Source: Clostridia bacterium (lineage in GTDB: Bacteria > Bacillota > Clostridia > UMGS1883). Taken from it: a stretch of DNA of 64,000 nucleotides. Location of the stretch: NCBI GenBank assembly GCA_045596985.1, contig JAZODM010000044.1, positions 6,222 through 70,221 of the forward strand, given 5' to 3'. This document shows positions 1 through 64,000 of the stretch, piece after piece. The notes beneath the pieces were generated by a model that was given only the letters and a program-made list of their open reading frames with translations, had not been told where the DNA came from and ran no database searches. Positions within the stretch are counted from its first letter, which is position 1, and every line of letters starts with the position of its first letter. Made by a program: the position numbers and the translations under genes.

Positions 1-2411
1 TGATGGAGAAGGAAAGAGGTATCACCATTTTTTCCAAGCAGGCGGTAATGGAGACGGGCGGCACGAAGGTGACCCTTCTTGACACACCGGGGCACGTGGA
101 TTTTTCCGCCGAAACGGAGCGCGCGCTGTGGGTTATGGATTATGCAATCCTTGTCATAAGCGGTCTTGACGGTGTGCAGAGCCATACGCAGACCTTGTGG
201 AAGCTTCTTGCCCGTCATGGTATTCCGGTGTTCATTTTCGTCAACAAGATGGATATATCAAATTTTACTAAGGACGAGTTAATGCAGGAGCTTGGTGAAA
301 AGCTCTCGCCCGGATGCGTCGATTTTGAATGTGAAAATATGCTTGAAGAAGTTGCCCTGTGTGATGAAAAGCTGACGGAGCAATTTCTGGAAACGGAGAA
401 TATAGGAGAAGATGATATTTCCACCGCAATTTACGAAAGAAAGGTATTCCCGTGCTTTTTCGGATCAGCACTGAAGCTTGACGGCGTTGAAAACCTTCTT
501 GATGCGCTGCGAAAGTATATGGTAACATATGAAAATTCCCCATCCTTTGGGGCGAAGGTCTTTAAAATATCGGAGGATGAAAAAGGTGCAAGGCTGACCC
601 ATATGAAGATAACGGGCGGCTCTCTTTGCGTGCGCGATAAAATAAGCTATGACGATGCGGAGGAAAAGGTCAGCGAAATACGCATATATTCGGGTGCGAA
701 GTATAAGAGCGTGCCCGAGGCGCATATAGGTGACGTGTGCGTGGTATGCGGCCTTACAAAAACGTATGCAGGAATGGGACTTGGAAATGAGAACGATTCT
801 CCTGCGCCCGTGCTTGAAAGCGTTTTTACCTACAAGGTGACAGTTACGGACGGAACCGATACGCGCGTTGCCCTCGCAAAGCTAAAAAAGCTTGAGGAGG
901 AGGAAAACCGCCTTCACGTTATTTATAACAGTGTGCTGGGCGAAATCCACATTCAGCTTATGGGCGAGGTGCAGCTTGAAATAATGCAGCGCGTTTTGAG
1001 GGAACGCTTTTCTCTTTCGGTTGAGTTTGAGCAGAGCAGTATCCTATATAAAGAAACGGTGGAAGGAATTGTTGAGGGTGTCGGACATTACGAGCCGCTC
1101 CGCCATTATGCGGAGGTACACCTATTGTTAGAGCCGCTTAAACGTGGCAGCGGTATTGTTATTGAGTCTGACTGCAGCGAGGATGAGCTTTCACGAAACT
1201 GGCAGAGATTGGTTTTAACGCATATAAAGGAAAAAAATCACATAGGTGTGCTTACAGGTTCGCCCATTACTGATATGAAAATCACACTGAAGGCAGGTAA
1301 AGCGTATGTAAAGCATACTGTCGGCGGAGATTTTCGTCAGGCAACGTACCGTGCAATACGTCACGGACTGCGGTGCGCGCAAAGCGTTCTTTTAGAGCCT
1401 TATTATTCATTTACAATAGATGTTCCGCCCGAAAATGTCGGCAGGGCTATGACAGACCTTGAAAAAATGTATGCGCGCATTGATGTGCCGCAGATATTTG
1501 AGGGCAGCGCCCGTATAACGGGGGTAGCGCCCGTAATAGCGCTTGAGGGGTATCAGAAAATACTGACGGGATATACACGTGGAATTGGGAAAATGTCCTT
1601 TGCCCTGTGCGGATATGATACCTGTCACAATACAGATGAAGTGATTGAGAAAATTGCATACAATGCAGATGCCGACCTTGAAAACAGTGCTGATTCAGTT
1701 TTTTGTAAGCAGGGGGCAGGTTTTGTTGTGCCGTGGAACGAGGTGCACGAATATATGCATCTTGAAAGCGTTCTTGCACCGAAAAAGGAAGAGGAGATAA
1801 AAGCTCCCCCTATGCGCAAAAAAGCAATCGTCTATGACGAGGACGAACTTATCGAGATATTTGAGCGTACGTATGGAAAAATTGTCCATAAAAATCACAA
1901 TGCGATGAAAACACCCAAGGATGTTGTGAGGGAGAAAAAAGTGCGTTCCGCACCGCAAAAGCAAGGCCCGGGGTATATACTGATTGACGGATATAATATA
2001 ATTTTTGCATGGGACGAGTTGAAAGAGATTGCAAGGGACAGCCTCGAGGATGCACGCAATATGCTCATTGACAAGCTATGCTCCTACAAGGCATTAAGAC
2101 CGCAGCAGGTAATACTTGTTTTTGACGCATATAAGGTTAAGGGAAACCGCGGCGAGGTTGAAAAGGTGCATAACATTACCATTGTATATACCAAAGAGGC
2201 GCAGACCGCCGACGCGTATATAGAAAAGGCGGCGCACGAGCTTGGGAAGAAATATCAGGTGCAGGTTGCAACGAGTGATGCGCTGGAGCAGATGATAATA
2301 TTGGGCAGCGGAGCGCGCCGTATAAGTGCCGCCTCATTTATTAAGGAAATGAAGGATGTCGAGCAGGAAATAAGCGGTTTGCTCAAAGAAATTTCAAGCG
2401 AAAATATTTAA
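1..2411 (+). CDS. TetM/TetO/EF-G-like translational GTPase (5' partial) fused to a C-terminal YacP/Rae1-type NYN ribonuclease domain
   Basis: The ORF is open to the window edge. From memory, residues 1-~590 align colinearly with TetM/EF-G: the TPGHxDF switch region, the NKxD motif (VNKMDI), and domains II-V. A charged linker follows. The last ~150 aa (YILIDGYNIIFAWDEL...VFDAYKVKG...TADAYIEK...VATSD) match the YacP/Rae1 NYN fold with conserved acidic residues. Confidence 0.75.
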   Translation, partial: MEKERGITIFSKQAVMETGGTKVTLLDTPGHVDFSAETERALWVMDYAILVISGLDGVQSHTQTLWKLLARHGIPVFIFVNKMDISNFTKDELMQELGEKLSPGCVDFECENMLEEVALCDEKLTEQFLETENIGEDDISTAIYERKVFPCFFGSALKLDGVENLLDALRKYMVTYENSPSFGAKVFKISEDEKGARLTHMKITGGSLCVRDKISYDDAEEKVSEIRIYSGAKYKSVPEAHIGDVCVVCGLTKTYAGMGLGNENDSPAPVLESVFTYKVTVTDGTDTRVALAKLKKLEEEENRLHVIYNSVLGEIHIQLMGEVQLEIMQRVLRERFSLSVEFEQSSILYKETVEGIVEGVGHYEPLRHYAEVHLLLEPLKRGSGIVIESDCSEDELSRNWQRLVLTHIKEKNHIGVLTGSPITDMKITLKAGKAYVKHTVGGDFRQATYRAIRHGLRCAQSVLLEPYYSFTIDVPPENVGRAMTDLEKMYARIDVPQIFEGSARITGVAPVIALEGYQKILTGYTRGIGKMSFALCGYDTCHNTDEVIEKIAYNADADLENSADSVFCKQGAGFVVPWNEVHEYMHLESVLAPKKEEEIKAPPMRKKAIVYDEDELIEIFERTYGKIVHKNHNAMKTPKDVVREKKVRSAPQKQGPGYILIDGYNIIFAWDELKEIARDSLEDARNMLIDKLCSYKALRPQQVILVFDAYKVKGNRGEVEKVHNITIVYTKEAQTADAYIEKAAHELGKKYQVQVATSDALEQMIILGSGARRISAASFIKEMKDVEQEISGLLKEISSENI

Positions 2412-2572
2412 TATATGAAAATCGATGCTAAATTATTCATTTTTTAGCGTTAAAAACTTGACTAAATAAAGAAAAAGCGTTATACTGTAGTGTGGTGAGT
2501 AAGGGGGAAGAGCTGTTTCTCCCTGCTCTATCGTGCATATAATTTTTTTTAACATACAAGGAGGTAAACATT

Positions 2573-5500
2573 ATGGCAAGACAGAAAAAAACCATGGATG
2601 GTAACACCGCTGCCGCATATGTCTCATATGCGTTTACAGACGTTGCTGCCATCTACCCCATTACGCCTTCCTCTAATATGGCTGAGGTTACAGACGAATG
2701 GGCTGCAAAAGGAAAGAAGAACATATTCGGAAGAACGGTAAAGATTGCTGAAATGCAGTCTGAGGGCGGTGCTGCAGGTGCAGTTCACGGTTCTCTTACA
2801 GCAGGTGCTCTTACCACTACTTATACTGCTTCTCAGGGTCTTCTTCTTATGATTCCCAATATGTATAAGATTGCAGGTGAGCTTCTTCCGTCAGTTATTA
2901 ACGTATCTGCACGTGCTCTTGCTTCACATGCACTTTCAATTTTCGGTGACCATCAGGACGTATATGCGTGCCGTCAGACAGGCTATGCAATGCTCTGCTC
3001 TGTAAATGCGCAGGAGGCTATGGACCTTGGTGCAGTTGCACATCTTACAACTCTTAAGTCAAGAGTTCCGTTCCTTCATTTCTTTGATGGCTTCAGAACA
3101 TCTCACGAATATCAGAAGGTAGAGTGCTGGGATGACGAGCAGCTCAAGAAGCTTATCGATATGAACGATGTTGAAAGCTTCCGCCGTCGTTCTCTTAATC
3201 CTGAGCATCCCGCTCAGCGCGGTACTGCACAGAACCCCGACGTTTTCTTCCAGGCAAAGGAAGCAAACAACAAGTTCTATGATGCAGTTCCCGAAATCTG
3301 CCAGAACTATATGGACAAGGTTAATGCAGAAATCGGTACAGATTACAAGCTGTTTAACTACTACGGTGCAGCAGATGCTGAGCACGTAATCGTTGCTATG
3401 GGTAGTGCCTGCGACACTATGGAAGAAACAGTTGATTACCTTACAAAGAAGGGTGCTAAGGTTGGTCTTATCAAGGTTAGACTTTACAGACCTTTCAGTG
3501 CTAAGCACCTTATCGAGGCTATTCCTGCTACTGTTAAGAAGATTAGCGTTCTTGACAGAACAAAGGAATGCGGCAGCATCGGTGAGCCTCTTTACCTTGA
3601 TGTTGTTGCAGCTCTTCGTGACAGCCAGTTCAAGGATATCGAAATCTTCGGCGGACGTTACGGTCTTGGTTCAAAGGATACAACTCCTGCTCAGATTATC
3701 GCTGTATTTGGTAACAACGATAAGAAGAGATTTACTATCGGTATCAACGATGATGTGACATTTACATCTCTTGATATTACAGAAAATCCCGACACAACTC
3801 CCGAGGGTATTACAAGCTGTAAGTTCTGGGGTCTTGGTGCTGACGGTACTGTTGGTGCTAACAAGAACTCAGTTAAGATTATCGGTGACCACACTGATAT
3901 GAACGTTCAGGCATACTTTGACTATGACTCAAAGAAGTCAGGCGGTCTTACAGTATCTCACCTTCGTTTCGGTAATGCGAAGATTACAAGCACATACCTT
4001 ATCAACAAGGCTGACTTTGTTGCTTGCCACAAGGCTTCTTATATCAGAAAGTACGATATGGTTAGCGACGTTAAGCCCGGCGGTGTATTCCTTCTTAACT
4101 GCCCCTGGACAAAGGCAGAGGAGTTCGAGGCACATATCCCCGGCCAGGTTAAGCGTTACATTGCTGAAAACAACATTCAGTTCTATGTAATCGACGGTGT
4201 TGCTATCGGTAAGGAAATCGGTCTTGGTAACAGAATTAACACAGTTCTTCAGTCTGCATTCTTCAAGCTTGCAAATATCATTCCTGCTGACGATGCAATC
4301 AAATATATGAAGGACGCTGCTACAGCTTCTTACTCAAAGAAGGGTGAAGCTATCGTTAAGATGAACCACGACGCTATCGATATGGGTGCACAGAAGGTAG
4401 TTAAGGTTGACGTTCCCGCTTCCTGGAAGGATGCAAAGGACGAGGATCTTTCTGTTAAGTTTGACGGCGAAGGAAAGCTTATTGACTACATCAATAACAT
4501 CCTTACACCTATCAACTCTTTTGCAGGTATGAAGCTTCCCGTTTCTGCGTTTGTTCCTTATGCTGATGGTGAAGTTCCGCTTGGATCTTCTGCATTTGAG
4601 AAGCGTGGTATCGCTATCGACGTTCCCGAATGGAAGAGTGAAAACTGTATCCAGTGTAACTTCTGTTCTTATGTATGTCCTCACGCTTGTATCCGTCCTG
4701 TAGTTCTTACAGAAGAGGAAGCAAATAACGCTCCCGAGGGTATCAAGTATATCAATATGACAGGTCTTAACGGTCTTTACTTTGCAATGGCTGTATCTGT
4801 ACTTGACTGTACAGGTTGCGGCTCTTGTGCAAATGTATGTCCCGGTAAGAAGGGCGAGAAGGCTCTCGTTATGCAGCCTCTCGAAACTCAGGAAGCGAGC
4901 CAGGCAGTATTTGATTACGCAATCAAAGTTCCTGCAAAGAAGGAAGTATTTGAGAAGTTTAAGGAAACAACAGTTAAGGGCAGCCAGTTCAAGCAGCCCC
5001 TCCTCGAGTTCTCAGGCGCTTGCGCAGGCTGCGGTGAAACACCTTATGCTAAGCTCGTAACTCAGCTTTACGGCGATAAGATGTACATTGCAAACGCTAC
5101 AGGTTGTTCTTCAATCTGGGGTGGTAGCTGCCCGTCAACTCCTTACACAGTTAACGAAAAGGGCGAAGGTCCTGCATGGGCTAACTCTCTCTTCGAGGAT
5201 AACGCTGAGTACGGTTACGGTATGTACCTTGCACAGAACACTCTCCGTGAAGACCTCGTTAAGAAGGTTGAGGGTGTTAAGGAAACTGCTGATGATGCTG
5301 CTAAGGCTATCATTGACAAGTTCCTTACAACAAAGGAAGATGTAAATGCTAACAAGGTTGCTGCAGAAGAGCTTGTAGAAGTTCTTTCTAAGATGAACAC
5401 ACCTGAGGCAGCAGAAATTCTTAAGGATAAGGAATACCTTTCCAAGAAGTCTGTATGGATCTTAGGTGGTGACGGCTGGGCATACGATATCGGCTACGGC

Positions 5501-6094
5501 GGTCTTGACCACGTTCTTGCAAGCGGTGACGATGTAAACATCCTTGTATTTGATACAGAGGTTTACTCAAACACAGGCGGTCAGTCTTCAAAGGCTACAC
5601 CTACAGGTGCTATTGCGAAGTTCGCAGCAGCAGGTAAGGAAGTTAAGAAGAAAGACCTTGCAGCTATCGCTATGAGCTACGGTTATGTATACGTTGCACA
5701 GGTTGCTCAGGGTGCTGACAACAACCAGTGTATAAAAGCATTTGTTGAGGCTGGTTCTTACAATGGACCTTCTATCGTTATAGCATATGCTCCGTGTATC
5801 AACCACGGTATTAAGGGTGGTATGAGCATTGCTCAGACAGAAGAGAAGCGTGCCGTTCAGGCAGGTTACTGGCATCTGTTCCGTTTCGACCCCAGAAGAA
5901 CAGAAGAAGGTCTTAATCCCTTCGTTCTTGACTCTAAGGAGCCCAGCGAAAGCTATGAGGACTTCCTTATGAACGAGGTTCGTTACAACTCACTTGCCCG
6001 CAGCAATCCTGAAAGAGCAAAAGAGCTCTTCGCAAAGGCAGCTGCTAATGCAAAGGCTAAGTACGCAGAACTTGTTGCGCGTGCAAGCAAGTAA
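2573..6094 (+). CDS. nifJ: pyruvate:ferredoxin (flavodoxin) oxidoreductase, single-chain PFOR
   Basis: A 1173-aa protein with a typical PFOR N-terminus (AYPITPSS), a TPP-binding region (GGDGW), and two ferredoxin-type Cys clusters (CIQCNFCSYVCPH and CTGCGSCANVCP). It has an RBS (aggagg) and an upstream TTGACT-17-TATACT promoter. Confidence 0.95.
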   Translation: MARQKKTMDGNTAAAYVSYAFTDVAAIYPITPSSNMAEVTDEWAAKGKKNIFGRTVKIAEMQSEGGAAGAVHGSLTAGALTTTYTASQGLLLMIPNMYKIAGELLPSVINVSARALASHALSIFGDHQDVYACRQTGYAMLCSVNAQEAMDLGAVAHLTTLKSRVPFLHFFDGFRTSHEYQKVECWDDEQLKKLIDMNDVESFRRRSLNPEHPAQRGTAQNPDVFFQAKEANNKFYDAVPEICQNYMDKVNAEIGTDYKLFNYYGAADAEHVIVAMGSACDTMEETVDYLTKKGAKVGLIKVRLYRPFSAKHLIEAIPATVKKISVLDRTKECGSIGEPLYLDVVAALRDSQFKDIEIFGGRYGLGSKDTTPAQIIAVFGNNDKKRFTIGINDDVTFTSLDITENPDTTPEGITSCKFWGLGADGTVGANKNSVKIIGDHTDMNVQAYFDYDSKKSGGLTVSHLRFGNAKITSTYLINKADFVACHKASYIRKYDMVSDVKPGGVFLLNCPWTKAEEFEAHIPGQVKRYIAENNIQFYVIDGVAIGKEIGLGNRINTVLQSAFFKLANIIPADDAIKYMKDAATASYSKKGEAIVKMNHDAIDMGAQKVVKVDVPASWKDAKDEDLSVKFDGEGKLIDYINNILTPINSFAGMKLPVSAFVPYADGEVPLGSSAFEKRGIAIDVPEWKSENCIQCNFCSYVCPHACIRPVVLTEEEANNAPEGIKYINMTGLNGLYFAMAVSVLDCTGCGSCANVCPGKKGEKALVMQPLETQEASQAVFDYAIKVPAKKEVFEKFKETTVKGSQFKQPLLEFSGACAGCGETPYAKLVTQLYGDKMYIANATGCSSIWGGSCPSTPYTVNEKGEGPAWANSLFEDNAEYGYGMYLAQNTLREDLVKKVEGVKETADDAAKAIIDKFLTTKEDVNANKVAAEELVEVLSKMNTPEAAEILKDKEYLSKKSVWILGGDGWAYDIGYGGLDHVLASGDDVNILVFDTEVYSNTGGQSSKATPTGAIAKFAAAGKEVKKKDLAAIAMSYGYVYVAQVAQGADNNQCIKAFVEAGSYNGPSIVIAYAPCINHGIKGGMSIAQTEEKRAVQAGYWHLFRFDPRRTEEGLNPFVLDSKEPSESYEDFLMNEVRYNSLARSNPERAKELFAKAAANAKAKYAELVARASK

Positions 6095-6126
6095 TTAAAA
6101 ACTAAGTTGGATATGCCAATATAAAG

Positions 6127-6162
6127 CAAAAACATCGCAGGAAAATTCCTGCGATGTTTTTG
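6127..6162. terminator. bidirectional rho-independent terminator (stem CATCGCAGG...CCTGCGATG)
   Basis: Perfect hairpin aaaaacatcgcagga/tcctgcgatgttttt with an A-run on one side and a T-run on the other. It sits between convergent PFOR (+) and the SLOG gene (-). Confidence 0.8.
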
Positions 6163-6163
6163 C

Positions 6164-6598
6164 TTATACAGTTATTCTTAAAATAGTTTTCTTTTTTCTT
6201 CGTGCATAATCCAGCGTTGTTGCAGCACCGCCAAAGCTATGTGTTACATATGCAATAACAAAATCTGATTGCTCTACCATATATTCATTTCTTTTTGATA
6301 TAGCAAATTTAGGAGGAGTTTTCTCGATGGGTGGGTATATGGTGTAATCACATATGTCGGTATTATATTTTTTGTTAAGATATGGAATTACAAGTATCGA
6401 AGTTATATGTGGATATATTTCTTTTAGTTTTTTTACTGTTTCTGCACAAAGACGGTCAAAGCTTCCGTAGCCGCCCAATAAAAATTTATCAGCACCGTTT
6501 TTGATTAAATTTTCAATCTCATAGTATAGTTTTTCTGCAAGAAAAGAATGTTCAGATACGGAAAGACTGCCGTGTCCGCAAAATGTTACTGTACTCAT
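6164..6598 (-). CDS. DUF1273/YpsA-like SLOG-family protein
   Basis: A 144-aa protein. The motif pattern (FCGHGSL...FLLGGYGSFD...YPHITSILVIPY) resembles B. subtilis YpsA/DUF1273. The coding DNA is clearly AT-richer than its neighbours. Confidence 0.55.
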   Translation of the reverse strand: MSTVTFCGHGSLSVSEHSFLAEKLYYEIENLIKNGADKFLLGGYGSFDRLCAETVKKLKEIYPHITSILVIPYLNKKYNTDICDYTIYPPIEKTPPKFAISKRNEYMVEQSDFVIAYVTHSFGGAATTLDYARRKKKTILRITV

Positions 6599-6992
6599 AA
6601 TAATCCCTCAACCTAAAAAAGGTAGCGGGGCTAAATTAAAAAATGCGCAGCCCCACCCGAAAGCAGAGCTACGCACTAAAAAACGCAGGGACTCTGTTTC
6701 GAAGTTGCTACGCTTTTTTATCACACAAATAATTTCACAATCAAGAGTATGACGAAACAAGAGTGTACGCTTTTTACGATAGCGTACCTCCTGAAAGTGA
6801 AATTATTAATTTGTGTTTTACATAGTGTAAAAAAACGTAGCACTGTTATTATATCATTCAATCTTGGAAAATACAACATAAAATTTAAAAAGATATAATT
6901 TTGCAGAAAACGCAGATAATTCTTTATAAAATACAAAAGTGATATATTTGTTGATTTTCTAAACATTTGGTGCTATAATTAATTATATAAAA

Positions 6993-7628
6993 GTGAAAGT
7001 GGGTTTTACTATGGCACTTGAAAATAAGTTAGGTATTACTGATTCGGCTGAGCTTGCCCGTATAGAGGAAAAAATCAGTAAAAGAAAGGCTATAGAATTA
7101 TTTGAAAATGGATTTTTGAACACCTTGGAAGAAGGGAAGTTTTCTGCCCTTGCGGCTATTCATAAGTATCTTTTTGATGAGATTTATGATTTTGCAGGGA
7201 AGCTTAGAACAGTAAATATTTCAAAGGGGAATTTTAGATTTGCGCCTTTGATGTATCTGGAAGCGGCACTTGAAAGTATTGATAAAATGCCGCAGACCAC
7301 ATTTGATGAAATCATTGATAAATATGTTGAAATGAATATTGCCCATCCCTTCAGGGAAGGAAATGGGCGCAGTACACGCATATGGCTTGACTTAATTCTT
7401 AAAACACAGCTTCATAAGGTGGTGGATTGGAGCCGTGTTGAAAAAGAGGATTATCTGCTTGCAATGGAGCGCAGCCCTATTCGAAGCATCGAAATAAAGC
7501 ATATATTAAAGGCTGCTTTGACAGACGAAATTGATAATCGGGAAGTGTATATAAAGGGTGTAGACCATAGCTATTATTATGAAGGGTATACAGCCTTTAA
7601 AGCAGAAGATTTGGATATAAAACCATAA
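6993..7628 (+). CDS. fic: Fic family protein (class III, NmFic-like AMP-transferase with C-terminal inhibitory helix)
   Basis: Canonical Fic motif HPFREGNGRSTR and a C-terminal SYYYEG that matches the [S/T]xxxE[G/N] auto-inhibition motif. It is near-colinear with Neisseria NmFic as recalled from memory. An extended -10 (tgcTATAAT) sits at 6971-6979. The true start may be ATG 7011 rather than GTG 6993. Confidence 0.85.
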   Translation: MKVGFTMALENKLGITDSAELARIEEKISKRKAIELFENGFLNTLEEGKFSALAAIHKYLFDEIYDFAGKLRTVNISKGNFRFAPLMYLEAALESIDKMPQTTFDEIIDKYVEMNIAHPFREGNGRSTRIWLDLILKTQLHKVVDWSRVEKEDYLLAMERSPIRSIEIKHILKAALTDEIDNREVYIKGVDHSYYYEGYTAFKAEDLDIKP

Positions 7629-7644
7629 ATTGAATGTGAATAGC

Positions 7645-7686
7645 AAAAACCATCGCAGGAATTTTCCTGCGATGGTTTCATTTTGT
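7645..7686 (+). terminator. rho-independent terminator (stem CATCGCAGG...CCTGCGATG, second copy)
   Basis: Hairpin aaaaaccatcgcagga/tcctgcgatggttt followed by a T-run. The stem is near-identical to the hairpin at 6127-6162. Confidence 0.8.
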
Positions 7687-7727
7687 CTCGATTTGGGGAC
7701 AGTCCCAAAATTGAGACGTTTTTGTGC
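7687..7727 (+). terminator. second hairpin plus T-run carrying a TTGGGGAC-A-GTCCCAA core
   Basis: Imperfect ~14-bp stem (tctcgatttggggac / gtcccaaaattgagac) followed by gtttttg. Confidence 0.5.
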
Positions 7728-7765
7728 AGACATATCTTGCAATATGTCTGGTTATGTGTTACAAT
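7727..7765 (+). promoter_or_regulatory. sigma-70-type promoter TTGCAA-17-TACAAT with a 9-6-9 operator-like palindrome centred on the -35
   Basis: CAGACATAT-cttgca-ATATGTCTG is a perfect inverted repeat at 7727-7750. The -35 TTGCAA lies at 7737-7742 and the -10 TACAAT at 7760-7765. The RBS aaggagg lies at 7778-7784 and the ATG at 7795. Confidence 0.55.
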
Positions 7766-7794
7766 TACCACATAATTCAAGGAGGAGTGGAAAA

Positions 7795-9339
7795 ATGAAA
7801 AAAATTCTTACAATAATGCTGACTGCTATAGCGATACTTGTTATTATGCTTTCCTTTACAGTATCGGCATCTCAGCAGGTACAGGTAACGACTGCAAGCT
7901 TTCCCGTTGTTATAAACGGAAACATCGTAAACAATAGGATGCGTGAATATCCCTTTATTCTCTATAAGGATATTACATATTTTCCTATGACATATGAAGA
8001 CTGCGCATTTTTGGGTGTGGAAAATAACTGGACCGCACAAAGCGGCAACATCTTGACAAAAGCTACGCCCTCAGGTGTTTATTGCGACTACATCAGTACA
8101 CAGCTTAGTCTTGTAAAGCACGGGAAAGTTGCAACCATTGTGTCAACTCCCATAACGGTTCTTGGTGAAACCATAGATAATAATGCGCAGGAGTTTCCCA
8201 TCCTTAACTACAACAATGTTCTGTATTTTCCGCTGACATGGGACTGGTCACAGAAATTCGGATGGAGTACAATTTTTCACACAAACCGCACTTTAGAGGT
8301 TACCACAGAGGGATTTGATAATGCAGGATATTGTTTCCTCTACAGTATTGATAAATCAAAGGAACCTAAAAAACTTGACATACAGAATACTGATCTGCGG
8401 TATATGATGGATACTTACATAGAGGAATACAGCTATTCGCCTAATTATTCAGGTAACCCGTCCGCCACTGCAGACGGCTACAAATTTTTATATAAACTGG
8501 TTATGGCAGACGGAACGACCACTAATCATATTACTGTAAACGACAAGCTTTACCAGAAATTCAAGCAGGACGGATGGTTTGAAATAGGAGAAGAGGAACA
8601 GGCTGTTGCAGAGTTTGCCAAAACACATTCTATGCGGGATACTGCAAGAGCAATTACTCCGCTTCCTTACATAAAGATAGCGGACAGCGATCTCGAGTCA
8701 ATTCTGTATAATATAGCAACAAAATACACGACTCTTATATCAGCCGATCACAGAATATGTGCCGTAAAGGAAAGTGATGCTCAGGCATATAAGAGTGTGG
8801 GCTGGATGGGCGAGGAGGAGTACCTTGATTATTACGTAAACCTCTGCCTTGCAAGTGGTGATACGGGAAGTGCAATGACTTTCCTTGAAAAAACATTAGG
8901 AGAAGAAATCGCAGAAAACTTCGAAATAAGTGCCAAAATACCGTGGGATTATGACTATAGCCGTGTAGAACAAAAATATTATGACATTACTAAAAGCGTG
9001 CTTAATAAAATGAGTAAGGCGGTACAAGTGCGTGATGTATATGATTCAGCAAGAGTTGAAAGAGGAAAATTTATTGTCCTGAACTGTGCAGTTCCGGCAA
9101 GAAAGACCGTTAAAAGCGTGGAAGTATCCTTCGATGTGGTTGATGCCGGTGGCAAGGTAATCGCTTCGAGAACTGTTACGGAGAACATATACGCACAAAA
9201 TTACACAGACGGCAAACTTTTCGTCGCAGAGGGAATTTGCTATGCCTTCCAGTCTCCTGCGGAGAATGGAATCAAAAATGTTAAAGTCAAGAAAATTAAT
9301 ATTGTAGATACTGACTTCCGTCCTGGCGGTCAGGGTTAA
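7795..9339 (+). CDS. secreted hypothetical protein (signal peptide, two N-terminal repeats)
   Basis: Signal peptide MKKILTIMLTAIAILVIMLSF after a strong RBS. Repeats FP(V/I)xNxN...YFP(M/L)T(Y/W) occur twice. The ORF-track start at 7630 is rejected because two terminators lie inside that extension. Confidence 0.6.
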   Translation: MKKILTIMLTAIAILVIMLSFTVSASQQVQVTTASFPVVINGNIVNNRMREYPFILYKDITYFPMTYEDCAFLGVENNWTAQSGNILTKATPSGVYCDYISTQLSLVKHGKVATIVSTPITVLGETIDNNAQEFPILNYNNVLYFPLTWDWSQKFGWSTIFHTNRTLEVTTEGFDNAGYCFLYSIDKSKEPKKLDIQNTDLRYMMDTYIEEYSYSPNYSGNPSATADGYKFLYKLVMADGTTTNHITVNDKLYQKFKQDGWFEIGEEEQAVAEFAKTHSMRDTARAITPLPYIKIADSDLESILYNIATKYTTLISADHRICAVKESDAQAYKSVGWMGEEEYLDYYVNLCLASGDTGSAMTFLEKTLGEEIAENFEISAKIPWDYDYSRVEQKYYDITKSVLNKMSKAVQVRDVYDSARVERGKFIVLNCAVPARKTVKSVEVSFDVVDAGGKVIASRTVTENIYAQNYTDGKLFVAEGICYAFQSPAENGIKNVKVKKINIVDTDFRPGGQG

Positions 9340-9347
9340 AGAAATAG

Positions 9348-9388
9348 CAGGAGCATTGCAAAAAATAGCAATGCTTCTGTTTTTTTGA
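9348..9388 (+). terminator. rho-independent terminator
   Basis: Stem ggagcattgc/gcaatgcttc followed by tgttttttt. Confidence 0.7.
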
Positions 9389-9467
9389 AAATTAATGCAG
9401 GAGTGATAAAAAACACTTTATTTTGACACGCCTTTATGATATACTATCATAGATATATTATATACAG

Positions 9468-10754
9468 GTGATAGTGTTGAATTTACCGCAGGAATTCTTA
9501 GAAAGAATGAAAAACGATTTAAAAGAAGAATATGAAAGCTTCATAAAATGCTATGAAAAAGAGCCGTATAACGCCCTTCGTGTAAATACGCTCAAAATCA
9601 CGCCCGATGAATTTTGTGAAAGGCTTGATTTTTGGGGTGAAAGAGTAGAATGGTGTGAAAACGGATTTTACTACGAAGGCAAAAAGGGAAGTCACCCCTC
9701 AAGCATAGCGGGACTTTTTTATTCGCAGGAGCCGTCAGCACAGATTGCGGCGGAGCTTGCCGATATAAAAAGGGGCGATATTGTTCTTGATTTATGCGCA
9801 GCGCCCGGTGGAAAAAGCACGCAGCTTGCATCAAAGCTTTGCGGTGAAGGATTATTGGTATCAAACGAAATAAACGGCGGCAGGGCAAAAATTCTGTGTG
9901 AAAACATAGAACGTATGGGAATAAAAAATGCCGTTGTAACAAATATGCATCCACAAAAGATGGAGGAATGTTTTGAAGGCTTTTTTGATAAAATAATAGT
10001 TGATGCACCCTGCAGCGGTGAGGGAATGTTCCGCAAGGACGAAACTGCAGTGATAGAGTGGAGCCTTGAACACACGTATTCGTGCGCGCAAAGGCAGATG
10101 TCAATTCTTGATTCTGCATACAAAATGCTAAAATGCGGCGGAAGACTTGTATATTCAACCTGCACTTTTGCAAGGGTTGAAAATGAGGATGTGTGTCAAT
10201 GCTTTACAGAAAAGTACCCTGATATGGTGCTTCGGGAGAGTCATCGCCTGATGCCGCATAAGATAAAAGGGGAGGGGCATTTCTCGGCAGCCTTTATAAA
10301 AAATGGCGAAGAAAAATGTAAAAAGAGAACTCAACCAAAGCAGCCGGGAAAGGATATAGTAGAAAAATACAGGGAGTTTGAAAGGGAAAACCTTAACACA
10401 TCTCTTGAAGGCAATTTTGTTGCCTTTGGAGAGAACTTGTACCTTTTGCCGCGCGAGATGATTTCGCTTGACAAAATTAAATGCGTGCGCCCCGGACTAC
10501 TCCTGGGCGAAGTACGCAAAGGAAGGTTTATCCCGTCGCATCACCTTTGTATGGCGCTAAAAAAAGAAGAATTTAAACGCACCATTGCACTTTCAGATGA
10601 ACAAATCAGTGACTATGTAAAGGGCACTGCACTGCAGCTTGAAGGTGAAAAAGGGTACGGTGCAATGCTTTATATAGGGCAGTTCCCGATAGGCTGGTAT
10701 AAATACAGTGACGGGTATGCCAAAAATCATTACCCAAAAAATTTAAGGATATAA
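9468..10754 (+). CDS. rsmF: 16S rRNA m5C methyltransferase, RsmF/RsmB (NOL1/NOP2/Sun) family
   Basis: SAM motif DLCAAPGGKST, the catalytic region DAPCSGEGMFRKD, and TC-motif Cys residues. The start is GTG (or TTG at 9477). Confidence 0.8.
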   Translation: MIVLNLPQEFLERMKNDLKEEYESFIKCYEKEPYNALRVNTLKITPDEFCERLDFWGERVEWCENGFYYEGKKGSHPSSIAGLFYSQEPSAQIAAELADIKRGDIVLDLCAAPGGKSTQLASKLCGEGLLVSNEINGGRAKILCENIERMGIKNAVVTNMHPQKMEECFEGFFDKIIVDAPCSGEGMFRKDETAVIEWSLEHTYSCAQRQMSILDSAYKMLKCGGRLVYSTCTFARVENEDVCQCFTEKYPDMVLRESHRLMPHKIKGEGHFSAAFIKNGEEKCKKRTQPKQPGKDIVEKYREFERENLNTSLEGNFVAFGENLYLLPREMISLDKIKCVRPGLLLGEVRKGRFIPSHHLCMALKKEEFKRTIALSDEQISDYVKGTALQLEGEKGYGAMLYIGQFPIGWYKYSDGYAKNHYPKNLRI

Positions 10755-10768
10755 CAGGAGGAAGACTA

Positions 10769-11302
10769 ATGTTCAACGTATGGCATAATGTAAATCCCGA
10801 AAGAATTAAAAAAGAAGATTTCCTTGCCGTTATAGAAATTCCCAAGGGTGGGCGAAATAAGTACGAGCTTGATAAAGAAACGGGAATGATAATTCTTGAC
10901 CGTGTGCTTTACACATCAACGCATTATCCTGCAAACTACGGCTTTATTCCCAGAACGTATGCCGATGACGGTGACCCGCTTGACGTGCTTGTTCTGTGTC
11001 AGGAAAAGATAGACAGTCTCGTTTTGGTGCGCTGTTATCCGATAGGCGTTATCAAAATGATTGATGACGGAAAGGTTGACGAAAAGATTATAGCAATACC
11101 CTTCAGTGACCCGACCTATGCCGCATATAAGGAGCTTGGGGAATTGCCGGAGCATATTTCGCGTGAGATTTCGCATTTCTTTGAAGTATACAAAATGCTT
11201 GAAAACAAAGAGACTGCCGTAAATGAGGTTTTAGGCAGGGAAGATGCTGAAAAAATCATAGAAAGCTGCATTGCAGCATATAAAGAAAAAATCTTAGGAT
11301 AA
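10769..11302 (+). CDS. ppa: inorganic pyrophosphatase (family I)
   Basis: A 177-aa protein with the motifs EIPKGGRNKYELDKETG and DGDPLDVLV. Confidence 0.9.
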   Translation: MFNVWHNVNPERIKKEDFLAVIEIPKGGRNKYELDKETGMIILDRVLYTSTHYPANYGFIPRTYADDGDPLDVLVLCQEKIDSLVLVRCYPIGVIKMIDDGKVDEKIIAIPFSDPTYAAYKELGELPEHISREISHFFEVYKMLENKETAVNEVLGREDAEKIIESCIAAYKEKILG

Positions 11303-11315
11303 AGGAAGATAAAAT

Positions 11316-11903
11316 ATGGGAAAGCCCTTGTTTATACTTGCATCAAAATCTCCGCGAAGGAAGCAGCTGCTTCGTAGTATTGGACTTGATGCACAGATAA
11401 TCCCTGCAAATATTGACGAGAGCAAACTTAAAAATCTGCCGCCCGAAAAAATGGTGACACAGCTTGCGATGCTTAAGGCGACAGATGTAGCGCGCTCGTT
11501 TAAGGGGGAAACATACGTTATCGGTGCAGATACGTGCGTGCATATTGACGGGGAAATCCTCGGAAAACCGCGTGACATTGCCGATGCAAAAAGAATGCTT
11601 AATAAGCTCGGCGGGAGGGTGCACGAAGTATATACCGGCTACTGTGTGGTAAACTGCAAGAGCGGCAGCGCAGTAGCAAAGTGTGAAAAAACCCTCGTTA
11701 CATTCCGTAGCCTTTCTGAAAAGGAGATTGACGCGTACATAAAAACGCGTGAGCCTATGGATAAGGCAGGTGCATACGGAATTCAGGAAAAGGGTGCTAT
11801 GTTTATAGAGAAGATAGAGGGAGATTATTTTAACGTTGTCGGACTTCCCCTATGCGCACTTGCACAGATGCTGCGTGACGAGTTTAGTTTGGAAGTAATG
11901 TAG
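11316..11903 (+). CDS. maf: Maf-like nucleoside triphosphate pyrophosphatase
   Basis: The LASKSPRRKQLL N-terminus and the GAD...V..K motif, ~195 aa. Confidence 0.85.
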   Translation: MGKPLFILASKSPRRKQLLRSIGLDAQIIPANIDESKLKNLPPEKMVTQLAMLKATDVARSFKGETYVIGADTCVHIDGEILGKPRDIADAKRMLNKLGGRVHEVYTGYCVVNCKSGSAVAKCEKTLVTFRSLSEKEIDAYIKTREPMDKAGAYGIQEKGAMFIEKIEGDYFNVVGLPLCALAQMLRDEFSLEVM

Positions 11904-11939
11904 TCGTCGGAGAGCCAAGCTGGTTACGGCTTAAAAAGG

Positions 11940-11977
11940 GAAATTTCGTATAATACTGCAGAAAATTCTGCAAATAT
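11940..11977 (+). repeat. 38-nt promoter-like module, identical copy also at 38086-38123
   Basis: gaaatttcgtataatactgcagaaaattctgcaaatat contains a TATAAT box and the palindrome TGCAGAAAATTCTGCA. It lies 20 nt upstream of the mreC start. Confidence 0.7.
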
Positions 11978-11996
11978 TTAAAAGGAATGAATTCAA

Positions 11997-12815
11997 ATGA
12001 AAAAATTCAGTAAAAAGCATATTATAATATTTGCGTGTATAACCGTTTTGATACTTTCTGTTTCAGTAATTTCATTTAAGACGGGGAACAATGCAGTGTC
12101 AAATGTAATCGGCACGGTAATTTCGCCACTGCAAAGCGGCGCTGCAGCAGTGGTGCGGGGGACGAAAAATTTTGCGGTAAATATCGTTTCCTCCGGAAAA
12201 AACGCGCGTGAGAATGAAGAGCTTCGGACAGAGATTGCATCGCTTAATGACCAACTGCGAATGGTTGAGGGGTACAAAACAGAAAATGAAAAGCTGAGGG
12301 AACTTTTGGGACTTAGTGAGAGCCACAGCGAGTTTGAAAGTACAGCCGCAAACGTAATCGGCAGAAGTATAGACGAGCTTCACAGTACGATTACAATTGA
12401 CAAGGGAAAAAGGCACAACATAAAAAAGAATGCCGTTGTTTTTACTGCCGAGGGTCTTGTCGGCAGGGTAAGCGAGGTTGGCTATAACTTTGCCAAGGTA
12501 CAGACAATATTTGACGCGGAGAGTGCCGTTTCAGCAATTTGCCTGCGCAGCGGTGATATGGGAGTTGTAGAAGGCATATCTTCCTCTGCGAGCGGAATAT
12601 GCACAATGAATTACATTGACAAATCGGCAAAAACCGTTGTGGGTGATATGATTGAAACCTCCGCGGCAGGCGGCATATTCCCCAAAGGGATACTTATAGG
12701 AAAAATCACGCAAATCAAAGAGGATAGCCGCGCACTTACTCTAAGTGCGACAATCGAAACGGGCGTTAACCTCAGCGGTCTTGATACGGTTTTGGTAACA
12801 ACACAAATGCAGTAA
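11997..12815 (+). CDS. mreC: rod shape-determining protein MreC
   Basis: N-terminal TM segment, coiled coil (ENEELRTEIASLNDQLRMVEGYKTENEKLRELLGL), and a C-terminal beta domain. It sits upstream of mreD and PBP2. Confidence 0.85.
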   Translation: MKKFSKKHIIIFACITVLILSVSVISFKTGNNAVSNVIGTVISPLQSGAAAVVRGTKNFAVNIVSSGKNARENEELRTEIASLNDQLRMVEGYKTENEKLRELLGLSESHSEFESTAANVIGRSIDELHSTITIDKGKRHNIKKNAVVFTAEGLVGRVSEVGYNFAKVQTIFDAESAVSAICLRSGDMGVVEGISSSASGICTMNYIDKSAKTVVGDMIETSAAGGIFPKGILIGKITQIKEDSRALTLSATIETGVNLSGLDTVLVTTQMQ

Positions 12816-12830
12816 TGAGTTTTAAATGGA

Positions 12831-13346
12831 GTGAAAACAGTGAACAATGTGAAAAAGATGTTGGGGATATACATAGTTTTTTTGCTTCAGTCCCTGATAT
12901 TTGAAAACATAAAAATATTTTCGTGCTCGCCCGATATTCTGCTTGCAGTTGTGATTGTGTGCGCAGTATCAGTGGATTTTGTGCAGGCGGCGGTGCTTGG
13001 TGGGTTTGCAGGACTTCTTGCAGACGTTATATACGCAAGGGTGTTTGGGATAAACCTCCTTGTGTATATGTATCTTGGGCTGCTCGTAAGCCTTGCTGTT
13101 GATAAAAAGAATGACAATTCACCGCTTATAATGGGCTGGATTTGTTTTGTGTGCATCGCGCTTCTTCAGATAGTGATGGCACTTCTTAAATCAATGTTTG
13201 GTTACCCGTCGTCATTGGGAATTTTGGGGACAAGCATTTTGGTGAAGGGTCTTTTTGGTGCAGTGTTTGCATTTTTATCCGTAATTGTGCGCCAGCATAT
13301 CATAAAGCGCAGGGGAAAATCCCTTTTGGGTGAGGAGGGCGAGTAA
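12831..13346 (+). CDS. mreD: rod shape-determining protein MreD
   Basis: A polytopic membrane protein of ~170 aa between mreC and mrdA. Confidence 0.6.
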   Translation: MKTVNNVKKMLGIYIVFLLQSLIFENIKIFSCSPDILLAVVIVCAVSVDFVQAAVLGGFAGLLADVIYARVFGINLLVYMYLGLLVSLAVDKKNDNSPLIMGWICFVCIALLQIVMALLKSMFGYPSSLGILGTSILVKGLFGAVFAFLSVIVRQHIIKRRGKSLLGEEGE

Positions 13347-15364
13347 TGAAAACAAGACGTTATGTAATTTTTTACGCGCTTTTTGCCCTTGCGGCACTGA
13401 TGATTTCCGCGCGCCTTATAAATTTGCAGATTGCAAACGGCAGCTATTACAGAGAAAAAAGTGACTCGCGCACGGTGCGCAGTGTGGAACTTGCCTCTCC
13501 GCGCGGCGAAATTCTGGACAGAAACGGACGTGCGATTGTTTCAAACAGAACGGGGTATAACGTATATATCCTCTCTAACAGGGAGCGCACAAACACGCAG
13601 CTTAATAAGGTGATACGCAATCTTGATAAGGCGGTAGGATCAAAGGGGAGCTTTTCTGATGATGTACTGCCGATAAGTGTGACAGATGATAAGTATGAAT
13701 TTTATACAGGCGAGGAAGAAAGCCGTAAATGGAAAAAACAAAACGGCTACAAGGAAAAAGACAGTGCAGAGGAAATTATGGACAAGCTCTGCCAAAGATA
13801 CGATATTGATACAGGGAAATATACTAAAAAACAGATTACATTCATTGCATCAACGCGCACAGATATGGTAAAGCGCGGCTTTTCAATGGCATCGCCGTAT
13901 CTTTTTGCCGAGGATGTTCCGATAGAGGAGATTTCTGTTATAAAGGAGCAGGCGGAAAAATTCCCCGATGTCAGCGTTATAACGCAGCCGGTGCGAGATT
14001 ATCCGTATGGATCGCTCGGTGCGCATATGCTCGGTCGCGTAGGTATGATAAGTGCGCAGGAGTATGAGGAAAATGAGGATGACGGCTACAGCATAAATTC
14101 ACGTATCGGTAAGGACGGAATTGAAAAATATCTTGAAAAGCATCTGCGCGGTGAAAACGGCAGCGGCAGAATTGAACAGACTGCCGGCGGCTACAGTGTG
14201 GGTCAAAATGTGGAAAAGGAACCTGTAGCCGGAAAAAGCGTAAATCTTACAATAGACCTTGATATGCAGCTTGCAAGTGAAAAGGCACTGGAGGAAACTA
14301 TCCTTGAAATCAGCAGCGCATCAGACAGTGCGGAGGGCGGACGTGACGCATCAAGCGGAAGCATTGTGGTGATTGACGTTAATTCGGGCGATGTTCTGGC
14401 AATGGCGTCCTATCCGTCATATGATATTAAAACCTTCGGTATTAAGTATAACGAACTTGTGCAAAATCCTTCAAAGCCACTTTTTAACCGCGCTCTTTCA
14501 GGAACGTATTCACCTGCATCGACGTTTAAGCTCCTTGTGGGTGCGGCTGCACTGGAGGAAGGTGTTATAACTACCTCCGAGGAAATTTATGACTCGGGAA
14601 AATACACCTATTTCAAAGACTATCAGCCCGCATGCTGGATTTATAACCAAAAGGGTGTTACGCACGGATATTTGAATGTGTCAGAGGCTATACGCGATTC
14701 GTGCAATATCTTTTTCTATGAAACGGGCCGCAGACTTACTATCGAAAAAATTAACGATTATGCAAAGCTTTTCGGCTTTGGTCAAAAAAGCGGCATAGAG
14801 CTTAGCGCAGAGGAAAAAAGCGGCGTTGTGGCATCGCCCGAAAACAGAGAGAAAAACGGTGGAATATGGTATCCCGGCGATACGTGCCAGACGGCTATCG
14901 GTCAGTCGGACACACTCGTAACACCGTTGCAGCTTGCAAATTATATTGCCACAATAGCAAACGGCGGAACAAGGTACAAGCCGCATCTGATTAAATCACT
15001 TTCCGGAGAAGAAACACAGAGGAAAAGCGAGGTTCTTTCAAAGATAAACCTTAAGGAAGAAAACCGCACGGCGGTTGTAGATGGACTCAGAAGGGTTGTA
15101 ACCGAGGGTACGGCATTTACTGCGTTTCAAGGGTGCAAAACCTCTGTTGCGGCAAAGACAGGCAGCGCGCAAACCTCGGGCGTATATACAAATGGCGTAT
15201 GCGTGGCATATGCACCGTACGAAAAACCGCAGATAGCCATAGCGTGCGTTATTGAAAAGGCAGGCAGCGGCTCACACGTGGCAAAGGCAGTGAGAAAAGT
15301 TGTTGACAGCTATTTTGACAGCAGCGACGAAAATAATATGGAAACTGATGTGTTGACGCGATAA
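13346..15364 (+). CDS. mrdA: penicillin-binding protein 2 (class B transpeptidase)
   Basis: N-terminal TM segment, a dimerisation domain, and a transpeptidase domain with the STFK active-site motif plus a KTGSA (KTG-type) motif. Confidence 0.85.
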   Translation: MKTRRYVIFYALFALAALMISARLINLQIANGSYYREKSDSRTVRSVELASPRGEILDRNGRAIVSNRTGYNVYILSNRERTNTQLNKVIRNLDKAVGSKGSFSDDVLPISVTDDKYEFYTGEEESRKWKKQNGYKEKDSAEEIMDKLCQRYDIDTGKYTKKQITFIASTRTDMVKRGFSMASPYLFAEDVPIEEISVIKEQAEKFPDVSVITQPVRDYPYGSLGAHMLGRVGMISAQEYEENEDDGYSINSRIGKDGIEKYLEKHLRGENGSGRIEQTAGGYSVGQNVEKEPVAGKSVNLTIDLDMQLASEKALEETILEISSASDSAEGGRDASSGSIVVIDVNSGDVLAMASYPSYDIKTFGIKYNELVQNPSKPLFNRALSGTYSPASTFKLLVGAAALEEGVITTSEEIYDSGKYTYFKDYQPACWIYNQKGVTHGYLNVSEAIRDSCNIFFYETGRRLTIEKINDYAKLFGFGQKSGIELSAEEKSGVVASPENREKNGGIWYPGDTCQTAIGQSDTLVTPLQLANYIATIANGGTRYKPHLIKSLSGEETQRKSEVLSKINLKEENRTAVVDGLRRVVTEGTAFTAFQGCKTSVAAKTGSAQTSGVYTNGVCVAYAPYEKPQIAIACVIEKAGSGSHVAKAVRKVVDSYFDSSDENNMETDVLTR

Positions 15365-15383
15365 AAAAGAAAGGGAGCTTGTG

Positions 15384-15965
15384 ATGCTGAGTATTAAGGG
15401 GCGTGACAATGAAATAGAGCTTTGCTTTGAAGACGGTGTTACTTTTTCCCGGGCGCAGGAGGAAATAACAAAGCTTTTCAGCGGTGACAGTTTTTTTACG
15501 GGCACTGATATAAAAATTTCCTACAGTGGTACGCAGCTTAAGTATAACGAGGAAATGGAGCTTTCAAAAAAGATTAAGGAGCTTTTGGGAGAAGACGCCA
15601 CTCTTATAAAAAAGCATCGCCTTTCAACAGAGCAGATTGAATACTCCCTCTCAGACGGGGAGAGAATATGCCTTGTTATAAATAAATCGCTGCGAAGCGG
15701 CGAATGTGTGTCCTCCCGCGGGGATATTGTAATATACGGTGATGTTAACCCCGGGGCAGCTGTCACGGCGAGGGGTAATATAACTGTGATGGGCACGCTT
15801 CGCGGAAAAGCTTCAGTAACAGAGGACGGCAGGGTGTTCGCACTCAATATGCAGCCGTCGCAGATAAGGATAGGAAAGGTATATTCCTACAATAAAAAGG
15901 CGGAAAATGTAAAATGCGCGTACGCAGTGGCAGAAAATGACGAAATAATCTTGCAGTGTTTATAA
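15384..15965 (+). CDS. minC: septum site-determining protein MinC
   Basis: C-terminal beta-helix repeats (GDIVIYGDVNPGAAVTARGNITVMGTLRGKA). It sits upstream of minD. Confidence 0.85.
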   Translation: MLSIKGRDNEIELCFEDGVTFSRAQEEITKLFSGDSFFTGTDIKISYSGTQLKYNEEMELSKKIKELLGEDATLIKKHRLSTEQIEYSLSDGERICLVINKSLRSGECVSSRGDIVIYGDVNPGAAVTARGNITVMGTLRGKASVTEDGRVFALNMQPSQIRIGKVYSYNKKAENVKCAYAVAENDEIILQCL

Positions 15966-16023
15966 AATCATAGTGGACGAGCAGTAAAAATTATGGTAAA
16001 ATACCTGCGGAGGGTGAAAATGA

Positions 16024-16818
16024 ATGAGTGAAGTAATAGTTATAACAAGCGGAAAGGGCGGCGTGGGAAAAACCACAACCACCGCAAATATCGGTGCAGC
16101 ACTTGCCCTTTCAGGAAAAAAGGTTGTAATGATAGATACCGACATCGGACTTAGAAATCTTGACGTTATAATGGGCGTTGAAAACAGAATTGTATATGAC
16201 CTGGTCGATGTTGTGGAAAACCGTTGTACATATACAAAGGCACTTGTCAGGGACAAGCGGTATGAGGGGTTGTTTCTGCTTCCTGCGGCGCAGTCAAGGG
16301 ATAAGAGTGCCGTTACAACAACGCAGATGAAGCATCTTATAAGGCAGATGGAGGAGAGCTTTGACTATATCCTCATAGATTGTCCTGCAGGAATTGAGCA
16401 GGGCTTCCAAAATGCAGTTGCGGCAGCAAAACGCGCAATTGTTGTCGCAATGCCTGAGGTTTCAAGTGTACGTGATGCCGACAGAATTATAGGTCTACTC
16501 GAAAAGCACGAAATAAAGGACATAAAGCTTGTAATAAATAAGCTGCGACCCAGAATGGTTGAAAACGGCAGTATGCTGGGAATAGAGGATATGCTCGATA
16601 TTCTGGCAATAGACCTTCTCGGTGTAGTGCCTGACGATGAAGATATTATAGTAGCCGCAAACAAGGGCGAATATGTCAGCGCACAGAATGCTTCACGTGC
16701 GGGACAAGCCTACAGAAACATTGCATCAAGGCTTAACGGTGAAGAGGTAGAGCTTATGAATATGAAAGAAACTTTCTTTTCAAAGCTCTTTGCAAGAAGA
16801 CGGGGAGGGCTAAAATGA
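16024..16818 (+). CDS. minD: septum site-determining ATPase MinD
   Basis: Deviant Walker A SGKGGVGKTT and a C-terminal amphipathic helix. Confidence 0.92.
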   Translation: MSEVIVITSGKGGVGKTTTTANIGAALALSGKKVVMIDTDIGLRNLDVIMGVENRIVYDLVDVVENRCTYTKALVRDKRYEGLFLLPAAQSRDKSAVTTTQMKHLIRQMEESFDYILIDCPAGIEQGFQNAVAAAKRAIVVAMPEVSSVRDADRIIGLLEKHEIKDIKLVINKLRPRMVENGSMLGIEDMLDILAIDLLGVVPDDEDIIVAANKGEYVSAQNASRAGQAYRNIASRLNGEEVELMNMKETFFSKLFARRRGGLK

Positions 16819-17048
16819 GACACTTTTTTCGTAAAATGTCTGAAACTTCCGTTACATATGCAAAAAACAGATTGAAATCTGTGGTAAATAGTGATAGAAT
16901 AAATGTATCACAAAACAAAACGCTGGAGAAAATACGTAAAGAGGTTACGACAGTTCTTTTGAAGTATTCAAAGGATCAGATGACCGAGGTATCTGTAAGC
17001 TGCCCCGAGGGTTCTACATATGTCCTCGCGGCACAGTTTGAGATTTAG
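16815..17048 (+). CDS. minE: cell division topological specificity factor MinE
   Basis: A 77-aa protein whose start overlaps the minD stop. The amphipathic N-terminus is typical. Confidence 0.7.
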   Translation: MRHFFRKMSETSVTYAKNRLKSVVNSDRINVSQNKTLEKIRKEVTTVLLKYSKDQMTEVSVSCPEGSTYVLAAQFEI

Positions 17049-17090
17049 ACGATATGGTTTAATAGCCGATTTGAAGGAGAGCTACAAAAG

Positions 17091-17513
17091 ATGAACATTG
17101 CTTTAATTGCGCACGATAAGAAAAAGGAATTGATGGTGCAATTTTGTATTGCTTATAAAGGGATTTTGTCAAAGCATAAGCTTTATGCAACGGGAACAAC
17201 CGGCGGACTTATTATTGAGGCAACGGGGCTTGACGTTCACCGTTTTCTTTCAGGTCCGCAGGGCGGTGACCAGCAGATAGGGGCGCATATTGCCTATGAC
17301 GAGATTGACCTTGTGCTGTTTTTTAGAGACCCGCTTACAGCTCAGCCGCATGAGCCTGATGTAAGTGCGCTTTTCCGCCTTTGTGACGTTCATAACGTAC
17401 CGCTTGCAACAAATGTTGCAACTGCAGAGGTTTTGATACACGGTCTCCAGCGGGGCGACCTTGACTGGCGTGATATCGTAAATCCCAAGAGTAAGGTTGG
17501 AATAGGGGAGTAA
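17091..17513 (+). CDS. mgsA: methylglyoxal synthase
   Basis: [12 protein letters not shown]...ATGTTG...HVDAL motifs, 140 aa. Confidence 0.9.
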
Positions 17514-17515
17514 TT

Positions 17516-17779
17516 ATGGAGTCAAGAGTTGCGCTTATTGCAATAATTGTGGAGGCGCCCGAAAAGGCGGTAGAGGTTAACGAAATTCTGCACGAATACG
17601 GAGATTTCATTATAGGCAGAATGGGAATCCCCTACAGACAAAAGGGTGTGAATATTATTTCCATAGCCATTGATGCCCCACAGGAGGTTATCAGTGCGCT
17701 TTCAGGAAAAATAGGAAAAATAGAAAATGTTAATGTGAAAACCGCATTTTCAAATATTATTACCAAGGATGAGGAATAG
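17516..17779 (+). CDS. putative iron-only hydrogenase system regulator (TM1266-like small protein)
   Basis: An 87-aa ACT/ferredoxin-like-fold protein immediately upstream of hydF. This is the typical position for this family. Confidence 0.45.
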   Translation: MESRVALIAIIVEAPEKAVEVNEILHEYGDFIIGRMGIPYRQKGVNIISIAIDAPQEVISALSGKIGKIENVNVKTAFSNIITKDEE

Positions 17780-17781
17780 TT

Positions 17782-18981
17782 ATGACGCTTAACCAAACAC
17801 CGTCTGCCGAGAGGGTGCATATAGGCTTTTTCGGCGCTACAAACGCAGGAAAATCAAGTCTGGTAAACCGCGTGACGGGGCAGAGTATGTCTTTGGTATC
17901 ACCCGTTTCGGGTACTACAACCGACCCTGTAAAAAAAGCGATGGAGCTTTTGCCGCTGGGGCCGGTTGTTATTGTTGATACGCCCGGTTTTGACGATGAA
18001 AGTGCGCTTGGAAAAATGCGCGTAGAGCGAACAAAAAAGGAATTGCAGACGATTGATGCTGCCGTTTTGGTGTGCGACAGTCAAAAGGGTATCACCAAAA
18101 CGGACGAGGAGCTTATAGAAATATTCAGGCAAAATAAGACGAGCTATATAATTGCCTACAGTAAGGCGGATTTGATAGAAAACCGCACAAAGCTGCGCGA
18201 AAACGAAATATATGTAAGTGCCAAGAGCGGTGAAAATATAGATGCACTGAAGGAGAAGCTTGCCCGTATTATTCCGCACAAATCAAACAAAATGGGAATA
18301 GTGGACAGCTTCGTAAAAAAAGGTGATACAGTAATCTTGGTAACACCGATTGACGAGGCTGCACCAAAGGGCAGAATAATTCTGCCGCAGCAGCAGGTGC
18401 TGAGAAACCTTCTTGATATAGGTGCAATAAGTTGTGTTGTTCAGGTGGAGGAGCTTAGCGCACTGCTTAGTAATTTAAAAACAAAGCCTGCAGCCGTTAT
18501 TACGGACAGTCAGGCATTTGGGGCAGTTTCAAAAATTGTGCCTGAGGAGATTCCCCTGACATCGTTTTCAATCCTTCTTGCAAATTACCGAAGGATGCTT
18601 GATACGGCGGTGGATGGAGTTCTGGCAATAAATGCACTCAAAGACGGTGACAAAATCCTTATTGCCGAAGGGTGCACACATCACAGACAGTGTAACGATA
18701 TAGGCAGTGTGAAAATACCCGCGTGGATAAGAAAGCACACGGGGAAGGAACTAAGTTTTGACGTGGTGTCAGGTCACGAATTTCCTGAAGATCTAAAAGA
18801 ATATTCCCTCATTCTTCATTGCGGAGGATGTATGATAACCGAGCGTGAGGTGGATGTACGCAGACAAAGGGCAGAAAATCAAAATATTCCTTTTACCAAT
18901 TATGGTATTGCGATTGCCTTTATTCACGGCATTTTGAAAAGAAGCGTAGAAGTGTTTCCAGAGCTTTATAAGAAACTTTAA
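17782..18981 (+). CDS. hydF: [FeFe]-hydrogenase maturation GTPase HydF
   Basis: N-terminal GTPase domain (GATNAGKSS, DTPG, SKAD). The C-terminal cluster-binding motif CTHH...HCGGC fits the CxH...HCxxC pattern. Confidence 0.8.
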   Translation: MTLNQTPSAERVHIGFFGATNAGKSSLVNRVTGQSMSLVSPVSGTTTDPVKKAMELLPLGPVVIVDTPGFDDESALGKMRVERTKKELQTIDAAVLVCDSQKGITKTDEELIEIFRQNKTSYIIAYSKADLIENRTKLRENEIYVSAKSGENIDALKEKLARIIPHKSNKMGIVDSFVKKGDTVILVTPIDEAAPKGRIILPQQQVLRNLLDIGAISCVVQVEELSALLSNLKTKPAAVITDSQAFGAVSKIVPEEIPLTSFSILLANYRRMLDTAVDGVLAINALKDGDKILIAEGCTHHRQCNDIGSVKIPAWIRKHTGKELSFDVVSGHEFPEDLKEYSLILHCGGCMITEREVDVRRQRAENQNIPFTNYGIAIAFIHGILKRSVEVFPELYKKL

Positions 18982-18993
18982 TAAATGAAATCG

Positions 18994-19025
18994 GGAGGAG
19001 TTATAAATAACTCCTCCTTTATTTT
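18994..19025 (+). terminator. rho-independent terminator after hydF
   Basis: gggaggagtt-ataaat-aactcctcc followed by tttatttt. Confidence 0.75.
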
Positions 19026-19066
19026 GACACACATTGGGGACTGTCCCCAATGTGTGTCATTTTTTA
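19026..19066 (+). terminator. second terminator; perfect 16-1-16 palindrome containing TTGGGGAC-T-GTCCCCAA
   Basis: gacacacattggggac t gtccccaatgtgtgtc followed by attttttag. Confidence 0.7.
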
Positions 19067-19182
19067 GCATATATATCCTTTTGACGGGTTAAAGATGCTT
19101 TTTTACCTGAAATATATTGCATTTACAGTGAAAAAAGTATATAATTAAAGTGGTATGCTATAATGAGGGAGGGCGGCACAAA

Positions 19183-21375
19183 ATGAGTCATAAGGATTTT
19201 TCAATAGATGATGCATCGGTGATTGATGCGCTTGGTACTTTTGGCGTTCGGGAAGAATCTATTGTTGCCGCTATTGAGTGTGATTTAACGGATACACAAA
19301 TGTATGCCAAAAGCACGATTTGTGCCCTTTCTGATGCAATTTGTGTTCTTGACAGTGAGGGACGGTTTTTTCGCAAAGATTATAAAGATATTGAAGATAT
19401 TTATGCGGAAAATTATGTTTCGTCAGGTACGATTATAATTAAATGTAATGGTGAAGAAATTCCCACAGGGTATTTCACCCTCACCCTTTCGGCAAAGACG
19501 GAAGGATTTATAGCTATTGTAAAAAAACTCCTTTCGGGCGATAAGGCAAACGAAGAAGAAATAAATACACAAATCCGGGCAGATTTCTCCTACATAAACA
19601 AGGGCAGAAAAAAGCTCTTTTTCCGTGTAATGTCATACGTGCCGAGGTATATGCCACAGCTTATCAGTATGATTGCAATAATTATCATAATGACGGCTGT
19701 AAATATGGTGCGCCCCTACATTACGGGAACACTCCTTTATGACGAGGTGCTGACAAAGGGCGGAAAGTATTACGGACAGATTTTACCCTTAGTGGGAATA
19801 CTGGTTGCTATTTCGGCGTTTTCCGTTCTGATGGGTATTTTGCAGGGAAGAATTGGCGCAGATATGTCGGGGAAAATTATCTATGATATAAAGATGGAGG
19901 TTTTTTCCGCTATGCAAAAGCTTGGGATGAGCTTCTTTACATCAAAGCGTACGGGAAACCTGCTTAACAGAGTTAACAGCGATGCACTTGATATTCAGTA
20001 TTTCTTAAATGACGGACTTCCCAATTTTATAATAAACGGACTTACAATATGCTGTGTGGGACTTTATCTTTTTATAGTAAATCCGCTCCTTTCCATTTCG
20101 GTGCTTATTCCCGTACCGATTATAGCACTGATAATAAAGAAATCTGCACGCAAATTCAAAAAACTCAAATGGCACACGTGGAGGCGTTCCTCTGCAATGA
20201 ATACCGTTATAAACGATACCTTTATGGGAATTCGTGTGGTAAAGGCATTCGGCAGGGAAGAGCGTGAGGTAAAACGCTTTTTCGGGGCGAGCAGGGAGCT
20301 TTATGAAAACAGACTTCGTGAAGGTGTTGCCTCGGCAAAGGTGTTCCCGCTTTTAAGCTGGATAATGACACTTGGCGGTCTTGTTGTGTGGGGACTTGGC
20401 GGTGCGCAGGTAGTTCGGGGCGAGCTTACATTTGGTGAGCTTATGAGCTTTACGGGGTACCTTACGCTTTTATACGGACCTGTAAACTTTATGGTAAAAA
20501 TATTTGACTGGTGGACAAGCTGTATGAACAGCGCGCAGAGAATTTTTGAAGTCGTTGACAGAGAAACCGATGTTCCCGAAAGCCCTGATGCACTACACAC
20601 CCAAAGAATGAAGGGTGAGGTTGAGCTTAAAAATGTAAGCTTTTCGTATGAGCCTAATAAGAGTGTTTTAAAGAATGTGTCATTTAAAGTAAATAAAGGT
20701 GAAATGATAGGACTTGTAGGGCACAGCGGTGCAGGAAAAAGCACGATTACCAATATCATTACACGACTTTATGATGTGTTTGACGGCGAGGTTTTGATTG
20801 ACGGAATAAATGTAAAAAATATTGCAAATGAAAGTCTTCATTCAAATATAGGAATGGTATTGCAGGATACATATTTGTTTTCAGGCAGTATTGCACAGAA
20901 CATTGCATACGGAAAACCCGATGCAAGCATTGAGGAAATTATAGATGCTGCAAAGGCGGCGCACGCACACGAATTTATAGTAAATCTTCCCGACGGATAT
21001 GACACACGTCTGGGGAAGGGCGCTGCAGACCTTTCAGGCGGAGAAAAACAGCGAATAAGCATTGCACGTGCAATACTTATGAATCCAGCAATTCTGATAT
21101 TTGACGAAGCGACGTCATCGCTTGATACCGAGACGGAGCAGAAAATTCAGCAGGCGATGCAGTCTCTTGTAAAAGGCAGAACGACAATTGCCATTGCACA
21201 CAGATTTTCAACGCTGAAAAATGCAGACAGACTTGTTGTGGTAGAAAACGGCAGAATAGTTGAAGAAGGAACGCATGAGGAGCTTTTTAATAAAGAAAAC
21301 GGCATATATGCAAATATGGCTCATATGCAACTTAATGCACTAAATTTTGAAGGGGGTGTTGCGGATGGAAAATAA
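19183..21375 (+). CDS. ABC exporter, fused TMD-NBD, with ~150-aa N-terminal cytoplasmic extension
   Basis: Six TM segments followed by Walker A GHSGAGKST, signature LSGGEKQR, and Walker B ILIFDEATS. The first 150 aa have no TM segment. Upstream promoters: TTGCAT-17-TATAAT, plus an extended -10 tgcTATAAT. Confidence 0.85.
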   Translation: MSHKDFSIDDASVIDALGTFGVREESIVAAIECDLTDTQMYAKSTICALSDAICVLDSEGRFFRKDYKDIEDIYAENYVSSGTIIIKCNGEEIPTGYFTLTLSAKTEGFIAIVKKLLSGDKANEEEINTQIRADFSYINKGRKKLFFRVMSYVPRYMPQLISMIAIIIIMTAVNMVRPYITGTLLYDEVLTKGGKYYGQILPLVGILVAISAFSVLMGILQGRIGADMSGKIIYDIKMEVFSAMQKLGMSFFTSKRTGNLLNRVNSDALDIQYFLNDGLPNFIINGLTICCVGLYLFIVNPLLSISVLIPVPIIALIIKKSARKFKKLKWHTWRRSSAMNTVINDTFMGIRVVKAFGREEREVKRFFGASRELYENRLREGVASAKVFPLLSWIMTLGGLVVWGLGGAQVVRGELTFGELMSFTGYLTLLYGPVNFMVKIFDWWTSCMNSAQRIFEVVDRETDVPESPDALHTQRMKGEVELKNVSFSYEPNKSVLKNVSFKVNKGEMIGLVGHSGAGKSTITNIITRLYDVFDGEVLIDGINVKNIANESLHSNIGMVLQDTYLFSGSIAQNIAYGKPDASIEEIIDAAKAAHAHEFIVNLPDGYDTRLGKGAADLSGGEKQRISIARAILMNPAILIFDEATSSLDTETEQKIQQAMQSLVKGRTTIAIAHRFSTLKNADRLVVVENGRIVEEGTHEELFNKENGIYANMAHMQLNALNFEGGVADGK

Positions 21376-21874
21376 GCTTAACTATATAACGCCCAATGAA
21401 ATTTCATTTTATAATTCAGACGGCGGACTTCTGATGGCAAAATACAAGGGTGAGGATATTGGCAGGATAGCTGTTTTAAGAATGTTCCCTCTGCAATACG
21501 CCGAGGAATACCTTTGTGTAAGAGTGCAGAATTATGACCGCTTTGATAAAGAAACGGAAACAGGCATAATAAGAGATTTAAAGGATTTTCCCGAAGATGC
21601 AGTGCGCCTTGTGCGTGCAGAGCTTGAAAGGCGGTATTTTGTCCCCGACATTATAAATGTTAACGAAATAAAGGAGCAGGTCGGGCACATTTTATGGAAG
21701 GTTGCAACAAATAAGGGGGAGAGGGAATTTACCCTCACCGATATGAGCAGTAATATAACTGCTTTAGGCGGCGGTCAGATCTTGCTGACAGATGTATACG
21801 GAAACCGTTACCGCATCCCTGACATATCAAAGCTTGACGATAAAACGATGCAGATTATAGAAATCTGGGTATAG
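21365..21874 (+). CDS. DUF1854 family protein (conserved between paired ABC exporters)
   Basis: ~170 aa. The start overlaps the upstream ABC stop. Its position between two ABC ATPase/permease genes is characteristic of DUF1854. Confidence 0.6.
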   Translation: MENKLNYITPNEISFYNSDGGLLMAKYKGEDIGRIAVLRMFPLQYAEEYLCVRVQNYDRFDKETETGIIRDLKDFPEDAVRLVRAELERRYFVPDIINVNEIKEQVGHILWKVATNKGEREFTLTDMSSNITALGGGQILLTDVYGNRYRIPDISKLDDKTMQIIEIWV

Positions 21875-21976
21875 TATTTAGATTTACGGTGTATCGAAAA
21901 CACCTCATCCGTCAGCATACGCTGACACCTTCCCCACGAGGGGAAGGCTATTTTAAGAGAAAGGAATGAAACACTT

Positions 21977-24238
21977 ATGCCAAAGGGCGTGGATGTAACT
22001 GAATACAGCACTGTTACAGACCGTGTTTTTGGCGGTGAGGAAATAGTGCTTTCAGCTTCCTTTGATATAGGAGAAAACGGAGAATTTAAGGATGGTATCT
22101 TTCTTTTAACCCGCAGTGCAATGTGCGTTATAGAAAACGGCAATGTGGTAAGGGTGGAAAAGCTTTCAGCCGTTTTAAAGGCAGTCTGCGCAGAGTATGT
22201 CGGCGGCGGTATGATAGAGCTTTTTACAAAGACGGGCAGATACCTGCTTCTAAGATTTTCTATGAAATATATAGAAAATTTTACAAGGGCAGCCGATATT
22301 ATAAATGACCTGATAGAAGGGGCTGAGGTTAATAACAGCTATGAAGATGGTGATGACAATACTCTTTGTCCCAAATGCAATGCCCCATATATCCCCGGAA
22401 CACACGTTTGTGCGCACTGTGCGGATAAAAAAGGAATAGCAAAAAGGCTGTGGGCACTTTCAAAGCCGTGCCGTGGACTTTATGCACTGCTGCTTGTGTT
22501 CTTTTGGATATCAGGTATTGGCGCAGTGGCAACGCCGATGCTTTCAAGATGGCTTGTAAATGATGTGCTCAGTGCAAAAAATCCGTCATTTAAAACGCTG
22601 TATATAATTGTTGGTCTTATGCTCCTTTTCAGCGTGATTACGGCAATTGTATCGGCACTGAGGGATGTTGTGTCGTCAAGGGCAAGTAATCTTTTGGTAA
22701 TGGATTTAAGAAACCACATCTATGAAAAGCTGCAGAAGATGCCCCTTAGCTATATTGAAAAGAAAAAAACAGGCGATTTGATGCAGCGTATAAATAACGA
22801 TACGCAAAGAATACAGGCCTTTATTCAGGATATTGCAATAATGGCAGTTAATGAAGTGTTCCTGTTTATTGCAATAGGGGCAGTAACCTTTTATCTTGAT
22901 ACTGTTATGGCGCTTCTGATATTTTTACCGATGCCGCCTGCACTGTGGATGATTGGAAAAATACGCCGTAGTATTCAGCGTCGATACAGAAAGCAGTGGG
23001 GAAAGCTTGATGCTCTTACGAGCAGACTTACAGAGGTAATAAACGCAATTAAGGTTGTAAAGGTTTTCGGCAGAGAAGATGATGAGATAGAGCGTTTTGG
23101 TAAAACTGCCGCATCTGTACGTGACCTTACGTGCAAAAATGAAAAATTCGTATATACAATTTTCCCGATAATAAAATTTATAATGAGCTTTGGCGGCTAT
23201 TTCGTGCTTTTATACGGAGGAAGCAGAGTTATCGGCGGAAATATGAGTGTGGGAGAGCTTGTACAGTTTTCCTCATACGGAAGCTATCTTTACAGTAAGC
23301 TTGAATGGTTCAGTATGCTTCCAAGACATTTTACAATGGCAATTGTAAGCTCCCAAAGAGTTTTTGAGGTACTTGACGAAACCGGGGAGGAAACCTCAGG
23401 CGAAAAAATAAACGCTGATATTTCAGGCGACTTTGATTTTCGGAATGTTTCCTTCGGCTATAAAAGCTACCGCAAGGTTATTAAAAATATAAGCGAGTCT
23501 GTGAAATCGGGCGAAATGATAGGTCTTGTAGGACACAGCGGCGCAGGAAAAAGCACAATGATAAACCTTATTATGCGCCTTTACACACCTGATGACGGAG
23601 AAATTATGCTTGACGGAAAATCACTTGATAAGTATGACGAGCGTAATTATAAAGACATCCTCGGCGTAGTTTTGCAGGAAAATTATCTCTTTGGCGGAAG
23701 TATTCTTGACAATATCAGGTATGCAAAGCCTGACGCAACTATGGAGGAATGTATTCTTGCGGCGAAAAAGGCAAATGCACATGATTTCATAATGAATCTC
23801 CCTGACGGATATAATACATTTGTCGGGGAAAAGGGGCATAAGCTTTCAGGCGGTGAAAAGCAGCGCATAGCAATAGCACGTGCAGTTATTATAAGTCCTG
23901 CAATACTTATTCTTGACGAGGCGACTGCATCTGTTGATACACAGACCGAGGCTAAAATTCAGGAGGCTCTTTCAAGGGCGACAGAGGGAAAAACAGTTTT
24001 TGCAATAGCGCACAGACTTTCAACACTGAAAAATGCAGACAGACTTTTCGTTCTTGAAGAGGGAAGAATAGCGGAAAGCGGCTCCCACGCAGAGCTTTTA
24101 AAGAAAAACGGAATTTATGCATCGCTTTTTAAAGCACAGCAGCGCATGTCGGCAATGAATGTCACAATAGATAACAGTAATTTGAAGGAAGAAAGTATAC
24201 AAGTAGTTGATAACGGAGAGGAGTTTGATGATGAGTAA
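21977..24238 (+). CDS. ABC exporter, fused TMD-NBD, with ~160-aa N-terminal cytoplasmic extension containing a CxxC...CxxC zinc ribbon
   Basis: CPKCNAPYIPGTHVCAHC precedes the TMD. Walker A GHSGAGKST, signature LSGGEKQR, Walker B ILILDEATA. Confidence 0.85.
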   Translation: MPKGVDVTEYSTVTDRVFGGEEIVLSASFDIGENGEFKDGIFLLTRSAMCVIENGNVVRVEKLSAVLKAVCAEYVGGGMIELFTKTGRYLLLRFSMKYIENFTRAADIINDLIEGAEVNNSYEDGDDNTLCPKCNAPYIPGTHVCAHCADKKGIAKRLWALSKPCRGLYALLLVFFWISGIGAVATPMLSRWLVNDVLSAKNPSFKTLYIIVGLMLLFSVITAIVSALRDVVSSRASNLLVMDLRNHIYEKLQKMPLSYIEKKKTGDLMQRINNDTQRIQAFIQDIAIMAVNEVFLFIAIGAVTFYLDTVMALLIFLPMPPALWMIGKIRRSIQRRYRKQWGKLDALTSRLTEVINAIKVVKVFGREDDEIERFGKTAASVRDLTCKNEKFVYTIFPIIKFIMSFGGYFVLLYGGSRVIGGNMSVGELVQFSSYGSYLYSKLEWFSMLPRHFTMAIVSSQRVFEVLDETGEETSGEKINADISGDFDFRNVSFGYKSYRKVIKNISESVKSGEMIGLVGHSGAGKSTMINLIMRLYTPDDGEIMLDGKSLDKYDERNYKDILGVVLQENYLFGGSILDNIRYAKPDATMEECILAAKKANAHDFIMNLPDGYNTFVGEKGHKLSGGEKQRIAIARAVIISPAILILDEATASVDTQTEAKIQEALSRATEGKTVFAIAHRLSTLKNADRLFVLEEGRIAESGSHAELLKKNGIYASLFKAQQRMSAMNVTIDNSNLKEESIQVVDNGEEFDDE

Positions 24239-25115
24239 AATTAAAATTATTACAGACAGCGGCAGTGATATTTCGTGGGAAAGGGCAAAAGAGCTTGGTA
24301 TAAGAATGCTTCCCATTTCGTTTTCCTTTGACGGGGAGACATATTACCGTCAGGGACTGGATATGTCAATTGATGAATATTATGAAAAGCTAAAAGAAAG
24401 CAGCGCTATTCCCAAAACTGCGCAGGCTACCCCCATTGATTATGCGGATGCTTTTAATGAGGAATACGATAACGGCTACGATACGCTGATAGTTGTTACC
24501 ATTTCCTCCAAGGGCAGCGGAATGTATCAGAATGCAGTTTTATCCGCGCGTGAGGTTATGGAGGAGCGCGGCGGTGAAATAATTATTGTTGACTCGCAGG
24601 GATTTTCCTGCCTTTACGGCCCGGCTGTTATTCACGCGGCACATATGCTCGAGGACAAAAAGAGTAAGGAAGAGATAGTAGCATATCTTGAGGATGTATT
24701 TACTACAATGCATTCATATTTCCTTGTAGGCGATCTGGAGCATCTTAAAAAAGGCGGCAGAATTAACACCGCAACGCTTGTGATTGCAAATATGCTTGAT
24801 ATAAAGCCGGTGCTTACCGTTAAGGACGGACTTGTTGTGCAGAAGGATAAGCTTCGCGGAAGTAAGCGTTTGTTAAAAAAACTTACCCAGAATGTGCAGG
24901 ATGACGGATATGACCTTTCGGGAAAGACCGTAATATCGGTATATACTGCCGATAATTCCCAATCGGAGGAGCTGAAGAAGGAGATTGCGGATGCTTTTGA
25001 AGGTGTAAGGTTTATTGATTTTAAGGTCGGCTCTGTTGTTGGCTCACATATCGGGCCAGAGCTTGCAGGTCTGGTATTTTCCGACAAATACGATTTTACT
25101 GATTACGAGGACTGA
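24228..25115 (+). CDS. DegV family fatty-acid-binding protein
   Basis: IKIITDSGSDIS N-terminus and a DegV-type fold, ~295 aa. Confidence 0.85.
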   Translation: MMSKIKIITDSGSDISWERAKELGIRMLPISFSFDGETYYRQGLDMSIDEYYEKLKESSAIPKTAQATPIDYADAFNEEYDNGYDTLIVVTISSKGSGMYQNAVLSAREVMEERGGEIIIVDSQGFSCLYGPAVIHAAHMLEDKKSKEEIVAYLEDVFTTMHSYFLVGDLEHLKKGGRINTATLVIANMLDIKPVLTVKDGLVVQKDKLRGSKRLLKKLTQNVQDDGYDLSGKTVISVYTADNSQSEELKKEIADAFEGVRFIDFKVGSVVGSHIGPELAGLVFSDKYDFTDYED

Positions 25116-25120
25116 GATTT

Positions 25121-25972
25121 ATGTGGATTGCAGATGAATGGAAGGATTATGAATGTATAGACACCGCAAACGGCGAAAAGCTTGAGAGGTGGGGCGATAT
25201 AATTTTGTGCAGACCTGACCCCCAGGTCATATGGGATGAAAAGGCAAATGCCCATATGTGGAAAAAGGCAGATGCGCATTATCACCGTTCTTCAAGCGGC
25301 GGCGGAAAATGGGAATATAAAAAAACTATTCCCGAGCAGTGGACTATAAACTATAAAAATCTGACCTTTAATATAAAACCTATGGGCTTCAAGCATACGG
25401 GACTTTTTCCCGAGCAGGCAGTTAACTGGGATTATATGATGGATAAAATAAGTAAAAGGGGCAACGCCAAGGTGCTAAACCTCTTTGCATATACGGGCGG
25501 TGCGACGGTTGCCTGCGCAAAGGCAGGCGCCGCAGTAACCCATGTTGATGCGTCAAAGGGTATGGTGCAGTGGGCAAAGGAAAACGCGCGTTCAAGCTCT
25601 CTTTCAGATGCACCGATAAGATATCTTGTAGATGATTGTATGAAATTTGTCGAGCGTGAGATAAGGCGTGGCAACCGTTATGATGCTATTATAATGGATC
25701 CGCCCTCTTACGGACGCGGCCCCGGCGGCGAAGTGTGGAAGATTGAGGAGTCAATCTGCGCCTTTGTAAGAAGATGCAGTATGCTTCTTAGTGACAATCC
25801 GCTTTTCTTTATAATAAATTCCTACACCACGGGGCTTGCCCCGACAGTACTTACAAACCTTCTGCAGATGTGTCTGCCCGAAGGAAAGGTGGAGTCAAGT
25901 GAAATAGGACTTAAAATTACAGCCTCATCAATGGTGCTGCCGTGCGGCGCTACCGGAAGATGGGAAAAATAG
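25121..25972 (+). CDS. class I SAM-dependent RNA methyltransferase (RlmI/YccW-like core, no PUA domain)
   Basis: SAM-binding region VLNLFAYTGGATVA and the catalytic DPPSYGRG motif. Confidence 0.6.
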   Translation: MWIADEWKDYECIDTANGEKLERWGDIILCRPDPQVIWDEKANAHMWKKADAHYHRSSSGGGKWEYKKTIPEQWTINYKNLTFNIKPMGFKHTGLFPEQAVNWDYMMDKISKRGNAKVLNLFAYTGGATVACAKAGAAVTHVDASKGMVQWAKENARSSSLSDAPIRYLVDDCMKFVEREIRRGNRYDAIIMDPPSYGRGPGGEVWKIEESICAFVRRCSMLLSDNPLFFIINSYTTGLAPTVLTNLLQMCLPEGKVESSEIGLKITASSMVLPCGATGRWEK

Positions 25973-25987
25973 TGTTGGGATGATTGT

Positions 25988-26827
25988 ATGAGCATAATTG
26001 AAGCAACCGGACTTTCCTTTTCTTATAAAAGCGACGGCAAAGAAAGGATAGTTCTGGACGGACTTAATCTTAATATTGAAAAGGGCAGCTTTACTGCAAT
26101 AATAGGGCATAACGGCAGCGGAAAAAGCACCTTTGCAAAGCACATAAATGCGATACTGCTTCCCGCGGGCGGAAGTATCAGTGTATGCGGTATTGACACA
26201 AAGGACGAGGAAAAGCTCTACGAGCTGCGCAAATCCGCAGGTATGGTTTTCCAAAACCCTGATAACCAGATTGTAGCAACCATTGTCGAGGAGGATGTTG
26301 CATTCGGTCTTGAAAATATCGGCATAGAGTGGGAAGAGATGCATACACGTGTGAAAGATGCGCTGATAGCCGTAAATATGTACGAGCACAGAAAGCGCGC
26401 TCCACACCTGTTATCAGGTGGACAAAAGCAGAGGGTTGCAATTGCAGGAATTCTCGCAATGCAGCCTCAGTGCATTGTCCTTGACGAGCCTACTGCAATG
26501 CTTGACCCAAAGGGCAGGCAGGAGGTTCTTGACACGATTATGTCTTTAAACCGCGAAAAGAATATTACGATAATTCTTATTACGCATTATATGGACGAGG
26601 CGGCAAAGGCTGACAGAGTAATTGTCTTTGACCATGGCAGGGCAGTGCTTGACGGAGCACCGAAAGAGGTTTTTGAAAAAGAGGACACACTGCGCGCCTT
26701 AGGTCTTGACGTGCCGCAATCGTGCGCACTTGCGCACCGCCTGAAAGAGGCAGGAATAGATTTAAGCGTCATAGTCCTCACCCCCGAGGAATGTGCGCAC
26801 GAAATACTAAAGACTAAGGATAAATAA
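25988..26827 (+). CDS. ecfA1: energy-coupling factor transporter ATPase EcfA1
   Basis: Walker A GHNGSGKST, signature LSGGQKQR, Walker B LDEPTAMLD. Confidence 0.9.
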   Translation: MSIIEATGLSFSYKSDGKERIVLDGLNLNIEKGSFTAIIGHNGSGKSTFAKHINAILLPAGGSISVCGIDTKDEEKLYELRKSAGMVFQNPDNQIVATIVEEDVAFGLENIGIEWEEMHTRVKDALIAVNMYEHRKRAPHLLSGGQKQRVAIAGILAMQPQCIVLDEPTAMLDPKGRQEVLDTIMSLNREKNITIILITHYMDEAAKADRVIVFDHGRAVLDGAPKEVFEKEDTLRALGLDVPQSCALAHRLKEAGIDLSVIVLTPEECAHEILKTKDK

Positions 26828-26830
26828 GGT

Positions 26831-27682
26831 ATGATAGAGCTTAAAAATATTTCATATTCATACAGTGCTAACAGCAGTGAAAATGCAGTAGCGCTCAGTA
26901 ATGTGAGTTTAAAGATAAATAAAGGTGAATTTATCGGCATTGCGGGTCATACAGGAAGCGGAAAGACAACGCTTGCCCAGATACTGGCAGGACTTATAAA
27001 CCCGACAGAGGGAACTGTCAGCGTTTTGGGGACAGAAATTTCTGACTATAAGGCGGCAGCGCGCGCCCTGAGAGAGCACGTGGGGATAGTTTTTCAATAT
27101 CCCGAGCATCAGCTTTTTGAAGAAACTGTATACCGCGACATTGCTTTCGGCCCTAAAAACAAAGGACTTTCCCCGCAGGAGGTTGACTGTTGCGTAAGAA
27201 AGAGTGCGGCACTTGTCCACCTTAAAGAGGAGCTTTTTGAAAAATCGCCGTTTGAACTTTCGGGCGGACAGAAAAGGAGAGTTGCAATTGCAGGTGTGCT
27301 TGCAACAGAGCCTAATGTGCTTATCCTTGATGAGCCTGCGGCAGGACTTGACCCCGAAGGCAGGGAAAAGCTCCTGGGTGAATTAAGGCAGATAAAAAAA
27401 GCAGGAAATACCACCATAATACTTATATCACACAGTATGGAGGATTTGGCACAGAATGTTGACAGAATAATCCTGCTTAATAAAGGTACAATTTACAAGG
27501 ATACTGCCCCCGCGGAAATTTTTACCGATGGGAAACTTCTTGAAAAATGCGGTCTTGGGGTGCCGGAGGTAACGAGGATAATAAAGCTGCTTAACGAGGG
27601 CGGAATGAAGATTCCTGAAAATATATTCACAGTAGAGGATGCCTGCCGCGCAATATGTACTGCTTTGGGGGTGGCAAAATGA
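26831..27682 (+). CDS. ecfA2: energy-coupling factor transporter ATPase EcfA2
   Basis: Walker A GHTGSGKTT, signature LSGGQKRR. Second of the tandem ATPases. Confidence 0.9.
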   Translation: MIELKNISYSYSANSSENAVALSNVSLKINKGEFIGIAGHTGSGKTTLAQILAGLINPTEGTVSVLGTEISDYKAAARALREHVGIVFQYPEHQLFEETVYRDIAFGPKNKGLSPQEVDCCVRKSAALVHLKEELFEKSPFELSGGQKRRVAIAGVLATEPNVLILDEPAAGLDPEGREKLLGELRQIKKAGNTTIILISHSMEDLAQNVDRIILLNKGTIYKDTAPAEIFTDGKLLEKCGLGVPEVTRIIKLLNEGGMKIPENIFTVEDACRAICTALGVAK

Positions 27683-28482
27683 TAAGGGATATAACAATCG
27701 GTCAGTATTATGACTGCGACTCTGCCATTCACAAAATGGATCCCCGTACAAAAATATTATGGACACTTTTTTATATGATGGCACTATTTATGATAGACGG
27801 CATAGTCTCTTACGCGGCGGTAATAATTTTTACCGCAGTAATTATAAAGGTGTCAAATATTCCTCTTAAATTTATGTTGCGCGGACTAAAGCCGATTATG
27901 ATACTGGTTGTGTTTACGGCACTTTTAAACCTGTTTATGACACCGGGCGATGAGGTTTTGTTTTCAAAAGGAATATTCACAATTACCAAAGAGGGTGTTT
28001 TCCTCGCAACAAAAATGGCGGTCAGAATAGTGCTTCTCATAATAGGAAGCTCGATACTGACTCTTACAACAACACCGACCGTTCTCACAGGGGGGCTTGA
28101 GGTACTTCTTTCACCACTTAAAAAAATCGGAGTGCCCGTTTCTGTGTTTGTGATGATGATAAGCATTGCACTGAGATTTATTCCGACCCTTCTTGACGAA
28201 ACGGATAAAATTATTAAGGCACAGACCTCGCGCGGGGCAGATTTTGAACACGGAAATCCGCTTAAGCGTATTCGTGCAATGGTGCCCATATTAGTACCGC
28301 TTTTTGTAAGCGCCTTCCGCCGCGCAGACGAGCTTGCCGTGGCGATGGAGTGCAGGTGCTATAACTGCGAGGGTACACGAACAAGCTACAGACGTTTTTG
28401 CTTTGGAAAATACGATTTGTACGCTCTTATATATCTGATTTTTATGTGCATCAGTATGATTGCTATAAAGGTTGTGGGGTAA
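27679..28482 (+). CDS. ecfT: energy-coupling factor transporter transmembrane component EcfT
   Basis: A polytopic membrane protein of ~267 aa following ecfA1A2. ATG 27679 overlaps the ecfA2 stop. Confidence 0.85.
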   Translation: MIRDITIGQYYDCDSAIHKMDPRTKILWTLFYMMALFMIDGIVSYAAVIIFTAVIIKVSNIPLKFMLRGLKPIMILVVFTALLNLFMTPGDEVLFSKGIFTITKEGVFLATKMAVRIVLLIIGSSILTLTTTPTVLTGGLEVLLSPLKKIGVPVSVFVMMISIALRFIPTLLDETDKIIKAQTSRGADFEHGNPLKRIRAMVPILVPLFVSAFRRADELAVAMECRCYNCEGTRTSYRRFCFGKYDLYALIYLIFMCISMIAIKVVG

Positions 28483-29217
28483 ATGACATATAAACTTACA
28501 ATGGCATATGACGGAACGAACTATCACGGATGGCAGCGGCAGAAAAACGGGATTACCGTTCAGGAAGTTCTGGAGGATGTCCTTTCGGAAATAGCAGGAG
28601 AAAGTGTGGTTGTTACGGGATGTTCACGTACCGATGCAGGCGTACACGCAAGGGTTTACGTGTGCAGCTTTACAATGCACACTACCATTCCTGCAGATAA
28701 AATTCCCTTTGTGCTGAATACAAAGCTTCCCTGTGATATAAGGGCGTATAAATGCGAAGTAATGCACGATGGTTTTAATGCAAGGTTTGAAACAGTTACC
28801 AAGGCATACGAATATAAAATAGTAAATGCCCCGTTTCAGGACCCACTGATGCGTAATTTTGCGTGGCATTATCCAATAAAGCTTGACACTCAAAAAATGC
28901 AGCGTGTGGCGCAGATAATCCGCGGAAAGCACGATTTTGCATCCTTTTGCGCCGCAGGAAGCACTGTTAAATCAACCGTCAGAAATCTTACGGAGCTTAC
29001 TGTCACGAGTGACGGCGACATCATAACGGTGCGCGCTGCGGCAGACGGATTTTTATATAATATGGTCAGGATAATAGTCGGGACGCTTGTTTATGTGGGA
29101 TGCGGCAAGCTTTCTGAAAATGATATAGCGCAGCTGATAGAAAAAAAGGACAGACGGCTCTTAGGAATAACTGCGCCACCGCAGGGATTGGCGCTCGTGG
29201 AGGTAAATTATGAATAA
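28483..29217 (+). CDS. truA: tRNA pseudouridine(38-40) synthase TruA
   Basis: MAYDGTNYHGWQRQ...RTDAGVHA catalytic Asp motif. The conserved ecf-truA synteny supports the call. Confidence 0.9.
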   Translation: MTYKLTMAYDGTNYHGWQRQKNGITVQEVLEDVLSEIAGESVVVTGCSRTDAGVHARVYVCSFTMHTTIPADKIPFVLNTKLPCDIRAYKCEVMHDGFNARFETVTKAYEYKIVNAPFQDPLMRNFAWHYPIKLDTQKMQRVAQIIRGKHDFASFCAAGSTVKSTVRNLTELTVTSDGDIITVRAAADGFLYNMVRIIVGTLVYVGCGKLSENDIAQLIEKKDRRLLGITAPPQGLALVEVNYE

Positions 29218-30337
29218 ACAAAAGATATTTTCGCTCCTTAAAAATATTGCCGCAATAATTGTGATGCTGGCAATGTTTGTAATTATATTTTACCAAAACC
29301 GTGACAGGGATTTCTTTAAATTCGGTAGAGAGGAAAGCACGATTATTTCGCAAAATCAGGGCGAAAGCTCGTCGCAGGGGTATACAAACAGTGATGTGCG
29401 CCCCCTGGAGGACAAGGTTTGCTACATAACGACAAGCTCGTATAATCTCCTTGACGAAAAGGCAAACGGCAGCAAGCTTCCCATTGCGCTTTCAGACCCT
29501 GTGCTCCATACGGAGGAGGAATATGCACTGTGCTATAACAAAAATGCTCTTGAATTTACAGTGTATAAGCGCGACAGAGAATATTATACAGTTACTACGG
29601 AAAACAGAATTATCTGCGCTAAAGTAAGCGGAAACGGCTACTCGTTTGTGGCCACGGAAAAAGAGGGATATAACTGCGAATGCAGTGTATATAACCGTAG
29701 CGGTGAGAAAGTGTTCAAATGGGACATCAGTAAGAGTGAATTTCTTGACGGAGATATAAATTACGATAATAAGGCGATTGCTATATCAGTTGCAACCTCG
29801 GGCGAGGAGAAGCTTCTGGGCGAGGTTATACTGATTGATATAACCGATGCAAAAATTATTGAAAAGAAATCGTTTGATTCGCAGCTTTTCTATACGGTGG
29901 ACTTTAACAGAAACGGAACATACACTGCACTGGGAAGTGACGCCCTGGCATATTTTAATGCAGATGGCACGGCAAAGTGGCTCTATGATTTTGACGCAGA
30001 CACCCTTCTTAAGGCTGATGTGTCAAATCCTGATATGATGGTGCTTGCATTTTCGCAGATGGGCAGCGGAATAAAGGGTAATTCCACAAATGTTACCGTT
30101 TTAAACCGACTTGGAAAGGTTACGGGAAAGCGAAGCTTTGACGGCCTTTTAGACGATATTGCAGTAAGCGAAAATGCGCTGGCATTTGCCTTCGGAAGAA
30201 ATATTTATGTGACAGACAGTGCTTTGGAGGACAAAAAAACCGTAAAATCTGAAACGGGTGTTAAAAAAATTGCATTGTACAGTGATAACGAGCATTTATT
30301 TGTAATAGGAAACTCAGAGGTAAATATTATAAAATAA
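29210..30337 (+). CDS. membrane-anchored hypothetical protein (N-terminal TM, extracytoplasmic beta-rich domain)
   Basis: N-terminal TM segment IAAIIVMLAMFVIIF. No recognisable catalytic motifs. Confidence 0.5.
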   Translation: MNKQKIFSLLKNIAAIIVMLAMFVIIFYQNRDRDFFKFGREESTIISQNQGESSSQGYTNSDVRPLEDKVCYITTSSYNLLDEKANGSKLPIALSDPVLHTEEEYALCYNKNALEFTVYKRDREYYTVTTENRIICAKVSGNGYSFVATEKEGYNCECSVYNRSGEKVFKWDISKSEFLDGDINYDNKAIAISVATSGEEKLLGEVILIDITDAKIIEKKSFDSQLFYTVDFNRNGTYTALGSDALAYFNADGTAKWLYDFDADTLLKADVSNPDMMVLAFSQMGSGIKGNSTNVTVLNRLGKVTGKRSFDGLLDDIAVSENALAFAFGRNIYVTDSALEDKKTVKSETGVKKIALYSDNEHLFVIGNSEVNIIK

Positions 30338-30353
30338 CTTAGGGGAGAATTTT

Positions 30354-30926
30354 ATGGCAGATATTATTTTGGTTGCAGTGATGGCATTTTTTGCATTGCG
30401 CGGGGCAAAACGCGGCTTTGCACGCTCCCTGGTGGGAATAATATCAACAGTTCTTTCGCTTGTTATCAGTGTGCTGCTTTATAAAGGTGTATCGGGGATG
30501 ATATACGCTTCACCGGTAGGAGAAGCAGTGCGCCGCGGTGTGGAGAGCTTTCTGGCAGAAAACACATCGGGCACAGCCTCCCTTATCATTAATACGCAAA
30601 GCGGAGTTGGCGCACTGACGATGCTCTCTGTAAATGCGATTAGCTTTCTTCTCGTAATTATCCTTTCAAAAATTATTGTTTCTGTTATTGCGGGGGCAGT
30701 TAATATGGCTGCGCGCCTTCCTCTTATAAAACAGGCAAACTCTTTAATAGGAATGGCTATAGGGATAATAAGCGGCGCAGTTTTTTGTTATATAGCTATA
30801 GGCGTTATAGCGGCAATGGGTGCGAATTTCCCCTCCGCCGTGAAAATGATAGAGGACTCTTTATTCGCAATTACATTTTACGAAAATAATCTGATAACAA
30901 ATATTTTGGCAGCATTTATGAAGTAG
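30354..30926 (+). CDS. CvpA family membrane protein
   Basis: Four-TM small protein with a CvpA-like N-terminus (ILVAVMAFFALRGAKRGF). Confidence 0.7.
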   Translation: MADIILVAVMAFFALRGAKRGFARSLVGIISTVLSLVISVLLYKGVSGMIYASPVGEAVRRGVESFLAENTSGTASLIINTQSGVGALTMLSVNAISFLLVIILSKIIVSVIAGAVNMAARLPLIKQANSLIGMAIGIISGAVFCYIAIGVIAAMGANFPSAVKMIEDSLFAITFYENNLITNILAAFMK

Positions 30927-30930
30927 CAAA

Positions 30931-31015
30931 GAAGTGGTGTAAAAAGTAACTTTTTTACACCACTTCTTTTATGGGGGATGTTAAAAATGTTTCACTGGAC
31001 ATTTTTAACATCCCC
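30931..31015. terminator. two consecutive long perfect hairpins (15-bp and 17-bp arms) between convergent cvpA and the LysM gene
   Basis: aagtggtgtaaaaag/ctttttacaccactt and ggggatgttaaaaatgt/acatttttaacatcccc. Confidence 0.75.
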
Positions 31016-31020
31016 GGTAT

Positions 31021-32232
31021 TTACTTACCTGCGCTTTTTAATACATTAGCCTGATGCGCTGCACTTTCTGTTCCGCTGCTATGACCGATAGATTTATAAA
31101 AATGAAGGTCAAAATGCCCGTGGGCATTGTTCCCTTTTACATAGTCATAGTTTATGCCAGCGCCGTAATCATCACTGCGCCAGCTTGTCCATACTCCGCC
31201 TTCGGCACCTTCGTTTCCTGCGTGGAGCATTCCTGCGGCACTGGCGGCAATAGTTCTGCCGTTACATACAACGAGGACGCTGCGCTTGTTCCAGTTTAGG
31301 CTTCCGCCCCAGATGCTTTTCATAATCTGGGTGTCGTTTGCACTAAGCGGCTCACAATCCGCGTGACCTGAGCCGACAGTTCTGCGTGCGTTAAAGCTTT
31401 TTCCTGTTGCAAGGTCTACAACCTTAAAATCAGTGCCTATGGGGATTACGTACTGTGCCTCGCTAAACCAGTCAAGAAGCTCTCCATATCCGCTCGGCGC
31501 ATATTTTACGGGGATATGATGCACAGGAATTGTAAGCTTCATCCCCGCATATATGTAGCTTGATTCAGTAAGCGAATTTACCTCGAGCAGTTCTGAATAG
31601 GGGATGCCGTGCTTTATTGCAACGTTCCATAGTGTATCACCGCTTTGCACGCTATAGGTTTTATATGTAACGTAGGGTGCTGAGGATGTGCCGCCGGATG
31701 AACCGCCGGAAGATGCGCTTTTCGGAATTTTTACAACGTCGCCTATATTAAGGGTGGTGTTATTTGTTGCGTTGTTATACGAAAGCAGGCTGCTGAGGGT
31801 TACTCCGTATTTTTGTGAAATAGTCCAGTAAGTTTCACCCTTTTTAACTGTGTGGGCGTTATAGGAAGCAGCATCTGGGATTTTAACCTTGTCACCGACA
31901 TAGAGCACGCTGCTCTGTGATGCGCCATTTGCACTAAGAAGCGCAGAAAGCGTAACACCGCATTTTTTTGCGATAAGGTAATATGTATCTCCTTTCTGGA
32001 CAGTGTATGTGTTTGACGGAACGGTTATTATCTGTCCTGCGTTAAGGGAGGAATTCGAATTGGCGTTATTTGCACTGAGCACCGAGTTTAAGTCGGTGTT
32101 AAATTTTCTGGAAATAAGCCAGTAGGAATCCCCTTTCTGTACTGTGTAGCTGACAGAAGCGAACGCACTACTTGAAAGTAAACTAAGTAGCATGGCTGCC
32201 GATATTATTTTTTTGTGTTTCAAATGTATCAC
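31021..32232 (-). CDS. LysM-repeat (x4) cell-wall-binding protein with C-terminal His-rich putative hydrolase domain
   Basis: Signal peptide and four YTVQKGDTxWxIAxKYG LysM modules. The ~170-aa C-terminal domain contains HGHFDLHF and GSGHADCE. Its family is not resolved. Confidence 0.8.
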   Translation of the reverse strand: MIHLKHKKIISAAMLLSLLSSSAFASVSYTVQKGDSYWLISRKFNTDLNSVLSANNANSNSSLNAGQIITVPSNTYTVQKGDTYYLIAKKCGVTLSALLSANGASQSSVLYVGDKVKIPDAASYNAHTVKKGETYWTISQKYGVTLSSLLSYNNATNNTTLNIGDVVKIPKSASSGGSSGGTSSAPYVTYKTYSVQSGDTLWNVAIKHGIPYSELLEVNSLTESSYIYAGMKLTIPVHHIPVKYAPSGYGELLDWFSEAQYVIPIGTDFKVVDLATGKSFNARRTVGSGHADCEPLSANDTQIMKSIWGGSLNWNKRSVLVVCNGRTIAASAAGMLHAGNEGAEGGVWTSWRSDDYGAGINYDYVKGNNAHGHFDLHFYKSIGHSSGTESAAHQANVLKSAGK

Positions 32233-32344
32233 ACTCCTTCGCTATATATATTCGACGCAAAGGGCGCAATCCTTTTATGTAAATTCTGGTATTGGGGGAC
32301 TGTTCCCAAAATGAGAAAATTAGTAAAAATTTTCAAAAAAGTGC

Positions 32345-32398
32345 TTGACAAACGCATAGTGCATTGGTAAAATACATATGGTTAGTTAAGACTAACCA
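32345..32398 (+). promoter_or_regulatory. feoA promoter TTGACA-17-TAAAAT with the 20-bp palindrome TGGTTAGTTAAGACTAACCA at +1
   Basis: -35 at 32345-50 and -10 at 32368-73. The 7-6-7 inverted repeat lies at 32379-32398, directly downstream of the -10. Confidence 0.6.
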
Positions 32399-32423
32399 AT
32401 GTCTGCGATGGGAGGGACACAAA

Positions 32424-32639
32424 ATGAGCTTGGCAGAGGCAAAAGAAGGAAAAGAGTATATTATCGTAGATATAAAGACGGATGATGAGGAGCTTAACGC
32501 CTTTTTGTTTTCTCTGGGATGCTATAGTGGAGAGCCGATTACGGTAATCTCGCACTTAAAGGGCGGCTCAATTGTTTCCATTAAGGATGGACGATATAGT
32601 GTAGATAATCAGCTTGCGCAGGCGATTATAGTTATGTAA
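32424..32639 (+). CDS. feoA: ferrous iron transport protein FeoA
   Basis: A 71-aa SH3-like FeoA (KEGKEYIIVDI...). ATG 32424 has the RBS gggaggg. The ORF-track N-terminal extension overlaps the promoter and is rejected. Confidence 0.8.
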   Translation: MSLAEAKEGKEYIIVDIKTDDEELNAFLFSLGCYSGEPITVISHLKGGSIVSIKDGRYSVDNQLAQAIIVM

Positions 32640-32647
32640 AATTTTTC

Positions 32648-32700
32648 AGCAGAGAATGTCTGCTGTTTGTTTTCGAATGCTGGTTAGCTTAAACTAACCG
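32648..32700 (+). promoter_or_regulatory. hairpin plus T-run, then a second copy of the GGTTAG-N6-CTAACC palindrome, between feoA and feoB
   Basis: cagcag-agaatgt-ctgctg followed by tttgttttcg. Then TGGTTAGCTTAAACTAACCG at 32681-32700. Confidence 0.5.
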
Positions 32701-32733
32701 AGTGGAAGGTATAGAGTGCAAGGAGGAACTTTT

Positions 32734-34737
32734 ATGAGGATTGCATTGGCAGGAAACCCCAATAGCGGTAAGACTACAATGTATAATGCCCTTACCGGCG
32801 CGAATGAAAAGGTCGGCAACTGGGCAGGTGTGACAGTGGAGAAAAAAGAGCACATCATAAAAAAGAATTTTTATGACGGGGAGGAGCTTTTGGCGGTTGA
32901 CCTCCCGGGTGCATATTCTATGTCACCCTTTACCTCGGAGGAGAGTGTTACAAGCGCCTATATTAAAAACGAAAATCCTGATGTTATAATAAATATTGTA
33001 GATGCAACAAATCTCAGCCGCAGCCTCTTTTTCACAACACAGCTTCTTGAACTTGAAATTCCCGTTGTTGTTGCACTTAATAAGGCAGATATTAACGAGA
33101 AAAAGAAAACGCAAATTAATGAAAAGCTGCTTTCCGAGAAGCTTGGCTGCCCCGTTATAGAGACGATTTCGACTTCTTCAGACGGACTTTGTGAGGTTAT
33201 TGGGGCGGCAGTAGCCCTGAAGGGTAAAAAGCAGATAGCACCCTATGTGCAGACACAAACCAATCCTACCGACAGGAAATCTGCAGAGAAAGCCGACAGA
33301 AAGCGATTTGAATTTGTAAACGGCATAGTAAAGAGCGTTGAAAAAAGAAAAGTGCGCACAAACGAGATAAACACTCAGGATAAGGTTGATGCCATTATCA
33401 CAAACAGGTGGCTTGGTATTCCGCTTTTTGCAGTAATTATGTGGCTTGTATTTTACATTTCTCAGGCGTGGATTGGACCTTTTATTTCCGATATACTTGT
33501 AGGATGGATAGAGGCATTTGGCAGTATTGCCGACAAATGGATGGAAGGCGCAAGCAGTGAGTTTCTGAAATCACTTGTTTCAAGTGCCATTGTTGACGGT
33601 GTTGGCGCAGTTGTAAGCTTCCTCCCCCTTGTAATGGTGATGTACTTTATGATTGCTCTTTTAGAGGATTGCGGTTATATGGCGCGTGCGACAGTTGTCC
33701 TTGACCCCATTTTCAAAAAGGTTGGTCTTTCAGGAAAATCTGTAATCCCCTTTGTAATCGGTACGGGCTGTGCAATCCCCGGTGTTATGGCATGCCGTAC
33801 AATCCGCAGTGAGCGTGAAAGACGTGCAACGGCAATGATAGCGCCCTTTATGCCCTGCGGTGCAAAGCTCCCTGTAATTTCACTCTTTGTAGGTGCATTT
33901 TTCCCTGCCCACGCGTGGGTAGGCACTGCGATGTATTTTACAGGAATTGTAATTATCCTTCTTTGCGCACTTTTGATTAATAAAATCACGGGATATAAAC
34001 ACAGAAAATCCTTCTTTATTATTGAGCTTCCTGAATATAAATTCCCCTCAATCCGCAGAGCGGTCAAGTCTATGTGCTCACGCGGGTGGGCGTACATAGT
34101 TAAGGCAGGTACGATTATACTTGTATGTAATGTGGTGGTAACGCTTATGTGTTCCTTCACACCGAGACTGCTCCTTGCAGCGGAAGATGGCAGCAATTCA
34201 ATTCTTGCTGCAATATGTACACCTATAGACTGGATTATTCTTCCCGTTGTGGGCTTTGCTTCGTGGAAGCTTGTAGCGTGCGCAATTACCGGCTTTATTG
34301 CAAAGGAAAATGTTGTGGGTACTATTGCAACACTGTTTGGACTTTCTGCAGTGATTAACGGCGACCTTGAGCTTGTCGGGGAGGGAGTACAGGTTGCAGA
34401 GGCTATGAACCTTACCCAGGCTGCAGCTTTGGCGTATATGATGTTTAACCTTTTTACACCGCCATGCTTTGCGGCAATAGGTGCGATGAATGCTGAAATG
34501 AAGAGTGCCAAATGGCTTTGGGGAGGTATCGCACTGCAGCTTGGTGTTGGCTTTACGGTAGGTTATCTTGTTTACCAGATAGGCTCTCTTATTACTCTCG
34601 GCACTCTTGCGCCCGGATTTTTCAGTGGACTTATCGCACTTATTGTTATGGCGGCAATTGTTATATATCTGTGCATTAATGCAGATAAAAAGGTTAAAGA
34701 GTCAACCCCTGAAAAGAAGAAGGAGCTTGTAGTATGA
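32734..34737 (+). CDS. feoB: ferrous iron transporter FeoB
   Basis: N-terminal G-domain (GNPNSGKTT, DLPG, NKAD) followed by a ~10-TM permease. ATG 32734 follows the RBS aaggagg. Confidence 0.92.
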   Translation: MRIALAGNPNSGKTTMYNALTGANEKVGNWAGVTVEKKEHIIKKNFYDGEELLAVDLPGAYSMSPFTSEESVTSAYIKNENPDVIINIVDATNLSRSLFFTTQLLELEIPVVVALNKADINEKKKTQINEKLLSEKLGCPVIETISTSSDGLCEVIGAAVALKGKKQIAPYVQTQTNPTDRKSAEKADRKRFEFVNGIVKSVEKRKVRTNEINTQDKVDAIITNRWLGIPLFAVIMWLVFYISQAWIGPFISDILVGWIEAFGSIADKWMEGASSEFLKSLVSSAIVDGVGAVVSFLPLVMVMYFMIALLEDCGYMARATVVLDPIFKKVGLSGKSVIPFVIGTGCAIPGVMACRTIRSERERRATAMIAPFMPCGAKLPVISLFVGAFFPAHAWVGTAMYFTGIVIILLCALLINKITGYKHRKSFFIIELPEYKFPSIRRAVKSMCSRGWAYIVKAGTIILVCNVVVTLMCSFTPRLLLAAEDGSNSILAAICTPIDWIILPVVGFASWKLVACAITGFIAKENVVGTIATLFGLSAVINGDLELVGEGVQVAEAMNLTQAAALAYMMFNLFTPPCFAAIGAMNAEMKSAKWLWGGIALQLGVGFTVGYLVYQIGSLITLGTLAPGFFSGLIALIVMAAIVIYLCINADKKVKESTPEKKKELVV

Positions 34738-34889
34738 CAGATATTATTATTGCGGCGGTAGTTTTACTTATAGTTACTCTTGCCGTGCGTTATATTTATA
34801 AAGCGAAAAAAAACGGCGTTAAATGCATTGGCTGTCCGCACAGTAAGGAGTGCGGTGCGAAAAGCTGCAGCTGCAAAGATGCTAAGTGA
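34734..34889 (+). CDS. FeoB-associated Cys-rich membrane protein (small ORF missed by the ORF track)
   Basis: The ATG overlaps the feoB stop (ATGA). It encodes 51 aa, MTDIIIAAVVLLIVTLAVRYIYKAKKNGVKCIGCPHSKECGAKSCSCKDAK: one TM helix, then a CxxC...C.C tail. Confidence 0.6.
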   Translation: MTDIIIAAVVLLIVTLAVRYIYKAKKNGVKCIGCPHSKECGAKSCSCKDAK

Positions 34890-35038
34890 AAAAGGGTGAC
34901 GGTATATGCCGTCATCCTTTTGTGATAAAAAAGAAAAATTTGTAAAAAATATATGAAGGCAGACACGTTTTATTGACAATCAAAGGGGTTTTGTGGTATT
35001 ATGTATAAGGAAGAATTTTATAGTTTGGTGGTGTAGAA

Positions 35039-35698
35039 TTGGGTTATCTGGCTAATTCGCTTTCAGAGCTTCTGGCACGCTTTATCGTGCTTTTTACGGC
35101 TATAACGGTGCACGAATATGCACACGGCCTTATAGCATATAAACTGGGCGACCCTACGGCAAAATATGCAGGCAGGCTTTCTCTTAATCCGCTGTCGCAT
35201 CTTGACCCTATAGGTGCGCTTTGTATGGTGTTTTTCAGATTTGGATGGGCAAAGCCCGTGCCGATAAATCCGATGTATTTTAAGGACCGTAAGCGTGACA
35301 GTGCGATTGTTGCATTGGCAGGGCCGCTTTCAAACATAATACTGGCATTTTTGTCAACGCTTGTTTTTGCGGTTTATTACGTATATGTTTATCTTAATTT
35401 CCCAAATTTTGTGACACAGTTTATTTATACGGTGTTTATGCAGCTTGCAGTAGTTAATATAAGCTTTGCGGTGTTTAACCTGATACCATTTCCTCCGCTT
35501 GACGGAAGTAAGATTTTGGGGGCATTTCTTTCCTACGAAAACTACGGCAGACTTTTGCAGTATGAAAGGTTCGGCTTCCCCGTACTTATACTTCTTTCTC
35601 TGACAGGATTTTTGGGAAGCTTTCTCTCCCTTTTTATAAATCCGATTTTCAGCCTTTGGCTAAAAATGCTTAACGGACTTATTTCAATTCTTTTGTAA
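35039..35698 (+). CDS. site-2 protease family (peptidase M50) membrane metalloprotease
   Basis: HEYAHG (HExxH) in the first TM segment and a downstream LDGS (LDG) motif. TTG start. Confidence 0.75.
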   Translation: MGYLANSLSELLARFIVLFTAITVHEYAHGLIAYKLGDPTAKYAGRLSLNPLSHLDPIGALCMVFFRFGWAKPVPINPMYFKDRKRDSAIVALAGPLSNIILAFLSTLVFAVYYVYVYLNFPNFVTQFIYTVFMQLAVVNISFAVFNLIPFPPLDGSKILGAFLSYENYGRLLQYERFGFPVLILLSLTGFLGSFLSLFINPIFSLWLKMLNGLISILL

Positions 35699-35709
35699 GG
35701 GGAAAAGGT

Positions 35710-36456
35710 ATGAGTGAGCTTTCTTTTAAAACAGAGGTGTTTGAAGGTCCTTTGGATTTGCTTTTACACCTTATAAGCAAGAACAAGGTCAGTATATGCG
35801 ATATTCCCATATCAATGATTACAGACCAGTATTTTGAATATATTGCGCTTATGCAGCAGCTTGATATGGAGGTGGGCGGCGAATTTCTTGTAATGGCGTC
35901 ACAGCTTTTATACATTAAATCAAAAATGCTGCTCCCCGTACCTGAGGAAGAGGAGGAAGATCCGCGCGCGGAGCTTGCCGACCGTCTTGAGGAGTATAAG
36001 CGATATAAAGAGGCTGCCGCCGAGATGGACAAGCTGAGCCACGCTATGGAGCACGTAGTCTTTAAGGGGGCAGAGCCGCTTGACCTTCCAAAGGTGAAGA
36101 CGGAAAATCGTGAAATCCCTATTGAAAAGCTTTTTGATGCGTTTTTTGCGGTGATTGACAGAAGTGCGGTGAGAAAACCCATTGACCCCAAAACCTTCAA
36201 GCGCGTTATCGGCAGGACGAATTATTCGGTAAGGGCGGCATCCACAAGTGTTATCCGCAAGATTAAAAAAGGGGAGCGTACCTCCTTTGAGGCACTCTTT
36301 GACGGGCTTCGGGTAAGGGGCGAGTATGTAGCGACCTTTCTGGCACTTTTAGAGCTTATAAAGGAAAATGTTGTAGTTGTAATGCAGGAGGGGGACACCC
36401 TCTACTGCGAAAAGGGTGAAAATGATGTGGAATTTGACAATTGGGAAGAATATTGA
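35710..36456 (+). CDS. scpA: segregation and condensation protein A
   Basis: FEGPLDLLLHLI N-terminus (kleisin). Confidence 0.9.
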   Translation: MSELSFKTEVFEGPLDLLLHLISKNKVSICDIPISMITDQYFEYIALMQQLDMEVGGEFLVMASQLLYIKSKMLLPVPEEEEEDPRAELADRLEEYKRYKEAAAEMDKLSHAMEHVVFKGAEPLDLPKVKTENREIPIEKLFDAFFAVIDRSAVRKPIDPKTFKRVIGRTNYSVRAASTSVIRKIKKGERTSFEALFDGLRVRGEYVATFLALLELIKENVVVVMQEGDTLYCEKGENDVEFDNWEEY

Positions 36457-37057
36457 GTGTGCGCTTGAGGCGGTTTTGTTTTCCCTCGGGGAGGCAGTTG
36501 AGCTTGAAAAGCTTGCCGAGGCTCTCGAAGTCAGGGAGGACGAGGTAAAAAACGCTTTCCAAAGCCTTAAAAAAAGGTATGAGGAGGAAGGGCGCGGCAT
36601 CCGCCTTATTGAAATAGAAAATAGCATACAGATGTGTTCCAATCCCGATTACTATGAATGTATACAGCGTGTTACACAGATAAAAAAGCAGGCAGGACTT
36701 TCCTCAGCTGCGCTTGAAACACTTTCTATAATTGCGTACAACCAGCCCGTTACAAAGGGAACGATGGATTTTATCCGTGGTGTTGACTGTACATATTCTG
36801 TGGCAAGGCTTTTAGAGCGTGGATTTATTGACGAGCTTGGCCGTGCAGAAACTCCGGGAAGACCTATCCTCTATGGAACGACGATGGAATTTTTACGGTG
36901 CTTTGGACTAAAGTCACTGGAGGATTTGCCGCCGCTGCCTGAAAAAGAGGTAATAGAGGAAGCCGCAGAAAATGTTAAAAGTGATATAATAGAAGAATTT
37001 GTTAAAGAAAATGAGCAAATCGAGGAAAACAGCAATACGGTGGAGTTGAGTGAATAA
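36416..37057 (+). CDS. scpB: segregation and condensation protein B
   Basis: Tandem winged-helix domains (EAVLFSLGEAV...). Overlaps the scpA end. Confidence 0.85.
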   Translation: MKMMWNLTIGKNIECALEAVLFSLGEAVELEKLAEALEVREDEVKNAFQSLKKRYEEEGRGIRLIEIENSIQMCSNPDYYECIQRVTQIKKQAGLSSAALETLSIIAYNQPVTKGTMDFIRGVDCTYSVARLLERGFIDELGRAETPGRPILYGTTMEFLRCFGLKSLEDLPPLPEKEVIEEAAENVKSDIIEEFVKENEQIEENSNTVELSE

Positions 37058-37624
37058 TTGATTTATGCAATTTTGGCAGTGATTATTATTGCTATCATAT
37101 TGTGTGTCCCCGTTAAAGCGGACTTATCCTTTAAGGATAAAAGGATGGGGGGCAGGATTTTTCTTTGGAAAATACCAATATATAAAATATCTTTCGCAGA
37201 TAAAAAAGAAAAAGGCAAAGTACGAAAATCGCCGGAGGAAAAGGCAAAGACCTTTGAAAAATCGTCAAAAAAGCTTGGCGAGAGGATAAAGGAGTTTGCA
37301 TCGTTATGCCGCACCGCGGTAAGGCTTATAAGAAAGTTTGTAAGGCTTGAAAACATATCCGTCAATATATGTATCGGCACGGGTGAGGCGGCAACAACTG
37401 CGATAAGCACCGGCGCATTATGGGCGGCGGTATACGCTCTTTTGGGAGCTATAGGACGGATAATGTTTATTGATAAGCACGATGTAAAAATAAATCCAGA
37501 ATATTCGCGCGCCGTATTTACCGCAGAGGGTAAATGCATAATTAGGAGCCGTATTGTTTATATTATAATTATTGCGATAACAATTTTGATAAAAATAAAA
37601 TCCCTAAAGGGTAAGGAGGAGTAA
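37058..37624 (+). CDS. DUF2953 (YtfI-like) sporulation-associated membrane protein
   Basis: N-terminal TM segment and a conserved position between scpB and gerW in spore-forming Firmicutes. Confidence 0.55.
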   Translation: MIYAILAVIIIAIILCVPVKADLSFKDKRMGGRIFLWKIPIYKISFADKKEKGKVRKSPEEKAKTFEKSSKKLGERIKEFASLCRTAVRLIRKFVRLENISVNICIGTGEAATTAISTGALWAAVYALLGAIGRIMFIDKHDVKINPEYSRAVFTAEGKCIIRSRIVYIIIIAITILIKIKSLKGKEE

Positions 37625-37626
37625 AT

Positions 37627-38007
37627 ATGGGAGAGCATCCTATTAACAACTTGATGGGTACTGTGATGGAAAACATTAAAGGAATGATTGATGTAAATAC
37701 AATCATTGGTGACCCTGTTGAAACAACTAACGGAACAATGATTATCCCGATTTCAAAGGTGGGCTTTGGCTTTGCTGCGGGTGGAAGTGATATTCCTGCA
37801 AAGCAGGGTGAGGCGCAGCCCTTTGGCGGCGGCAGCGGCGCGGGCGTTTCAATTTCGCCTATCGGATTTTTGGTGGTAACGCCCGAGCAGATTAAGCTTA
37901 TCCCCGTATCTTCAAACAATACCCCGCTGGATAAGCTTGTGGACTATATTCCCGTTGCTTTTGAGAAGGTAAATACTCTTATAAAGAAAAACAAGGACGA
38001 AAACTGA
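37627..38007 (+). CDS. ytfJ: GerW/YtfJ family sporulation protein
   Basis: A 126-aa protein with a Gly-rich core (GFGFAAGGSD...GGGSGAGVSISPIGFLVV). Confidence 0.8.
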   Translation: MGEHPINNLMGTVMENIKGMIDVNTIIGDPVETTNGTMIIPISKVGFGFAAGGSDIPAKQGEAQPFGGGSGAGVSISPIGFLVVTPEQIKLIPVSSNNTPLDKLVDYIPVAFEKVNTLIKKNKDEN

Positions 38008-38013
38008 TTATGA

Positions 38014-38047
38014 GGGGTGTGACAAGATTATTTTGTCACACCCTTTT
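38014..38047 (+). terminator. rho-independent terminator after gerW
   Basis: ggggtgtgacaa-gattatt-ttgtcacaccc followed by tttt. Confidence 0.8.
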
Positions 38048-38322
38048 AGGCATAAGGGAGTCGAACCCGATATGGTTTAAAAACAGAAATTTCGTATAAT
38101 ACTGCAGAAAATTCTGCAAATATACGACAGTATTATTCTTGAATTTTCTTTGTCTTATAACAAAATTTCTTGTTTTTAAACTCTTCGACCTTAAACGCAG
38201 GAAAATTTAATATAATTTTTATGCGAAGGACGAAGATAGGCTGACGCCTTTCGAGGACGACAAATAAAAAGAATAAAAATTTAACAAGTTTAAGGCATAT
38301 TGGGTTCGACTCCCTTATGCCT
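38048..38322. mobile_element. MITE-like non-coding element with 27-bp terminal inverted repeats (1 mismatch)
   Basis: Left IR aggcataagggagtcgaacccgatatg at 38048-74. Right IR catattgggttcgactcccttatgcct at 38296-322. No ORF inside. It contains the 38-nt module shared with the mreC upstream region. Confidence 0.55.
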
Positions 38323-38345
38323 AAATAAAAGGAGGGAGTACATAT

Positions 38346-39788
38346 ATGAAAAGAACAGTTGCGATTATTATTTGCGTGGTTATGCTTTTGTGCAGTGTGA
38401 GTGTTGGGGCGCAGACAGATTTTCTTACACAGATGTATACAAACTATACGGGGGATTATACTGTAAGCATAAGCTTTGAGGGTGCAGATGATGTATATGC
38501 GCTTTTAGGGGAAATACAAATCCCAAAAGAGGTGGAAAATTTTATTGATATAAAAGCGCTTTTAAAAACGCTTTTGTCGCTGGATACAAAAATGCTTTTG
38601 CAACTTGATATGAGCAGCGATATGAAAAAAGCTAAAATGGCACTTACTGCAGATTCTGCGCAGGATATAGACATTAATAAAAATCTTAATATCGCAGTAA
38701 ATTCCAAATACGGTATGTGGATGAATATGGATTTGTCAGATGCAGAGAAGCCGATAATGCAAATCATATATTCCTACCCGTATACAAACAAGTATATGGT
38801 AGTTGATGCACTAAAAACACTTGCCGACGAGGAAGCTAAGGCGGACTTTGTGAAGACAATGTCTATGATTTTTAATAAGGAGTTTATGACTGCAATCAAC
38901 ACCTACAGTGCGCAAGTTCTCCAAAAATATGCAGATATAAAGCAGTCTGCAGGAAAATGCATTATCAAGCTTGATAACGAGGCCCTTGTCGGAATGATAA
39001 AAGAGGTAATTCCGTATATTTTCGGTCAGATGAGGGGTATTCTTTCATCAATGGGCGCAGATGGTGAAGAGGTAGGATACTTTCTGGAGGGTCTTGAGAA
39101 GTTACCGCTTGAAAATATAAAGCTTTTAGGCGATAAAGGAATAACATATACATATATTCTTAAAAACGGAAAAATTTCTTCGGTTAACACCGATGCAGAT
39201 ATATGCATTGATATATCGGGTATATACGAGAGCCTTACGGGAATAAAGTGGAATTATATAGCAAGCGGCGCGCTTAAATTTGCGGTTAAGTCATCAGTGG
39301 CTATATCTAAAATTAATTCTACTACAGTAACCTTGCCAAAGCTTACAGAGGAAAATTCGTTCTCCCTGACGCAGATGCTTGTGCAGCCGGAAATTCCGGC
39401 AGATGTTGAAGAAATGCCCGTTTTTCCGAATTGGTGGGCAGGGGGATATAGTGCAAATCTCCCCATAATTGATGGCGAGATTTATGTTCCGCTTCGCGCG
39501 ACGCTTGAAGCTGCATATGAGGACAATGTGACGATTTCTTTTGACAGCGGCGTTATAACTGCAAGCAGTGAATATTTCCCGTCGTTTAAATCTTTAAAGC
39601 TTACAGTTGGAAGTGGCAGCGTGTACGCAGATGAAAATGAATTTACTACCGGCACAGTCCTTCTTGAAAATGGCGTTACATATGTCAGCAGTAAGCTTTT
39701 TGAAGAGCTTTTCGCTTGGCAGCTTTCAGGAGCAAGCTATGATATTCTTACAAACGAATATTGGTATGAATTTTATACAACGGAATAA
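38346..39788 (+). CDS. secreted hypothetical protein with C-terminal copper-amine-oxidase-N-terminal-like (stalk) domain
   Basis: Signal peptide MKRTVAIIICVVMLLCSVSVGA. The C-terminal GEIYVPLRATLEAAYEDNVTISFD resembles the Cu_amine_oxidN1 fold. Confidence 0.55.
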   Translation: MKRTVAIIICVVMLLCSVSVGAQTDFLTQMYTNYTGDYTVSISFEGADDVYALLGEIQIPKEVENFIDIKALLKTLLSLDTKMLLQLDMSSDMKKAKMALTADSAQDIDINKNLNIAVNSKYGMWMNMDLSDAEKPIMQIIYSYPYTNKYMVVDALKTLADEEAKADFVKTMSMIFNKEFMTAINTYSAQVLQKYADIKQSAGKCIIKLDNEALVGMIKEVIPYIFGQMRGILSSMGADGEEVGYFLEGLEKLPLENIKLLGDKGITYTYILKNGKISSVNTDADICIDISGIYESLTGIKWNYIASGALKFAVKSSVAISKINSTTVTLPKLTEENSFSLTQMLVQPEIPADVEEMPVFPNWWAGGYSANLPIIDGEIYVPLRATLEAAYEDNVTISFDSGVITASSEYFPSFKSLKLTVGSGSVYADENEFTTGTVLLENGVTYVSSKLFEELFAWQLSGASYDILTNEYWYEFYTTE

Positions 39789-39804
39789 AAATTTATGAAA
39801 GTAA

Positions 39805-39860
39805 AATAATAGAAAGGACTAAAGCTTGATAAAAGGCTTTAGTCCTTTCTATTATTAAAA
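39805..39860 (+). terminator. rho-independent terminator (21-bp perfect stem)
   Basis: aataatagaaaggactaaagc...gctttagtcctttctattatt. Confidence 0.8.
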
Positions 39861-39874
39861 AGAAGGTAATTAAT

Positions 39875-40741
39875 ATGAGTAAAGGCAGAAGAAAAATCAT
39901 TTATGATGTATTATACGATATAGCAGGCTCGTTTGCCCTTGCAACGGGTATATATTGTTTTGCAGAAAAAGTAAATATAGCACCGGGCGGGGCGAGCGGT
40001 ATTGCAATTATGATTAAGTACCTGACGGGACTTCCTGTGGGACTTCTGATACTTGTTATAAATATTCCATTGGTGTTGGTTGCATTTAAGTTTTTGGGGA
40101 AGAGATTTACGCTGCGGACACTGAGAACTCTTTTAATCAGCACAGTTATACTTGACGCTATTGTAACGCCTTTCTTTCCGCAATATTCGGGTGACCGTAT
40201 GCTCGGCTCGATTTTCGGCGGTGTATGTATGGGCAGCGGTCTTGGCGTAATCTTTTTGCGCGGGTCATCTACCGCAGGAACAGATATTGTATCATACCTT
40301 GTGGAGCAAAAACATCCACATATACAGATTGGTAAGGCAATGATGTTTGTAGACGGAGTTATTATAGCACTGTCGGCAGTTGTATTCAGAGATGTAGAGG
40401 CTGCGCTTTTTGGCGTTGTATCGCTCTTTTGTCAAACGAGGATAGTCAACCAAATTGTATACGGGTCAGAAAAGGGCAGAAACATATTGGTAATCTCGGA
40501 AAAGACCGAGGAAATTGCACAGCGTATTTTACTTGAAAAAAACCGTGGAGCGACATTTTTGAATGCGCAGGGTGCATATTCAAAAAAGCCGTCCAAGGTA
40601 TTAATGTGCGTTGTACGTGTGTGGGAATATCACGAAATAAAAGAAATAATATACGAGGAGGACTCAAAAGCCTTCGTAATAGCATCGGAGGCGGAGCATA
40701 TAATGGGCGAAGGCTTTTCAATTCCTCAAAAAAAGAAGTAA
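39875..40741 (+). CDS. YitT family membrane protein (DUF161 + DUF2179)
   Basis: Paired DUF161 TM repeats and a C-terminal DUF2179 domain. Confidence 0.8.
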   Translation: MSKGRRKIIYDVLYDIAGSFALATGIYCFAEKVNIAPGGASGIAIMIKYLTGLPVGLLILVINIPLVLVAFKFLGKRFTLRTLRTLLISTVILDAIVTPFFPQYSGDRMLGSIFGGVCMGSGLGVIFLRGSSTAGTDIVSYLVEQKHPHIQIGKAMMFVDGVIIALSAVVFRDVEAALFGVVSLFCQTRIVNQIVYGSEKGRNILVISEKTEEIAQRILLEKNRGATFLNAQGAYSKKPSKVLMCVVRVWEYHEIKEIIYEEDSKAFVIASEAEHIMGEGFSIPQKKK

Positions 40742-40768
40742 CAAAGCGGCAATTTATGCCGTTTTGTT
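40740..40768. terminator. bidirectional terminator between yitT-like (+) and cobO (-)
   Basis: aacaaagcggc-aatttat-gccgttttgtt. Confidence 0.6.
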
Positions 40769-40780
40769 ACTTCTTGTAGT

Positions 40781-41299
40781 TTAATATTCAATTCCGTATC
40801 TTGCACCAATTCCTTTTTCGTAAGGATGACGCACTGCCTTGATCTCGCTTATATAATCGGCATACTCAAATAGCTCCTCGGGACAGTCGCGCCCCGTCAT
40901 TACTACTTCGAGAAAGTCGGGTTTGTTTTTCAAAAGACCTATTAAAAGATCCTTGTCAACTATACCGCACTTTGCAGCAACGAGCGCTTCATCAAGGGCG
41001 ATTAAATCATAGCACTCTGTAAGTGCAATGTTAAAAATCTCTTTAAGATGGGCATTAGCCTCTTTTCTTGCAGCCTCAACCTCGGAAGGGGACATTTGCG
41101 GTAAAAAGCCTTCAAAGGGGGTGCATTTAAAGATTGTAAATGCGTTTTCACAGAGACATTCACCACTTGAAAAGTCCTTCATAAATGAAGTAAACCCAAC
41201 CTTATACCCACGCAGAGCGGCGCGGTAACATAACCCTACTGCGGCAGTTGTTTTACCCTTGCCGTCGCCCGTATAGATATGAATTAATCCCTTTTTCAT
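40781..41299 (-). CDS. cobO: cob(I)yrinic acid a,c-diamide adenosyltransferase (CobA/CobO/BtuR family)
   Basis: P-loop GDGKGKTTAA and a ~172-aa length typical of BtuR. Confidence 0.85.
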   Translation of the reverse strand: MKKGLIHIYTGDGKGKTTAAVGLCYRAALRGYKVGFTSFMKDFSSGECLCENAFTIFKCTPFEGFLPQMSPSEVEAARKEANAHLKEIFNIALTECYDLIALDEALVAAKCGIVDKDLLIGLLKNKPDFLEVVMTGRDCPEELFEYADYISEIKAVRHPYEKGIGARYGIEY

Positions 41300-41302
41300 T
41301 TC

Positions 41303-42541
41303 TTATTCGTAAATGGGGAACTTTTCGCAAAGAGCACAAACCTCTGCAGTGATTTTTTCCTTGTTAGCTTCAAAATCAGTTGCAACGAGCTTCATCCATT
41401 TTGCAATAAGCTTCATTTCATTTTCCTTAAAGCCTCTGGAGGTTACTGCGGGAGCACCTACACGGATACCGCTTGTAACAAAGGGGCTTTGCTTATCATT
41501 GGGGATAGCATTCTTGTTAACGGTGATATGCACCTCATCAAGACGTCTTTCCATTTCTTTACCTGTAATATCAAAGGGGCAAAGGTCAATAAGCATAAGG
41601 TGGTTATCAGTATCGTCTGAAACAACGTTGAAGCCTTCTTCCTTGAGTGCTTCACACAAAACCTTTGCATTCTTTATAATCTGCTTTTGATATTCTTTAA
41701 ATTCATCTGTAAGTGCTTCACCAAATGCAACTGCTTTAGCCGCAATTATGTGCATAAGGGGGCCACCCTGTGTTCCGGGGAATACTGCCTTGTCAATCTG
41801 CTTTGCATACTGCTCCTTGCAAAGGATAAGACCGCCGCGGGCGCCACGACGTGTCTTGTGCGTTGTTGTTGTAACAACATCAGCATAGGGAACAGGACTT
41901 GGGTGAAGACCTGCCGCAACAAGACCTGCGATGTGCGCCATATCAACCATAAGGATAGCGCCAACCTCATCAGCAACAGCACGGAATGCAGCAAAGTCAA
42001 TTGTTCTTGAATATGCGCTGGCACCTGCAACGATAAGCTTCGGCTTACATTCAAGGGCGATTTCACGCATCTTATCATAATCAATTGTGCCTGTTTCATC
42101 GTCAACACCGTAGGGAACAATGTTAAAATACTTACCGCTGATATTAACGGGTGAACCGTGTGAAAGATGACCGCCGTGTGCAAGATTCATACCCATAACT
42201 GTATCACCGGGCTGAAGGAATGCAAAAAATACCGCAAGGTTTGCATTTGCACCGCTGTGGGGCTGTACGTTTGCATGCTCAGCACCGAAAAGCTTTTTAG
42301 CACGCTCAATAGCAAGGGTTTCAACCTCGTCAACGCACTGGCAGCCGCCATAGTAACGCTTTCCGCTATAACCCTCGGCATATTTGTTTGTAAGAACTGT
42401 TCCTGCAGCTAAGAGAACTGCCTTTGAAACAATATTCTCTGATGCAATAAGCTCAATATTATGTCTCTGACGGGTAAGCTCTTTATTGCAGGCTTCAAAA
42501 ACCTCGCTGTCAAAACCTTTAAGCTCGTCAAAAAAGTTCAT
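41303..42541 (-). CDS. glyA: serine hydroxymethyltransferase
   Basis: The PLP-Lys region [14 protein letters not shown], 412 aa. Confidence 0.95.
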
Positions 42542-42628
42542 TTAAAACACTCCTTTGTAAAAATACATACGTATAGTATATATTAAAATATATTTCTTTT
42601 CAACATAATTCTACTAAATAAATTAAAT

Positions 42629-44050
42629 TTATTTTCCACGAACTCGCTCAAGACGGATAGTATTTGTTTCGCCTGACCTGCCGCTTGTCGTTCCGCCCAC
42701 GATTATTATATTATCTCCGCTTTTAAGATTAAGTGTTTTGGTGGTTTTGCGTGCGGCACTGTAAAACATTACCTCGGCAGATGGATACTCCTCGCACAAT
42801 ACGGGAATTACACCCCACGAAAGGGCAAGCTTACGCCATACACGCTTACTTGTGGTAAGGCCTACTATGTCAACAACGGGGCGAAATCTGGATACCATTC
42901 GTGCCGTTTTTCCTGAGAGGGAGCAAACTGCAATCGCCTTGGCTTCAATACCCAGTGCCATACTGCACGCAGAGTGGGATATAGCGTCAATATTGCTCTT
43001 TATCTCGAATTCTGTTTTGTGGAAACGCTTGTCATAGTGAATATGGTTTTCCGTTTCCTCACAGATGGCTGACATTATCTCGACAGTTTGCACGGGATAT
43101 TTTCCTGCCGCAGTTTCTCCTGAAAGCATTACGGCACTCGTTCCGTCATACACGGCATTTGCAACGTCGGAAATTTCCGCGCGTGTGGGGCGGGCGTTAT
43201 AAATCATAGACTCGAGCATTTCTGTAGCAGTTATAATGCGCTTTCCGAGCATACGGCAAACTGTAACAAGCTTCTTTTGCACCGCGGGAAGCTCCTGAAA
43301 AGGAATTTCAACACCCAAATCTCCGCGTGCAATCATAACACCCTCGCAGATTTCGCAAATTTCATAGATGTTATCCACACCGCTCTGGTTTTCTATTTTT
43401 GCAACAAGGCCTATATCGCTGCCGCCATTTTCATCAAGGAAATTCTTCATATCAAGCATATCCTGCTTCGAAGATACAAACGATGCTGCAATATAGTCAA
43501 TGTCATTTTCAATACCGAAAAGGATATCGCTTTTATCCTGCTCGCTTAAAAACGCCTGCTTTAAAACCTTGCCCGGAAAGCTCATACTCTTCTGGTTTGA
43601 AAGCTCGCCACCCGTAATTACACGGCAGTGTGCCTCATTTTCAGAAAGCTCCTCAACTTCAAAGCTTACAAGACCGTTATTTACCAGTATTTTATCACCC
43701 CTGCAAAGGTCATCTATAAGTCCCTTGTAATTTACGCTGACCTTATTTTCGTCGCCTACAATATCCTCTGTAGTAAAGGTAAAGCTGTCGCCGTCATTTA
43801 AAAGAATTTTACCGTCCTTAAATGTCTTTATTCTGTATTCAGGTCCCTTGGTATCAAGCATTATGGCAATGGGAACATTAAGATTCTCCCTGACTTTTTT
43901 TATAAGCTCAATCATTTCCTTGTGCTGCTCGTGTGTGCCGTGGGAAAAGTTCAGGCGTGCAACATTCATACCGGCAAGGCACATTTTTGTAAGCACATCT
44001 TCGCTTTTGCAAGCAGGGCCAAGTGTGCAGATAATTTTCGTCTTTCTCAT
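42629..44050 (-). CDS. pyk: pyruvate kinase
   Basis: MRKTKIICTLGPA and MVARGDLGVEIP motifs. Confidence 0.95.
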   Translation of the reverse strand: MRKTKIICTLGPACKSEDVLTKMCLAGMNVARLNFSHGTHEQHKEMIELIKKVRENLNVPIAIMLDTKGPEYRIKTFKDGKILLNDGDSFTFTTEDIVGDENKVSVNYKGLIDDLCRGDKILVNNGLVSFEVEELSENEAHCRVITGGELSNQKSMSFPGKVLKQAFLSEQDKSDILFGIENDIDYIAASFVSSKQDMLDMKNFLDENGGSDIGLVAKIENQSGVDNIYEICEICEGVMIARGDLGVEIPFQELPAVQKKLVTVCRMLGKRIITATEMLESMIYNARPTRAEISDVANAVYDGTSAVMLSGETAAGKYPVQTVEIMSAICEETENHIHYDKRFHKTEFEIKSNIDAISHSACSMALGIEAKAIAVCSLSGKTARMVSRFRPVVDIVGLTTSKRVWRKLALSWGVIPVLCEEYPSAEVMFYSAARKTTKTLNLKSGDNIIIVGGTTSGRSGETNTIRLERVRGK

Positions 44051-44275
44051 ACAAATAAAATCCTTTCCTATTTATTATATACAGTATAACATAATTCCAA
44101 TATGTTTTCAATGTTAATATGTATGAAAATGGAAAGGAAAATTCACTTTTTTTGTGCGTGATGCATCTTTATAGGGGATTTTTGTCAAGGGAAGTTTTAT
44201 TAACAGTTGCAAAAGGGTAAAGAATATGATATAATACCTTAAAATAGATAACTATGCTTATTTGGAGGGGATTAT

Positions 44276-46042
44276 ATGCCGCTTGACGCGATTGCACTGG
44301 GTGCAATTGCCCATGAGCTTGGGTGTGAGCTTGAGGGCGCAAAAATTGAAAAAGTGCATCAGCCGGAGCGCGATGAAATCCTGCTTGTTATAAAAGGTCA
44401 CAAAGGGGCAAGAAAGCTTGTTATCAGCGCATCTTCTGCAAATGCGAGGATGCATCTTGTGGAGGAGAGCAAGGAAAACCCCGCAGTTCCGCCGATGTTT
44501 TGTATGCTCCTTCGTAAGCATCTTACGGGCGGAAAAATATGCAGTATAAAAAGGCTTGGCTACGAGAGGGCAGTTGATATTGAAATCTCGTGCAGAAACG
44601 AGCTGGGTGATCTTACGGTGCGGCATATAATTTGCGAAATTATGGGGCGGAACAGCAATATCATCTTCCTTGACGAGAACAGAAAAATCATTGACAGTGT
44701 AAAGCATATTGATTTAAGTGTAAGCTCGGTCAGAAATATTCTGCCCGGACTTTTATATATGATGCCGCCTGACGGGGGAAGGGTTAATCCGTCCTCGGCA
44801 ACGGAGGAGGATTTTTTCAACATCCTTATAAATTCGCCCGAAGGACGCGAGGCGGAGCGGGCAATAACCGATGCCGTTATGGGGATAAGTCCCCTTCTTG
44901 CAGGGGAGTGTGTGTTCCGTGCGTGCGGCAGCAGAAAATTAGTTATCGGGGAGCTTTCGCGTGATGATATAGAGAAAATCGCACGAGAGCTTTATGAAAT
45001 GTTCGAAAAGGCGGAAAATGCAGAGTTTTCACCATGCATTATCTTTTCTGAAGACGGAAAAAAGGCGGCGGATTTTGCGCCGTTTGAAATAAAGCAGTAT
45101 GGTACGCTGAGAAAATGCAAGGCGGCAGAAAGTATGAACAGTGCCGCGTGTGAGTTTTATTTTATGCGCGACCTGTACGCGCGTATGACTGACAGGAGCA
45201 GCACCATCACAAAGGTTATTACCAATAACCTGAAAAGGGCGGAGAAGAAGCTTAACATATTGCAGTCGGAGCTTAAAGAGGCGGAGAACAGGGAGCACCT
45301 TCGAATATGCGGCGACCTTATCACGGCAAACCTTTACAAAATGGAAAAAGGGGATAAGGTTTTGATTGCACAAAACTTCTATGATGAAGACCAGGCGGAA
45401 ATTGAAATTAAGCTTGACGTTACCCTTTCACCGTCAGAAAACGCAAAAAAGTATTATACAAGGTACAAGAAAGCAAAAAATACCCAAGCCTATGCCCAGG
45501 AGCAGATTAAAATAACCGTTGACGAGATTGCATATCTTGAATCGGTGCTTTACAGTGTGTCAAATGCGCAAACTGTAGCGCAGCTTGGTGAAATAAAGGC
45601 GGAGCTTGCACGTTACGGCTATATAAAGGGAGATGCGGGCAAAAAGAAAAAGGAAAAGCAGCCCCCCATGGGAAAGCCACTCCAGTTTGAGTATAACGGT
45701 TATACAATTTACGTTGGCAGAAATAATGTGCAGAACGATTATCTCACCCTTAAAATGGGGCGCAGCCGTGATTTGTGGCTGCATACGAAAAATATACCCG
45801 GCTCGCATACCCTTGTAAAGTATATGGGGGAGGAATTTCCAAACGATGTAATAGAGGTTGCGGCATCGATTGCGGCATTTTACTCCAAAGGAAAAAATGC
45901 GCCGTATGTAGAGGTGGATTACTGCCCGGTAAGCCACGTGAAAAAACCGTCGGGGGCAAAGGCAGGTATGGTAATCTATGAAGGATACAACACTGCATTT
46001 GTTATGCCTGACGGACAAAAAGCAGAAGAATTAAGGAAATGA
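44276..46042 (+). CDS. rqcH: ribosome quality-control factor RqcH (NFACT family; fibronectin-binding protein A homologue)
   Basis: NFACT-N (MPLDAIALGAIAHEL...), coiled coil, and a C-terminal NFACT-R domain. A TTGCAA-17-TATAAT promoter lies upstream. Confidence 0.85.
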   Translation: MPLDAIALGAIAHELGCELEGAKIEKVHQPERDEILLVIKGHKGARKLVISASSANARMHLVEESKENPAVPPMFCMLLRKHLTGGKICSIKRLGYERAVDIEISCRNELGDLTVRHIICEIMGRNSNIIFLDENRKIIDSVKHIDLSVSSVRNILPGLLYMMPPDGGRVNPSSATEEDFFNILINSPEGREAERAITDAVMGISPLLAGECVFRACGSRKLVIGELSRDDIEKIARELYEMFEKAENAEFSPCIIFSEDGKKAADFAPFEIKQYGTLRKCKAAESMNSAACEFYFMRDLYARMTDRSSTITKVITNNLKRAEKKLNILQSELKEAENREHLRICGDLITANLYKMEKGDKVLIAQNFYDEDQAEIEIKLDVTLSPSENAKKYYTRYKKAKNTQAYAQEQIKITVDEIAYLESVLYSVSNAQTVAQLGEIKAELARYGYIKGDAGKKKKEKQPPMGKPLQFEYNGYTIYVGRNNVQNDYLTLKMGRSRDLWLHTKNIPGSHTLVKYMGEEFPNDVIEVAASIAAFYSKGKNAPYVEVDYCPVSHVKKPSGAKAGMVIYEGYNTAFVMPDGQKAEELRK

Positions 46043-46046
46043 TATT

Positions 46047-47906
46047 ATGCAAAAATATCTTGATAAAATAAATAGCCCTGCCGATTTAAAAAAGCTTGAT
46101 AAAAAAGAGCTTTCTGTCCTTTGCGAAGAGATAAGGGAGCTTCTTATAAACAGTGTTTCAAAAAGCGGCGGACATCTTGCAGGAAATTTAGGTGTTGTAG
46201 AGCTTACCGTTGCACTGCACAGAGTTCTTCAGACGCCGAAGGATAAGATTGTGTGGGATGTGGGGCATCAGTCCTATGTACACAAAATCCTTACAGGGCG
46301 TAAGGATGAGCTTGACACTCTTCGCAAAATGGGAGGACTGAGCGGCTTTTGCAGTCCCGATGAAAGTGAATATGATACAACATTTACAGGACACGCATCC
46401 TCATCTCTTTCTGTGGCTGGGGGGATTGCAGCGGCGAGGGATATTTCAGGCGAGGATTACACGGTAGCGGCAGTTATTGGTGATGGTGCGTTTACAGGCG
46501 GACTTGCCTTTGAGGCGCTTAATAATATCGGTAATATGAAATCAAAAATGCTTATTATCCTCAATGATAATGAGATGTCCATAGCAGAAAATGTAGGTGC
46601 GTTTTCCGCATTTCTTTCACGTGCAAGGACTAACCCGAAATACACTGCGTCAAAGCGTAAGATAACCCAGAAAATTAAAAATATGCCCGGCGGCGGTAAA
46701 AAACTAATGCAATTATTGCAAAACATAAAACGCCACATTAAATGGATGGTTACTCCCAATCTTCTTTTTGAACAGTTCGGGATTACGTACCTTGGTCCCG
46801 TTAACGGACACAACGTAGAGGATATGGAGGATTTACTTAGGCGTGCAATGACACTTAATGAACCCGTTCTCGTTCACGTTATTACGAAAAAGGGAAAGGG
46901 GTATTCCCCTGCAGAAAAAAGACCGCAGGTATTTCACGGAGTAGGGCCCTTTGAAAAAAGCACGGGCGAAATTGAAAAGAAAAGGGCATCTTTTTCTGAT
47001 GTGTTTGGAAAAACGCTCTGCTCTCTTTGTGAAAAGAACGAAAAAATAGTAGCAATCACTCCTGCAATGATTCCGGGAAGCGGCCTTTTGGAATTTTCAA
47101 AAAAATTCCCTGAAAGACTTTATGATGTAGGTATAGCAGAGGGACACGCAGTTACCTTTGCAGGCGGTATTGCCGCGGGAGGCTTAGTCCCCGTTGCTGC
47201 AATATATTCGTCTTTTTTGCAGCGTGCTTATGATAACCTTATCTGCGATGTGGCACTTGCAAATTATCACGTAGTATTTGCCGTTGACAGGGCAGGACTT
47301 GTCGCAGGTGACGGTGCTACACATCAGGGGTTATTTGATATTTCGTACCTTACATCTATACCGAATATATCGCTTCTTTCCCCGTCGTGCTACAGTGAGC
47401 TTGAAAAAATGCTTGACTATGCGGTGAATAAGCATAGCGGTCCGATAGCTATCAGGTATCCGCGCGGAAGGGAAAAAGCACATATCGATAACGGCGAATT
47501 TTACCTTAGCCGTGCAAGCGTAGTGCGTGAGGGTGAAGACGTTACAATTGCTTCTGAGGGGCAGAGTGTCTGTATGGCGCTCTCTGCGGCAGAAATATTA
47601 AAGGAAAAGAACATCAGTGCAGAGGTTATCGACGTGCGCACAATAAAACCAATTGATTTTGAAACTGTATTTAAAAGCGGCAGTAAGACGGGCTACCTTT
47701 ATACGCTTGAGGAAAATCTGCGCCGCGGCGGAATGGGTGAAATGCTTTCATCGCGTGCAAAGGTCAGCGCGCAGCCGTTTAAAGTAAAAATAAAGGCGAT
47801 AGAGGATACCTTTGTCCCGCACGGCTCTATAGGGGAGCTTAATGAAAAATATGGATTTACGGCAGAAAAAATTGCCCTGGACATAGAAAGGATGCTTGCA
47901 GATTGA
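46047..47906 (+). CDS. dxs: 1-deoxy-D-xylulose-5-phosphate synthase
   Basis: TPP motif GDGAFTGGLAFEALNN, the GHQSY N-terminal motif, and a transketolase C-terminal domain. Confidence 0.95.
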   Translation: MQKYLDKINSPADLKKLDKKELSVLCEEIRELLINSVSKSGGHLAGNLGVVELTVALHRVLQTPKDKIVWDVGHQSYVHKILTGRKDELDTLRKMGGLSGFCSPDESEYDTTFTGHASSSLSVAGGIAAARDISGEDYTVAAVIGDGAFTGGLAFEALNNIGNMKSKMLIILNDNEMSIAENVGAFSAFLSRARTNPKYTASKRKITQKIKNMPGGGKKLMQLLQNIKRHIKWMVTPNLLFEQFGITYLGPVNGHNVEDMEDLLRRAMTLNEPVLVHVITKKGKGYSPAEKRPQVFHGVGPFEKSTGEIEKKRASFSDVFGKTLCSLCEKNEKIVAITPAMIPGSGLLEFSKKFPERLYDVGIAEGHAVTFAGGIAAGGLVPVAAIYSSFLQRAYDNLICDVALANYHVVFAVDRAGLVAGDGATHQGLFDISYLTSIPNISLLSPSCYSELEKMLDYAVNKHSGPIAIRYPRGREKAHIDNGEFYLSRASVVREGEDVTIASEGQSVCMALSAAEILKEKNISAEVIDVRTIKPIDFETVFKSGSKTGYLYTLEENLRRGGMGEMLSSRAKVSAQPFKVKIKAIEDTFVPHGSIGELNEKYGFTAEKIALDIERMLAD

Positions 47907-48706
47907 AAATCAGACTTGATGCATATTTAGTTGAAAACGGTCTCGTTTCGGGCCGTGACCTTGCAAAGAGCCTTATTATGGAGGGCAAGGTTTATGTTAA
48001 TAATCAGAAAGCCGACAAGGCAGGGGAGCAGGTAAGCGAAAAGGACAAGGTTGAGCTGCGCGGTGAAACACTTAAATATGTAAGCCGCGGCGGGTTAAAG
48101 CTTGAAAAGGCTATGAACACATTTCCGATAAAGCTTGACGGCAAGATTGCGATGGATATAGGTGCATCTACGGGTGGGTTTACCGACTGTATGCTGCAAA
48201 ACGGTGCAAGAAAGGTTTTCGCAGTTGATGTCGGGTACGGACAGCTTGCGTGGAAACTACGCACGGATGAGCGTGTGGTTAATATGGAGCGTACCAATAT
48301 CCGTTATGTAACGCCCGAAGATGTTGGGGAGGAGCTTGATTTTGCATCGATTGATGTTGCGTTTATCTCCTTGAAGCTTGTACTGCCGGTGGCGAAAAAT
48401 TTGCTTAAAGAAAACGGAGAGCTGGTTGCCCTTATAAAGCCGCAGTTCGAGGCAGGTCGCGAAAAGGTCGGCAAAAAAGGCGTTGTGCGTGAGCCGTCCG
48501 TCCATCGTGAGGTTATATGTGAGGTTACGCAGTTTGCGCAGGAATGCGGTTTTTGTGTTCTGGGACTTGACTTTTCGCCCATAAGGGGGCCGGAGGGTAA
48601 TATTGAGTACCTTATGTATGCAAAAAAGAGCAGCGAATTTGAAAAGAAGGATTTTGAAGAGGAAATTGCCGCCCTTGTAAATAAAAGTCATTTGGAGGCA
48701 AAATAA
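47903..48706 (+). CDS. tlyA: TlyA family rRNA 2'-O-methyltransferase
   Basis: S4 domain followed by an FtsJ-like MTase (DIGASTGGFTD). TTG start overlapping the dxs stop. Confidence 0.85.
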   Translation: MKIRLDAYLVENGLVSGRDLAKSLIMEGKVYVNNQKADKAGEQVSEKDKVELRGETLKYVSRGGLKLEKAMNTFPIKLDGKIAMDIGASTGGFTDCMLQNGARKVFAVDVGYGQLAWKLRTDERVVNMERTNIRYVTPEDVGEELDFASIDVAFISLKLVLPVAKNLLKENGELVALIKPQFEAGREKVGKKGVVREPSVHREVICEVTQFAQECGFCVLGLDFSPIRGPEGNIEYLMYAKKSSEFEKKDFEEEIAALVNKSHLEAK

Positions 48707-48723
48707 ATTAAAGTGGTGAAGAT

Positions 48724-50445
48724 ATGCTTTTTACTATAGATAAAAATAAGAGCCTTTCGCTTTTGCAGGCAGTAATGGCACTTTTCATAGTGCTTGCACC
48801 AGCGGCGTTGGCATTGTTGCCTGCACATTCGGATGTTTATGCTTTGTTCATTGTTTTTGCACTGGTTTTTCTGATGCGCATAAAGAAAACGCAAAGGGTG
48901 TATTTTTCCCCGATGCATTTTGTTATGCTGATGCTTCTTTGTTATACACTGATAGCTTCAATATGGGCAAAAAACAAAGAAGGACATCTTCTGTATATGT
49001 TTATAATCCTGGCGGCGATTTTTTTCCTGAGCAGTGCTTTTGATTATTTTAAAGAGAGTAACTGCGAAAATCTGCGCCGCAGGATGATGTATTTATTCCT
49101 TTCATCGGGAACGCTGTGCGCATTGATGAATATTGTCTACTGGCTTTTATACATAATTCCCGTAGCAGGGAGGGATGCGTTTTCCTATGGCGTCGGCAGC
49201 AATGATTTTCTGGCGGTGTATATGCTCCTTTGCATAATGTGCGCAATTTCCCTTATAAAGTCAAATGCACCGTTGCGCAGAAAGATATTGATACCTATGC
49301 TTTTAATAATGCTTTTCGTATTTGTTATGGCGAAAAGTCTTATCGGCTGGGTTTTGGCGCTTTTAATATGTGTAATAGCTGCTTCTTCAAAGCAGTCGGA
49401 AAAAATGTTTCTGCCCCTTTCTTTAATATCAACTGTAGTTCTGGCAGGAATAGCTATAGCCGTTTCAACGCTGATGCCCTGGGGCGAGCTTTCAGGGGAT
49501 TTGTTTGCGCTTGGCTATAGCCGCCCGTTTGGAAGCGGCGGCGGTGTGATTAGTGCGCAGGCACTTTACGGTGCAAGGGTGTATTCTAAAGACACTGCTG
49601 CAGGAATTATGGCGATGCTCTTTGCGCAGTCGGGCATCGTGGGACTTATATGCTGCGTGGCAGTAATTTTGCGCGCATTGACGCACTTTTTAAAGCTGAA
49701 AAACCGTGAAAGTCTGATTTGCCTTTTTGTACTTGTCTTGATAATGATTTTACCGCTTGGCAAAAGTTATGCAATGCTTTTTTTATGGATAGGTCTTTTT
49801 GCCTATAATGAGCAAGCGCTTTCAATGTGTGTGGGGAAAACCGTTAAAAATAAATTTCTGCAAAAAACAGTGTACACACTGGCTACGGTTTCGGTTATCG
49901 CTGCGGTGCTTTTCCTGCAGTGCTTTATGCGCGCATATGCCCATTTAAACTATAAAAACGGGAACTATATGTCAGCATATAGTTTTTACAGAGCATCTGC
50001 CGCGATAAATATTACAGACAGTGAAAGCTGCCGTCTTGCCGCAACGTGCCTTCGTAAGGGCACAGATATAAAGGCGCAGCGTGATGAGGCAATTGCACTT
50101 ATTGACAAAGCTATAAAAAGGGATGAAAGTAATCTTGAAAACACTGTTGAAAAGGCGCGCATTTACAATGCGTGTGAGGAATATGACCTGTGCGCACAGC
50201 AATACAGAGTGGCATCCCAGAGGGCAGTTGCAAGTGAAGAGTACAATCTTTCACTTGTAAAAACCCTGTATAAGATAGTGCAGAAAAATCCCAAGGGAAG
50301 CAGCGAGACGAAACGCGCGTATGAGGAAATTCTTGCCATTGCACAAGAGACGCAAAATCTTGATTACAGAAAAGAGATAAATGATATTGCCGATAAGGCG
50401 CTGATTTATACAAAAGGAGAGCTTGGCAGTGAAGAAAATAGTTAA
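48724..50445 (+). CDS. O-antigen ligase (Wzy_C)-like polytopic membrane protein with C-terminal helical-repeat domain
   Basis: ~12 TM segments with a large loop, and a ~170-aa soluble C-terminal tail. Confidence 0.5.
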   Translation: MLFTIDKNKSLSLLQAVMALFIVLAPAALALLPAHSDVYALFIVFALVFLMRIKKTQRVYFSPMHFVMLMLLCYTLIASIWAKNKEGHLLYMFIILAAIFFLSSAFDYFKESNCENLRRRMMYLFLSSGTLCALMNIVYWLLYIIPVAGRDAFSYGVGSNDFLAVYMLLCIMCAISLIKSNAPLRRKILIPMLLIMLFVFVMAKSLIGWVLALLICVIAASSKQSEKMFLPLSLISTVVLAGIAIAVSTLMPWGELSGDLFALGYSRPFGSGGGVISAQALYGARVYSKDTAAGIMAMLFAQSGIVGLICCVAVILRALTHFLKLKNRESLICLFVLVLIMILPLGKSYAMLFLWIGLFAYNEQALSMCVGKTVKNKFLQKTVYTLATVSVIAAVLFLQCFMRAYAHLNYKNGNYMSAYSFYRASAAINITDSESCRLAATCLRKGTDIKAQRDEAIALIDKAIKRDESNLENTVEKARIYNACEEYDLCAQQYRVASQRAVASEEYNLSLVKTLYKIVQKNPKGSSETKRAYEEILAIAQETQNLDYRKEINDIADKALIYTKGELGSEENS

Positions 50446-50932
50446 GGATACTTTGTTCTGGATGATTCTCGTTGTGATTGTCGGCGGTGCAGTATTTATA
50501 AATAAATATGAAAATACCAAAGAGGAAGAGAAAATAGTCGGTGTGCACGTAAAAGGTGAAGTGAGTGCACCCGGTTATTACGAGCTTCCTTACGGCAGCA
50601 GAGTAAAGGACGCCGTAAGATTCGCAGGCGGCGAGACAGATAATGCAGACCTTGCGGCACTTAACCTTGCAATGAAACTGCGTGACGGAGAAGAGCTGAT
50701 AATCGCTAAAAAAGGAGAAGCAGTGGAGAGTGAGCAGGGCGGAAAAATTAATATTAATACCGCCGATTCATATAATTTGTGTAAGCTTGAGGGAATAGGA
50801 GAAAAGCTTGCCGCCAGAATTATTGCATACAGAGCGGAAAAAGGAAGCTTTAAAACAACCGAGGCCCTTAAAAAGGTTGAGGGAATAGGCGAGGAAAATT
50901 TTAATAAAATCAAGGACAAAATAACTGTATGA
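50423..50932 (+). CDS. comEA: ComEA family DNA-binding protein (SLBB + tandem helix-hairpin-helix)
   Basis: N-terminal TM segment and NINTADSYNLCKLEGIGEKLAARII HhH motifs. Confidence 0.8.
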   Translation: MAVKKIVKDTLFWMILVVIVGGAVFINKYENTKEEEKIVGVHVKGEVSAPGYYELPYGSRVKDAVRFAGGETDNADLAALNLAMKLRDGEELIIAKKGEAVESEQGGKININTADSYNLCKLEGIGEKLAARIIAYRAEKGSFKTTEALKKVEGIGEENFNKIKDKITV

Positions 50933-50942
50933 GGATATAATC

Positions 50943-50989
50943 ACCTCACAGATTGAATATACTCAATCTGTGAGGTGAATTTTTTTGGA
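50943..50989 (+). terminator. rho-independent terminator after comEA
   Basis: tcacctcacagattga...tcaatctgtgaggtga followed by attttttt. Confidence 0.85.
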
Positions 50990-51749
50990 AAGTCCGTGTA
51001 TACTTAAACTGTTTGAAAATAAGGAGCTTTTTTCTGCCCCTTTTGAAGTAAAGGAAAATAAAGCTATATCTGTTGTCTGCGTTAAAAACAGACGCAGCAC
51101 GCTGAGAAAGTTTGTGAAAAAGTCAAAAATCACAGATGTCCTTATTGAAAGCAAAAAAGAAAACGAAAAGATTTTTCAAAATAAGGTTAAAGAGTACACA
51201 AGCTTTTCACCTGATGTTTTTTTCCCGGTGCTTGAAAAAATATTTTGTGAATATTTAAAAAAATATGGTGTGGAATTTCCGCTCGGGGAAATATATGTAA
51301 TTGCACCGCTAAATTATGCGTGCAGAATAATTTCTGCCCTGCACCGGTATTCAAGGCTTTTTACAGTGATTTCGCGTGAAGAATATCAGGGGAGAATGTA
51401 TGACGAAATTTATTTTAAGCACGGCACGCTGATACGACAGATGGAAGTGCTTAATAACGATGTAAGAGAGGATTGTGCCGTTATAAGAATGTCGGGGGAG
51501 CGCGTGCCCCTGTGGCTTAAATGTCCGATTCTTGATATGGGAAATGATGCTGCGGAAAACCCCCGTACCCTGATAATGAAAGACGTACATATAACGGATG
51601 AGTTTTCACATCAGGCGGAAAACGAATGGGGCGGAAAAGCAGGTGCATCACTTTTTTCACTGTTTGGAAAGAAACCCTCCGAAAATGCGAAAGTAAGTAT
51701 CGGCGAAAAAGCGGACAAAATTTTTTTGCTTGACACAAATGCATTTTAA
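50985..51749 (+). CDS. hypothetical protein (start uncertain)
   Basis: The 765-nt ORF has ordinary codon usage. Its only far-upstream start, TTG 50985, lies inside the preceding terminator's T-tract, so the true start is probably an internal GTG. Confidence 0.35.
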   Translation: MESPCILKLFENKELFSAPFEVKENKAISVVCVKNRRSTLRKFVKKSKITDVLIESKKENEKIFQNKVKEYTSFSPDVFFPVLEKIFCEYLKKYGVEFPLGEIYVIAPLNYACRIISALHRYSRLFTVISREEYQGRMYDEIYFKHGTLIRQMEVLNNDVREDCAVIRMSGERVPLWLKCPILDMGNDAAENPRTLIMKDVHITDEFSHQAENEWGGKAGASLFSLFGKKPSENAKVSIGEKADKIFLLDTNAF

Positions 51750-51820
51750 TACTATAATAAAAGGAGTGTGTGGAGACAGTGAGTCTTTATACAAGGAAAA
51801 TGAAAAGAGGTTGTATAGAA

Positions 51821-52294
51821 ATGGCAAAAAAGGTGTTGCTCACGGCTGAGGGCTTAAAGAAGCTTCAGGATGAGCTGGATAATCTTAAAAATGTCAGAAG
51901 GAAGGAAAATACCGCTGCACTCAAGGTTGCCAAGTCATTTGGTGATTTATCGGAGAACAGCGAGTATGACGAAGCTAAGAATGAGCAGGCAGAGATAGAG
52001 GCAAGAATTGCTGAGATAGAGAATATGCTCAAGAATGCTGAAGTAATTGACGAGGATGATATTGCAACAGACGTTGTTTCCGTTGGCGCAAAGATAAGCG
52101 TTAAGGATCTTGATGACGGTGAAGTAGCAGAGTATCTTATCGTAGGCTCAACAGAGGCTGACCCGATGAAGGGAAAAATTTCCGACGAATCTCCTTTGGG
52201 AAGTGCCCTTTTGGGACATAAGGAAGGCGAGAAGGTCGTTGTTGAGGCTCCTATGGGCAAAATGGAGTATGAAATTGTAAAAATTTCTAAGTAA
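51821..52294 (+). CDS. greA: transcription elongation factor GreA
   Basis: [23 protein letters not shown] coiled-coil N-terminus with the DLSENSEY acidic tip, and an FKBP-like C-terminus. ATG 51821 is preferred over the track's 51770. Confidence 0.9.
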
Positions 52295-52298
52295 TTGT

Positions 52299-52333
52299 CG
52301 AAAGCTGCAGGTAGTCTGCAGCTTTCTCTTTTG
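52299..52333 (+). terminator. rho-independent terminator after greA
   Basis: aaagctgcag-gtagt-ctgcagcttt followed by ctcttttg. Confidence 0.8.
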
Positions 52334-52442
52334 AAAAAAGAAAAGTCTGTAAACAATTTGTAAAATTGCCCTGCAAGGTGTTGAAATAAAAATTTAAAGC
52401 AGTATAATAACTATGTTAAGTGTTTCGGAAAGGTTGTTATAA

Positions 52443-54191
52443 ATGTTAAAAAGACTGGCAAAATGTATACGTGAATACAAAAAAACCTCGCTTCTTGCGC
52501 CGCTTACAGTAGTGCTGGAGGTTATAATGGAAATAATAATTCCGCTTCTTATGGCAAATATGATAGATTTCGGCATAGATGCGGGGAACCTGGGTTACAT
52601 AGTAAAAATGGGAATACTTCTTTTAGTGTGCGCATTTGGTGGAATGGTGTTCGGTGCACTTGCCGGAAGATATGCAGCAGTTGCCTCCTGCGGATTTGCA
52701 AAAAATCTGCGTAGGGATATGTTCTCTAACGTGCAGAAATTTTCGTTTGCAAATATAGATAAATTTTCAACCGCAAGCATTGTTACACGTCTTACCACGG
52801 ACGTTACCAATGTGCAGAATTCGTACCAGATGATTGTTCGTACTGCAATCCGCAGTCCGTTTATGCTGGTTTTTTCGTTTGCGGCAGCGTGCAGAATAAG
52901 TGTTAAGCTTTCTATGATTTTTCTTGCGGCAATTCCGTTTCTTGCGGTGGGACTATATTTTGTTGCGAGCAACGCACACCCTATGTTTGTGCGCGTGTTT
53001 AAGACATATGATAAGCTTAATAATGTCGTTCAGGAGAATCTTCGCGGAATAAGAGTTGTAAAATCCTTTGTCCGTGAAGAGGATGAAAAAACTAAATTCA
53101 AATCTATCTCAAAAAAAATATATGACGATTTTTCCGGTGCGGAAAAAATCCTCGCCTTCAATATGCCGCTGATGCAGACAAGTATGTATGCGTGTATGCT
53201 GTTTGTGTCGTGGTTTGGAGCCAGGGCAATTATTGCAAGCGGAAATAATCCCGCCTTGGGACTTTCAACGGGCGAGCTGATGAGCCTTATAGCGTATGCT
53301 ACGCAGATATTGATGAGCCTTATGGGCCTTTCGATGGTCTTTGTTACAATCACTATTTCCAAGGCAAGTGCCGAGAGAATATGTGAACTGCTTGAAGAAA
53401 AGAGCAGTCTTACAAATTCTGATGCTCCCAGGACGTATGTAAAGGACGGAAGCATTGAATTTAGGAATGTTACCTTTAAATACAACGAGGAAGCGTCTAA
53501 ACCCTGCCTTAACAATGTGTCACTGCGCATTGAATCCGGAGAAACGATTGGTATAATCGGTGCGACCGGCTCTTCAAAGACAACGCTTGTACAGCTTGTT
53601 CCAAGACTTTATGATGCAACAAAAGGCAGCGTGCTTGTAGGCGGCACGGATGTAAAGGATATAGACCTTGATACACTTCGCAACAGCGTGGCGATGGTGC
53701 TGCAGAAAAATGTTCTCTTCTCGGGAACAATACGGGAAAATCTTTTGTGGGGCAACGAAAATGCAACGCAGGAGGAAATACAGTGGGCGTGCAGGCAGGC
53801 GTGTGCCGATGAATTTATTGAAACATTCCCTGAAAAGTACGATACATATATAGAACAGGGCGGTACCAATGTGTCGGGCGGACAGCGGCAGAGATTGTGT
53901 ATTGCACGTGCACTGCTCAAAAATCCCAAAATACTTATTCTTGACGATTCAACCAGTGCCGTAGACACAAGAACAGATGCATTTATCAGAAATGCAATGA
54001 AAAATAATATTCCTGATACCACGAAAATTATTATTGCACAGCGAATTTCTTCGGTGCAGGATGCCGATAAGATTATCGTAATGGAAAACGGTGAGGTTAT
54101 AGCGTTTGGTCCTCATACGCAGCTTTTGGAAAACTGCGATATTTATCGTGAGATATATACATCGCAAAGTAAAGGCATAGTAGCTGAGTAA
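52443..54191 (+). CDS. ABC exporter, fused TMD-NBD, heterodimer partner 1
   Basis: Six TM segments. Walker A GATGSSKTT, signature VSGGQRQR, Walker B ILILDDSTSAVD. Confidence 0.9.
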   Translation: MLKRLAKCIREYKKTSLLAPLTVVLEVIMEIIIPLLMANMIDFGIDAGNLGYIVKMGILLLVCAFGGMVFGALAGRYAAVASCGFAKNLRRDMFSNVQKFSFANIDKFSTASIVTRLTTDVTNVQNSYQMIVRTAIRSPFMLVFSFAAACRISVKLSMIFLAAIPFLAVGLYFVASNAHPMFVRVFKTYDKLNNVVQENLRGIRVVKSFVREEDEKTKFKSISKKIYDDFSGAEKILAFNMPLMQTSMYACMLFVSWFGARAIIASGNNPALGLSTGELMSLIAYATQILMSLMGLSMVFVTITISKASAERICELLEEKSSLTNSDAPRTYVKDGSIEFRNVTFKYNEEASKPCLNNVSLRIESGETIGIIGATGSSKTTLVQLVPRLYDATKGSVLVGGTDVKDIDLDTLRNSVAMVLQKNVLFSGTIRENLLWGNENATQEEIQWACRQACADEFIETFPEKYDTYIEQGGTNVSGGQRQRLCIARALLKNPKILILDDSTSAVDTRTDAFIRNAMKNNIPDTTKIIIAQRISSVQDADKIIVMENGEVIAFGPHTQLLENCDIYREIYTSQSKGIVAE

Positions 54192-54210
54192 AAATAGTTT
54201 TCGGAAAGGA

Positions 54211-56160
54211 ATGAAACAAATGAACAGACGACCCCCGATGCCTCCACCTATGAGTGGAGGAAAAATGAAGGTTGATTTTAAAACGGTCAAAAGACTGCTT
54301 TCATATATGAAGGAATATAAGCTGAAGTTTGTTTTTGTGCTTATATGCATAGTGCTGAGCGCAGGAACAAATGTTGCATCGTCGCTTTTTCTGTCTGTGC
54401 TTATAGACTCCTATATTACTCCGCTCCTGATTGAAGCAATCCCTGATTTTGCAGGCCTTTTCAGAGCAATTGTGCTGATGGGCGGAATATATGTGATTGG
54501 TGTTCTTGCAACGCTTTTTTACAATAGAACAATGTGTATAATAACGCAGGGCGTCCTTAAAGATATCAGGGATGAAATGTTTTCGCATATGCAGAGCCTG
54601 GAGATAAAGTATTTTGATACTCATTCACACGGCGATATAATGAGCCATTATACAAATGATGCAGACACTCTCCGACAGATGCTTTCAATGAGTGTTCCGC
54701 AGGCATTTTCATCAATTATCACAATTATAAGCGTTTTTTGCGCTATGCTCATACTCAGCGTATGGATGACGCTTTTTGCGGTAGTATTTTTATGGCTTAT
54801 ATTAAAGCTTGTCAAGGTTGTGGCAGGCGGCAGCGGAAAGTATTTCAGAAAACAGCAGCAGTCTCTTGCTGATGTTAACGGATATATCGAGGAAATGGTT
54901 CACGGACAGAAGGTGGTTAAAGTTTTCTGCCGTGAAGAAAAAGTACAGGAGACCTTTGATGAAAAGAATGAGGAGCTGTTTAAAAATGCAACTGCCGCAC
55001 ACAGCTATGCAAACATACTAATGCCTGTGATGAACAATCTCGGATATGTACTTTATGTATCGGTCGCAATAGTGGGCGGTATACTTGCGCTTATGAATGT
55101 GCCAAATGTGTCGTTAAAGGGTATAAATGTATTGACACTTGGTATGATTGCATCATTTCTTCAGTTGTCACGAAATTTCCTTATGCCGGTATCGCATATT
55201 TCTCAGCAGCTCAATGCGATTATATCTGCATTGGCAGGTGCAGAGAGAATTTTCAGACTGCTTGACGAAAAGCCAGAGTACGATGAAGGATATGTCACTC
55301 TTGTAAATGCAAAGTATGATGAAAACGGTAATCTTACAGAAACGGACAGGCGTACAGGTATATGGGCGTGGAAGCATCCTCATAAGGACGGCGCCCTTAC
55401 CTATACACAGGTCAAGGGTGATATAGTGCTTGAAGAAGTTACCTTCGGCTATGAGGAAAATCAGACGGTACTGCACGATGTTTCAATCTATGCGCATCCG
55501 GGGCAGAAGGTTGCCTTCGTAGGTGCGACAGGTGCAGGAAAAACGACGATTACAAACCTTATAAACAGGTTTTACGATATAGCAGACGGAAAAATCCGAT
55601 ACGACGGAATTAATATTAATAAAATACGCAAAAGTGATTTGCGCAGGAGCCTGGGCGTAGTATTGCAGGAGGTAAATCTCTTTACGGGAACAGTTATGGA
55701 GAACCTTCGCTATTCAAATCCCAATGCAACAGACGAGGAATGTATTGCGGCGGCAAAGCTTGCCAATGCTCACGGCTTTATACAAATGCTTCCGCAAAAG
55801 TATGATACGGTGATTTCCGGAGGTGGCAGCAATCTTTCACAGGGGCAGCGCCAGCTTCTCTCTATCGCGCGTGCTGCAGTGGCGGATCCCCCTGTTATGA
55901 TCCTTGACGAGGCGACCTCCTCCATTGATACACGTACAGAGGAAATTGTTCAAAAGGGTATGGACCAGCTTATGCATGGCAGAACGGTATTTGTAATTGC
56001 CCACAGGCTTTCTACAATTAAGAACTCAGATGTTATTATGGTTTTAGACCACGGTCGTATTATTGAAAGAGGAAACCATGAAGAGCTTATTGAAAAAGGC
56101 GGCACATATGCAAAATTATACCAACAACCACACGAACCCGATGCGCCCTACGCTTGTTAA
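54211..56160 (+). CDS. ABC exporter, fused TMD-NBD, heterodimer partner 2
   Basis: Walker A GATGAGKTT, signature LSQGQRQL, Walker B MILDEATSSID. An extra ~70-aa insertion lies between the TMD and NBD. The start may be ATG 54220. Confidence 0.9.
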   Translation: MKQMNRRPPMPPPMSGGKMKVDFKTVKRLLSYMKEYKLKFVFVLICIVLSAGTNVASSLFLSVLIDSYITPLLIEAIPDFAGLFRAIVLMGGIYVIGVLATLFYNRTMCIITQGVLKDIRDEMFSHMQSLEIKYFDTHSHGDIMSHYTNDADTLRQMLSMSVPQAFSSIITIISVFCAMLILSVWMTLFAVVFLWLILKLVKVVAGGSGKYFRKQQQSLADVNGYIEEMVHGQKVVKVFCREEKVQETFDEKNEELFKNATAAHSYANILMPVMNNLGYVLYVSVAIVGGILALMNVPNVSLKGINVLTLGMIASFLQLSRNFLMPVSHISQQLNAIISALAGAERIFRLLDEKPEYDEGYVTLVNAKYDENGNLTETDRRTGIWAWKHPHKDGALTYTQVKGDIVLEEVTFGYEENQTVLHDVSIYAHPGQKVAFVGATGAGKTTITNLINRFYDIADGKIRYDGININKIRKSDLRRSLGVVLQEVNLFTGTVMENLRYSNPNATDEECIAAAKLANAHGFIQMLPQKYDTVISGGGSNLSQGQRQLLSIARAAVADPPVMILDEATSSIDTRTEEIVQKGMDQLMHGRTVFVIAHRLSTIKNSDVIMVLDHGRIIERGNHEELIEKGGTYAKLYQQPHEPDAPYAC

Positions 56161-56435
56161 ATTCATGCTCTTACAGTTTGTCGGTCTTGTAAGGCGTCAG
56201 CCTTACTTCACCCTGCCGCACTGCAATAGCATTAAATTTTTCGGTGCGTAGGGTCAAAGAGTATAAAAAGTGCAAATTTACTTTCAGGCAAGTAAAATCA
56301 CGCAGAGAATACTATCGTATTTTCAAGGGATTTTGCGCTGCATCAAACTAAATTTGCCTTTTTACACCGCATTGGGTTCATGTGATTGTTGGTACGCCGG
56401 TGCATTTGAATTATCATAAAGGAAGGAACAAATAT

Positions 56436-57548
56436 ATGAAAAAGAGCGTTTTATCAGTATTAATCAGTGCAATGCTCGTATTTACTGTTTCTCCGGGTGC
56501 TTTTGCGCAGGAGGGAAGTGAGCAGACTGCAACATATACACTAAGCCTTGAGGATGCTATAAGAATGGCAACAGAGGACAGCCCTCAATTTATAAGCGCA
56601 GATGTAAAAATTGAGGATGCTAAAAGACAGCTTAAAGAGGCGCAGAAAGATAAAAGGAATTTTAAAGGTATAATCAGGCTTCCTGCAGGTCTTTCAAGTG
56701 TTGCGCTGAAGCAGGGCTATTATGTAGCTCAGGCGGAAATAAGCGTTAAGAGTGCAGAGCTTGAAAAGGTAAAGGCACAAAGCTCTGTCTCCTACGATGT
56801 AACGCAGAAGTATTACGGTGTAAAGCTTTCAGAGGCACTTCTTAAAAGCGCACAAAGCGGTTATCAGCTTGCCCTTGAAAATAAAAATACTATGGATACG
56901 CAATTTTCACTCGGTCTTGTTTCCGAACTTGATGTAAAAAATGCCGAGTATGCTGTAGCACAGGCGAAAAATGCGTGTGCTACATATGAAAGAAGTCTTG
57001 ATATATCAAAGAAAAGCCTTTTGATTGCACTTTCGATTGATGACGAAAACGCACAGCTTAATTTAACCGACGATATTGAGTATGAGGAGTTTTCTGCCAA
57101 CCTTTCAGAGGATATTGCACGTGCTATGAATGAGAGGTACGATATTTATTCACTGAAAGCGGCATATGAGCAGGCGGTAAGCTACCGCAAAGTAACAGAG
57201 GTGCTTGGATTATCCTCGTCAGAGTATTCGGCAGCTAACAATAACGTTATACAGATGGAGTATAACTATACAAACACGAAAAAGCTTATAGCGCTTTCAG
57301 TTAATTCGAGCTATAATTCAATTCTTAACGCGCAGGATTCATTAAAGCTTGCTGAGCAGAGCCTTAATCTTCGTGAGCAGGAGTATAATGTCGCAAAAAT
57401 ACAGCACGGCTTGGGAATGATAACCAATACCCAGCTTACCTCGGCAATGAACAGTGTGACAAATGCCCGTATTGAGCTTGAAAATGCAAAGCTTACATAT
57501 AAACTTGCCGTAGAGAAATACGGATATGATATAACAATTGGACTATAA
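56436..57548 (+). CDS. TolC-like outer-membrane-factor family protein
   Basis: Signal peptide with an AFA cleavage site. It has the tandem coiled-coil Q/A/L-rich repeats typical of OEP/TolC. It is first in an MFP-RND operon. Confidence 0.7.
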   Translation: MKKSVLSVLISAMLVFTVSPGAFAQEGSEQTATYTLSLEDAIRMATEDSPQFISADVKIEDAKRQLKEAQKDKRNFKGIIRLPAGLSSVALKQGYYVAQAEISVKSAELEKVKAQSSVSYDVTQKYYGVKLSEALLKSAQSGYQLALENKNTMDTQFSLGLVSELDVKNAEYAVAQAKNACATYERSLDISKKSLLIALSIDDENAQLNLTDDIEYEEFSANLSEDIARAMNERYDIYSLKAAYEQAVSYRKVTEVLGLSSSEYSAANNNVIQMEYNYTNTKKLIALSVNSSYNSILNAQDSLKLAEQSLNLREQEYNVAKIQHGLGMITNTQLTSAMNSVTNARIELENAKLTYKLAVEKYGYDITIGL

Positions 57549-57588
57549 TCAGGGCATAATTTTTATTCATAGGGAAAGGAACAGAAAA

Positions 57589-58830
57589 ATGAAAAGAATA
57601 GCATCATCAGCACTTATACTTGCAATAATACTTGCGGTGACGGGCTGCGGTAAGGGGAAGAAGGTAGCGGCACCTGCAAAAAACGATACGGCGATAAATG
57701 TTTCTGTATTTGAGGTAACGAAGCAAACTATTGAGGACACTGTTACATATACTGGAGAAATAAAAGCATCCGCTGCAGCAAGCATTTCTGCAAAGGCAAG
57801 CGGCGTTGCAATGGCAGTATATAAAGAAATCGGCGATTACGTAAATGCAGGCGACATCCTTCTTTTAATTGACGATACGGATTACCGCACGCAGTACAAT
57901 CAGGCAAGCGCTGCTTATGAGGCGGCGCGCGCTCAATATAACAGTGTAACAAACGGCGGCGCGCAGCAGACAAAGCTGCAGCTTGAGGCGGCGCTTAATT
58001 CTGCTAAGATAGAGTATAACAATGCAAAAACCAATTACGAAAACCAAAAAGTTCTTTATGAAAGCGGCGCAATAAGTAAGAGTGCGTATGACAGCGCAGT
58101 TACCCGTTATGAAAATGCGCAGATAAACTATAATGCCGCGCAAAGTAACTATGACGTTACAATAGGAGTGGTTCTTGAAGAAAACAAGACCAGCGCGAAA
58201 GCAAACCTTAACAGTGCCTCTGTAGCTCTCGAGGCGGCATCAAACGCTCTTGACAACACTGTTGTAAGAGCGCCTATTTCGGGGTATATTGCAGCAAGAA
58301 ACGCTAACAAGGGACAGATGGTAACACCTGGGGTGGAGATATTTTCCATTAAGTCTACTGACAGTGTTGAGGCGCAGATAAATGTAACTGAATCCATTAT
58401 TTCAAATGTATCTGTCGGAACAAAGGCAACTATCGGTGTCAAGGCGGCAGATGCAGAAAATATCGAGGGAACTGTAACCACGCTCAGTCCTACCAAAAAT
58501 GCACAGACGGGAATGTATCAGGTAGGAATTACTATTGAAAATACAGACGGCGTGCTTAAAGACGGTATGTTTGCAGACGTAACCCTTGCCCTCAACGCAA
58601 GTGAGAACGCCCTTGTTATTCCGTCAGAAGCCGTTTTAGAGGATGAGGACGGTACAAAGTACGTTTACGTTGCAGGTAAGGACACTGCTGAAAGGGCGGA
58701 CGTTCAGGTAGGCATAATCACCGATGAATATACTCAGATTGTTAAAGGTGTATCAGAGGGGGATGAGGTAGTCGTTTCGGGTCAGGACTATCTGTCAGAA
58801 AAGAATAACAAAATTAAAGTTGTGAAGTAA
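57589..58830 (+). CDS. efflux RND transporter periplasmic adaptor (MFP/HlyD family) lipoprotein
   Basis: Lipobox LAVTGCG, a long coiled-coil hairpin, and beta-barrel/MP domains. Confidence 0.8.
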   Translation: MKRIASSALILAIILAVTGCGKGKKVAAPAKNDTAINVSVFEVTKQTIEDTVTYTGEIKASAAASISAKASGVAMAVYKEIGDYVNAGDILLLIDDTDYRTQYNQASAAYEAARAQYNSVTNGGAQQTKLQLEAALNSAKIEYNNAKTNYENQKVLYESGAISKSAYDSAVTRYENAQINYNAAQSNYDVTIGVVLEENKTSAKANLNSASVALEAASNALDNTVVRAPISGYIAARNANKGQMVTPGVEIFSIKSTDSVEAQINVTESIISNVSVGTKATIGVKAADAENIEGTVTTLSPTKNAQTGMYQVGITIENTDGVLKDGMFADVTLALNASENALVIPSEAVLEDEDGTKYVYVAGKDTAERADVQVGIITDEYTQIVKGVSEGDEVVVSGQDYLSEKNNKIKVVK

Positions 58831-58843
58831 GGGGCGAACAGCA

Positions 58844-61800
58844 GTGAAATTACATGAATTATCGGTAAAAAGACCCATTGCCGTTACAATGGCGGTGCTG
58901 ATATTTGTCGTTATAGGTATTTATTCGCTTTCTATGCTTCCCATTGATGCAATGCCTGAAATGGATTTAAAGATGGCTGTCGTGATGACAACGTATCAGA
59001 ATGTAGGCTCCGAGGAAATTGAAAACCTTATAACCGAGCCGATTGAGGAGGCTATAGCCTCCGTTTCAGGTCTTGACACGATGCAAAGCCAGTCGATGGA
59101 GGGAATGAGCGTCGTTATGGTGCAGTTTACAAACAGCACCGATATTGACGAGGCGGTCAGTACCATTGAGAATAATATTGATATGATTTCAATGATGCTC
59201 CCCGAAGATGCGAGCGAGCCTACAGTCTTAAAGCTTGATATGAATTCTATGGCATCGGCGATGATGTCGGTATCATACGAGGGATATGACCTTATCCAGA
59301 CAAAGCAGTTTATTGAGGATAATGTCGAGCATAAGCTTAAGTCAGCAGGTGGTGTAGCCTCCGTTAACATAAGCGGCGGACGTGACAGAGTTATTGAAAT
59401 AGAAGTCGATCCTGAAAAAATGCAGGGATATAATATGTCGTTTGGCGATATTGTCGGTGCAATATCGGGGCAGAACAACAATCTGCCTGCAGGAAATACC
59501 GAGTCGAACAAAAAGGATTTGTCTGTCCGTATGATGGGAGAATTTGAAAAGCTTTCAGATATAGGACTTGTTCCGCTGACAACCTCGCAGGGGCAGGTTA
59601 TATACATAAGGGATATTGCAAATGTAAAAGATGCATATTCTGACGAGGCTACATATTCACGTATAAACGGTGAAAACTCTATTTCGATTTCAATCAGCAG
59701 TGAATCAGATGCAAACACCGTTGATGTCGTAAACGGCGTTTTAAAGGCACTTGAAGAAATCAAGGCGCAGCATCCCAAATTCAATTACAATATTACTATG
59801 GAGCAGGCAAGCTATATTGAGGATTCAATCGCCTCCGTTGCACAGAGCGCCATTATCGGAGGTCTGCTTGCGATAATAATTCTCTTTTTATTCCTTGGAA
59901 ACGCGCGAAATGCGCTTGTAATCGGCGTTTCAATGCCTGTATCGGTTATCACAACCTTTATTGGTATGTTTGTGTCTGGAATGACGCTTAATATTGTTTC
60001 GCTCGGAGGTTTGGCGCTGGGCGTAGGTATGCTGGTGGATAATGCAGTCGTTGTTCTTGAAAATATATTCCGAAGAAGAAAAACCTACGGCGATGATGCA
60101 AACACAGGTGCAATGAAGGGAACGGCAGAGGTTATCGGTGCAGTTGTTGCATCTGTGCTTACAACATGTATTGTATACGTGCCTATTCTTTTCATAGATA
60201 ATATGATGGCAATAATGTTTAAGCAGCTTGCATTTACAATCGTATTTTCACAGACTGCATCACTGCTTACAACTATGCTTATAGTTCCTATGCTTTCCTC
60301 GAAAATTGAGGATATAGAGGAAAGGAATAAAACATTTTCATTTGTTCTTACCCCGTTTGATAAAATGATGAATTTCTTTTACAGTGTGTATGAAAAGTCA
60401 CTACGCTATGTGCTTTCGCACAGAAAATCTTTTCTTTCGGGGGTAATGGCAGTATTTGTGCTGAGTATGTTTATCCTTTCTATTAAGGGTATGACGCTGA
60501 TGCCTTCAAGTGATGAGGGAACAATATCAATTTCGCTTGAGCTTCCGCAGGGCTCCAAGCTTGAAACAACAGACACTCTTGTGCGCAAAATTGAGGATAT
60601 TGTAAAGGAATATGAAGATATTGAAACAATTTCCTCAAGTGTTGGCTCAGGCGGTATGATGTCTTTACTTGGTGCGTCAAGCGGCAATCAGGCAAGCATA
60701 ACCCTTACCCTTGCAGAGGACAGAAAGACAGCTACAACCGATGCCGTGCAAAAAATCCGTGAGATGCTTTCTGATATTACCGGTGCGGAGCTTTCCATCG
60801 AGGCATCAAGCCAGAGTATGTCGATGTCATCTGATGAGGTGCAGTTCAGGTTTACTGCAAATGACGATGAAGCGCTTGAAGATTATGTAATAAAGGCGCA
60901 GCAGCTTCTTGCCACAGTAGAGGGCGTGACCGAGACTGAAACCTCTATCGGCGATACAAAGTCGGAGGTCAGAATTAGGCTTGACCAGTCGCGCGCGGCA
61001 CGTTACGCGATTAATACTGCCTATGCGGCAAATCTCGTAAACTATGCGCTAAACGGTGTCAAGGCTTCTGAATTTACCGAAAAAGGCTCAGAATATGATA
61101 TCAGGGTAGTATATCCCGAAAGCTACGTTAAAAATTATGAAGAACTTAAAACGATGCAGATAAAAAGTCCTATGGGACAGTGGATTACACTTTCCGATAT
61201 TGCCGATGTTTATATAGAGCAGGGACAGACAACTCTCACGCGTGTTGACCAGAAGCGTGTTGTAACGCTCACCGGTAAGATTTACAAAGCTGATATGGGA
61301 ACCGTCACACGCAAATTTAATGCGGAGATTTCAAAGCTTGGAACAATTGACGGCATTTCCCAGCAGTCTGCAGGTTCATACGAAGTAATGATCGAGGCGA
61401 TGCTGTCACTTGTTGTTGCGATACTGCTTGGTATCCTTCTGATGTATATGATAATGGCTGCACAGTTTGAAAACCTTGTTCATCCGTTTATTATTCTTTG
61501 CACGCTTCCTCTTGCGATGATTGGTGTTGTGCTCGGACTTGTTGTTTCGGGAACACCGCTTAGTGTTGTAAGCTGCATTGGTATACTGATGCTTATAGGT
61601 ATCATAGTAAATAATGCGATTGTACTTATTGAATTTATAAACGACCAGAGAAGGAAAAATCCTGATATGCCGCGTATACAGCAGGTTGTAAACGCAGGTA
61701 TAGTAAGAATGAGACCTATTCTTATGACCTCGCTTACATCAATTTTAGGATTTTTGCCGATGGCAATGGATAGCGAGGGCGGCGGTGTTATGATGCAGCC

Positions 61801-61954
61801 GCTTGCAGTAGCACTTGTCGGCGGACTTACAGTAGGTACATTCCTGACACTTTACGTAATTCCCGTTATTTACTCCATAGTGGATGAAAAACAGGAAAAG
61901 CGTGCCAGGAAGAGGGCGATAAGAAAAGCCGTTAAAAAATCAATAGAGGGATAA
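58844..61954 (+). CDS. efflux RND transporter permease (AcrB/HAE1 family)
   Basis: A 1036-aa protein with 12 TM segments and two large periplasmic loops. The ALVIGVSMPVSV...LGGLALGVGMLVDNAVVV pattern is characteristic of AcrB-like pumps. Confidence 0.92.
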   Translation: MKLHELSVKRPIAVTMAVLIFVVIGIYSLSMLPIDAMPEMDLKMAVVMTTYQNVGSEEIENLITEPIEEAIASVSGLDTMQSQSMEGMSVVMVQFTNSTDIDEAVSTIENNIDMISMMLPEDASEPTVLKLDMNSMASAMMSVSYEGYDLIQTKQFIEDNVEHKLKSAGGVASVNISGGRDRVIEIEVDPEKMQGYNMSFGDIVGAISGQNNNLPAGNTESNKKDLSVRMMGEFEKLSDIGLVPLTTSQGQVIYIRDIANVKDAYSDEATYSRINGENSISISISSESDANTVDVVNGVLKALEEIKAQHPKFNYNITMEQASYIEDSIASVAQSAIIGGLLAIIILFLFLGNARNALVIGVSMPVSVITTFIGMFVSGMTLNIVSLGGLALGVGMLVDNAVVVLENIFRRRKTYGDDANTGAMKGTAEVIGAVVASVLTTCIVYVPILFIDNMMAIMFKQLAFTIVFSQTASLLTTMLIVPMLSSKIEDIEERNKTFSFVLTPFDKMMNFFYSVYEKSLRYVLSHRKSFLSGVMAVFVLSMFILSIKGMTLMPSSDEGTISISLELPQGSKLETTDTLVRKIEDIVKEYEDIETISSSVGSGGMMSLLGASSGNQASITLTLAEDRKTATTDAVQKIREMLSDITGAELSIEASSQSMSMSSDEVQFRFTANDDEALEDYVIKAQQLLATVEGVTETETSIGDTKSEVRIRLDQSRAARYAINTAYAANLVNYALNGVKASEFTEKGSEYDIRVVYPESYVKNYEELKTMQIKSPMGQWITLSDIADVYIEQGQTTLTRVDQKRVVTLTGKIYKADMGTVTRKFNAEISKLGTIDGISQQSAGSYEVMIEAMLSLVVAILLGILLMYMIMAAQFENLVHPFIILCTLPLAMIGVVLGLVVSGTPLSVVSCIGILMLIGIIVNNAIVLIEFINDQRRKNPDMPRIQQVVNAGIVRMRPILMTSLTSILGFLPMAMDSEGGGVMMQPLAVALVGGLTVGTFLTLYVIPVIYSIVDEKQEKRARKRAIRKAVKKSIEG

Positions 61955-62073
61955 AAATTATACGGCTGTGGCAAAAATACGGAGATTAAAATATTAGTCA
62001 AAAGTGTTGACTTTTCAAAGCAAAAGGATATCTTTAAGTGCAAGGTAGGTATCACTGGAAATAAGATTTCTCG

Positions 62074-62112
62074 TCCTCTGTGTCTGTTTTAGATGCAGAG
62101 GATTTTTCTTTT
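62074..62112 (+). terminator. rho-independent terminator after the RND operon
   Basis: tcctctg...cagagga followed by tttttcttttt. Confidence 0.7.
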
Positions 62113-62198
62113 TACATTATGATATTTACCAATTTTACCAAGAAGGAAGTGAAAACAGGCGGTATGTCTCTTTTTGTGTGCAAACTTTACAGATTAAC

Positions 62199-62227
62199 TT
62201 GACAGATGTAAAGCTTTGTGTTAACAT
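62199..62227 (+). promoter_or_regulatory. nadA promoter TTGACA-17-(TGt)TAACAT
   Basis: -35 at 62199-204 and an extended -10 at 62219-227. The RBS ctaaggtgg lies 9 nt before ATG 62269. Confidence 0.5.
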
Positions 62228-62268
62228 ATTTGGGAAAATGTTTAGAGCTTCTAAGGTGGTTTTTTACA

Positions 62269-63168
62269 ATGGATAAACAGATTGAAAAATTAAGGTCAGA
62301 AAAAAATGCGGTAATTCTTGCACATTATTATGCACCCGATGAAATACAGAAAATTGCTGACTATGTGGGCGACTCTTTCTATCTTGCAAAAATTGCAAAG
62401 AAAACATCTGCTGATATAATTGTATTTTGCGGAGTTTCATTTATGGGGGAGAGTGCCAAGATATTAAACCCTGATAAGAAGGTTCTTATGCCTGATTTAT
62501 CAGCAGATTGTCCTATGGCACATATGGTAGCCGAGGGTAAAATTGCGCAAATGCGGGAAAAATATGATGATTTGGCTGTGGTATGCTACATCAATTCTAC
62601 CGCGCAGCTTAAATGCCAAAGTGATGTTTGTGTAACATCGTCAAATGCAGTAAAGATAGTCAGGTCATTACCAAATAAAAATATATTCTTTATTCCCGAC
62701 CGTAACCTCGGCAGGTTTGTAGCGGAACAGGTGCCTGAGAAAAATATTATTATAAATGACGGCTTTTGTCCAATCCATGCTGATATAAATGGGGAACAGT
62801 TAATGAATTCAAAAAAGAAGCACCCCGGCGCAAAAGTCCTTTCACATCCTGAATGTGAGATGGAGGTGCTCAAACTGTCGGATTACATAGGAAGTACGGC
62901 AGATATAATTGATTATGCAAAGAAAAGCGATGATAAAGAGTTTATCATATGCACGGAAAGCGGCGTTATGTATAAGCTTATTTGTGATAATCCCGACAAA
63001 AAGTTCTATTTTGTAAATCCATTGCCTTGTTGCAGTGATATGAAGCTCAACACACTTGAAAATGTACTTAAAGTCCTGAAAGAGGAAATAAACGAGGTTA
63101 AGATAAGTGAGGAAATGAGGAAGAAAGCCATTATTCCTCTTGAGAGAATGTTGGAGTGTGTAAAATAA
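62269..63168 (+). CDS. nadA: quinolinate synthase NadA
   Basis: ILAHYYAPDEIQ and three conserved Cys (CPMAHM, CPIHA, PLPCCSD). ATG 62269 is preferred over the track's 62218. Confidence 0.9.
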   Translation: MDKQIEKLRSEKNAVILAHYYAPDEIQKIADYVGDSFYLAKIAKKTSADIIVFCGVSFMGESAKILNPDKKVLMPDLSADCPMAHMVAEGKIAQMREKYDDLAVVCYINSTAQLKCQSDVCVTSSNAVKIVRSLPNKNIFFIPDRNLGRFVAEQVPEKNIIINDGFCPIHADINGEQLMNSKKKHPGAKVLSHPECEMEVLKLSDYIGSTADIIDYAKKSDDKEFIICTESGVMYKLICDNPDKKFYFVNPLPCCSDMKLNTLENVLKVLKEEINEVKISEEMRKKAIIPLERMLECVK

Positions 63169-64000
63169 TGGATACAGATATATTAATTGTCGGAAGCGGT
63201 GTTGCAGGGCTTTACTGTGCGCTGAACTTTCCCGAAAACAGAAATATTTTAATAGTTACAAAGAATAAAGCAAAGAAAAGTGATTCCTTTCTTGCACAGG
63301 GCGGTATTTGCGTTTTAAAGGATGAATCAGATTATAAAGCATTTTACGAAGATACTCTGCGGGCGGGGCGTTATGAAAACAATCCCCAAGCCGTAGATAT
63401 TATGATTCGTTCCTCGCAAGGTGTGATTGAGGACCTTGTATCTTTCGGTGTCCGCTTTGAAAAGAACGGCGAAAACTTTAATTATACAAGGGAAGGTGCA
63501 CATTCATCACCAAGAATACTTTTTCACGAAGATGAAACGGGAAAGGAAATAACATCGCATCTTCTTGAAACTGCAAAGAAACGTAAGAACATCACCCTTA
63601 TAGAGAATTTTACTATGGTTGATTTAATCTGTGATGATAATATGTGCTACGGCATAATAGGGCACGATGAAAACGAAGTCTATCAGGCAATATACGCTAA
63701 CTTTACCGTGCTTGCTGCGGGTGGCATCGGTGGTTTGTTTGAACATTCTACAAATTACAGGCATTTGACAGGTGATGCGATTGCCCTTGCAATCAAATAT
63801 GGTATTAAGCTTAGCCATCCGGATTACATACAAATTCATCCAACGACACTGTACACAAAGAAAGAAGGTCGTAAATTTTTAATATCCGAGTCAGTCCGGG
63901 GCGAGGGTGCTCTGCTTTTAAATTCGAAAGGCGAGAGGTTTGTGAATGAACTTCTTCCCCGTGACGTAGTAGCCAAGGCGATATTTGATGAAATGGAAAA
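63168..64000 (+). CDS. nadB: L-aspartate oxidase NadB (3' partial at window edge)
   Basis: The ATG overlaps the nadA stop (TAATG). FAD motif DILIVGSGVAGL and the SxxAQGGI region. The ORF is open to the window end. Confidence 0.85.
   Translation, partial: MDTDILIVGSGVAGLYCALNFPENRNILIVTKNKAKKSDSFLAQGGICVLKDESDYKAFYEDTLRAGRYENNPQAVDIMIRSSQGVIEDLVSFGVRFEKNGENFNYTREGAHSSPRILFHEDETGKEITSHLLETAKKRKNITLIENFTMVDLICDDNMCYGIIGHDENEVYQAIYANFTVLAAGGIGGLFEHSTNYRHLTGDAIALAIKYGIKLSHPDYIQIHPTTLYTKKEGRKFLISESVRGEGALLLNSKGERFVNELLPRDVVAKAIFDEME

Follow-up and report, generated by a model that had tools for sequence, protein, structure and literature searches.

Rae1 (YacP) of Bacillus subtilis is a free protein of 170 residues that binds the ribosome only transiently. 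Its activity requires translation, and substitution of two acidic residues (D7N D81N) gives a dead mutant (PMC10351889). Rae1 acts on collided ribosomes and feeds trans-translation by tmRNA; its structure on the ribosome is still missing, transient binding being the cause (PMC13622287). The original model, quoted in PMC10351889, docked the enzyme in the ribosomal A site and was withdrawn by its authors in 2025 (PMC13622287).

Clostridial proteins that fuse a TetM-like GTPase to an NYN_YacP domain have already been published, by Atkinson 2015 (PMC4342817) and Matelska 2017 (PMC5499597), from about ten species. They were discussed only in terms of tetracycline resistance or rRNA processing; neither paper ties the fusion to the translation-dependent mRNA cleavage of Rae1. 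The protein analysed here has the same architecture, comes from the same bacterial class and is a further member of that family, so that a preliminary description of this DNA overstated its novelty. The family is now much larger than reported. What appears to be new, judging from sequence comparison, is that its GTPase lies outside the tetracycline ribosomal-protection clade and has its own domain-IV loops and C-terminal extension; new as well is a nuclease-less sister form, chromosomal in Lactobacillaceae. A full-text literature search, incomplete for Rae1 papers, returned none that links Rae1 to the GTPase of the fusion.

SmrB of E. coli and Cue2 of yeast are related to this system by functional analogy only: both start rescue by cleaving mRNA where ribosomes have stalled or collided, but with an SMR nuclease fold that is unrelated to NYN. 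Dom34-Hbs1, in which the translational GTPase Hbs1 delivers a rescue factor, is likewise a functional analogue only. In contrast to the fusion, none of the three has a sensor GTPase and a nuclease in a single polypeptide.

A translational GTPase joined to a complete Rae1-type nuclease domain

The window, a 64,000-nucleotide stretch of a Clostridia bacterium contig, starts with a single unbroken open reading frame, whose features are as follows.

3..2411 (+): whole open reading frame, 802 codons and a stop, truncated at its 5′ end; the full protein has 850 aa
6..521 (+): G domain (Pfam GTP_EFTU, E = 2.9e-34, window residues 2-173)
within the G domain (+): G2 motif RGIT, near-invariant or invariant in 180 relatives
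81-95 (+): G3 motif DTPGH with the catalytic His, invariant or near-invariant (n = 180 relatives)
243-254 (+): G4 motif NKMD, invariant or near-invariant (n = 180 relatives)
549..764 (+): EF-G domain II (Pfam EF-G_D2, residues 183-254, 22.4 bits, below the 27-bit cut-off)
816..1031 (+): EF-G domain III (Pfam EFG_III, residues 272-343, 27.5 bits)
1041..1379 (+): EF-G domain IV with family-specific tip loops (Pfam EFG_IV, residues 347-459, E = 5.2e-15)
1077-1118 (+): domain-IV loop I, GVGHYEPLRHYAEV, from alignment conservation
1305-1340 (+): domain-IV loop III, YVKHTVGGDFRQ, from alignment conservation
1386..1631 (+): EF-G domain V (Pfam EFG_C, residues 462-543, E = 7.5e-16)
1611..1769 (+): conserved C-terminal extension (CTE) of the GTPase module, ~50 aa, alpha/beta, from conservation and the AF2 model
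1770..1835 (+): tether segment 1, variable and predicted to be disordered (pLDDT <50, low conservation)
1836..1880 (+): conserved amphipathic helix of the tether, DEDELIEIFERTYGK, also given as DEDELIEIFERTYG, from conservation and AF2
1881..1967 (+): tether segment 2, basic and predicted to be disordered (pLDDT <50), adjoining the active-site strand of the nuclease on its N-terminal side
1977..2408 (+): complete NYN_YacP/Rae1 nuclease domain (Pfam, residues 659-797, E = 1.6e-49)
1986-1988, 2124-2126, 2211-2213 and 2277-2279 (+): codons of the catalytic Asp residues, equivalent to D7, D53, D81 and D104 of Rae1

The window edge removes the 5′ end of the frame, as had been recognized from the letters. 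Relative to the full-length protein (P0001), which is 100% identical to the frame, 48 codons are missing; the G1 motif, a P-loop of sequence AHVDSGKT, falls among these upstream residues and is visible only in P0001. That the gene joins an EF-G/TetM-like GTPase of the ribosome-binding type to a complete Rae1-type nuclease domain, in one frame as first described, is confirmed: the frame is single and Pfam finds both modules. The profile search returned GTP_EFTU, EFG_III, EFG_IV, EFG_C and NYN_YacP, with EF-G_D2 below threshold. Domain II is a beta-barrel in the AF2 model, with Foldseek matches to full-length EF-G.

The five domains of the GTPase follow in the order G, II, III, IV, V. Foldseek matches the module to about 50 structures of EF-G, EF-G2 and TetM (E down to 7e-51), and the fold corresponds to that of ribosome-bound EF-G and TetM. 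Among 180 full-length relatives, the GKT of the P-loop is retained in all and the His of DTPGH in 179; NKxD and GSAL are conserved too, and every GTPase motif is kept in at least 178. With EF-G the module shares its fold, domain order and intact motifs, and its domain-IV scaffold EPLxRGSG resembles EF-G's. However, identity to EF-G is only 26-28%, the EF-G tip loops GGxGQYG and SYHDVDS are replaced, and the score with the elongation factor G model TIGR00484 is 218 against a cut-off of 659, which is too low for EF-G proper. The genome's own EF-G gene was not seen within the window. Outside the G motifs, no part of the protein is better conserved than domain-IV loops I and III, which suggests that they touch an invariant site on the ribosome; in alignment they resemble neither the loops of ribosomal-protection proteins nor those of EF-G.

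The preliminary description had the first ~590 residues colinear with TetM and EF-G. This holds up to window residue ~540; residues 537-589 instead belong to the family-specific CTE, whose conserved residues are Y, Y, D, S-x-F, G and W. The extension is missing in TetM and EF-G and found in the nuclease-less relatives from Lactobacillaceae. A candidate zinc site in it (C589, C616, H634) was rejected, its cysteines not being invariant. The ~65-aa charged linker proposed to follow does exist and is in part basic, but it is not uniform, comprising a variable segment, a conserved helix and a basic segment. Residues E663, L664, I667 and F668 of the helix are conserved, and it is helical in both AF2 models; the basic segment carries a net positive charge in 94% of the 180 relatives (median +6).

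The nuclease domain

The C-terminal domain scores 168.5 bits with NYN_YacP (Pfam PF05991), well above the gathering cut-off of 24.6. By sequence, the last 150 residues match B. subtilis YacP/Rae1 (5MQ8/5MQ9) with E = 3.6e-30. The AF2 model of the domain (pLDDT >90) superposes on 5MQ9 with an rmsd of 1.6 Å over 145 columns (Foldseek, E = 1.2e-12), and Foldseek gave it no significant fold match other than Rae1. Profile, structures and predicted fold thus place these residues in a nuclease family, with the layout that had been read from the sequence. The acidic residues hold as well: Asp stands at all four positions aligned with D7, D53, D81 and D104 of Rae1, and each is retained in 178-179 of the 180 full-length relatives. 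Taken with the GTPase motifs, this conservation supports purifying selection on both catalytic centres.

The C-terminal 145 residues are therefore the same domain as B. subtilis Rae1, at ~40% identity, but covalently tethered to a GTPase module of 640 residues. They do not make the protein a strict Rae1 orthologue, that is, a free single-domain protein of ~170 aa with a tail, since the domain sits behind 700 residues. The C-terminal tail of Rae1 (~25 aa) is missing here and in 107 of the 180 relatives, and the match covers only positions 1-141 of the 166 in the Pfam profile. Lacking the tail, the fused domain may not act exactly like Rae1.

Distribution and gene context

The fusion is no artefact, and many gut Clostridia carry it. 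In every one of the best 150 clusters (50% identity) the two modules are fused, and a genome scan gave at least 549 genome matches. At 80 species-level loci we found 75 complete single frames, 4 cut by contig ends and 1 split copy; that copy apart, the two modules share a frame at every locus inspected. Oscillospiraceae, Ruminococcus, Faecalibacterium and Lachnospiraceae are among the hosts, and this wide distribution is vertical.

The gene stands alone amid variable housekeeping surroundings, its commonest neighbour being present in only 8 of 82 loci. In the window the local context is chromosomal housekeeping, common to a 72%-identical relative (L001), whose upstream region was assessed in place of that of the window's own gene. 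That region shows no tet(M)-like terminator, no attenuator and no leader peptide. Rfam detected no cis-regulatory RNA in the window, nor at ten related loci. The window holds no second NYN or GTPase copy, and none of the 82 loci has a stand-alone NYN gene.

A few kilobases downstream, in both the window and L001, lies the rRNA methyltransferase gene rsmF. Such a neighbour would suit a nuclease directed at rRNA or tRNA, the GTPase placing the NYN domain for ribosome maturation, inactivation or turnover. This arrangement is not maintained among the 82 loci, however; all Rae1 substrates known from experiment are mRNAs, and a housekeeping protein conserved this widely would exact a high cost if it cut rRNA constitutively. 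We regard this function as rather unlikely.

A toxin or anti-phage abortive-infection effector, which would stop translation through RNA cuts on ribosomes, had also been suggested. Ribosome-dependent nucleases are common toxins, one A. rectalis copy adjoins a BrnT/BrnA pair, and two records of a phage collection contain the fused gene. Yet these 'phage' records are unverified contigs in which bacterial housekeeping genes abound. PADLOC returned no defence-family match, the low neighbour counts leave no conserved partner or immunity gene, and a gene so broadly present across clostridial families, with no sign that mobile elements carry it, does not resemble a defence island. The suggestion is not supported by this context, and we judge it the most improbable of the functions considered.

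Mobility was considered for particular records. Two plasmid records carry the fused gene, from Monoglobus (518 kb) and A. rectalis (252 kb); both are non-mobilizable, on which ground plasmid mobility was rejected, and the A. rectalis plasmid copy sits among ordinary metabolic genes. Phage carriage was dismissed for the 'Bacteriophage sp.' record that we inspected, an unverified contig of bacterial housekeeping genes.

Relation to tetracycline ribosomal-protection proteins

Going by many database names, the protein would protect ribosomes from tetracycline and carry a nuclease as an accessory. Among solved structures TetM does score best by sequence (E = 1.4e-57), tet_protect is the leading NCBIfam model, and several members are named TetM/TetW/TetO/TetS family in RefSeq. 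TetM, TetO, TetW, TetB(P) and OtrA are also five-domain EF-G-like GTPases, comparable in length and with the G′ insertion likewise reduced. The scores nevertheless fall far short of the cut-offs, at 341 against 775 for tet_protect and 225 against 1100 for NF033148 (TetM-W-O-S), and the protein shares 23-33% identity with six ribosomal-protection proteins, which brings it no nearer to them than to EF-G. In neighbour-joining distance trees with a limited outgroup, these six proteins form a clade of 100% support that excludes the fusion family.

The loops tell the same. Aligned with TetM, TetO, TetW, TetB(P), OtrA-like and Tet36-like sequences, the protein lacks the shared PNPFWA and YSPVSTPADFR ([YF][YF]SPxSTxADFR) loops and the basic C-terminal helix, and has a different extension of 50 residues. 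The absence of the YSPVST tip, already remarked upon, is borne out by YVKHTVGG at the aligned position. The gene is chromosomal, moreover, with no sign of mobile-element carriage, and its close relative L001 has no leader-peptide or attenuator signal upstream. Model scores, clade, loops and context all agree with the preliminary description here: to judge from the sequence, the gene very probably does not confer tetracycline resistance. The many database entries that label such proteins as resistance determinants are probably wrong and could inflate resistome counts.

A putative ribosome-docked mRNA cutter

The reading that we favour, with a probability of roughly 0.55, is that the GTPase binds the factor site of stalled or collided ribosomes and carries the Rae1 nuclease, held by its tether, to their mRNA. 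Docking, mRNA as the target and a connection with stalling or collision are what we infer here. The protein would be a housekeeping, ribosome-associated Rae1-type endoribonuclease with hard-wired ribosome delivery. Its N-terminal 590 residues would work as an active EF-G/TetM-like translational GTPase, whose GTP form most likely docks at the factor-binding site with the conserved domain-IV tip in the decoding centre. The extension of ~50 aa and then the tether of ~65 aa, in turn disordered, helical and conserved, and basic and disordered, would bear the complete Rae1 domain.

The GTPase may select ribosomes with a free factor site, stalled and with an empty A site, or else trailing collided ribosomes locked in a rotated pre-translocation state. 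TetM-like factors bind non-rotated ribosomes with an empty A site and EF-G binds rotated ones, the rotated (hybrid) state being that normally engaged by EF-G. The collided ribosome of native B. subtilis disomes has this rotated (hybrid) conformation (PMC10897456). The tethered nuclease would then cut the mRNA at the ribosome periphery or at the disome interface, not in the A site. Trans-translation or RQC would clear the ribosomes from the truncated mRNA, and GTP hydrolysis would free the factor. RqcH is encoded in the same genome.

The preliminary description had reasoned otherwise, that Rae1 and EF-G/TetM-type GTPases share the A site and that the GTPase therefore brings the NYN domain into it, for a RelE-like cut of the A-site codon. 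A-site docking is the original Rae1 model, the tether joins a few residues from the active-site strand, and the basic segment beside this strand could follow mRNA. That shared-site logic, however, rests on the model withdrawn in 2025. In known ribosome complexes of EF-G and TetM, furthermore, domain IV of the factor occupies the 30S A site; the conserved domain-IV tip argues for the same occupancy here, which would leave no simultaneous room for the nuclease. We consider a cut inside the A site improbable.

The natural fusion might be trapped on ribosomes by combining a non-hydrolysable GTP analogue with an inactive nuclease. Should the fused domain sit where free Rae1 does, such a complex could reveal at which point the nuclease encounters mRNA and in what way. 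The family is widespread among major gut anaerobes such as Faecalibacterium, Ruminococcus, Agathobacter and Oscillospiraceae, and for this reason may serve them as a main ribosome-rescue route.

A nuclease-less sister form in Lactobacillaceae

The GTPase with its CTE also occurs without the nuclease, as a chromosomal gene across Lactobacillaceae annotated as 'translation factor GTPase family protein' (~640-660 aa). This form is 46-48% identical to the module of the fusion and has the same CTE and the loop signatures GxGHFEPLRHYAEV and H[ST]VGGDFR, but it terminates ~17 residues past the CTE, with neither tether nor NYN domain. Its existence shows that the GTPase performs a task for which no nuclease is needed, which counts against the favoured reading. 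No rae1 gene adjoining it was found at the inspected loci.

As the two modules occur both separately and fused, a functional link between them is predicted by Rosetta-stone logic. More tentatively than docking itself, and with the odds somewhat against it, we suggest that the fusion family constitutes a single-polypeptide, GTP-gated sensor of stalled or collided ribosomes and mRNA cutter, the principal form in which Rae1 works in dominant gut Clostridia, and that the lone Lactobacillaceae module is a hitherto unrecognised ribosome-rescue GTPase, the partner of Rae1 wherever the two are separate. The fusion points in any case to this Lactobacillaceae subfamily of translational GTPases as a likely partner in the same pathway.

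Domain architecture and distribution of the fusion

The window opens within the gene of one conserved housekeeping protein, in which an EF-G-like GTPase and a Rae1 nuclease, both intact, are joined by a tether. The preliminary description rightly placed the 5′ end of the gene outside the window: the database protein P0001 (850 aa) matches the product at 100% identity across all 802 residues and adds the missing 48, including the P-loop AHVDSGKT. Its central proposal, an EF-G/TetM-like GTPase fused in frame to a Rae1/YacP NYN domain, is borne out by Pfam, by alignment with the B. subtilis YacP/Rae1 structures 5MQ8/5MQ9 and by AlphaFold. All the anticipated profiles were found, EF-G domain II scoring slightly below threshold.

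3..2411, + strand: fusion ORF, 802 codons with a TAA stop, beginning at the window edge
Residues 2-173: GTP_EFTU (Pfam)
Residues 183-254: EF-G domain II (Pfam, slightly sub-threshold)
Residues 272-343: EF-G domain III (Pfam)
Residues 347-459: EF-G domain IV (Pfam)
Residues 462-543: EF-G domain V (Pfam)
Residues 659-797: NYN_YacP (Pfam, E=1.6e-49)

The fusion is real, and the chance of an artefact is practically nil. Each of the 120 top clusters at 90% identity has both modules, the proteins being roughly 850 aa long; the best 150 representatives at 50% identity range from about 830 to 1150 aa and all match end to end at E ≤1e-190. Scanning species by species, with one genome for each and the junction and nuclease region as query, gave at least 600 pattern matches, at least 549 of them confirmed as relatives. 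The frameshift or stop once considered does not divide the gene: the window holds one ORF, and in the best 80 loci of the scan both modules lie in one complete ORF 75 times, with four loci cut by a contig end and one split. This sole split locus, on a 3.1-kb MAG contig (L020), is interrupted within the tether (ORFs 3-1727 and 1746-2426), perhaps by a sequencing error, perhaps because the gene is naturally split there. The survey places the fusion across Clostridia: Oscillospiraceae, Ruminococcus, Acutalibacteraceae, Faecalibacterium, Oscillibacter, Intestinimonas, Monoglobus and Lachnospiraceae, including Blautia, Faecalimonas, Eubacterium xylanophilum and Agathobacter rectalis.

Antisense ORFs of up to 889 aa run across the fused gene in 66/82 related loci (e.g., L074 4228-6897, − strand), and are probably an effect of codon composition; the longest in the window's gene is 110 aa.

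Correctly described as it was, the architecture is not a new kind of system: it is in domain databases and was published by Atkinson (PMC4342817) and Matelska et al. (PMC5499597), contemporaneously with, or before, the discovery of Rae1 activity. In our full-text literature search, with Leroy 2017 and Condon 2018 outside its coverage, no paper connects the fusion with Rae1 biology or puts it to the test. New here are the size of the family, its distinctness from genuine resistance proteins, the anatomy of its C-terminal extension and tether, a nuclease-less form in Lactobacillaceae and a mechanism updated to the Rae1 results of 2025-26.

The GTPase and the tetracycline protection proteins

In a fold search, the full-length AlphaFold model aligns over about 690 columns with structures of EF-G, EF-G2 and TetM. 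The G motifs are near-invariant in the alignment of 180 full-length relatives (GKT 180/180; the catalytic His of DTPGH 179/180; NKxD and GSAL likewise). Conservation was also read from alignments of 31 and of 192 relatives: the domain-IV tip loops, GxGH[YF]EPLxHYAEV and KHTxGGDFRQA, are the top-conserved blocks outside the G domain.

By HMM, the GTPase module is nearest to tet_protect, yet scores 341 against a cut-off of 775; it reaches 225 with the TetM/W/O/S model (cut-off 1100) and 218 with the EF-G equivalog (cut-off 659). We compared it with TetM, TetO, TetW, TetB(P), OtrA-like and Tet36-like proteins and two EF-Gs, taken from plasmid records. The window's GTPase shares 23-30% identity with the protection proteins and 26-28% with EF-G; identity within the set of protection proteins is 28-78%, and in neighbour-joining trees they form a 100%-bootstrap clade that excludes the fusion family. 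Their common features are loop I PNPFWA, loop III [YF][YF]SPxSTxADFR and a basic C-terminal helix (QPRRPNSRIDKVR), whereas EF-G has loops GGxGQYG and SYHDVDS. The fusion family carries neither set, making it a separate translational-GTPase subfamily, classed as 'Tet' in the Atkinson survey (PMC4342817). With every sequence-based membership test negative, a tetracycline protection protein is very improbable, in line with the preliminary description.

Database names for the family are inconsistent, as collected from A. rectalis (L002 6126-8927) and from the matches listed in the relatives' searches: 'translation factor GTPase family protein', 'elongation factor G', 'small GTP-binding protein', 'TetM/TetW/TetO/TetS family tetracycline resistance ribosomal protection protein' and 'TetM from transposon Tn916'. 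Since the curated resistance models score far under cut-off, names implying resistance are probably over-annotation; this probable error would bear on resistome surveys.

The C-terminal extension, the tether and a nuclease-less form

Colinearity with EF-G/TetM, previously drawn over ~590 residues, holds through domain V and stops directly after it. There a family-specific C-terminal extension (CTE) of about 50 aa begins, with conserved residues Y586, Y601, D606, S613, F615, G619 and W626 and the predicted fold of a small alpha/beta unit. The ~65-aa charged linker does exist, but as three distinct parts, the last of which terminates a few residues ahead of the nuclease's first active-site strand:

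Part 1: about 20 aa, variable and disordered
Part 2: a conserved amphipathic helix, DDELxxIFERTYG
Part 3: about 30 aa, disordered, net basic in 94% of members (median charge +6)

A 46%-identical homologue on a Ligilactobacillus salivarius megaplasmid terminates just past the CTE:

L083 5855-7773: nuclease-less GTPase, L. salivarius plasmid NZ_CP137609.1; also in loci L094, L095 and L097

Searched with the L. salivarius sequence, 118 of the best 120 matches are full-length clusters (at least 620 aa), the nuclease-less form measuring about 640-660 aa. Hosts are Companilactobacillus, Levilactobacillus, Paucilactobacillus, Pediococcus, Loigolactobacillus and others, many copies lying on chromosome-sized contigs of 2.3-3.0 Mb: the GTPase with CTE is widespread and chromosomal in Lactobacillaceae. 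The fusion family's loop I motif is found in 100/118 of these clusters and the CTE motif in 116/118; loop III has the H[ST]xGGDFR core, as in the fused family. All terminate about 17 residues past the CTE Trp, and no NYN gene adjoins the GTPase at three inspected copies. In the tree the group is monophyletic (100%) and placed among fused proteins at low support, so that nuclease loss and primary absence are indistinguishable. As this form retains the CTE, the extension belongs to the GTPase module, which then has a role independent of the nuclease. One lineage has the GTPase and Rae1 apart and another has them joined, so the two are predicted to work in the same process. The copy of L. salivarius C2-1 has a frameshift near its start and adjoins an rpsN (S14) paralogue.

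The Rae1-type nuclease

The C-terminal 150 residues match 5MQ8/5MQ9 at E=3.6e-30, with Asp at all four positions aligned to Rae1 D7, D53, D81 and D104. These catalytic residues, whose presence the preliminary description had left to be checked, are kept in 178-179/180 members; catalytically dead Rae1 is D7N D81N (PMC10351889). When the C-terminal 266 residues are modelled with AlphaFold, the nuclease domain has pLDDT >90 and superposes on 5MQ9 at 1.6 Å over 145 columns, with no other significant fold match. A Rae1-like C-terminal tail is present in 41/180 members and absent from the window's protein and 107 others. With G motifs near-invariant and Asp residues retained, purifying selection acts on both centres. 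That the protein is a ribosome-docking GTPase bearing an active Rae1-type nuclease is highly probable.

Proposed mechanism

EF-G and TetM insert the tip of domain IV at the decoding centre, and EF-G engages the rotated state of the ribosome. The fusion's GTPase would likewise dock at the factor-binding site, its conserved tip entering the decoding centre; the nuclease would thereby be kept out of the A site and have to act from the end of its tether, at a reach of about 50 disordered residues plus the helix. The A-site cutter of the preliminary description, which would clash with domain IV, is quite improbable: the A-site docking model of Rae1 behind it has been withdrawn by its authors (PMC13622287).

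Two targets of the tethered nuclease agree with current Rae1 data. One would be the trailing ribosome of a collision, whose mRNA entry site would lie next to the stretch located 12 nt upstream of the A site in the lead ribosome; in native B. subtilis disomes the trailing ribosome is rotated (hybrid) (PMC10897456), and tmRNA tagging after collisions requires Rae1 (PMC13622287). The other would be the lead ribosome, stalled with its A site empty. Cleavage of the mRNA would pass ribosomes to tmRNA or RQC, and GTP hydrolysis would free the factor. The genome has the RQC branch of stalled-ribosome rescue, as indicated by a gene 42 kb from the fusion and unlinked to it:

44276-46042, + strand: RqcH-type gene (NFACT_N, E=2.9e-140, and NFACT-R)

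We put the probability of this whole mechanism, a GTPase-docked, tethered Rae1 nuclease acting on stalled or collided ribosomes, at roughly 0.55. A nuclease aimed at rRNA or tRNA would agree with the older YacP prediction but matches no known Rae1 substrate, and seems rather unlikely. Ribosome-bound Rae1 is without a structure because binding is transient (preprint PMC13622287); the fusion is a good experimental handle on the Rae1-ribosome encounter.

Genomic context

The window's fusion gene is followed 3′ by genes for pyruvate:ferredoxin oxidoreductase (PFOR), a Fic protein, RsmF, pyrophosphatase, Maf, MreCD, PBP2 and MinC. The locus of a 72%-identical relative (L001) has the same gene order, with spoIIE upstream and divergent, and no attenuator in its upstream region; Rfam gave no element. 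Neighbouring gene families recur in at most 8 of 82 loci, and PADLOC has no match for the fusion. The toxin or phage-defence role once entertained, lacking partner gene, island and model match, is most improbable.

Two plasmid records contain the fused gene, both large and non-mobilizable, the inspected one with ordinary metabolic genes. It also occurs in two phage-collection records, MT835514.1 and MT835563.1 (L092, 5397-8024; 'UNVERIFIED: Bacteriophage sp.'). In the latter its neighbours are bacterial housekeeping genes (NAD(P)H-hydrate dehydratase, Sir2, DapF, aldose epimerase), and the record is apparently a bacterial contig misfiled as phage. The fusion behaves like a chromosomal housekeeping gene standing by itself, and nothing points to carriage by mobile elements.

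In A. rectalis, a BrnT/BrnA toxin-antitoxin pair lies upstream and divergent (L002 5462-5970); it is not conserved at other loci. Directly after the window's Fic/DOC-domain gene (6993-7628, + strand) comes an ORF of 569 aa for which Pfam has no match. Both are missing from the otherwise syntenic L001, so that together (6993-9339) they resemble a small insert separating the PFOR gene from rsmF. Along with PFOR beside the fusion, the HydF [FeFe]-hydrogenase maturation GTPase (17782-18981, + strand) and FeoB (32716-34737) are consistent with the genome of an anaerobic, fermentative member of the Clostridia.

Follow-up and report, generated by a model that had tools for sequence, protein, structure and literature searches.

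Between the pyruvate:ferredoxin oxidoreductase gene (PFOR) and a secreted-protein gene, the 64,000-nucleotide stretch of DNA analysed here (the window) carries an islet of two divergent genes, one for a SLOG/YpsA-like protein on the minus strand and one for a class III Fic protein on the plus strand. We put the probability at about two in three (0.65) that this locus is an accessory slot at the PFOR end occupied by independent Fic and SLOG cassettes, with the SLOG gene placed behind a leader RNA that would act as a relay-type attenuator.

Features of the islet
6124-6165, no strand assigned: left hairpin, its 20-bp stem (AAGCAAAAACATCGCAGGAA / TTCCTGCGATGTTTTTGCTT) fully paired and flanked by an A-run and, on the opposite side, a T-run
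6161-6925, no strand assigned: SLOG cassette (gene, leader and promoter), 765 bp, an independent insertion/deletion unit
6164-6598, minus strand: SLOG/YpsA-like gene, 144 aa, its stop codon abutting the left hairpin
6951-6979, plus strand: Fic promoter-like site (TTGATT, 17 nt, TG-TATAAT; 10/12 matches)
7011-7628, plus strand: class III Fic gene (NmFic/EfFIC-type), 205 aa, identified by sequence and profile matches
7647-7678, plus strand: right hairpin, the second PFOR-terminator copy, a 15-bp perfect stem and then GTTTCATTTTG; predicted Fic terminator

The first-pass annotation, made from the letters alone, had described the islet genes as AT-richer than their neighbours, and base composition agrees. 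The SLOG gene has the lowest GC of the 53 ORFs in the window (0.333, with GC3 0.222 and z -3.5) and the Fic gene the third lowest (0.376, z -2.0), compared with 0.458 for PFOR and 0.406 for the downstream secreted-protein gene. The spacer between the two genes had been called very AT-rich and 390 bp long. It is AT-rich (GC about 0.27-0.39), but it measures 412 bp (6599-7010) and is not featureless, since it contains two divergent promoter-like sites and encodes a structured leader RNA of about 205 nt. Look-ups of the exact proteins (window SLOG, window Fic and P0001) returned no matches.

Alleles at the 3' end of PFOR

Related contigs were found with the slot empty, with Fic only, with SLOG and Fic, and with SLOG plus other DNA. 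In L085, PFOR is followed by one homologous hairpin and then by genes for the secreted protein, RsmF, PPase, Maf and MreC, with neither SLOG nor Fic; this is the PFOR-to-secreted-protein junction, with one hairpin and no islet, for which the first-pass annotation had suggested a search. A 92%-identical relative, L082, likewise has a single hairpin and lacks both genes. L002 is the occupied counterpart of the empty L082 (94-98% identity): a 1469-bp SLOG+Fic segment lies between its two hairpins, both of which map to the single hairpin of L082. The proposal that the islet sits in or at a pre-existing terminator, with duplication of the hairpin, is supported by the empty site in L085 and by the L082/L002 pair.

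Two contigs from independent samples (L092 and L093) have the order PFOR-hairpin-Fic-hairpin without SLOG. They align to window positions 4607-6100 and 6926-7616 with 23-28 nt between the two blocks, and the 763-bp SLOG cassette of L002 is replaced in them by 23 bp. In L001, SLOG is present and the window sequence is kept up to 6902, after which it diverges into a gene labelled integrase-like from 30 N-terminal residues. Three other contigs (L087-L089) carry a 92%-identical Fic gene upstream of rsmF, without SLOG and without PFOR. The DNA to the right of the second hairpin also varies by strain: it may hold the secreted-protein gene, a RelB-like remnant or something else. The nearest relatives are represented by short metagenomic contigs, beyond which the right-hand ends of several alleles fall. 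These alignments indicate a strain-variable slot for accessory genes at the 3' end of PFOR, with the second hairpin copy at the outer limit of the insert. As a natural example, the allelic series shows cleanly how a terminator hairpin can delimit insertions and deletions.

The bracketing hairpins

The two hairpins share the 24-nt core CATCGCAGGAAAATTCCTGCGATG, found at 6133-6156 and as its exact reverse complement at 7651-7674. The core is palindromic except for its loop, and alignment of the pair therefore gives a direct repeat of 33 nt (88%) or else an inverted repeat of 42 nt (86%). We considered loop orientation (AAAATT versus AATTTT) as a criterion for direct or inverted duplication and rejected it, because the left loop flips easily: that of the window is flipped relative to those of L002, L082 and L092. 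Both copies are predicted to fold stably, the left one at -31.0 kcal/mol on one strand and -31.8 on the other, the right one at -24.8 kcal/mol.

The left hairpin has T runs on both strands and is predicted to be an intrinsic terminator of the usual kind, a G+C-rich stem-loop followed by a U-tract. A single homologous hairpin follows PFOR in L085, L082, L092, L001 and L002. By sequence and position, the left hairpin is the native terminator of PFOR (plus strand) that also serves the convergent SLOG gene (minus strand), and is in this sense bidirectional. Variant second copies are found 3' of Fic in L002 and in L092/L093.

Terminator hairpins are common and the core is short. We considered whether the two hairpins might be unrelated look-alikes, arisen by chance or convergence, or members of a genome-wide REP-like repeat family. 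We give this explanation almost no credence. The copies match at 24 of 24 positions including the loop and have flanks in common, only these two matches occur in the 64-kb window at up to three mismatches (shuffled sequences give an expectation of 0), and in L002 and L092 the second copy is clearly a variant of this sequence. A metagenome scan located the core on a single contig, at the corresponding PFOR position. The statement that near-identical hairpins flank exactly two divergent genes is accurate, and the possibility that the hairpin belongs to a common repeat is made improbable by the two copies in the window and the one contig in the scan. A search of Rfam at permissive thresholds gave only chance microRNA/sRNA matches for the hairpin.

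A different possibility is that the hairpins are attL/attR-type sites and that the islet is one or more decayed, integrase-less CIME-like elements targeting the PFOR terminator, with the cassettes as cargo. Repeats of 24-33 nt do flank the insert, empty sites have a single copy, the L001 allele has an integrase-like gene in the slot, and cargo to the right of the second hairpin differs from strain to strain. Against this, the islet in the window holds no recombinase, and the L001 gene is known from its 30 N-terminal residues only. Moreover, the SLOG cassette has no hairpin copy at its own boundaries, the right-hand hairpin copies vary in loop and upper stem between strains, and ordinary recombination between two copies, by deletion or insertion, gives the same pattern. 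We regard site-specific integration as unlikely. The hairpin with its flanks has no GTTRRRY core of an integron attC site and no intI lies in the neighbourhood; that the islet cassettes carry their own promoters also counts against integron gene cassettes.

The accessory slot resembles prophage 'morons' and CIME-type islets in consisting of small, low-GC, strain-variable units of promoter, gene and terminator, with repeats flanking the insert. On the phage contig L083, the same leader RNA and a lipoprotein gene lie between lysis genes and an ORF named integrase-like from its N-terminal sequence. Unlike such elements, the window islet adjoins no phage or recombinase genes, and its mobility is deduced solely from presence and absence among contigs.

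SLOG and Fic as separate cassettes

It had also been proposed that SLOG and Fic were acquired as a unit and act together. Stated fully, this would make them one horizontally acquired cooperating module, for example a nucleotide-signal sensor with an AMPylating effector, inserted whole into the PFOR terminator. The genes are adjacent and divergent in both the window and L002, both have low GC, and Fic matches a PADLOC candidate defence family. Relative to L082, moreover, the 1469-bp two-gene segment is a single indel between hairpin copies, and that pair of contigs, taken alone, would also fit a two-gene unit. However, the Fic-only alleles at the same site on two independent contigs (L092 and L093) largely refute the module, and the L001 SLOG allele runs on into other DNA. 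Comparing the occurrence of the two genes in other genomes, a check that had itself been suggested, we found Fic within 6 kb of a SLOG homologue in only 2 of the 80 species representatives that carry one. In L087-L091 there is a Fic gene but no SLOG, PADLOC gave no match for SLOG, each gene has a promoter-like site of its own, and what recurs next to genes of this SLOG family is not Fic but a divergent XRE-type HTH gene or, failing that, the leader RNA. A cooperating module is thus very improbable. On this comparative evidence, SLOG and Fic are independent, self-contained cassettes and not a functional pair. Adjacency and common low GC do not make a functional pair, and as an islet this one is ordinary.

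The Fic cassette

The Fic gene product matched E. faecalis FIC (PDB 5nv5) with 288 bits and NmFic with 222-225 bits, and passed the cut-off of the NCBIfam NmFic equivalog NF046029 (305.9 bits against 230). It also matched the PADLOC candidate defence family PDC-S04 (338.9 bits). Class III Fic proteins have been defined previously (PMC3667792, PMC6408439), and the biochemistry of EfFIC as a class III enzyme has been described (PMC6408439). Like NmFic of Neisseria meningitidis and EfFIC of Enterococcus faecalis (PDB 5NV5), the protein consists of one FIC domain of some 200 aa and has no separate antitoxin gene; the window ORF list has no antitoxin-type small ORF adjoining it. Its active-site motif (HxFx(D/E)GNGRxxR, here H112-PFREGNGRSTR-123, an instance of HPFxEGNGRxxR) aligns with that of EfFIC, and its C-terminal inhibitory helix (SxxxEG) carries the motif (S/T)xxxE(G/N) as S187-YYY-E191-G192, aligned with SYYYEG of EfFIC and NmFic. 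By homology with these proteins, it is expected to be an auto-inhibited AMPylator/deAMPylator (PMC6408439; PMC3667792). A class I FicT/FicA toxin-antitoxin assignment was rejected, the inhibitory motif being in cis and VbhT-type models scoring 65-67 bits, far under cut-off. Unlike NmFic and EfFIC, the window gene is strain-variable, is bracketed by two copies of its neighbour's terminator and matches PDC-S04. The Fic promoter and 5' UTR have homologues in the Fic cassettes of L087 (84.7% identity over window 6951-7613) and L092.

The SLOG protein

The first-pass identifications of a class III Fic and a DUF1273/SLOG protein were both correct, as judged by sequence, profile and fold matches. The SLOG protein matched Pfam PF06908 (DUF1273) with 35.2 bits against a cut-off of 27.7, over residues 18-79 only. 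Its AF2 model had a pLDDT of 94.4 and gave B. subtilis YpsA (2nx2) as the top PDB fold match (TM 0.81, E 2e-7), followed by ShosA, DprA, LOG and the SLOG domain of ThsA; at the sequence level there was no match in the PDB, nor was there one in PADLOC. The GGYGxFD and RN motifs are invariant among 36 SLOG homologues, and the protein is predicted to bind a nucleotide derivative.

The protein is like B. subtilis YpsA and SPbeta YoqJ, of the YpsA clade of the SLOG superfamily, in its fold, its PF06908 match and its glycine-rich GGYGxFD loop. In contrast to YpsA, it has 144 rather than about 180 aa, shares about 15% identity in the structural alignment, and belongs to a family that stands behind a leader RNA or, in other species, a divergent XRE regulator. 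The score against the NCBIfam equivalog PRK13660 was 17.9 bits with a cut-off of 165, and gpsB is not among the annotated neighbour ORFs (PFOR, Fic, secreted protein and RsmF). By these sequence comparisons, the window SLOG protein is a relative of YpsA and not its orthologue. Over-production of YpsA inhibits FtsZ assembly and blocks cell division in B. subtilis (PMC6459960), which would be a reason for tight gating of SLOG expression.

A structured leader RNA upstream of the SLOG gene

The leader and its surroundings have the following features, the promoter, 5' end and termination being predictions from sequence.

Features of the leader, all on the minus strand
6848-6876: promoter-like site for the leader/SLOG transcript, read from sequence (-35 TTGTAT at 6876-6871, 17-nt spacer, extended -10 TGaTATAAT at 6856-6848)
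6842-6637: leader RNA, about 205 nt from the predicted transcription start
from 6841: 5' strand of helix P1
6787-6781: 5' arm of the apical hairpin, S1 (GUACGCU)
6775-6753: segment a (AAAAAGCGUACACUCUUGUUUCG)
6719-6707: 3' strand of P1
6701-6678: segment b (CGAAACAGAGUCCCUGCGUUUUUU)
6676-6662: 5' arm of the terminator, T5'
6657-6643: 3' arm of the terminator, T3'
6643-6638: U-tract
6605-6609: SLOG Shine-Dalgarno (SD) sequence GAGGG, downstream of the leader terminator

Some 7 nt separate the promoter-like site from the start of P1, and in related loci a TATAAT-like box is found 5-8 nt before P1. The leader region folded with a z-score of -6.6 and contains a terminator-like site at 6677-6642. 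Its 5' domain, with the long P1, is predicted at -46 to -57 kcal/mol, and the closing helix reaches up to about 38 bp. The terminator ends about 30 nt before the SLOG SD sequence, and no promoter-like site was seen between the two, where there is no recognisable room for one. In related loci the start codon comes about 15-25 nt after the leader. In about 20 SLOG loci and in the phage loci L083, L084, L098, L100 and L101, the SD sequence and start codon follow on the same strand about 10-25 nt past the U-tract. The leader is thus a conserved structured RNA predicted to end in a terminator directly upstream of a ribosome-binding site, an arrangement expected of an attenuator.

Conservation and covariation

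Some 20 species share the leader ahead of a SLOG gene; its nucleotide identity is 74-81%, compared with 52-68% identity for the adjoining SLOG proteins. The leader was also found in 14 of the viral contigs retrieved, ahead of genes for secreted proteins, membrane proteins and sigma factors, and 14 of the 16 pattern matches in viral contigs had the same architecture. We built a CM from compact members only (nine viral-contig sequences together with L019, L029 and L051), so that its training set held no leader of the window's SLOG-type group. This CM matched the window leader over its full length (49.4 bits, E 1.6e-6) and recovered 19 SLOG-type leaders at full length, in addition to the training members L019, L029 and L051. 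A weak CM match at window 49651-49799 lies inside a 573-aa ORF and was taken as chance. Blastn with the RNA as query returned a single unannotated phage record and nothing from plasmids.

Cognate duplexes were predicted to be more stable than non-cognate ones for P1 (-16.1 versus -9.1 kcal/mol), for a:b (-18.6 versus -13.0) and for S1:a (-13.8 versus -7.5). In the two structures, 93.1% and 92.8% of cells were paired, compared with 13-61% in slid controls; each structure had seven double-change pairs, and covariation scores were above those of all 500 shuffles. A hairpin of b with T5' was predicted in 27 of 29 members. Covariation of this hairpin is weak, with -10.0 kcal/mol for cognate and -7.8 for non-cognate duplexes, 33% of non-cognate pairs being as good, and double changes in two of seven pairs. 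This comparative evidence shows that the RNA is conserved and that the P1, S1:a, a:b and terminator helices covary.

The window leader had no match at E<=1 among the 4227 families of Rfam 15, and the L083 and L029 versions gave nothing near a gathering score at E<=10. A full-text search of the literature found nothing joining DUF1273 with a riboswitch. The family appears to be undescribed: a well-supported structured RNA with four covarying helices, no Rfam 15 match and about 35 members among the sequences retrieved. It forms a link between SLOG genes on chromosomes and cargo genes of phages.

Proposed attenuation and its alternatives

The only recognisable SLOG promoter lies upstream of the leader RNA, and we infer from sequence that the leader acts in cis as a relay-type transcription attenuator. 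Its five segments would pair in a chain, namely S1:a (the apical hairpin), a:b, b:T5' and T5':T3' (the terminator), with b:T5' serving as an antiterminator hairpin that has the U-run as its loop. While the 5' hairpin domain (P1 with S1:a) holds, b would be free to pair with T5', and polymerase would read through into SLOG. When a is released, it would pair with b and the terminator would form; together with the U-run behind it, the a:b stem itself resembles a terminator. Two features count against this relay: the covariation of b:T5' is weak, and if P1 stays intact, a:b could form only as a pseudoknot whose linker is very short.

We also considered the possibility that the structured RNA is a stand-alone small RNA gene, for example a trans-acting sRNA borne by phages or other mobile elements, with downstream genes expressed by incidental read-through or from other promoters. 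The RNA is predicted to begin at a promoter and to end at a strong terminator, and the thermodynamic optimum retains both P1 and the terminator. Some phage contigs without an ORF directly 3' of the RNA would also fit: in L104 a second terminator follows with no ORF between, and in the L095 group the next ORF lies about 120 nt on. On the other hand, about 20 SLOG loci and several phage loci have an SD sequence and start codon so soon after the RNA that no promoter would fit in between, and conservation of a chain of mutually exclusive helices ending in a terminator has the look of an expression platform. A free-standing sRNA is therefore improbable, and we favour the relay attenuator.

Several other mechanisms were rejected. 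An antiterminator formed by the 5' strand of the RNA with T5' fits L083 and L100 but not L006, L028, L046 or L098. Sequestration of the SD sequence by the CCCU of segment b was dropped because it does not hold for L011 or L015. By eye, there was no T-box sequence and no conserved UGGN bulge to suggest a T-box. A type III toxin-antitoxin system was set aside, the RNA having no tandem repeats and the downstream genes being mutually unrelated.

The putative relay attenuator is like trp and pyr leaders, T-box leaders and riboswitch platforms in being a promoter-proximal leader with mutually exclusive helices and a terminator just before the ribosome-binding site, and its predicted antiterminator, as in classical attenuators, uses the 5' arm of the terminator. 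Unlike those systems, it has no leader peptide, and T-box, PyrR, RAT and ANTAR signatures were not seen by eye. It also differs in its unusually long closing helix, in its four-step relay (S1:a, a:b, b:T5', T5':T3') and in its presence on phage contigs ahead of unrelated cargo genes.

More tentatively, and at slightly less than even odds, the leader may represent a new family of relay-type riboregulators, of which it would be the first to be described. Members would be either ligand riboswitches or targets of a phage or host antitermination factor, and would gate 'moron' genes in uncultured gut Clostridia and their phages; in other lineages, the divergent XRE repressor would do the same job for SLOG genes. 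If so, the genes under such control would include those for SLOG proteins, lipoproteins, secreted nucleases and an ECF sigma factor. A regulated attenuator would offer a way into studying how YpsA-type SLOG proteins are restrained, and the leader may also reveal how prophage cargo genes are controlled in gut Clostridia. As a separate observation, which we treat as a lead only, ACUCUUGUUUC resembles boxA and is accompanied by a boxB-like A-rich loop, as in a nut-like site.

A hairpin pair brackets two divergent low-GC genes

The islet 3' of the pyruvate:ferredoxin oxidoreductase (PFOR) gene has the following features (window coordinates).

6133-6156: left hairpin core, CATCGCAGGAAAATTCCTGCGATG (24 nt)
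6164-6598, minus strand: SLOG gene, 144 aa; Pfam YpsA/SLOG PF06908, 35.2 bits
7011-7628, plus strand: Fic gene, 205 aa; Fic domain
7651-7674: right hairpin core, exact reverse complement of CATCGCAGGAAAATTCCTGCGATG

The first-pass annotation had described two matching hairpins around two divergent low-GC genes, and this description was confirmed. Among 53 window ORFs, SLOG ranks lowest (GC 0.333, GC3 0.222, z -3.5) and Fic third lowest (GC 0.376, z -2.0). With up to three mismatches allowed, the hairpin core has two sites in the 64-kb window, and shuffles predict none. Because the core is palindromic except for its loop, both a direct-repeat reading (33 nt, 88%) and an inverted-repeat reading (42 nt, 86%) fit the pair. 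The left hairpin has a 20-bp perfect stem with an A-run on one side and a T-run on the other. Its folding energies are -31.0 and -31.8 kcal/mol for the two strands, and that of the right hairpin is -24.8 kcal/mol. The left loop is AAAATT in the window versus AATTTT in the related contigs L002, L082 and L092; owing to this small inversion of the loop, each window copy is the exact reverse complement of the other. Two palindromes lie between the right hairpin and the secreted-protein gene, at 7685-7717 and 7727-7750 (GTCTCGATTTGGGGAC/GTCCCAAAATTGAGAC, with 16-bp arms, and CAGACATATCTTGCAATATGTCTG); both could be operator-like sites.

The islet occupies the PFOR terminator

The annotation had also proposed insertion at a duplicated terminator, which predicts an empty site: a PFOR-to-secreted-protein junction with one hairpin and without the islet. 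This site was found in the related contig L085, which encodes the PFOR C-terminus, a single hairpin GAAAAATCGCAGGACAATTTGTCCTGCGATTTTTT, the secreted protein (44% identical to that of the window), RsmF (73%), pyrophosphatase, Maf and MreC, in that order. L082, which has 91.6% nucleotide identity to window 611-6100, likewise runs from PFOR into a single hairpin, with a RelB-type antitoxin gene on the opposite strand beyond it. The GTDB species representative L002 (96.7% identity to the window) has the order PFOR-hairpin-SLOG-leader-Fic-second hairpin, then DNA matching that 3' of the L082 hairpin. L082 5510-5542 aligns with both L002 hairpins, and the intervening 1469 bp are absent from L082. 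These comparisons mark the hairpin as the native terminator of PFOR, at which the islet sits with the hairpin duplicated. The single hairpins in L085 and L082 and the flanking pair in L002 thus support insertion at the terminator, though the L082 state could equally be a deletion between two hairpin copies.

In another species (L031 275-3476; PFOR 56% and SLOG 53% identical), a leader and SLOG cassette also lies directly 3' of PFOR, co-directional with it and behind a different terminator hairpin. The slot behaves like moron or islet hotspots, and the islet as such is ordinary. An integron attC reading failed because GTTRRRY cores are absent and the cassettes have their own promoters.

SLOG and Fic are separate cassettes

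Two contigs from different samples (L092 and L093; PFOR identity 95-97%) have the order PFOR-hairpin-(23-28 nt)-Fic-second hairpin. SLOG is absent between these hairpins, both contigs lacking the 763-bp cassette that carries it in L002. L001 (95% identical) carries PFOR-hairpin-SLOG-leader, then unrelated DNA from window 6902. A gene in this DNA begins MNQTITRDLIEKFENYLINEEKASATLEKY and looks, from its sequence, like an integrase; the contig stops within it. About 250 nt precede this gene (L001 1-545, allelic to the window from 6903 on) and contain a long inverted repeat, TAGCCGAAAAGGAGTAGTCC ... GGATTACTCCTTTTCGGCT; Rfam has no match in the region. The duplicated hairpins may be att sites of an integrative element; the window contains no recombinase, and the sole candidate seen is the integrase-like N-terminus of L001.

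Scanning genomes with a SLOG profile yielded 80 species representatives. Only two have Fic within 6 kb of the SLOG homologue: L002, and a representative whose Fic is 37% identical. In L087-L089, Fic is 92% identical, its promoter and 5' UTR are homologous and its terminator differs; it stands directly 5' of rsmF-ppa-maf-mreC, with neither SLOG nor PFOR nearby. Given the Fic-only alleles, the SLOG allele that runs into other DNA and the rare co-occurrence, SLOG and Fic are independent cassettes that share the slot by chance. The suggestion that they were acquired as a unit and may act together is therefore not supported by L092 and L093, by the other DNA in L001 or by the 2/80 count.

Identities of the encoded proteins

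The Fic protein scored 288 bits against E. faecalis FIC (5nv5) and 222-225 bits against NmFic, and exceeded the NCBI NmFic equivalog cut-off (305.9 versus 230). It carries the motif H112-PFREGNGRSTR and a C-terminal inhibitory S187-YYY-E-G, and along its full length it matches PDC-S04, a candidate defence family in PADLOC. Within the NmFic/EfFIC class it is an ordinary member. EfFIC, which belongs to class III of the FIC enzymes, carries out AMPylation with Mg2+ and deAMPylation with Ca2+ (PMC6408439). Databases hold thousands of Fic homologues at 80-92% identity. Between lineages the protein is 92% identical (window 7011-7628; L087 6001-6609), while the flanking RsmF, Maf and MreC are 66-72% identical; this reflects either unusually strong constraint or else frequent transfer.

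The AlphaFold model of the SLOG protein is confident (pLDDT 94.4). Among solved structures, B. subtilis YpsA comes closest to it (2nx2, TM 0.81), followed by ShosA, DprA and LOG proteins. The protein is a relative of YpsA/YoqJ, but short, and YpsA orthology was rejected (NCBIfam equivalog 17.9 versus a cut-off of 165). It had no match in a phmmer search of PDB sequences or in PADLOC. In B. subtilis, FtsZ assembly is blocked when YpsA is over-produced (PMC6459960). Downstream of the islet, the secreted protein (7795-9339) has no Pfam or NCBIfam match and is fast-evolving: identity is 58% to the best homologue other than itself and 44% to the syntenic orthologue in L085.

A structured leader RNA precedes SLOG

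The part of the locus worth following up is the leader RNA between the SLOG promoter and gene.

6876-6871, minus strand: predicted -35 element
6856-6848, minus strand: predicted extended -10 element, TGaTATAAT
6677-6642, minus strand: terminator-like hairpin, followed by a U-run, ~30 nt before the SLOG SD

The sequence folds far more stably than shuffles (z -6.6). Rfam had nothing at this region, and no described family was found in Rfam, nucleotide databases or the literature. Upstream of SLOG genes the leader is 74-81% identical, and the SLOG proteins there are 52-68% identical. In IMG/VR, pattern scans turned up 14 viral-contig versions that are compact, at 135-190 nt. The genes downstream of these vary: lipoprotein, membrane-protein and small-ORF genes, a secreted nuclease gene beyond a second terminator (L104) and an ECF sigma factor gene ~120 nt away (L095 group). 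In L029 the leader precedes a MazE/AbrB-like ORF. A covariance model trained on the compact set only (nine viral-contig members plus L019, L029 and L051) recovered, at full length, these last three and 19 other leaders, including that of the window (6842-6637, 49.4 bits, E 1.6e-6); it had no match in the remaining ~58 SLOG loci.

In all members, the 5' part forms one long irregular hairpin (P1). The bases that directly follow the promoter close it, in pairs that covary (GCUAC/GUAGC, CCAC/GUGG, GCGAC/GUCGC, GCAAC/GUUGC). At its tip, segments S1 and a form a hairpin with a conserved GGUAAAAA loop junction and a conserved unpaired ...UUUCGUCAUAC on the 3' side. Segment a (A-run, 3' arm and unpaired stretch) also has 15-22 bp of complementarity to segment b, located 3' of P1 and ending in the U-run. 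Segment b can also pair with the terminator 5' arm (T5'), with the U-run as loop. We compared cognate with non-cognate duplexes in 29 members, independently of any alignment. Cognate duplexes were favored for P1 (-16.1 versus -9.1 kcal/mol), a:b (-18.6 versus -13.0) and S1:a (-13.8 versus -7.5), and by a weak margin for b:T5' (-10.0 versus -7.8). In a 12-sequence alignment (A3), P1 with b:T5' had 93.1% of cells paired and a:b with the terminator 92.8%, each with seven pairs changed on both sides. Covariation scores of both structures exceeded all 500 shuffles, and slid controls were 13-61% paired.

We read the leader, from these pairing patterns, as a relay attenuator. Formation of P1 and S1:a would leave b free to form b:T5', and polymerase would read through; formation of a:b would instead free T5', and the terminator would form. 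In this model the leader would work like terminator/antiterminator attenuators. One difficulty is that a:b pairing while the long P1 is still in place would require a pseudoknot whose linker is 3-8 nt. A role as a stand-alone sRNA is possible because a few phage contigs have no ORF directly 3' of the leader. The window, L001 and L002 alone have an extra hairpin, GGGGCUGCGCAUUUUUUAAUUUAGCCCC, then GCUACCUUUUUU (window 6654-6615, minus strand), which overlaps the terminator 3' arm and may offer one more alternative structure or, between leader and SD, a second terminator.

Regulatory neighbors of SLOG homologues

By crude ORF calls, with the SLOG match at about 6001 of each locus, a divergent HTH gene of the XRE type (Pfam HTH_3) lies 50-250 bp upstream in 23 of 61 SLOG loci without the leader and in none of 20 leader-bearing loci.

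SLOG loci with the XRE neighbor: L024, L035, L037-L039, L044, L048, L050, L052-L054, L056, L058, L059, L062, L065, L067, L070, L072, L073, L075, L080, L081

The SLOG gene family seems to be controlled by either a protein repressor or the leader RNA. In one subclade (L003, L004, L005, L008, L009, L045), a response-regulator gene lies 360-1030 bp upstream of SLOG; the receiver domain is the only Pfam match in its N-terminal 150 residues, and by eye the protein looks Spo0A-like.

Follow-up and report, generated by a model that had tools for sequence, protein, structure and literature searches.

[quoted passage not shown] Elements of this kind (Correia, RUP, ERIC, bcr1-like) are already known; the family itself is not previously catalogued, and neither the literature searched, including a 2024 survey of prokaryotic MITEs, nor Rfam contains a description of it. 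The element is small and non-coding, has terminal inverted repeats and a TA duplication, occurs as dispersed copies, and is polymorphic for presence or absence: a relative with 97% protein identity (L049) is without the second full copy of the window (copy 2), and two relatives with 80% identity (L051 and L052) are without the copy next to ytfJ/gerW (copy 1). A MITE was the first of the options named by an earlier sequence-only reading of this DNA, and the many copies, together with empty sites with a TA duplication for both window copies, bear it out. Copy 1 and its immediate flanks comprise:

38015–38043, + strand, terminator-like hairpin 3' of ytfJ/gerW (repeat finder), followed by TTTT at 38044–38047
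38047–38048, unstranded, left flanking TA of copy 1 (empty sites in L051 and L052)
38049–38321, + strand, copy 1, element proper, 273 nt, non-coding (empty-site comparison with L051 and L052)
38322–38323, unstranded, right flanking TA of copy 1 (empty-site comparison)

The 27-bp arms of copy 1, 38048–38074 and 38296–38322, are reverse complements with one mismatch, as had been read from the sequence; the mismatch is G38069 versus T38301, a G-T pair on the + strand, and a repeat finder extends the arms to 38045–38081 and 38289–38325 (37 nt, 92%). A 20-nt arm probe, allowed up to 3 mismatches, matches only the two copy 1 arms in the window and nothing in 100 dinucleotide-shuffled windows (0/100). 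The palindrome ataatactg...cagtattat is indeed nested inside the copy, and the nhmmer match to copy 1 covers 38046–38324 (E=8.6e-86). The extent originally proposed, 38048–38322, has real arms but is slightly too long, since the empty sites set the element proper at 38049–38321 and the outermost A...T of the repeat as first read is thus part of the duplicated TA. No open reading frame of at least 40 codons lies within the element, and its substitutions follow a base-pairing pattern and show no codon pattern.

The gene 5' of copy 1 encodes a Spore_YtfJ/GerW protein (Pfam, on the syntenic orthologue), and the copy sits 4 nt past the hairpin that follows it, the hairpin and TTTT together occupying 38015–38047; the insertion point is the TA that closes the T-run. 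The end of the copy is 22 nt from the ATG of the 480-amino-acid protein, whose N-terminus is signal-peptide-like. The setting first described, after a gerW terminator and before a secreted-protein gene, therefore stands as regards the hairpin and the signal-peptide-like protein, but the hairpin is not called as a terminator by a consensus scan because it has only 4 T. It is also present in the relatives with an empty site.

Gene order in this region, ScpA-ScpB-DUF2953-YtfJ-480aa-YitT, is kept in relatives. In L051 and L052 the spacer between YtfJ and the 480-amino-acid gene is 65 nt, is without the element, and reads hairpin-TTTAAAAATAAAAGGAG (in a longer reading, hairpin-CACCCTTTAAAAATAAAAGGAGAG), and the window reads CACCCTTT-TA-[38049–38321]-TA-AATAAAAGGAGGG. 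These empty sites come from a species with only about 80% protein identity, and 1–2 nt differ around the junction. We note that in two further relatives (L050 2330–2440 and L053 2190–2450) the same spacer holds another, mutually related sequence of about 110–250 nt 5' of the hairpin, and this spacer seems to be a recurrent landing place for insertions.

The window contains two full copies and one 5' fragment (nhmmer), the latter two being accompanied here by the gene end that copy 2 cut off:

56121–56392, − strand, copy 2, 272 nt (window repeat search and nhmmer; empty site in L049)
56395–56419, + strand, orphaned end of the ABC-exporter gene, its final codons and stop, CGCCGGTGCATTTGAATTATCATAA (..GAFELS*) (alignment with L049)
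11901–11977, + strand, truncated copy between maf and mreC, consisting of the left arm, which has diverged, and the 5' half of P2 (see below), 77 nt, 81%

Copy 2 is flanked by TA at 56119–56120 and 56393–56394 and is inserted in the 3' end (the penultimate codons) of the ABC-exporter gene 54211–56160, in the opposite orientation. It shares the architecture of copy 1, with an interior identity of about 66%, and the sequence of its terminal stem differs from that of copy 1, altered on both sides. The ABC-exporter reading frame runs 40 nt into copy 2, giving the protein end AKLYQQPHEPDAPYAC / LYQQPHEPDAPYAC. All 29 of the 29 other homologue sequences printed end in LYTG[A/V][F/Y]E[L/M] plus one or two residues, most commonly LYTGAFELS/A/E; in the window the conserved C-terminal ..TGAFELS is gone and 12 element-encoded residues (QQPHEPDAPYAC) have been gained. 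The empty site is found in L049 (GCA_045650105.1), whose orthologue of the exporter is 97% identical: its DNA reads GCAAAGCTA-TA-CACAGGGGCATTTGAATTATCATAA (...AAGCTA-TA-), and the occupied site of the window reads GCAAAATTA-TA-[56121–56392]-TA-CGCCGGTGCATTTGAATTATCATAA (...AAATTA-TA-). When copy 2 and one TA are taken out, the length, the reading frame and the ..GAFELS* ending of L049 are regained. For both window copies, then, the occupied site corresponds to the empty one with the element and a single additional TA added; this is what a target-site duplication predicts, and TA...TA flanks fit equally well an element that carries its own TA and inserts beside a TA without duplication, two cases that cannot be formally distinguished.

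A 38-nt block of copy 1 had been reported as identical to one upstream of mreC. The identity, to 11940–11977, is real, but the block is no independent motif: it is the core of the 77-nt, 81% match at 11901–11977, which is a truncated second-hand copy of the element (nhmmer, model positions 10–81, E=4e-8). The maf–mreC spacer is 93 nt long and consists largely of this fragment, which stops 19 nt short of the start codon of mreC and includes a TATAAT-containing stretch. As a separate observation in the window, two 42-nt stretches, 6129–6170 and 7637–7678, are 86% reverse-complementary to one another, and each is a palindrome (AAAACATCGCAGGAAAATTCCTGCGATGTTTT); they are probably related bidirectional terminator hairpins and have no relation to the element.

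The copy count suggested as a check on the earlier reading gives, besides the two full copies and the fragment in the window, about 30 elsewhere. A scan of one genome per species with two conserved blocks of the element (AATTTAACAAG-N13-GGGTTCG) found 33 loci, with up to 3 matches per genome, of which about 29 are real; L002, L018 and L019 are clearly unrelated. Metagenomes, scanned with another pattern that used different anchors, contributed 7 further real copies, and an nhmmer profile built from 19 full copies yielded extra partial copies in the fetched loci. In all, roughly 20 genomes or metagenomes of Clostridia contain about 30–36 copies outside the window, at unrelated sites, and the neighbouring genes vary from locus to locus. 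The hosts of the real loci are nearly all Clostridia MAGs or isolates (Eubacteriales, Oscillospiraceae, Congzhengia, Feifaniaceae, Lawsonibacter, Acetivibrio sp. MSJd-27). The plasmid and phage collections gave no match to the element, and the pattern scan of viral contigs gave one chance match in a phage coding region. Full copies are 272–286 nt long; all 22 of the 22 full copies have terminal inverted repeats and 17 of them have TA...TA flanks, and interior identity is 85–98% for copies that occupy separate loci in separate species-level genomes. The finding that had been put forward as speaking against a MITE, one copy only that orthologous loci conserve as a 5' untranslated region, is the opposite of this distribution.

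Many copies are degraded. Internally deleted copies are present in L013, L014 (14–160) and L024, and remnants of the 3' part only in L003, L004, L009, L022 and L027. One orthologous intergenic site in two species, L009 4765–4846 and L024 5906–6016, holds two different deletion derivatives, one of them 5'-truncated and the other internally deleted; the insertion is therefore older than the species split and is now decaying. We note that six independent remnants (L003, L004, L009 at two sites, L022, L024 and L027) keep only the last ~50–60 nt, with homology beginning at model positions 220–234, often just 5' of a ribosome-binding site. This clustering of breakpoints may reflect a true preference, such as deletion favoured at AAAATT repeats, or an artefact of the search pattern falling in the same stretch. 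L010 contains two diverged partial copies tail to tail with a 14-nt gap (4721–4804 on the + strand and 4819–5041 on the − strand). In five loci (L012, L017, L031, L042 and L046) the contig ends inside an element copy, as is expected of an assembly-breaking repeat.

The copies crowd gene ends: the stop codon of the upstream gene falls anywhere between 36 nt within the element and a few nt beyond its edge, and where genes of an operon are tightly packed the next start codon follows 12–43 nt after the element. Most copies read TA+A/G at either end, so that a TAA or TAG stop codon whose TA receives the element is replaced by a new stop; the long upstream reading frames of L007, L008 and L025 each terminate exactly on the TA+R junction codon, and with copy 2, whose first base is C, and L030 the upstream frame continues 10–13 codons into the element. 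Such stop regeneration may account for the tolerance of many copies exactly at gene ends. After full-length copies were de-duplicated, about 10–14 are co-oriented with neighbouring genes and 6–7 opposed; the 3:1 orientation bias obtained with all matches shrinks to these numbers, the partial copies being biased by the search pattern.

As has been proposed for RUP, mobility would depend on a DDE transposase supplied in trans, one of the IS630/Tc1-mariner type that duplicates TA. A TA target with TA duplication, typical of IS630/Tc1-mariner-type elements, is what the two window copies show, subject to the same ambiguity of the TA. Neither an autonomous element with matching ends nor a transposase turned up in searches of the window, of about 450 kb of loci and of the plasmid and phage collections, and an IS630-type mobilising enzyme is a guess, made by analogy and solely from the TA duplication. 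Read-through transcription probably covers copy 1 together with ytfJ and the 480-amino-acid gene, because the ancestral 65-nt spacer, filled by the hairpin, has no room for a promoter. Its transcript would carry a nearly perfect 29-bp double-stranded stem, likely an RNase III site or a block to exonucleases by analogy with Correia and ERIC; such an RNase III-cuttable stem is plausibly a consequence of co-transcription, not the reason for the presence of the sequence.

The closest parallels are MITEs of other bacteria. RUP of Streptococcus pneumoniae inserts at TA and is scattered between genes in many copies; its TA targets and its matching repeats have led to its mobility in trans being attributed to IS630-Spn1 (PMC2229807). 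RUP and the present element are both Firmicutes MITEs with terminal inverted repeats, stop codons in all frames, TA insertion and dispersed copies; however, RUP is 107 bp with short repeats resembling those of a known IS, whereas the element is about 275 bp with 29–37-bp repeats, has no sequence similarity to RUP, no partner IS found and a conserved multi-helix interior. The Correia or NEMIS elements of Neisseria have ~24–26-bp terminal inverted repeats with TA termini and are co-transcribed, their stem being an RNase III substrate (PMC2229807, PMC2649163). They resemble the element in these repeats and termini and in their positions between and at the ends of genes, but belong to another phylum and sequence family, are 104–157 bp and have sequence-conserved repeats, an IHF site and promoters; the outer repeats of the present element vary with compensation, and the consensus scan found no promoter-like site in it. 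ERIC (IRU) of the Enterobacteriaceae also has TA termini and is co-transcribed, with an orientation-dependent effect on mRNA stability (PMC2229807); like the element it is an imperfect palindrome with TA termini, but it is a 127-bp single long hairpin of Proteobacteria. The bcr1 repeat of the Bacillus cereus group is transcribed, has a non-conserved genomic distribution and keeps a double-stranded fold by compensatory changes (PMC3184786). It shares with the element a MITE-like character, a Firmicutes host and the compensatory base changes, and differs in being about 155 bp, in having 5-bp direct repeats instead of TA and in its unrelated sequence. The element is thus set apart from all four by its sequence, host range and size and by its three-way-junction interior with co-varying repeats.

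That interior was analysed in the 22 full copies (alignment A3), in which the consensus fold, like most folds of single sequences, is a three-way junction that either strand can form; it joins the paired ends (P1), a long hairpin (P2) and P3-P4-P6. Its parts in copy 1 are:

38046–38074, + strand, P1 5' strand, the left terminal inverted repeat with the conserved GAAC box (29 pairs, 91.5% paired)
38075–38181, + strand, P2, long hairpin GTTTAAAAACAGAAATTT ... AAATTTCTTGTTTTTAAAC with the apical hairpin ATAC-GACA-GTAT (repeat finder, pairing counts)
38182–38188, + strand, J2/3, conserved unpaired TCTTCGA at the three-way junction (alignments A2 and A3)
38189–38196, + strand, P3 5' strand CCTTAAAC, pairing with 38288–38295
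38235–38252, + strand, P6 hairpin GATAGGC-TGAC-GCCTTTC (7 pairs, 5 changed on both sides, 94.8% paired)
38288–38295, + strand, P3 3' strand GTTTAAGG, abutting the P1 3' strand (pairing counts)
38296–38324, + strand, P1 3' strand, the right terminal inverted repeat, which holds the 'T-loop-like' motif GGGTTCGA (pairing counts)

Over all helices 92.5% of cells are paired in the 22 full copies, and 48 of 81 pairs are changed on both sides, versus 13–21 in controls slid by 1–3 columns; none of 500 shuffles reaches the observed pairing values. By helix, 18 of the 29 P1 pairs are changed on both sides, the 18 basal pairs of P2 are 94.5% paired with 12 changed on both sides, and P3, which encloses P4 and P6, is 98.3% paired with 5 of 8 pairs changed on both sides; the P6 hairpin reads GATAGGC-TGAC-GCCTATC in the family consensus fold, and the AACTC and GAC that flank J2/3 are invariant. 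The outer ~12 bp of P1 diverge among copies (GGCATAAGGGAG, AGCCGAGGGGAG, AGCATTAGAGAG, CCAACAATCACA, GGCACTCGTAAG), both arms always changing, and the inner GAAC/GTTC box is nearly invariant. Compensatory changes preserve the fold in AT-rich Christensenellales-like genomes and GC-rich Oscillospiraceae alike, the GC-rich versions L021 and L029 sharing their architecture with the AT-rich ones. In the minimum-energy fold of copy 1 (38182–38238) a local hairpin, CTTCGACCTT..CGCA with TGCG.AAGG.CGAAG, replaces P3, and a two-state fold is possible; the competing hairpin shows little covariation and is weakly supported overall, one position co-varying from T-A to G-C in 4 copies. The consensus scan found no promoter-like or terminator-like site inside the element, and weak −35/−10 candidates spotted by eye are not conserved across copies. 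Integron attC sites and IS200/IS605-type end hairpins were rejected as identities, the conserved boxes being misordered and the ends pairing with each other, not locally.

Symmetric divergence of terminal repeats would be unusual if their sole role were binding by one transposase, and this drift, together with the conserved junction fold, goes beyond ordinary cut-and-paste transposition. It is unlikely, though worth stating, that the three-way junction is a functional single-stranded nucleic acid needed for mobility (as RNA or as transposition-intermediate DNA), or a portable RNA module. As a full alternative to the transposon we rate distinctly low the idea of a mobile structured nucleic acid, acting as RNA, as a single-stranded DNA intermediate or as an RNA module of host transcripts, with inverted repeats that would be a helix under selection and not transposase-binding sites. 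The covariation in every helix (up to five pair types at some positions of the long-range 8-bp P3), the common architecture of GC-rich and AT-rich versions, the constant compensation in outer P1 and the 85–98% identity of interiors across loci and species-level genomes argue for it, but G·U pairs (42) and A·C mismatches (32) over 22 copies, with other mismatches as expected for random decay, indicate no preferred transcribed strand, and the preference for the + strand that two copies had seemed to show in their wobble pairs is absent from this count. The occurrence of full copies in both orientations to their neighbours, the lack of promoter-like and terminator-like sites in the consensus scan and the persistence of numerous truncated copies also weigh against a functional fold. 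So does the fate of a guide-RNA role, in which the variable arms would match target flanks: the mean longest match is 5.2 nt to a copy's own flanks and 5.1 nt to those of other copies, which is no signal. The symmetric Watson-Crick conservation fits pairing that is relevant on both strands or in DNA, and template-switch correction of quasi-palindromes could also produce it.

The other two explanations fare worse than this. A cis-regulatory leader RNA or processing stem of the downstream 480-amino-acid gene is very improbable: copy 1 does lie directly 5' of that gene's ribosome-binding site in the same orientation, and its region folds far better than shuffled sequence (z = −13.9), but the opposite strand folds equally well (z = −13.3), the orthologous loci are entirely without the element, which refutes a leader as the origin of the sequence, the element adjoins unrelated genes elsewhere and lies antisense between genes at 56 kb, and Rfam 15 at gathering score matched no family in the whole window. 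Least probable of all is a tRNA-derived or tRNA-mimicking element whose ends would form an acceptor/T-arm minihelix for RNase P, RNase Z or another tRNA enzyme. The sequence-only reading had called the ends tRNA T-arm-like, and in one subfamily the 3' arm AGGGG-TTCGACT-CCCCT-CGGCTTA matches a T-arm and acceptor strand perfectly; conservation within P1 is highest in GGGTTCG and its partner GAAC, and among the chance-level matches that were all that Rfam gave at permissive E-values in four regions is one of 13 nt in the copy 1 region to the T-arm of tmRNA (10.5 bits, E=0.043). The T-arm is nevertheless not a conserved structure of the family, the local hairpin being 72.7% paired versus 72.1% in shuffled or slid controls with no covariation; copy 1 could form 3 G-C pairs only, and copy 2, L015 and L020 essentially none. 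ARAGORN found 0 tRNA or tmRNA genes in the 64-kb window, and no tRNA-clan match came near threshold in three copies. The invariance of GGGTTCG is partly built in by its place in the search pattern; the GAAC of the 5' arm lies outside that pattern and is independently conserved. We treat the tRNA likeness as a coincidence, at most a trace of ancestry and not a working feature.

Reading the feature as a copy of a MITE gives a simple annotation rule: a sequence of about 275 bp with TA flanks, a GAAC/GTTC arm box and AATTTAACAAG near its 3' end is a mobile insertion. The rule covers uncultured gut and rumen Clostridia, and rules out annotation as a regulatory leader, an sRNA or a tRNA relic. The element breaks metagenome contigs, rewrites gene ends, as where the conserved C-terminal motif of the ABC exporter has been replaced, and, given the co-transcription we infer, adds a long double-stranded stem to operon transcripts. 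Should the fold be required for mobility, this would explain why both terminal repeats always change together; should it be an RNA module, it would reshape the processing or stability of operon transcripts wherever it lands. The family allows the question of whether folding is under selection in bacterial MITEs to be put to a concrete case.
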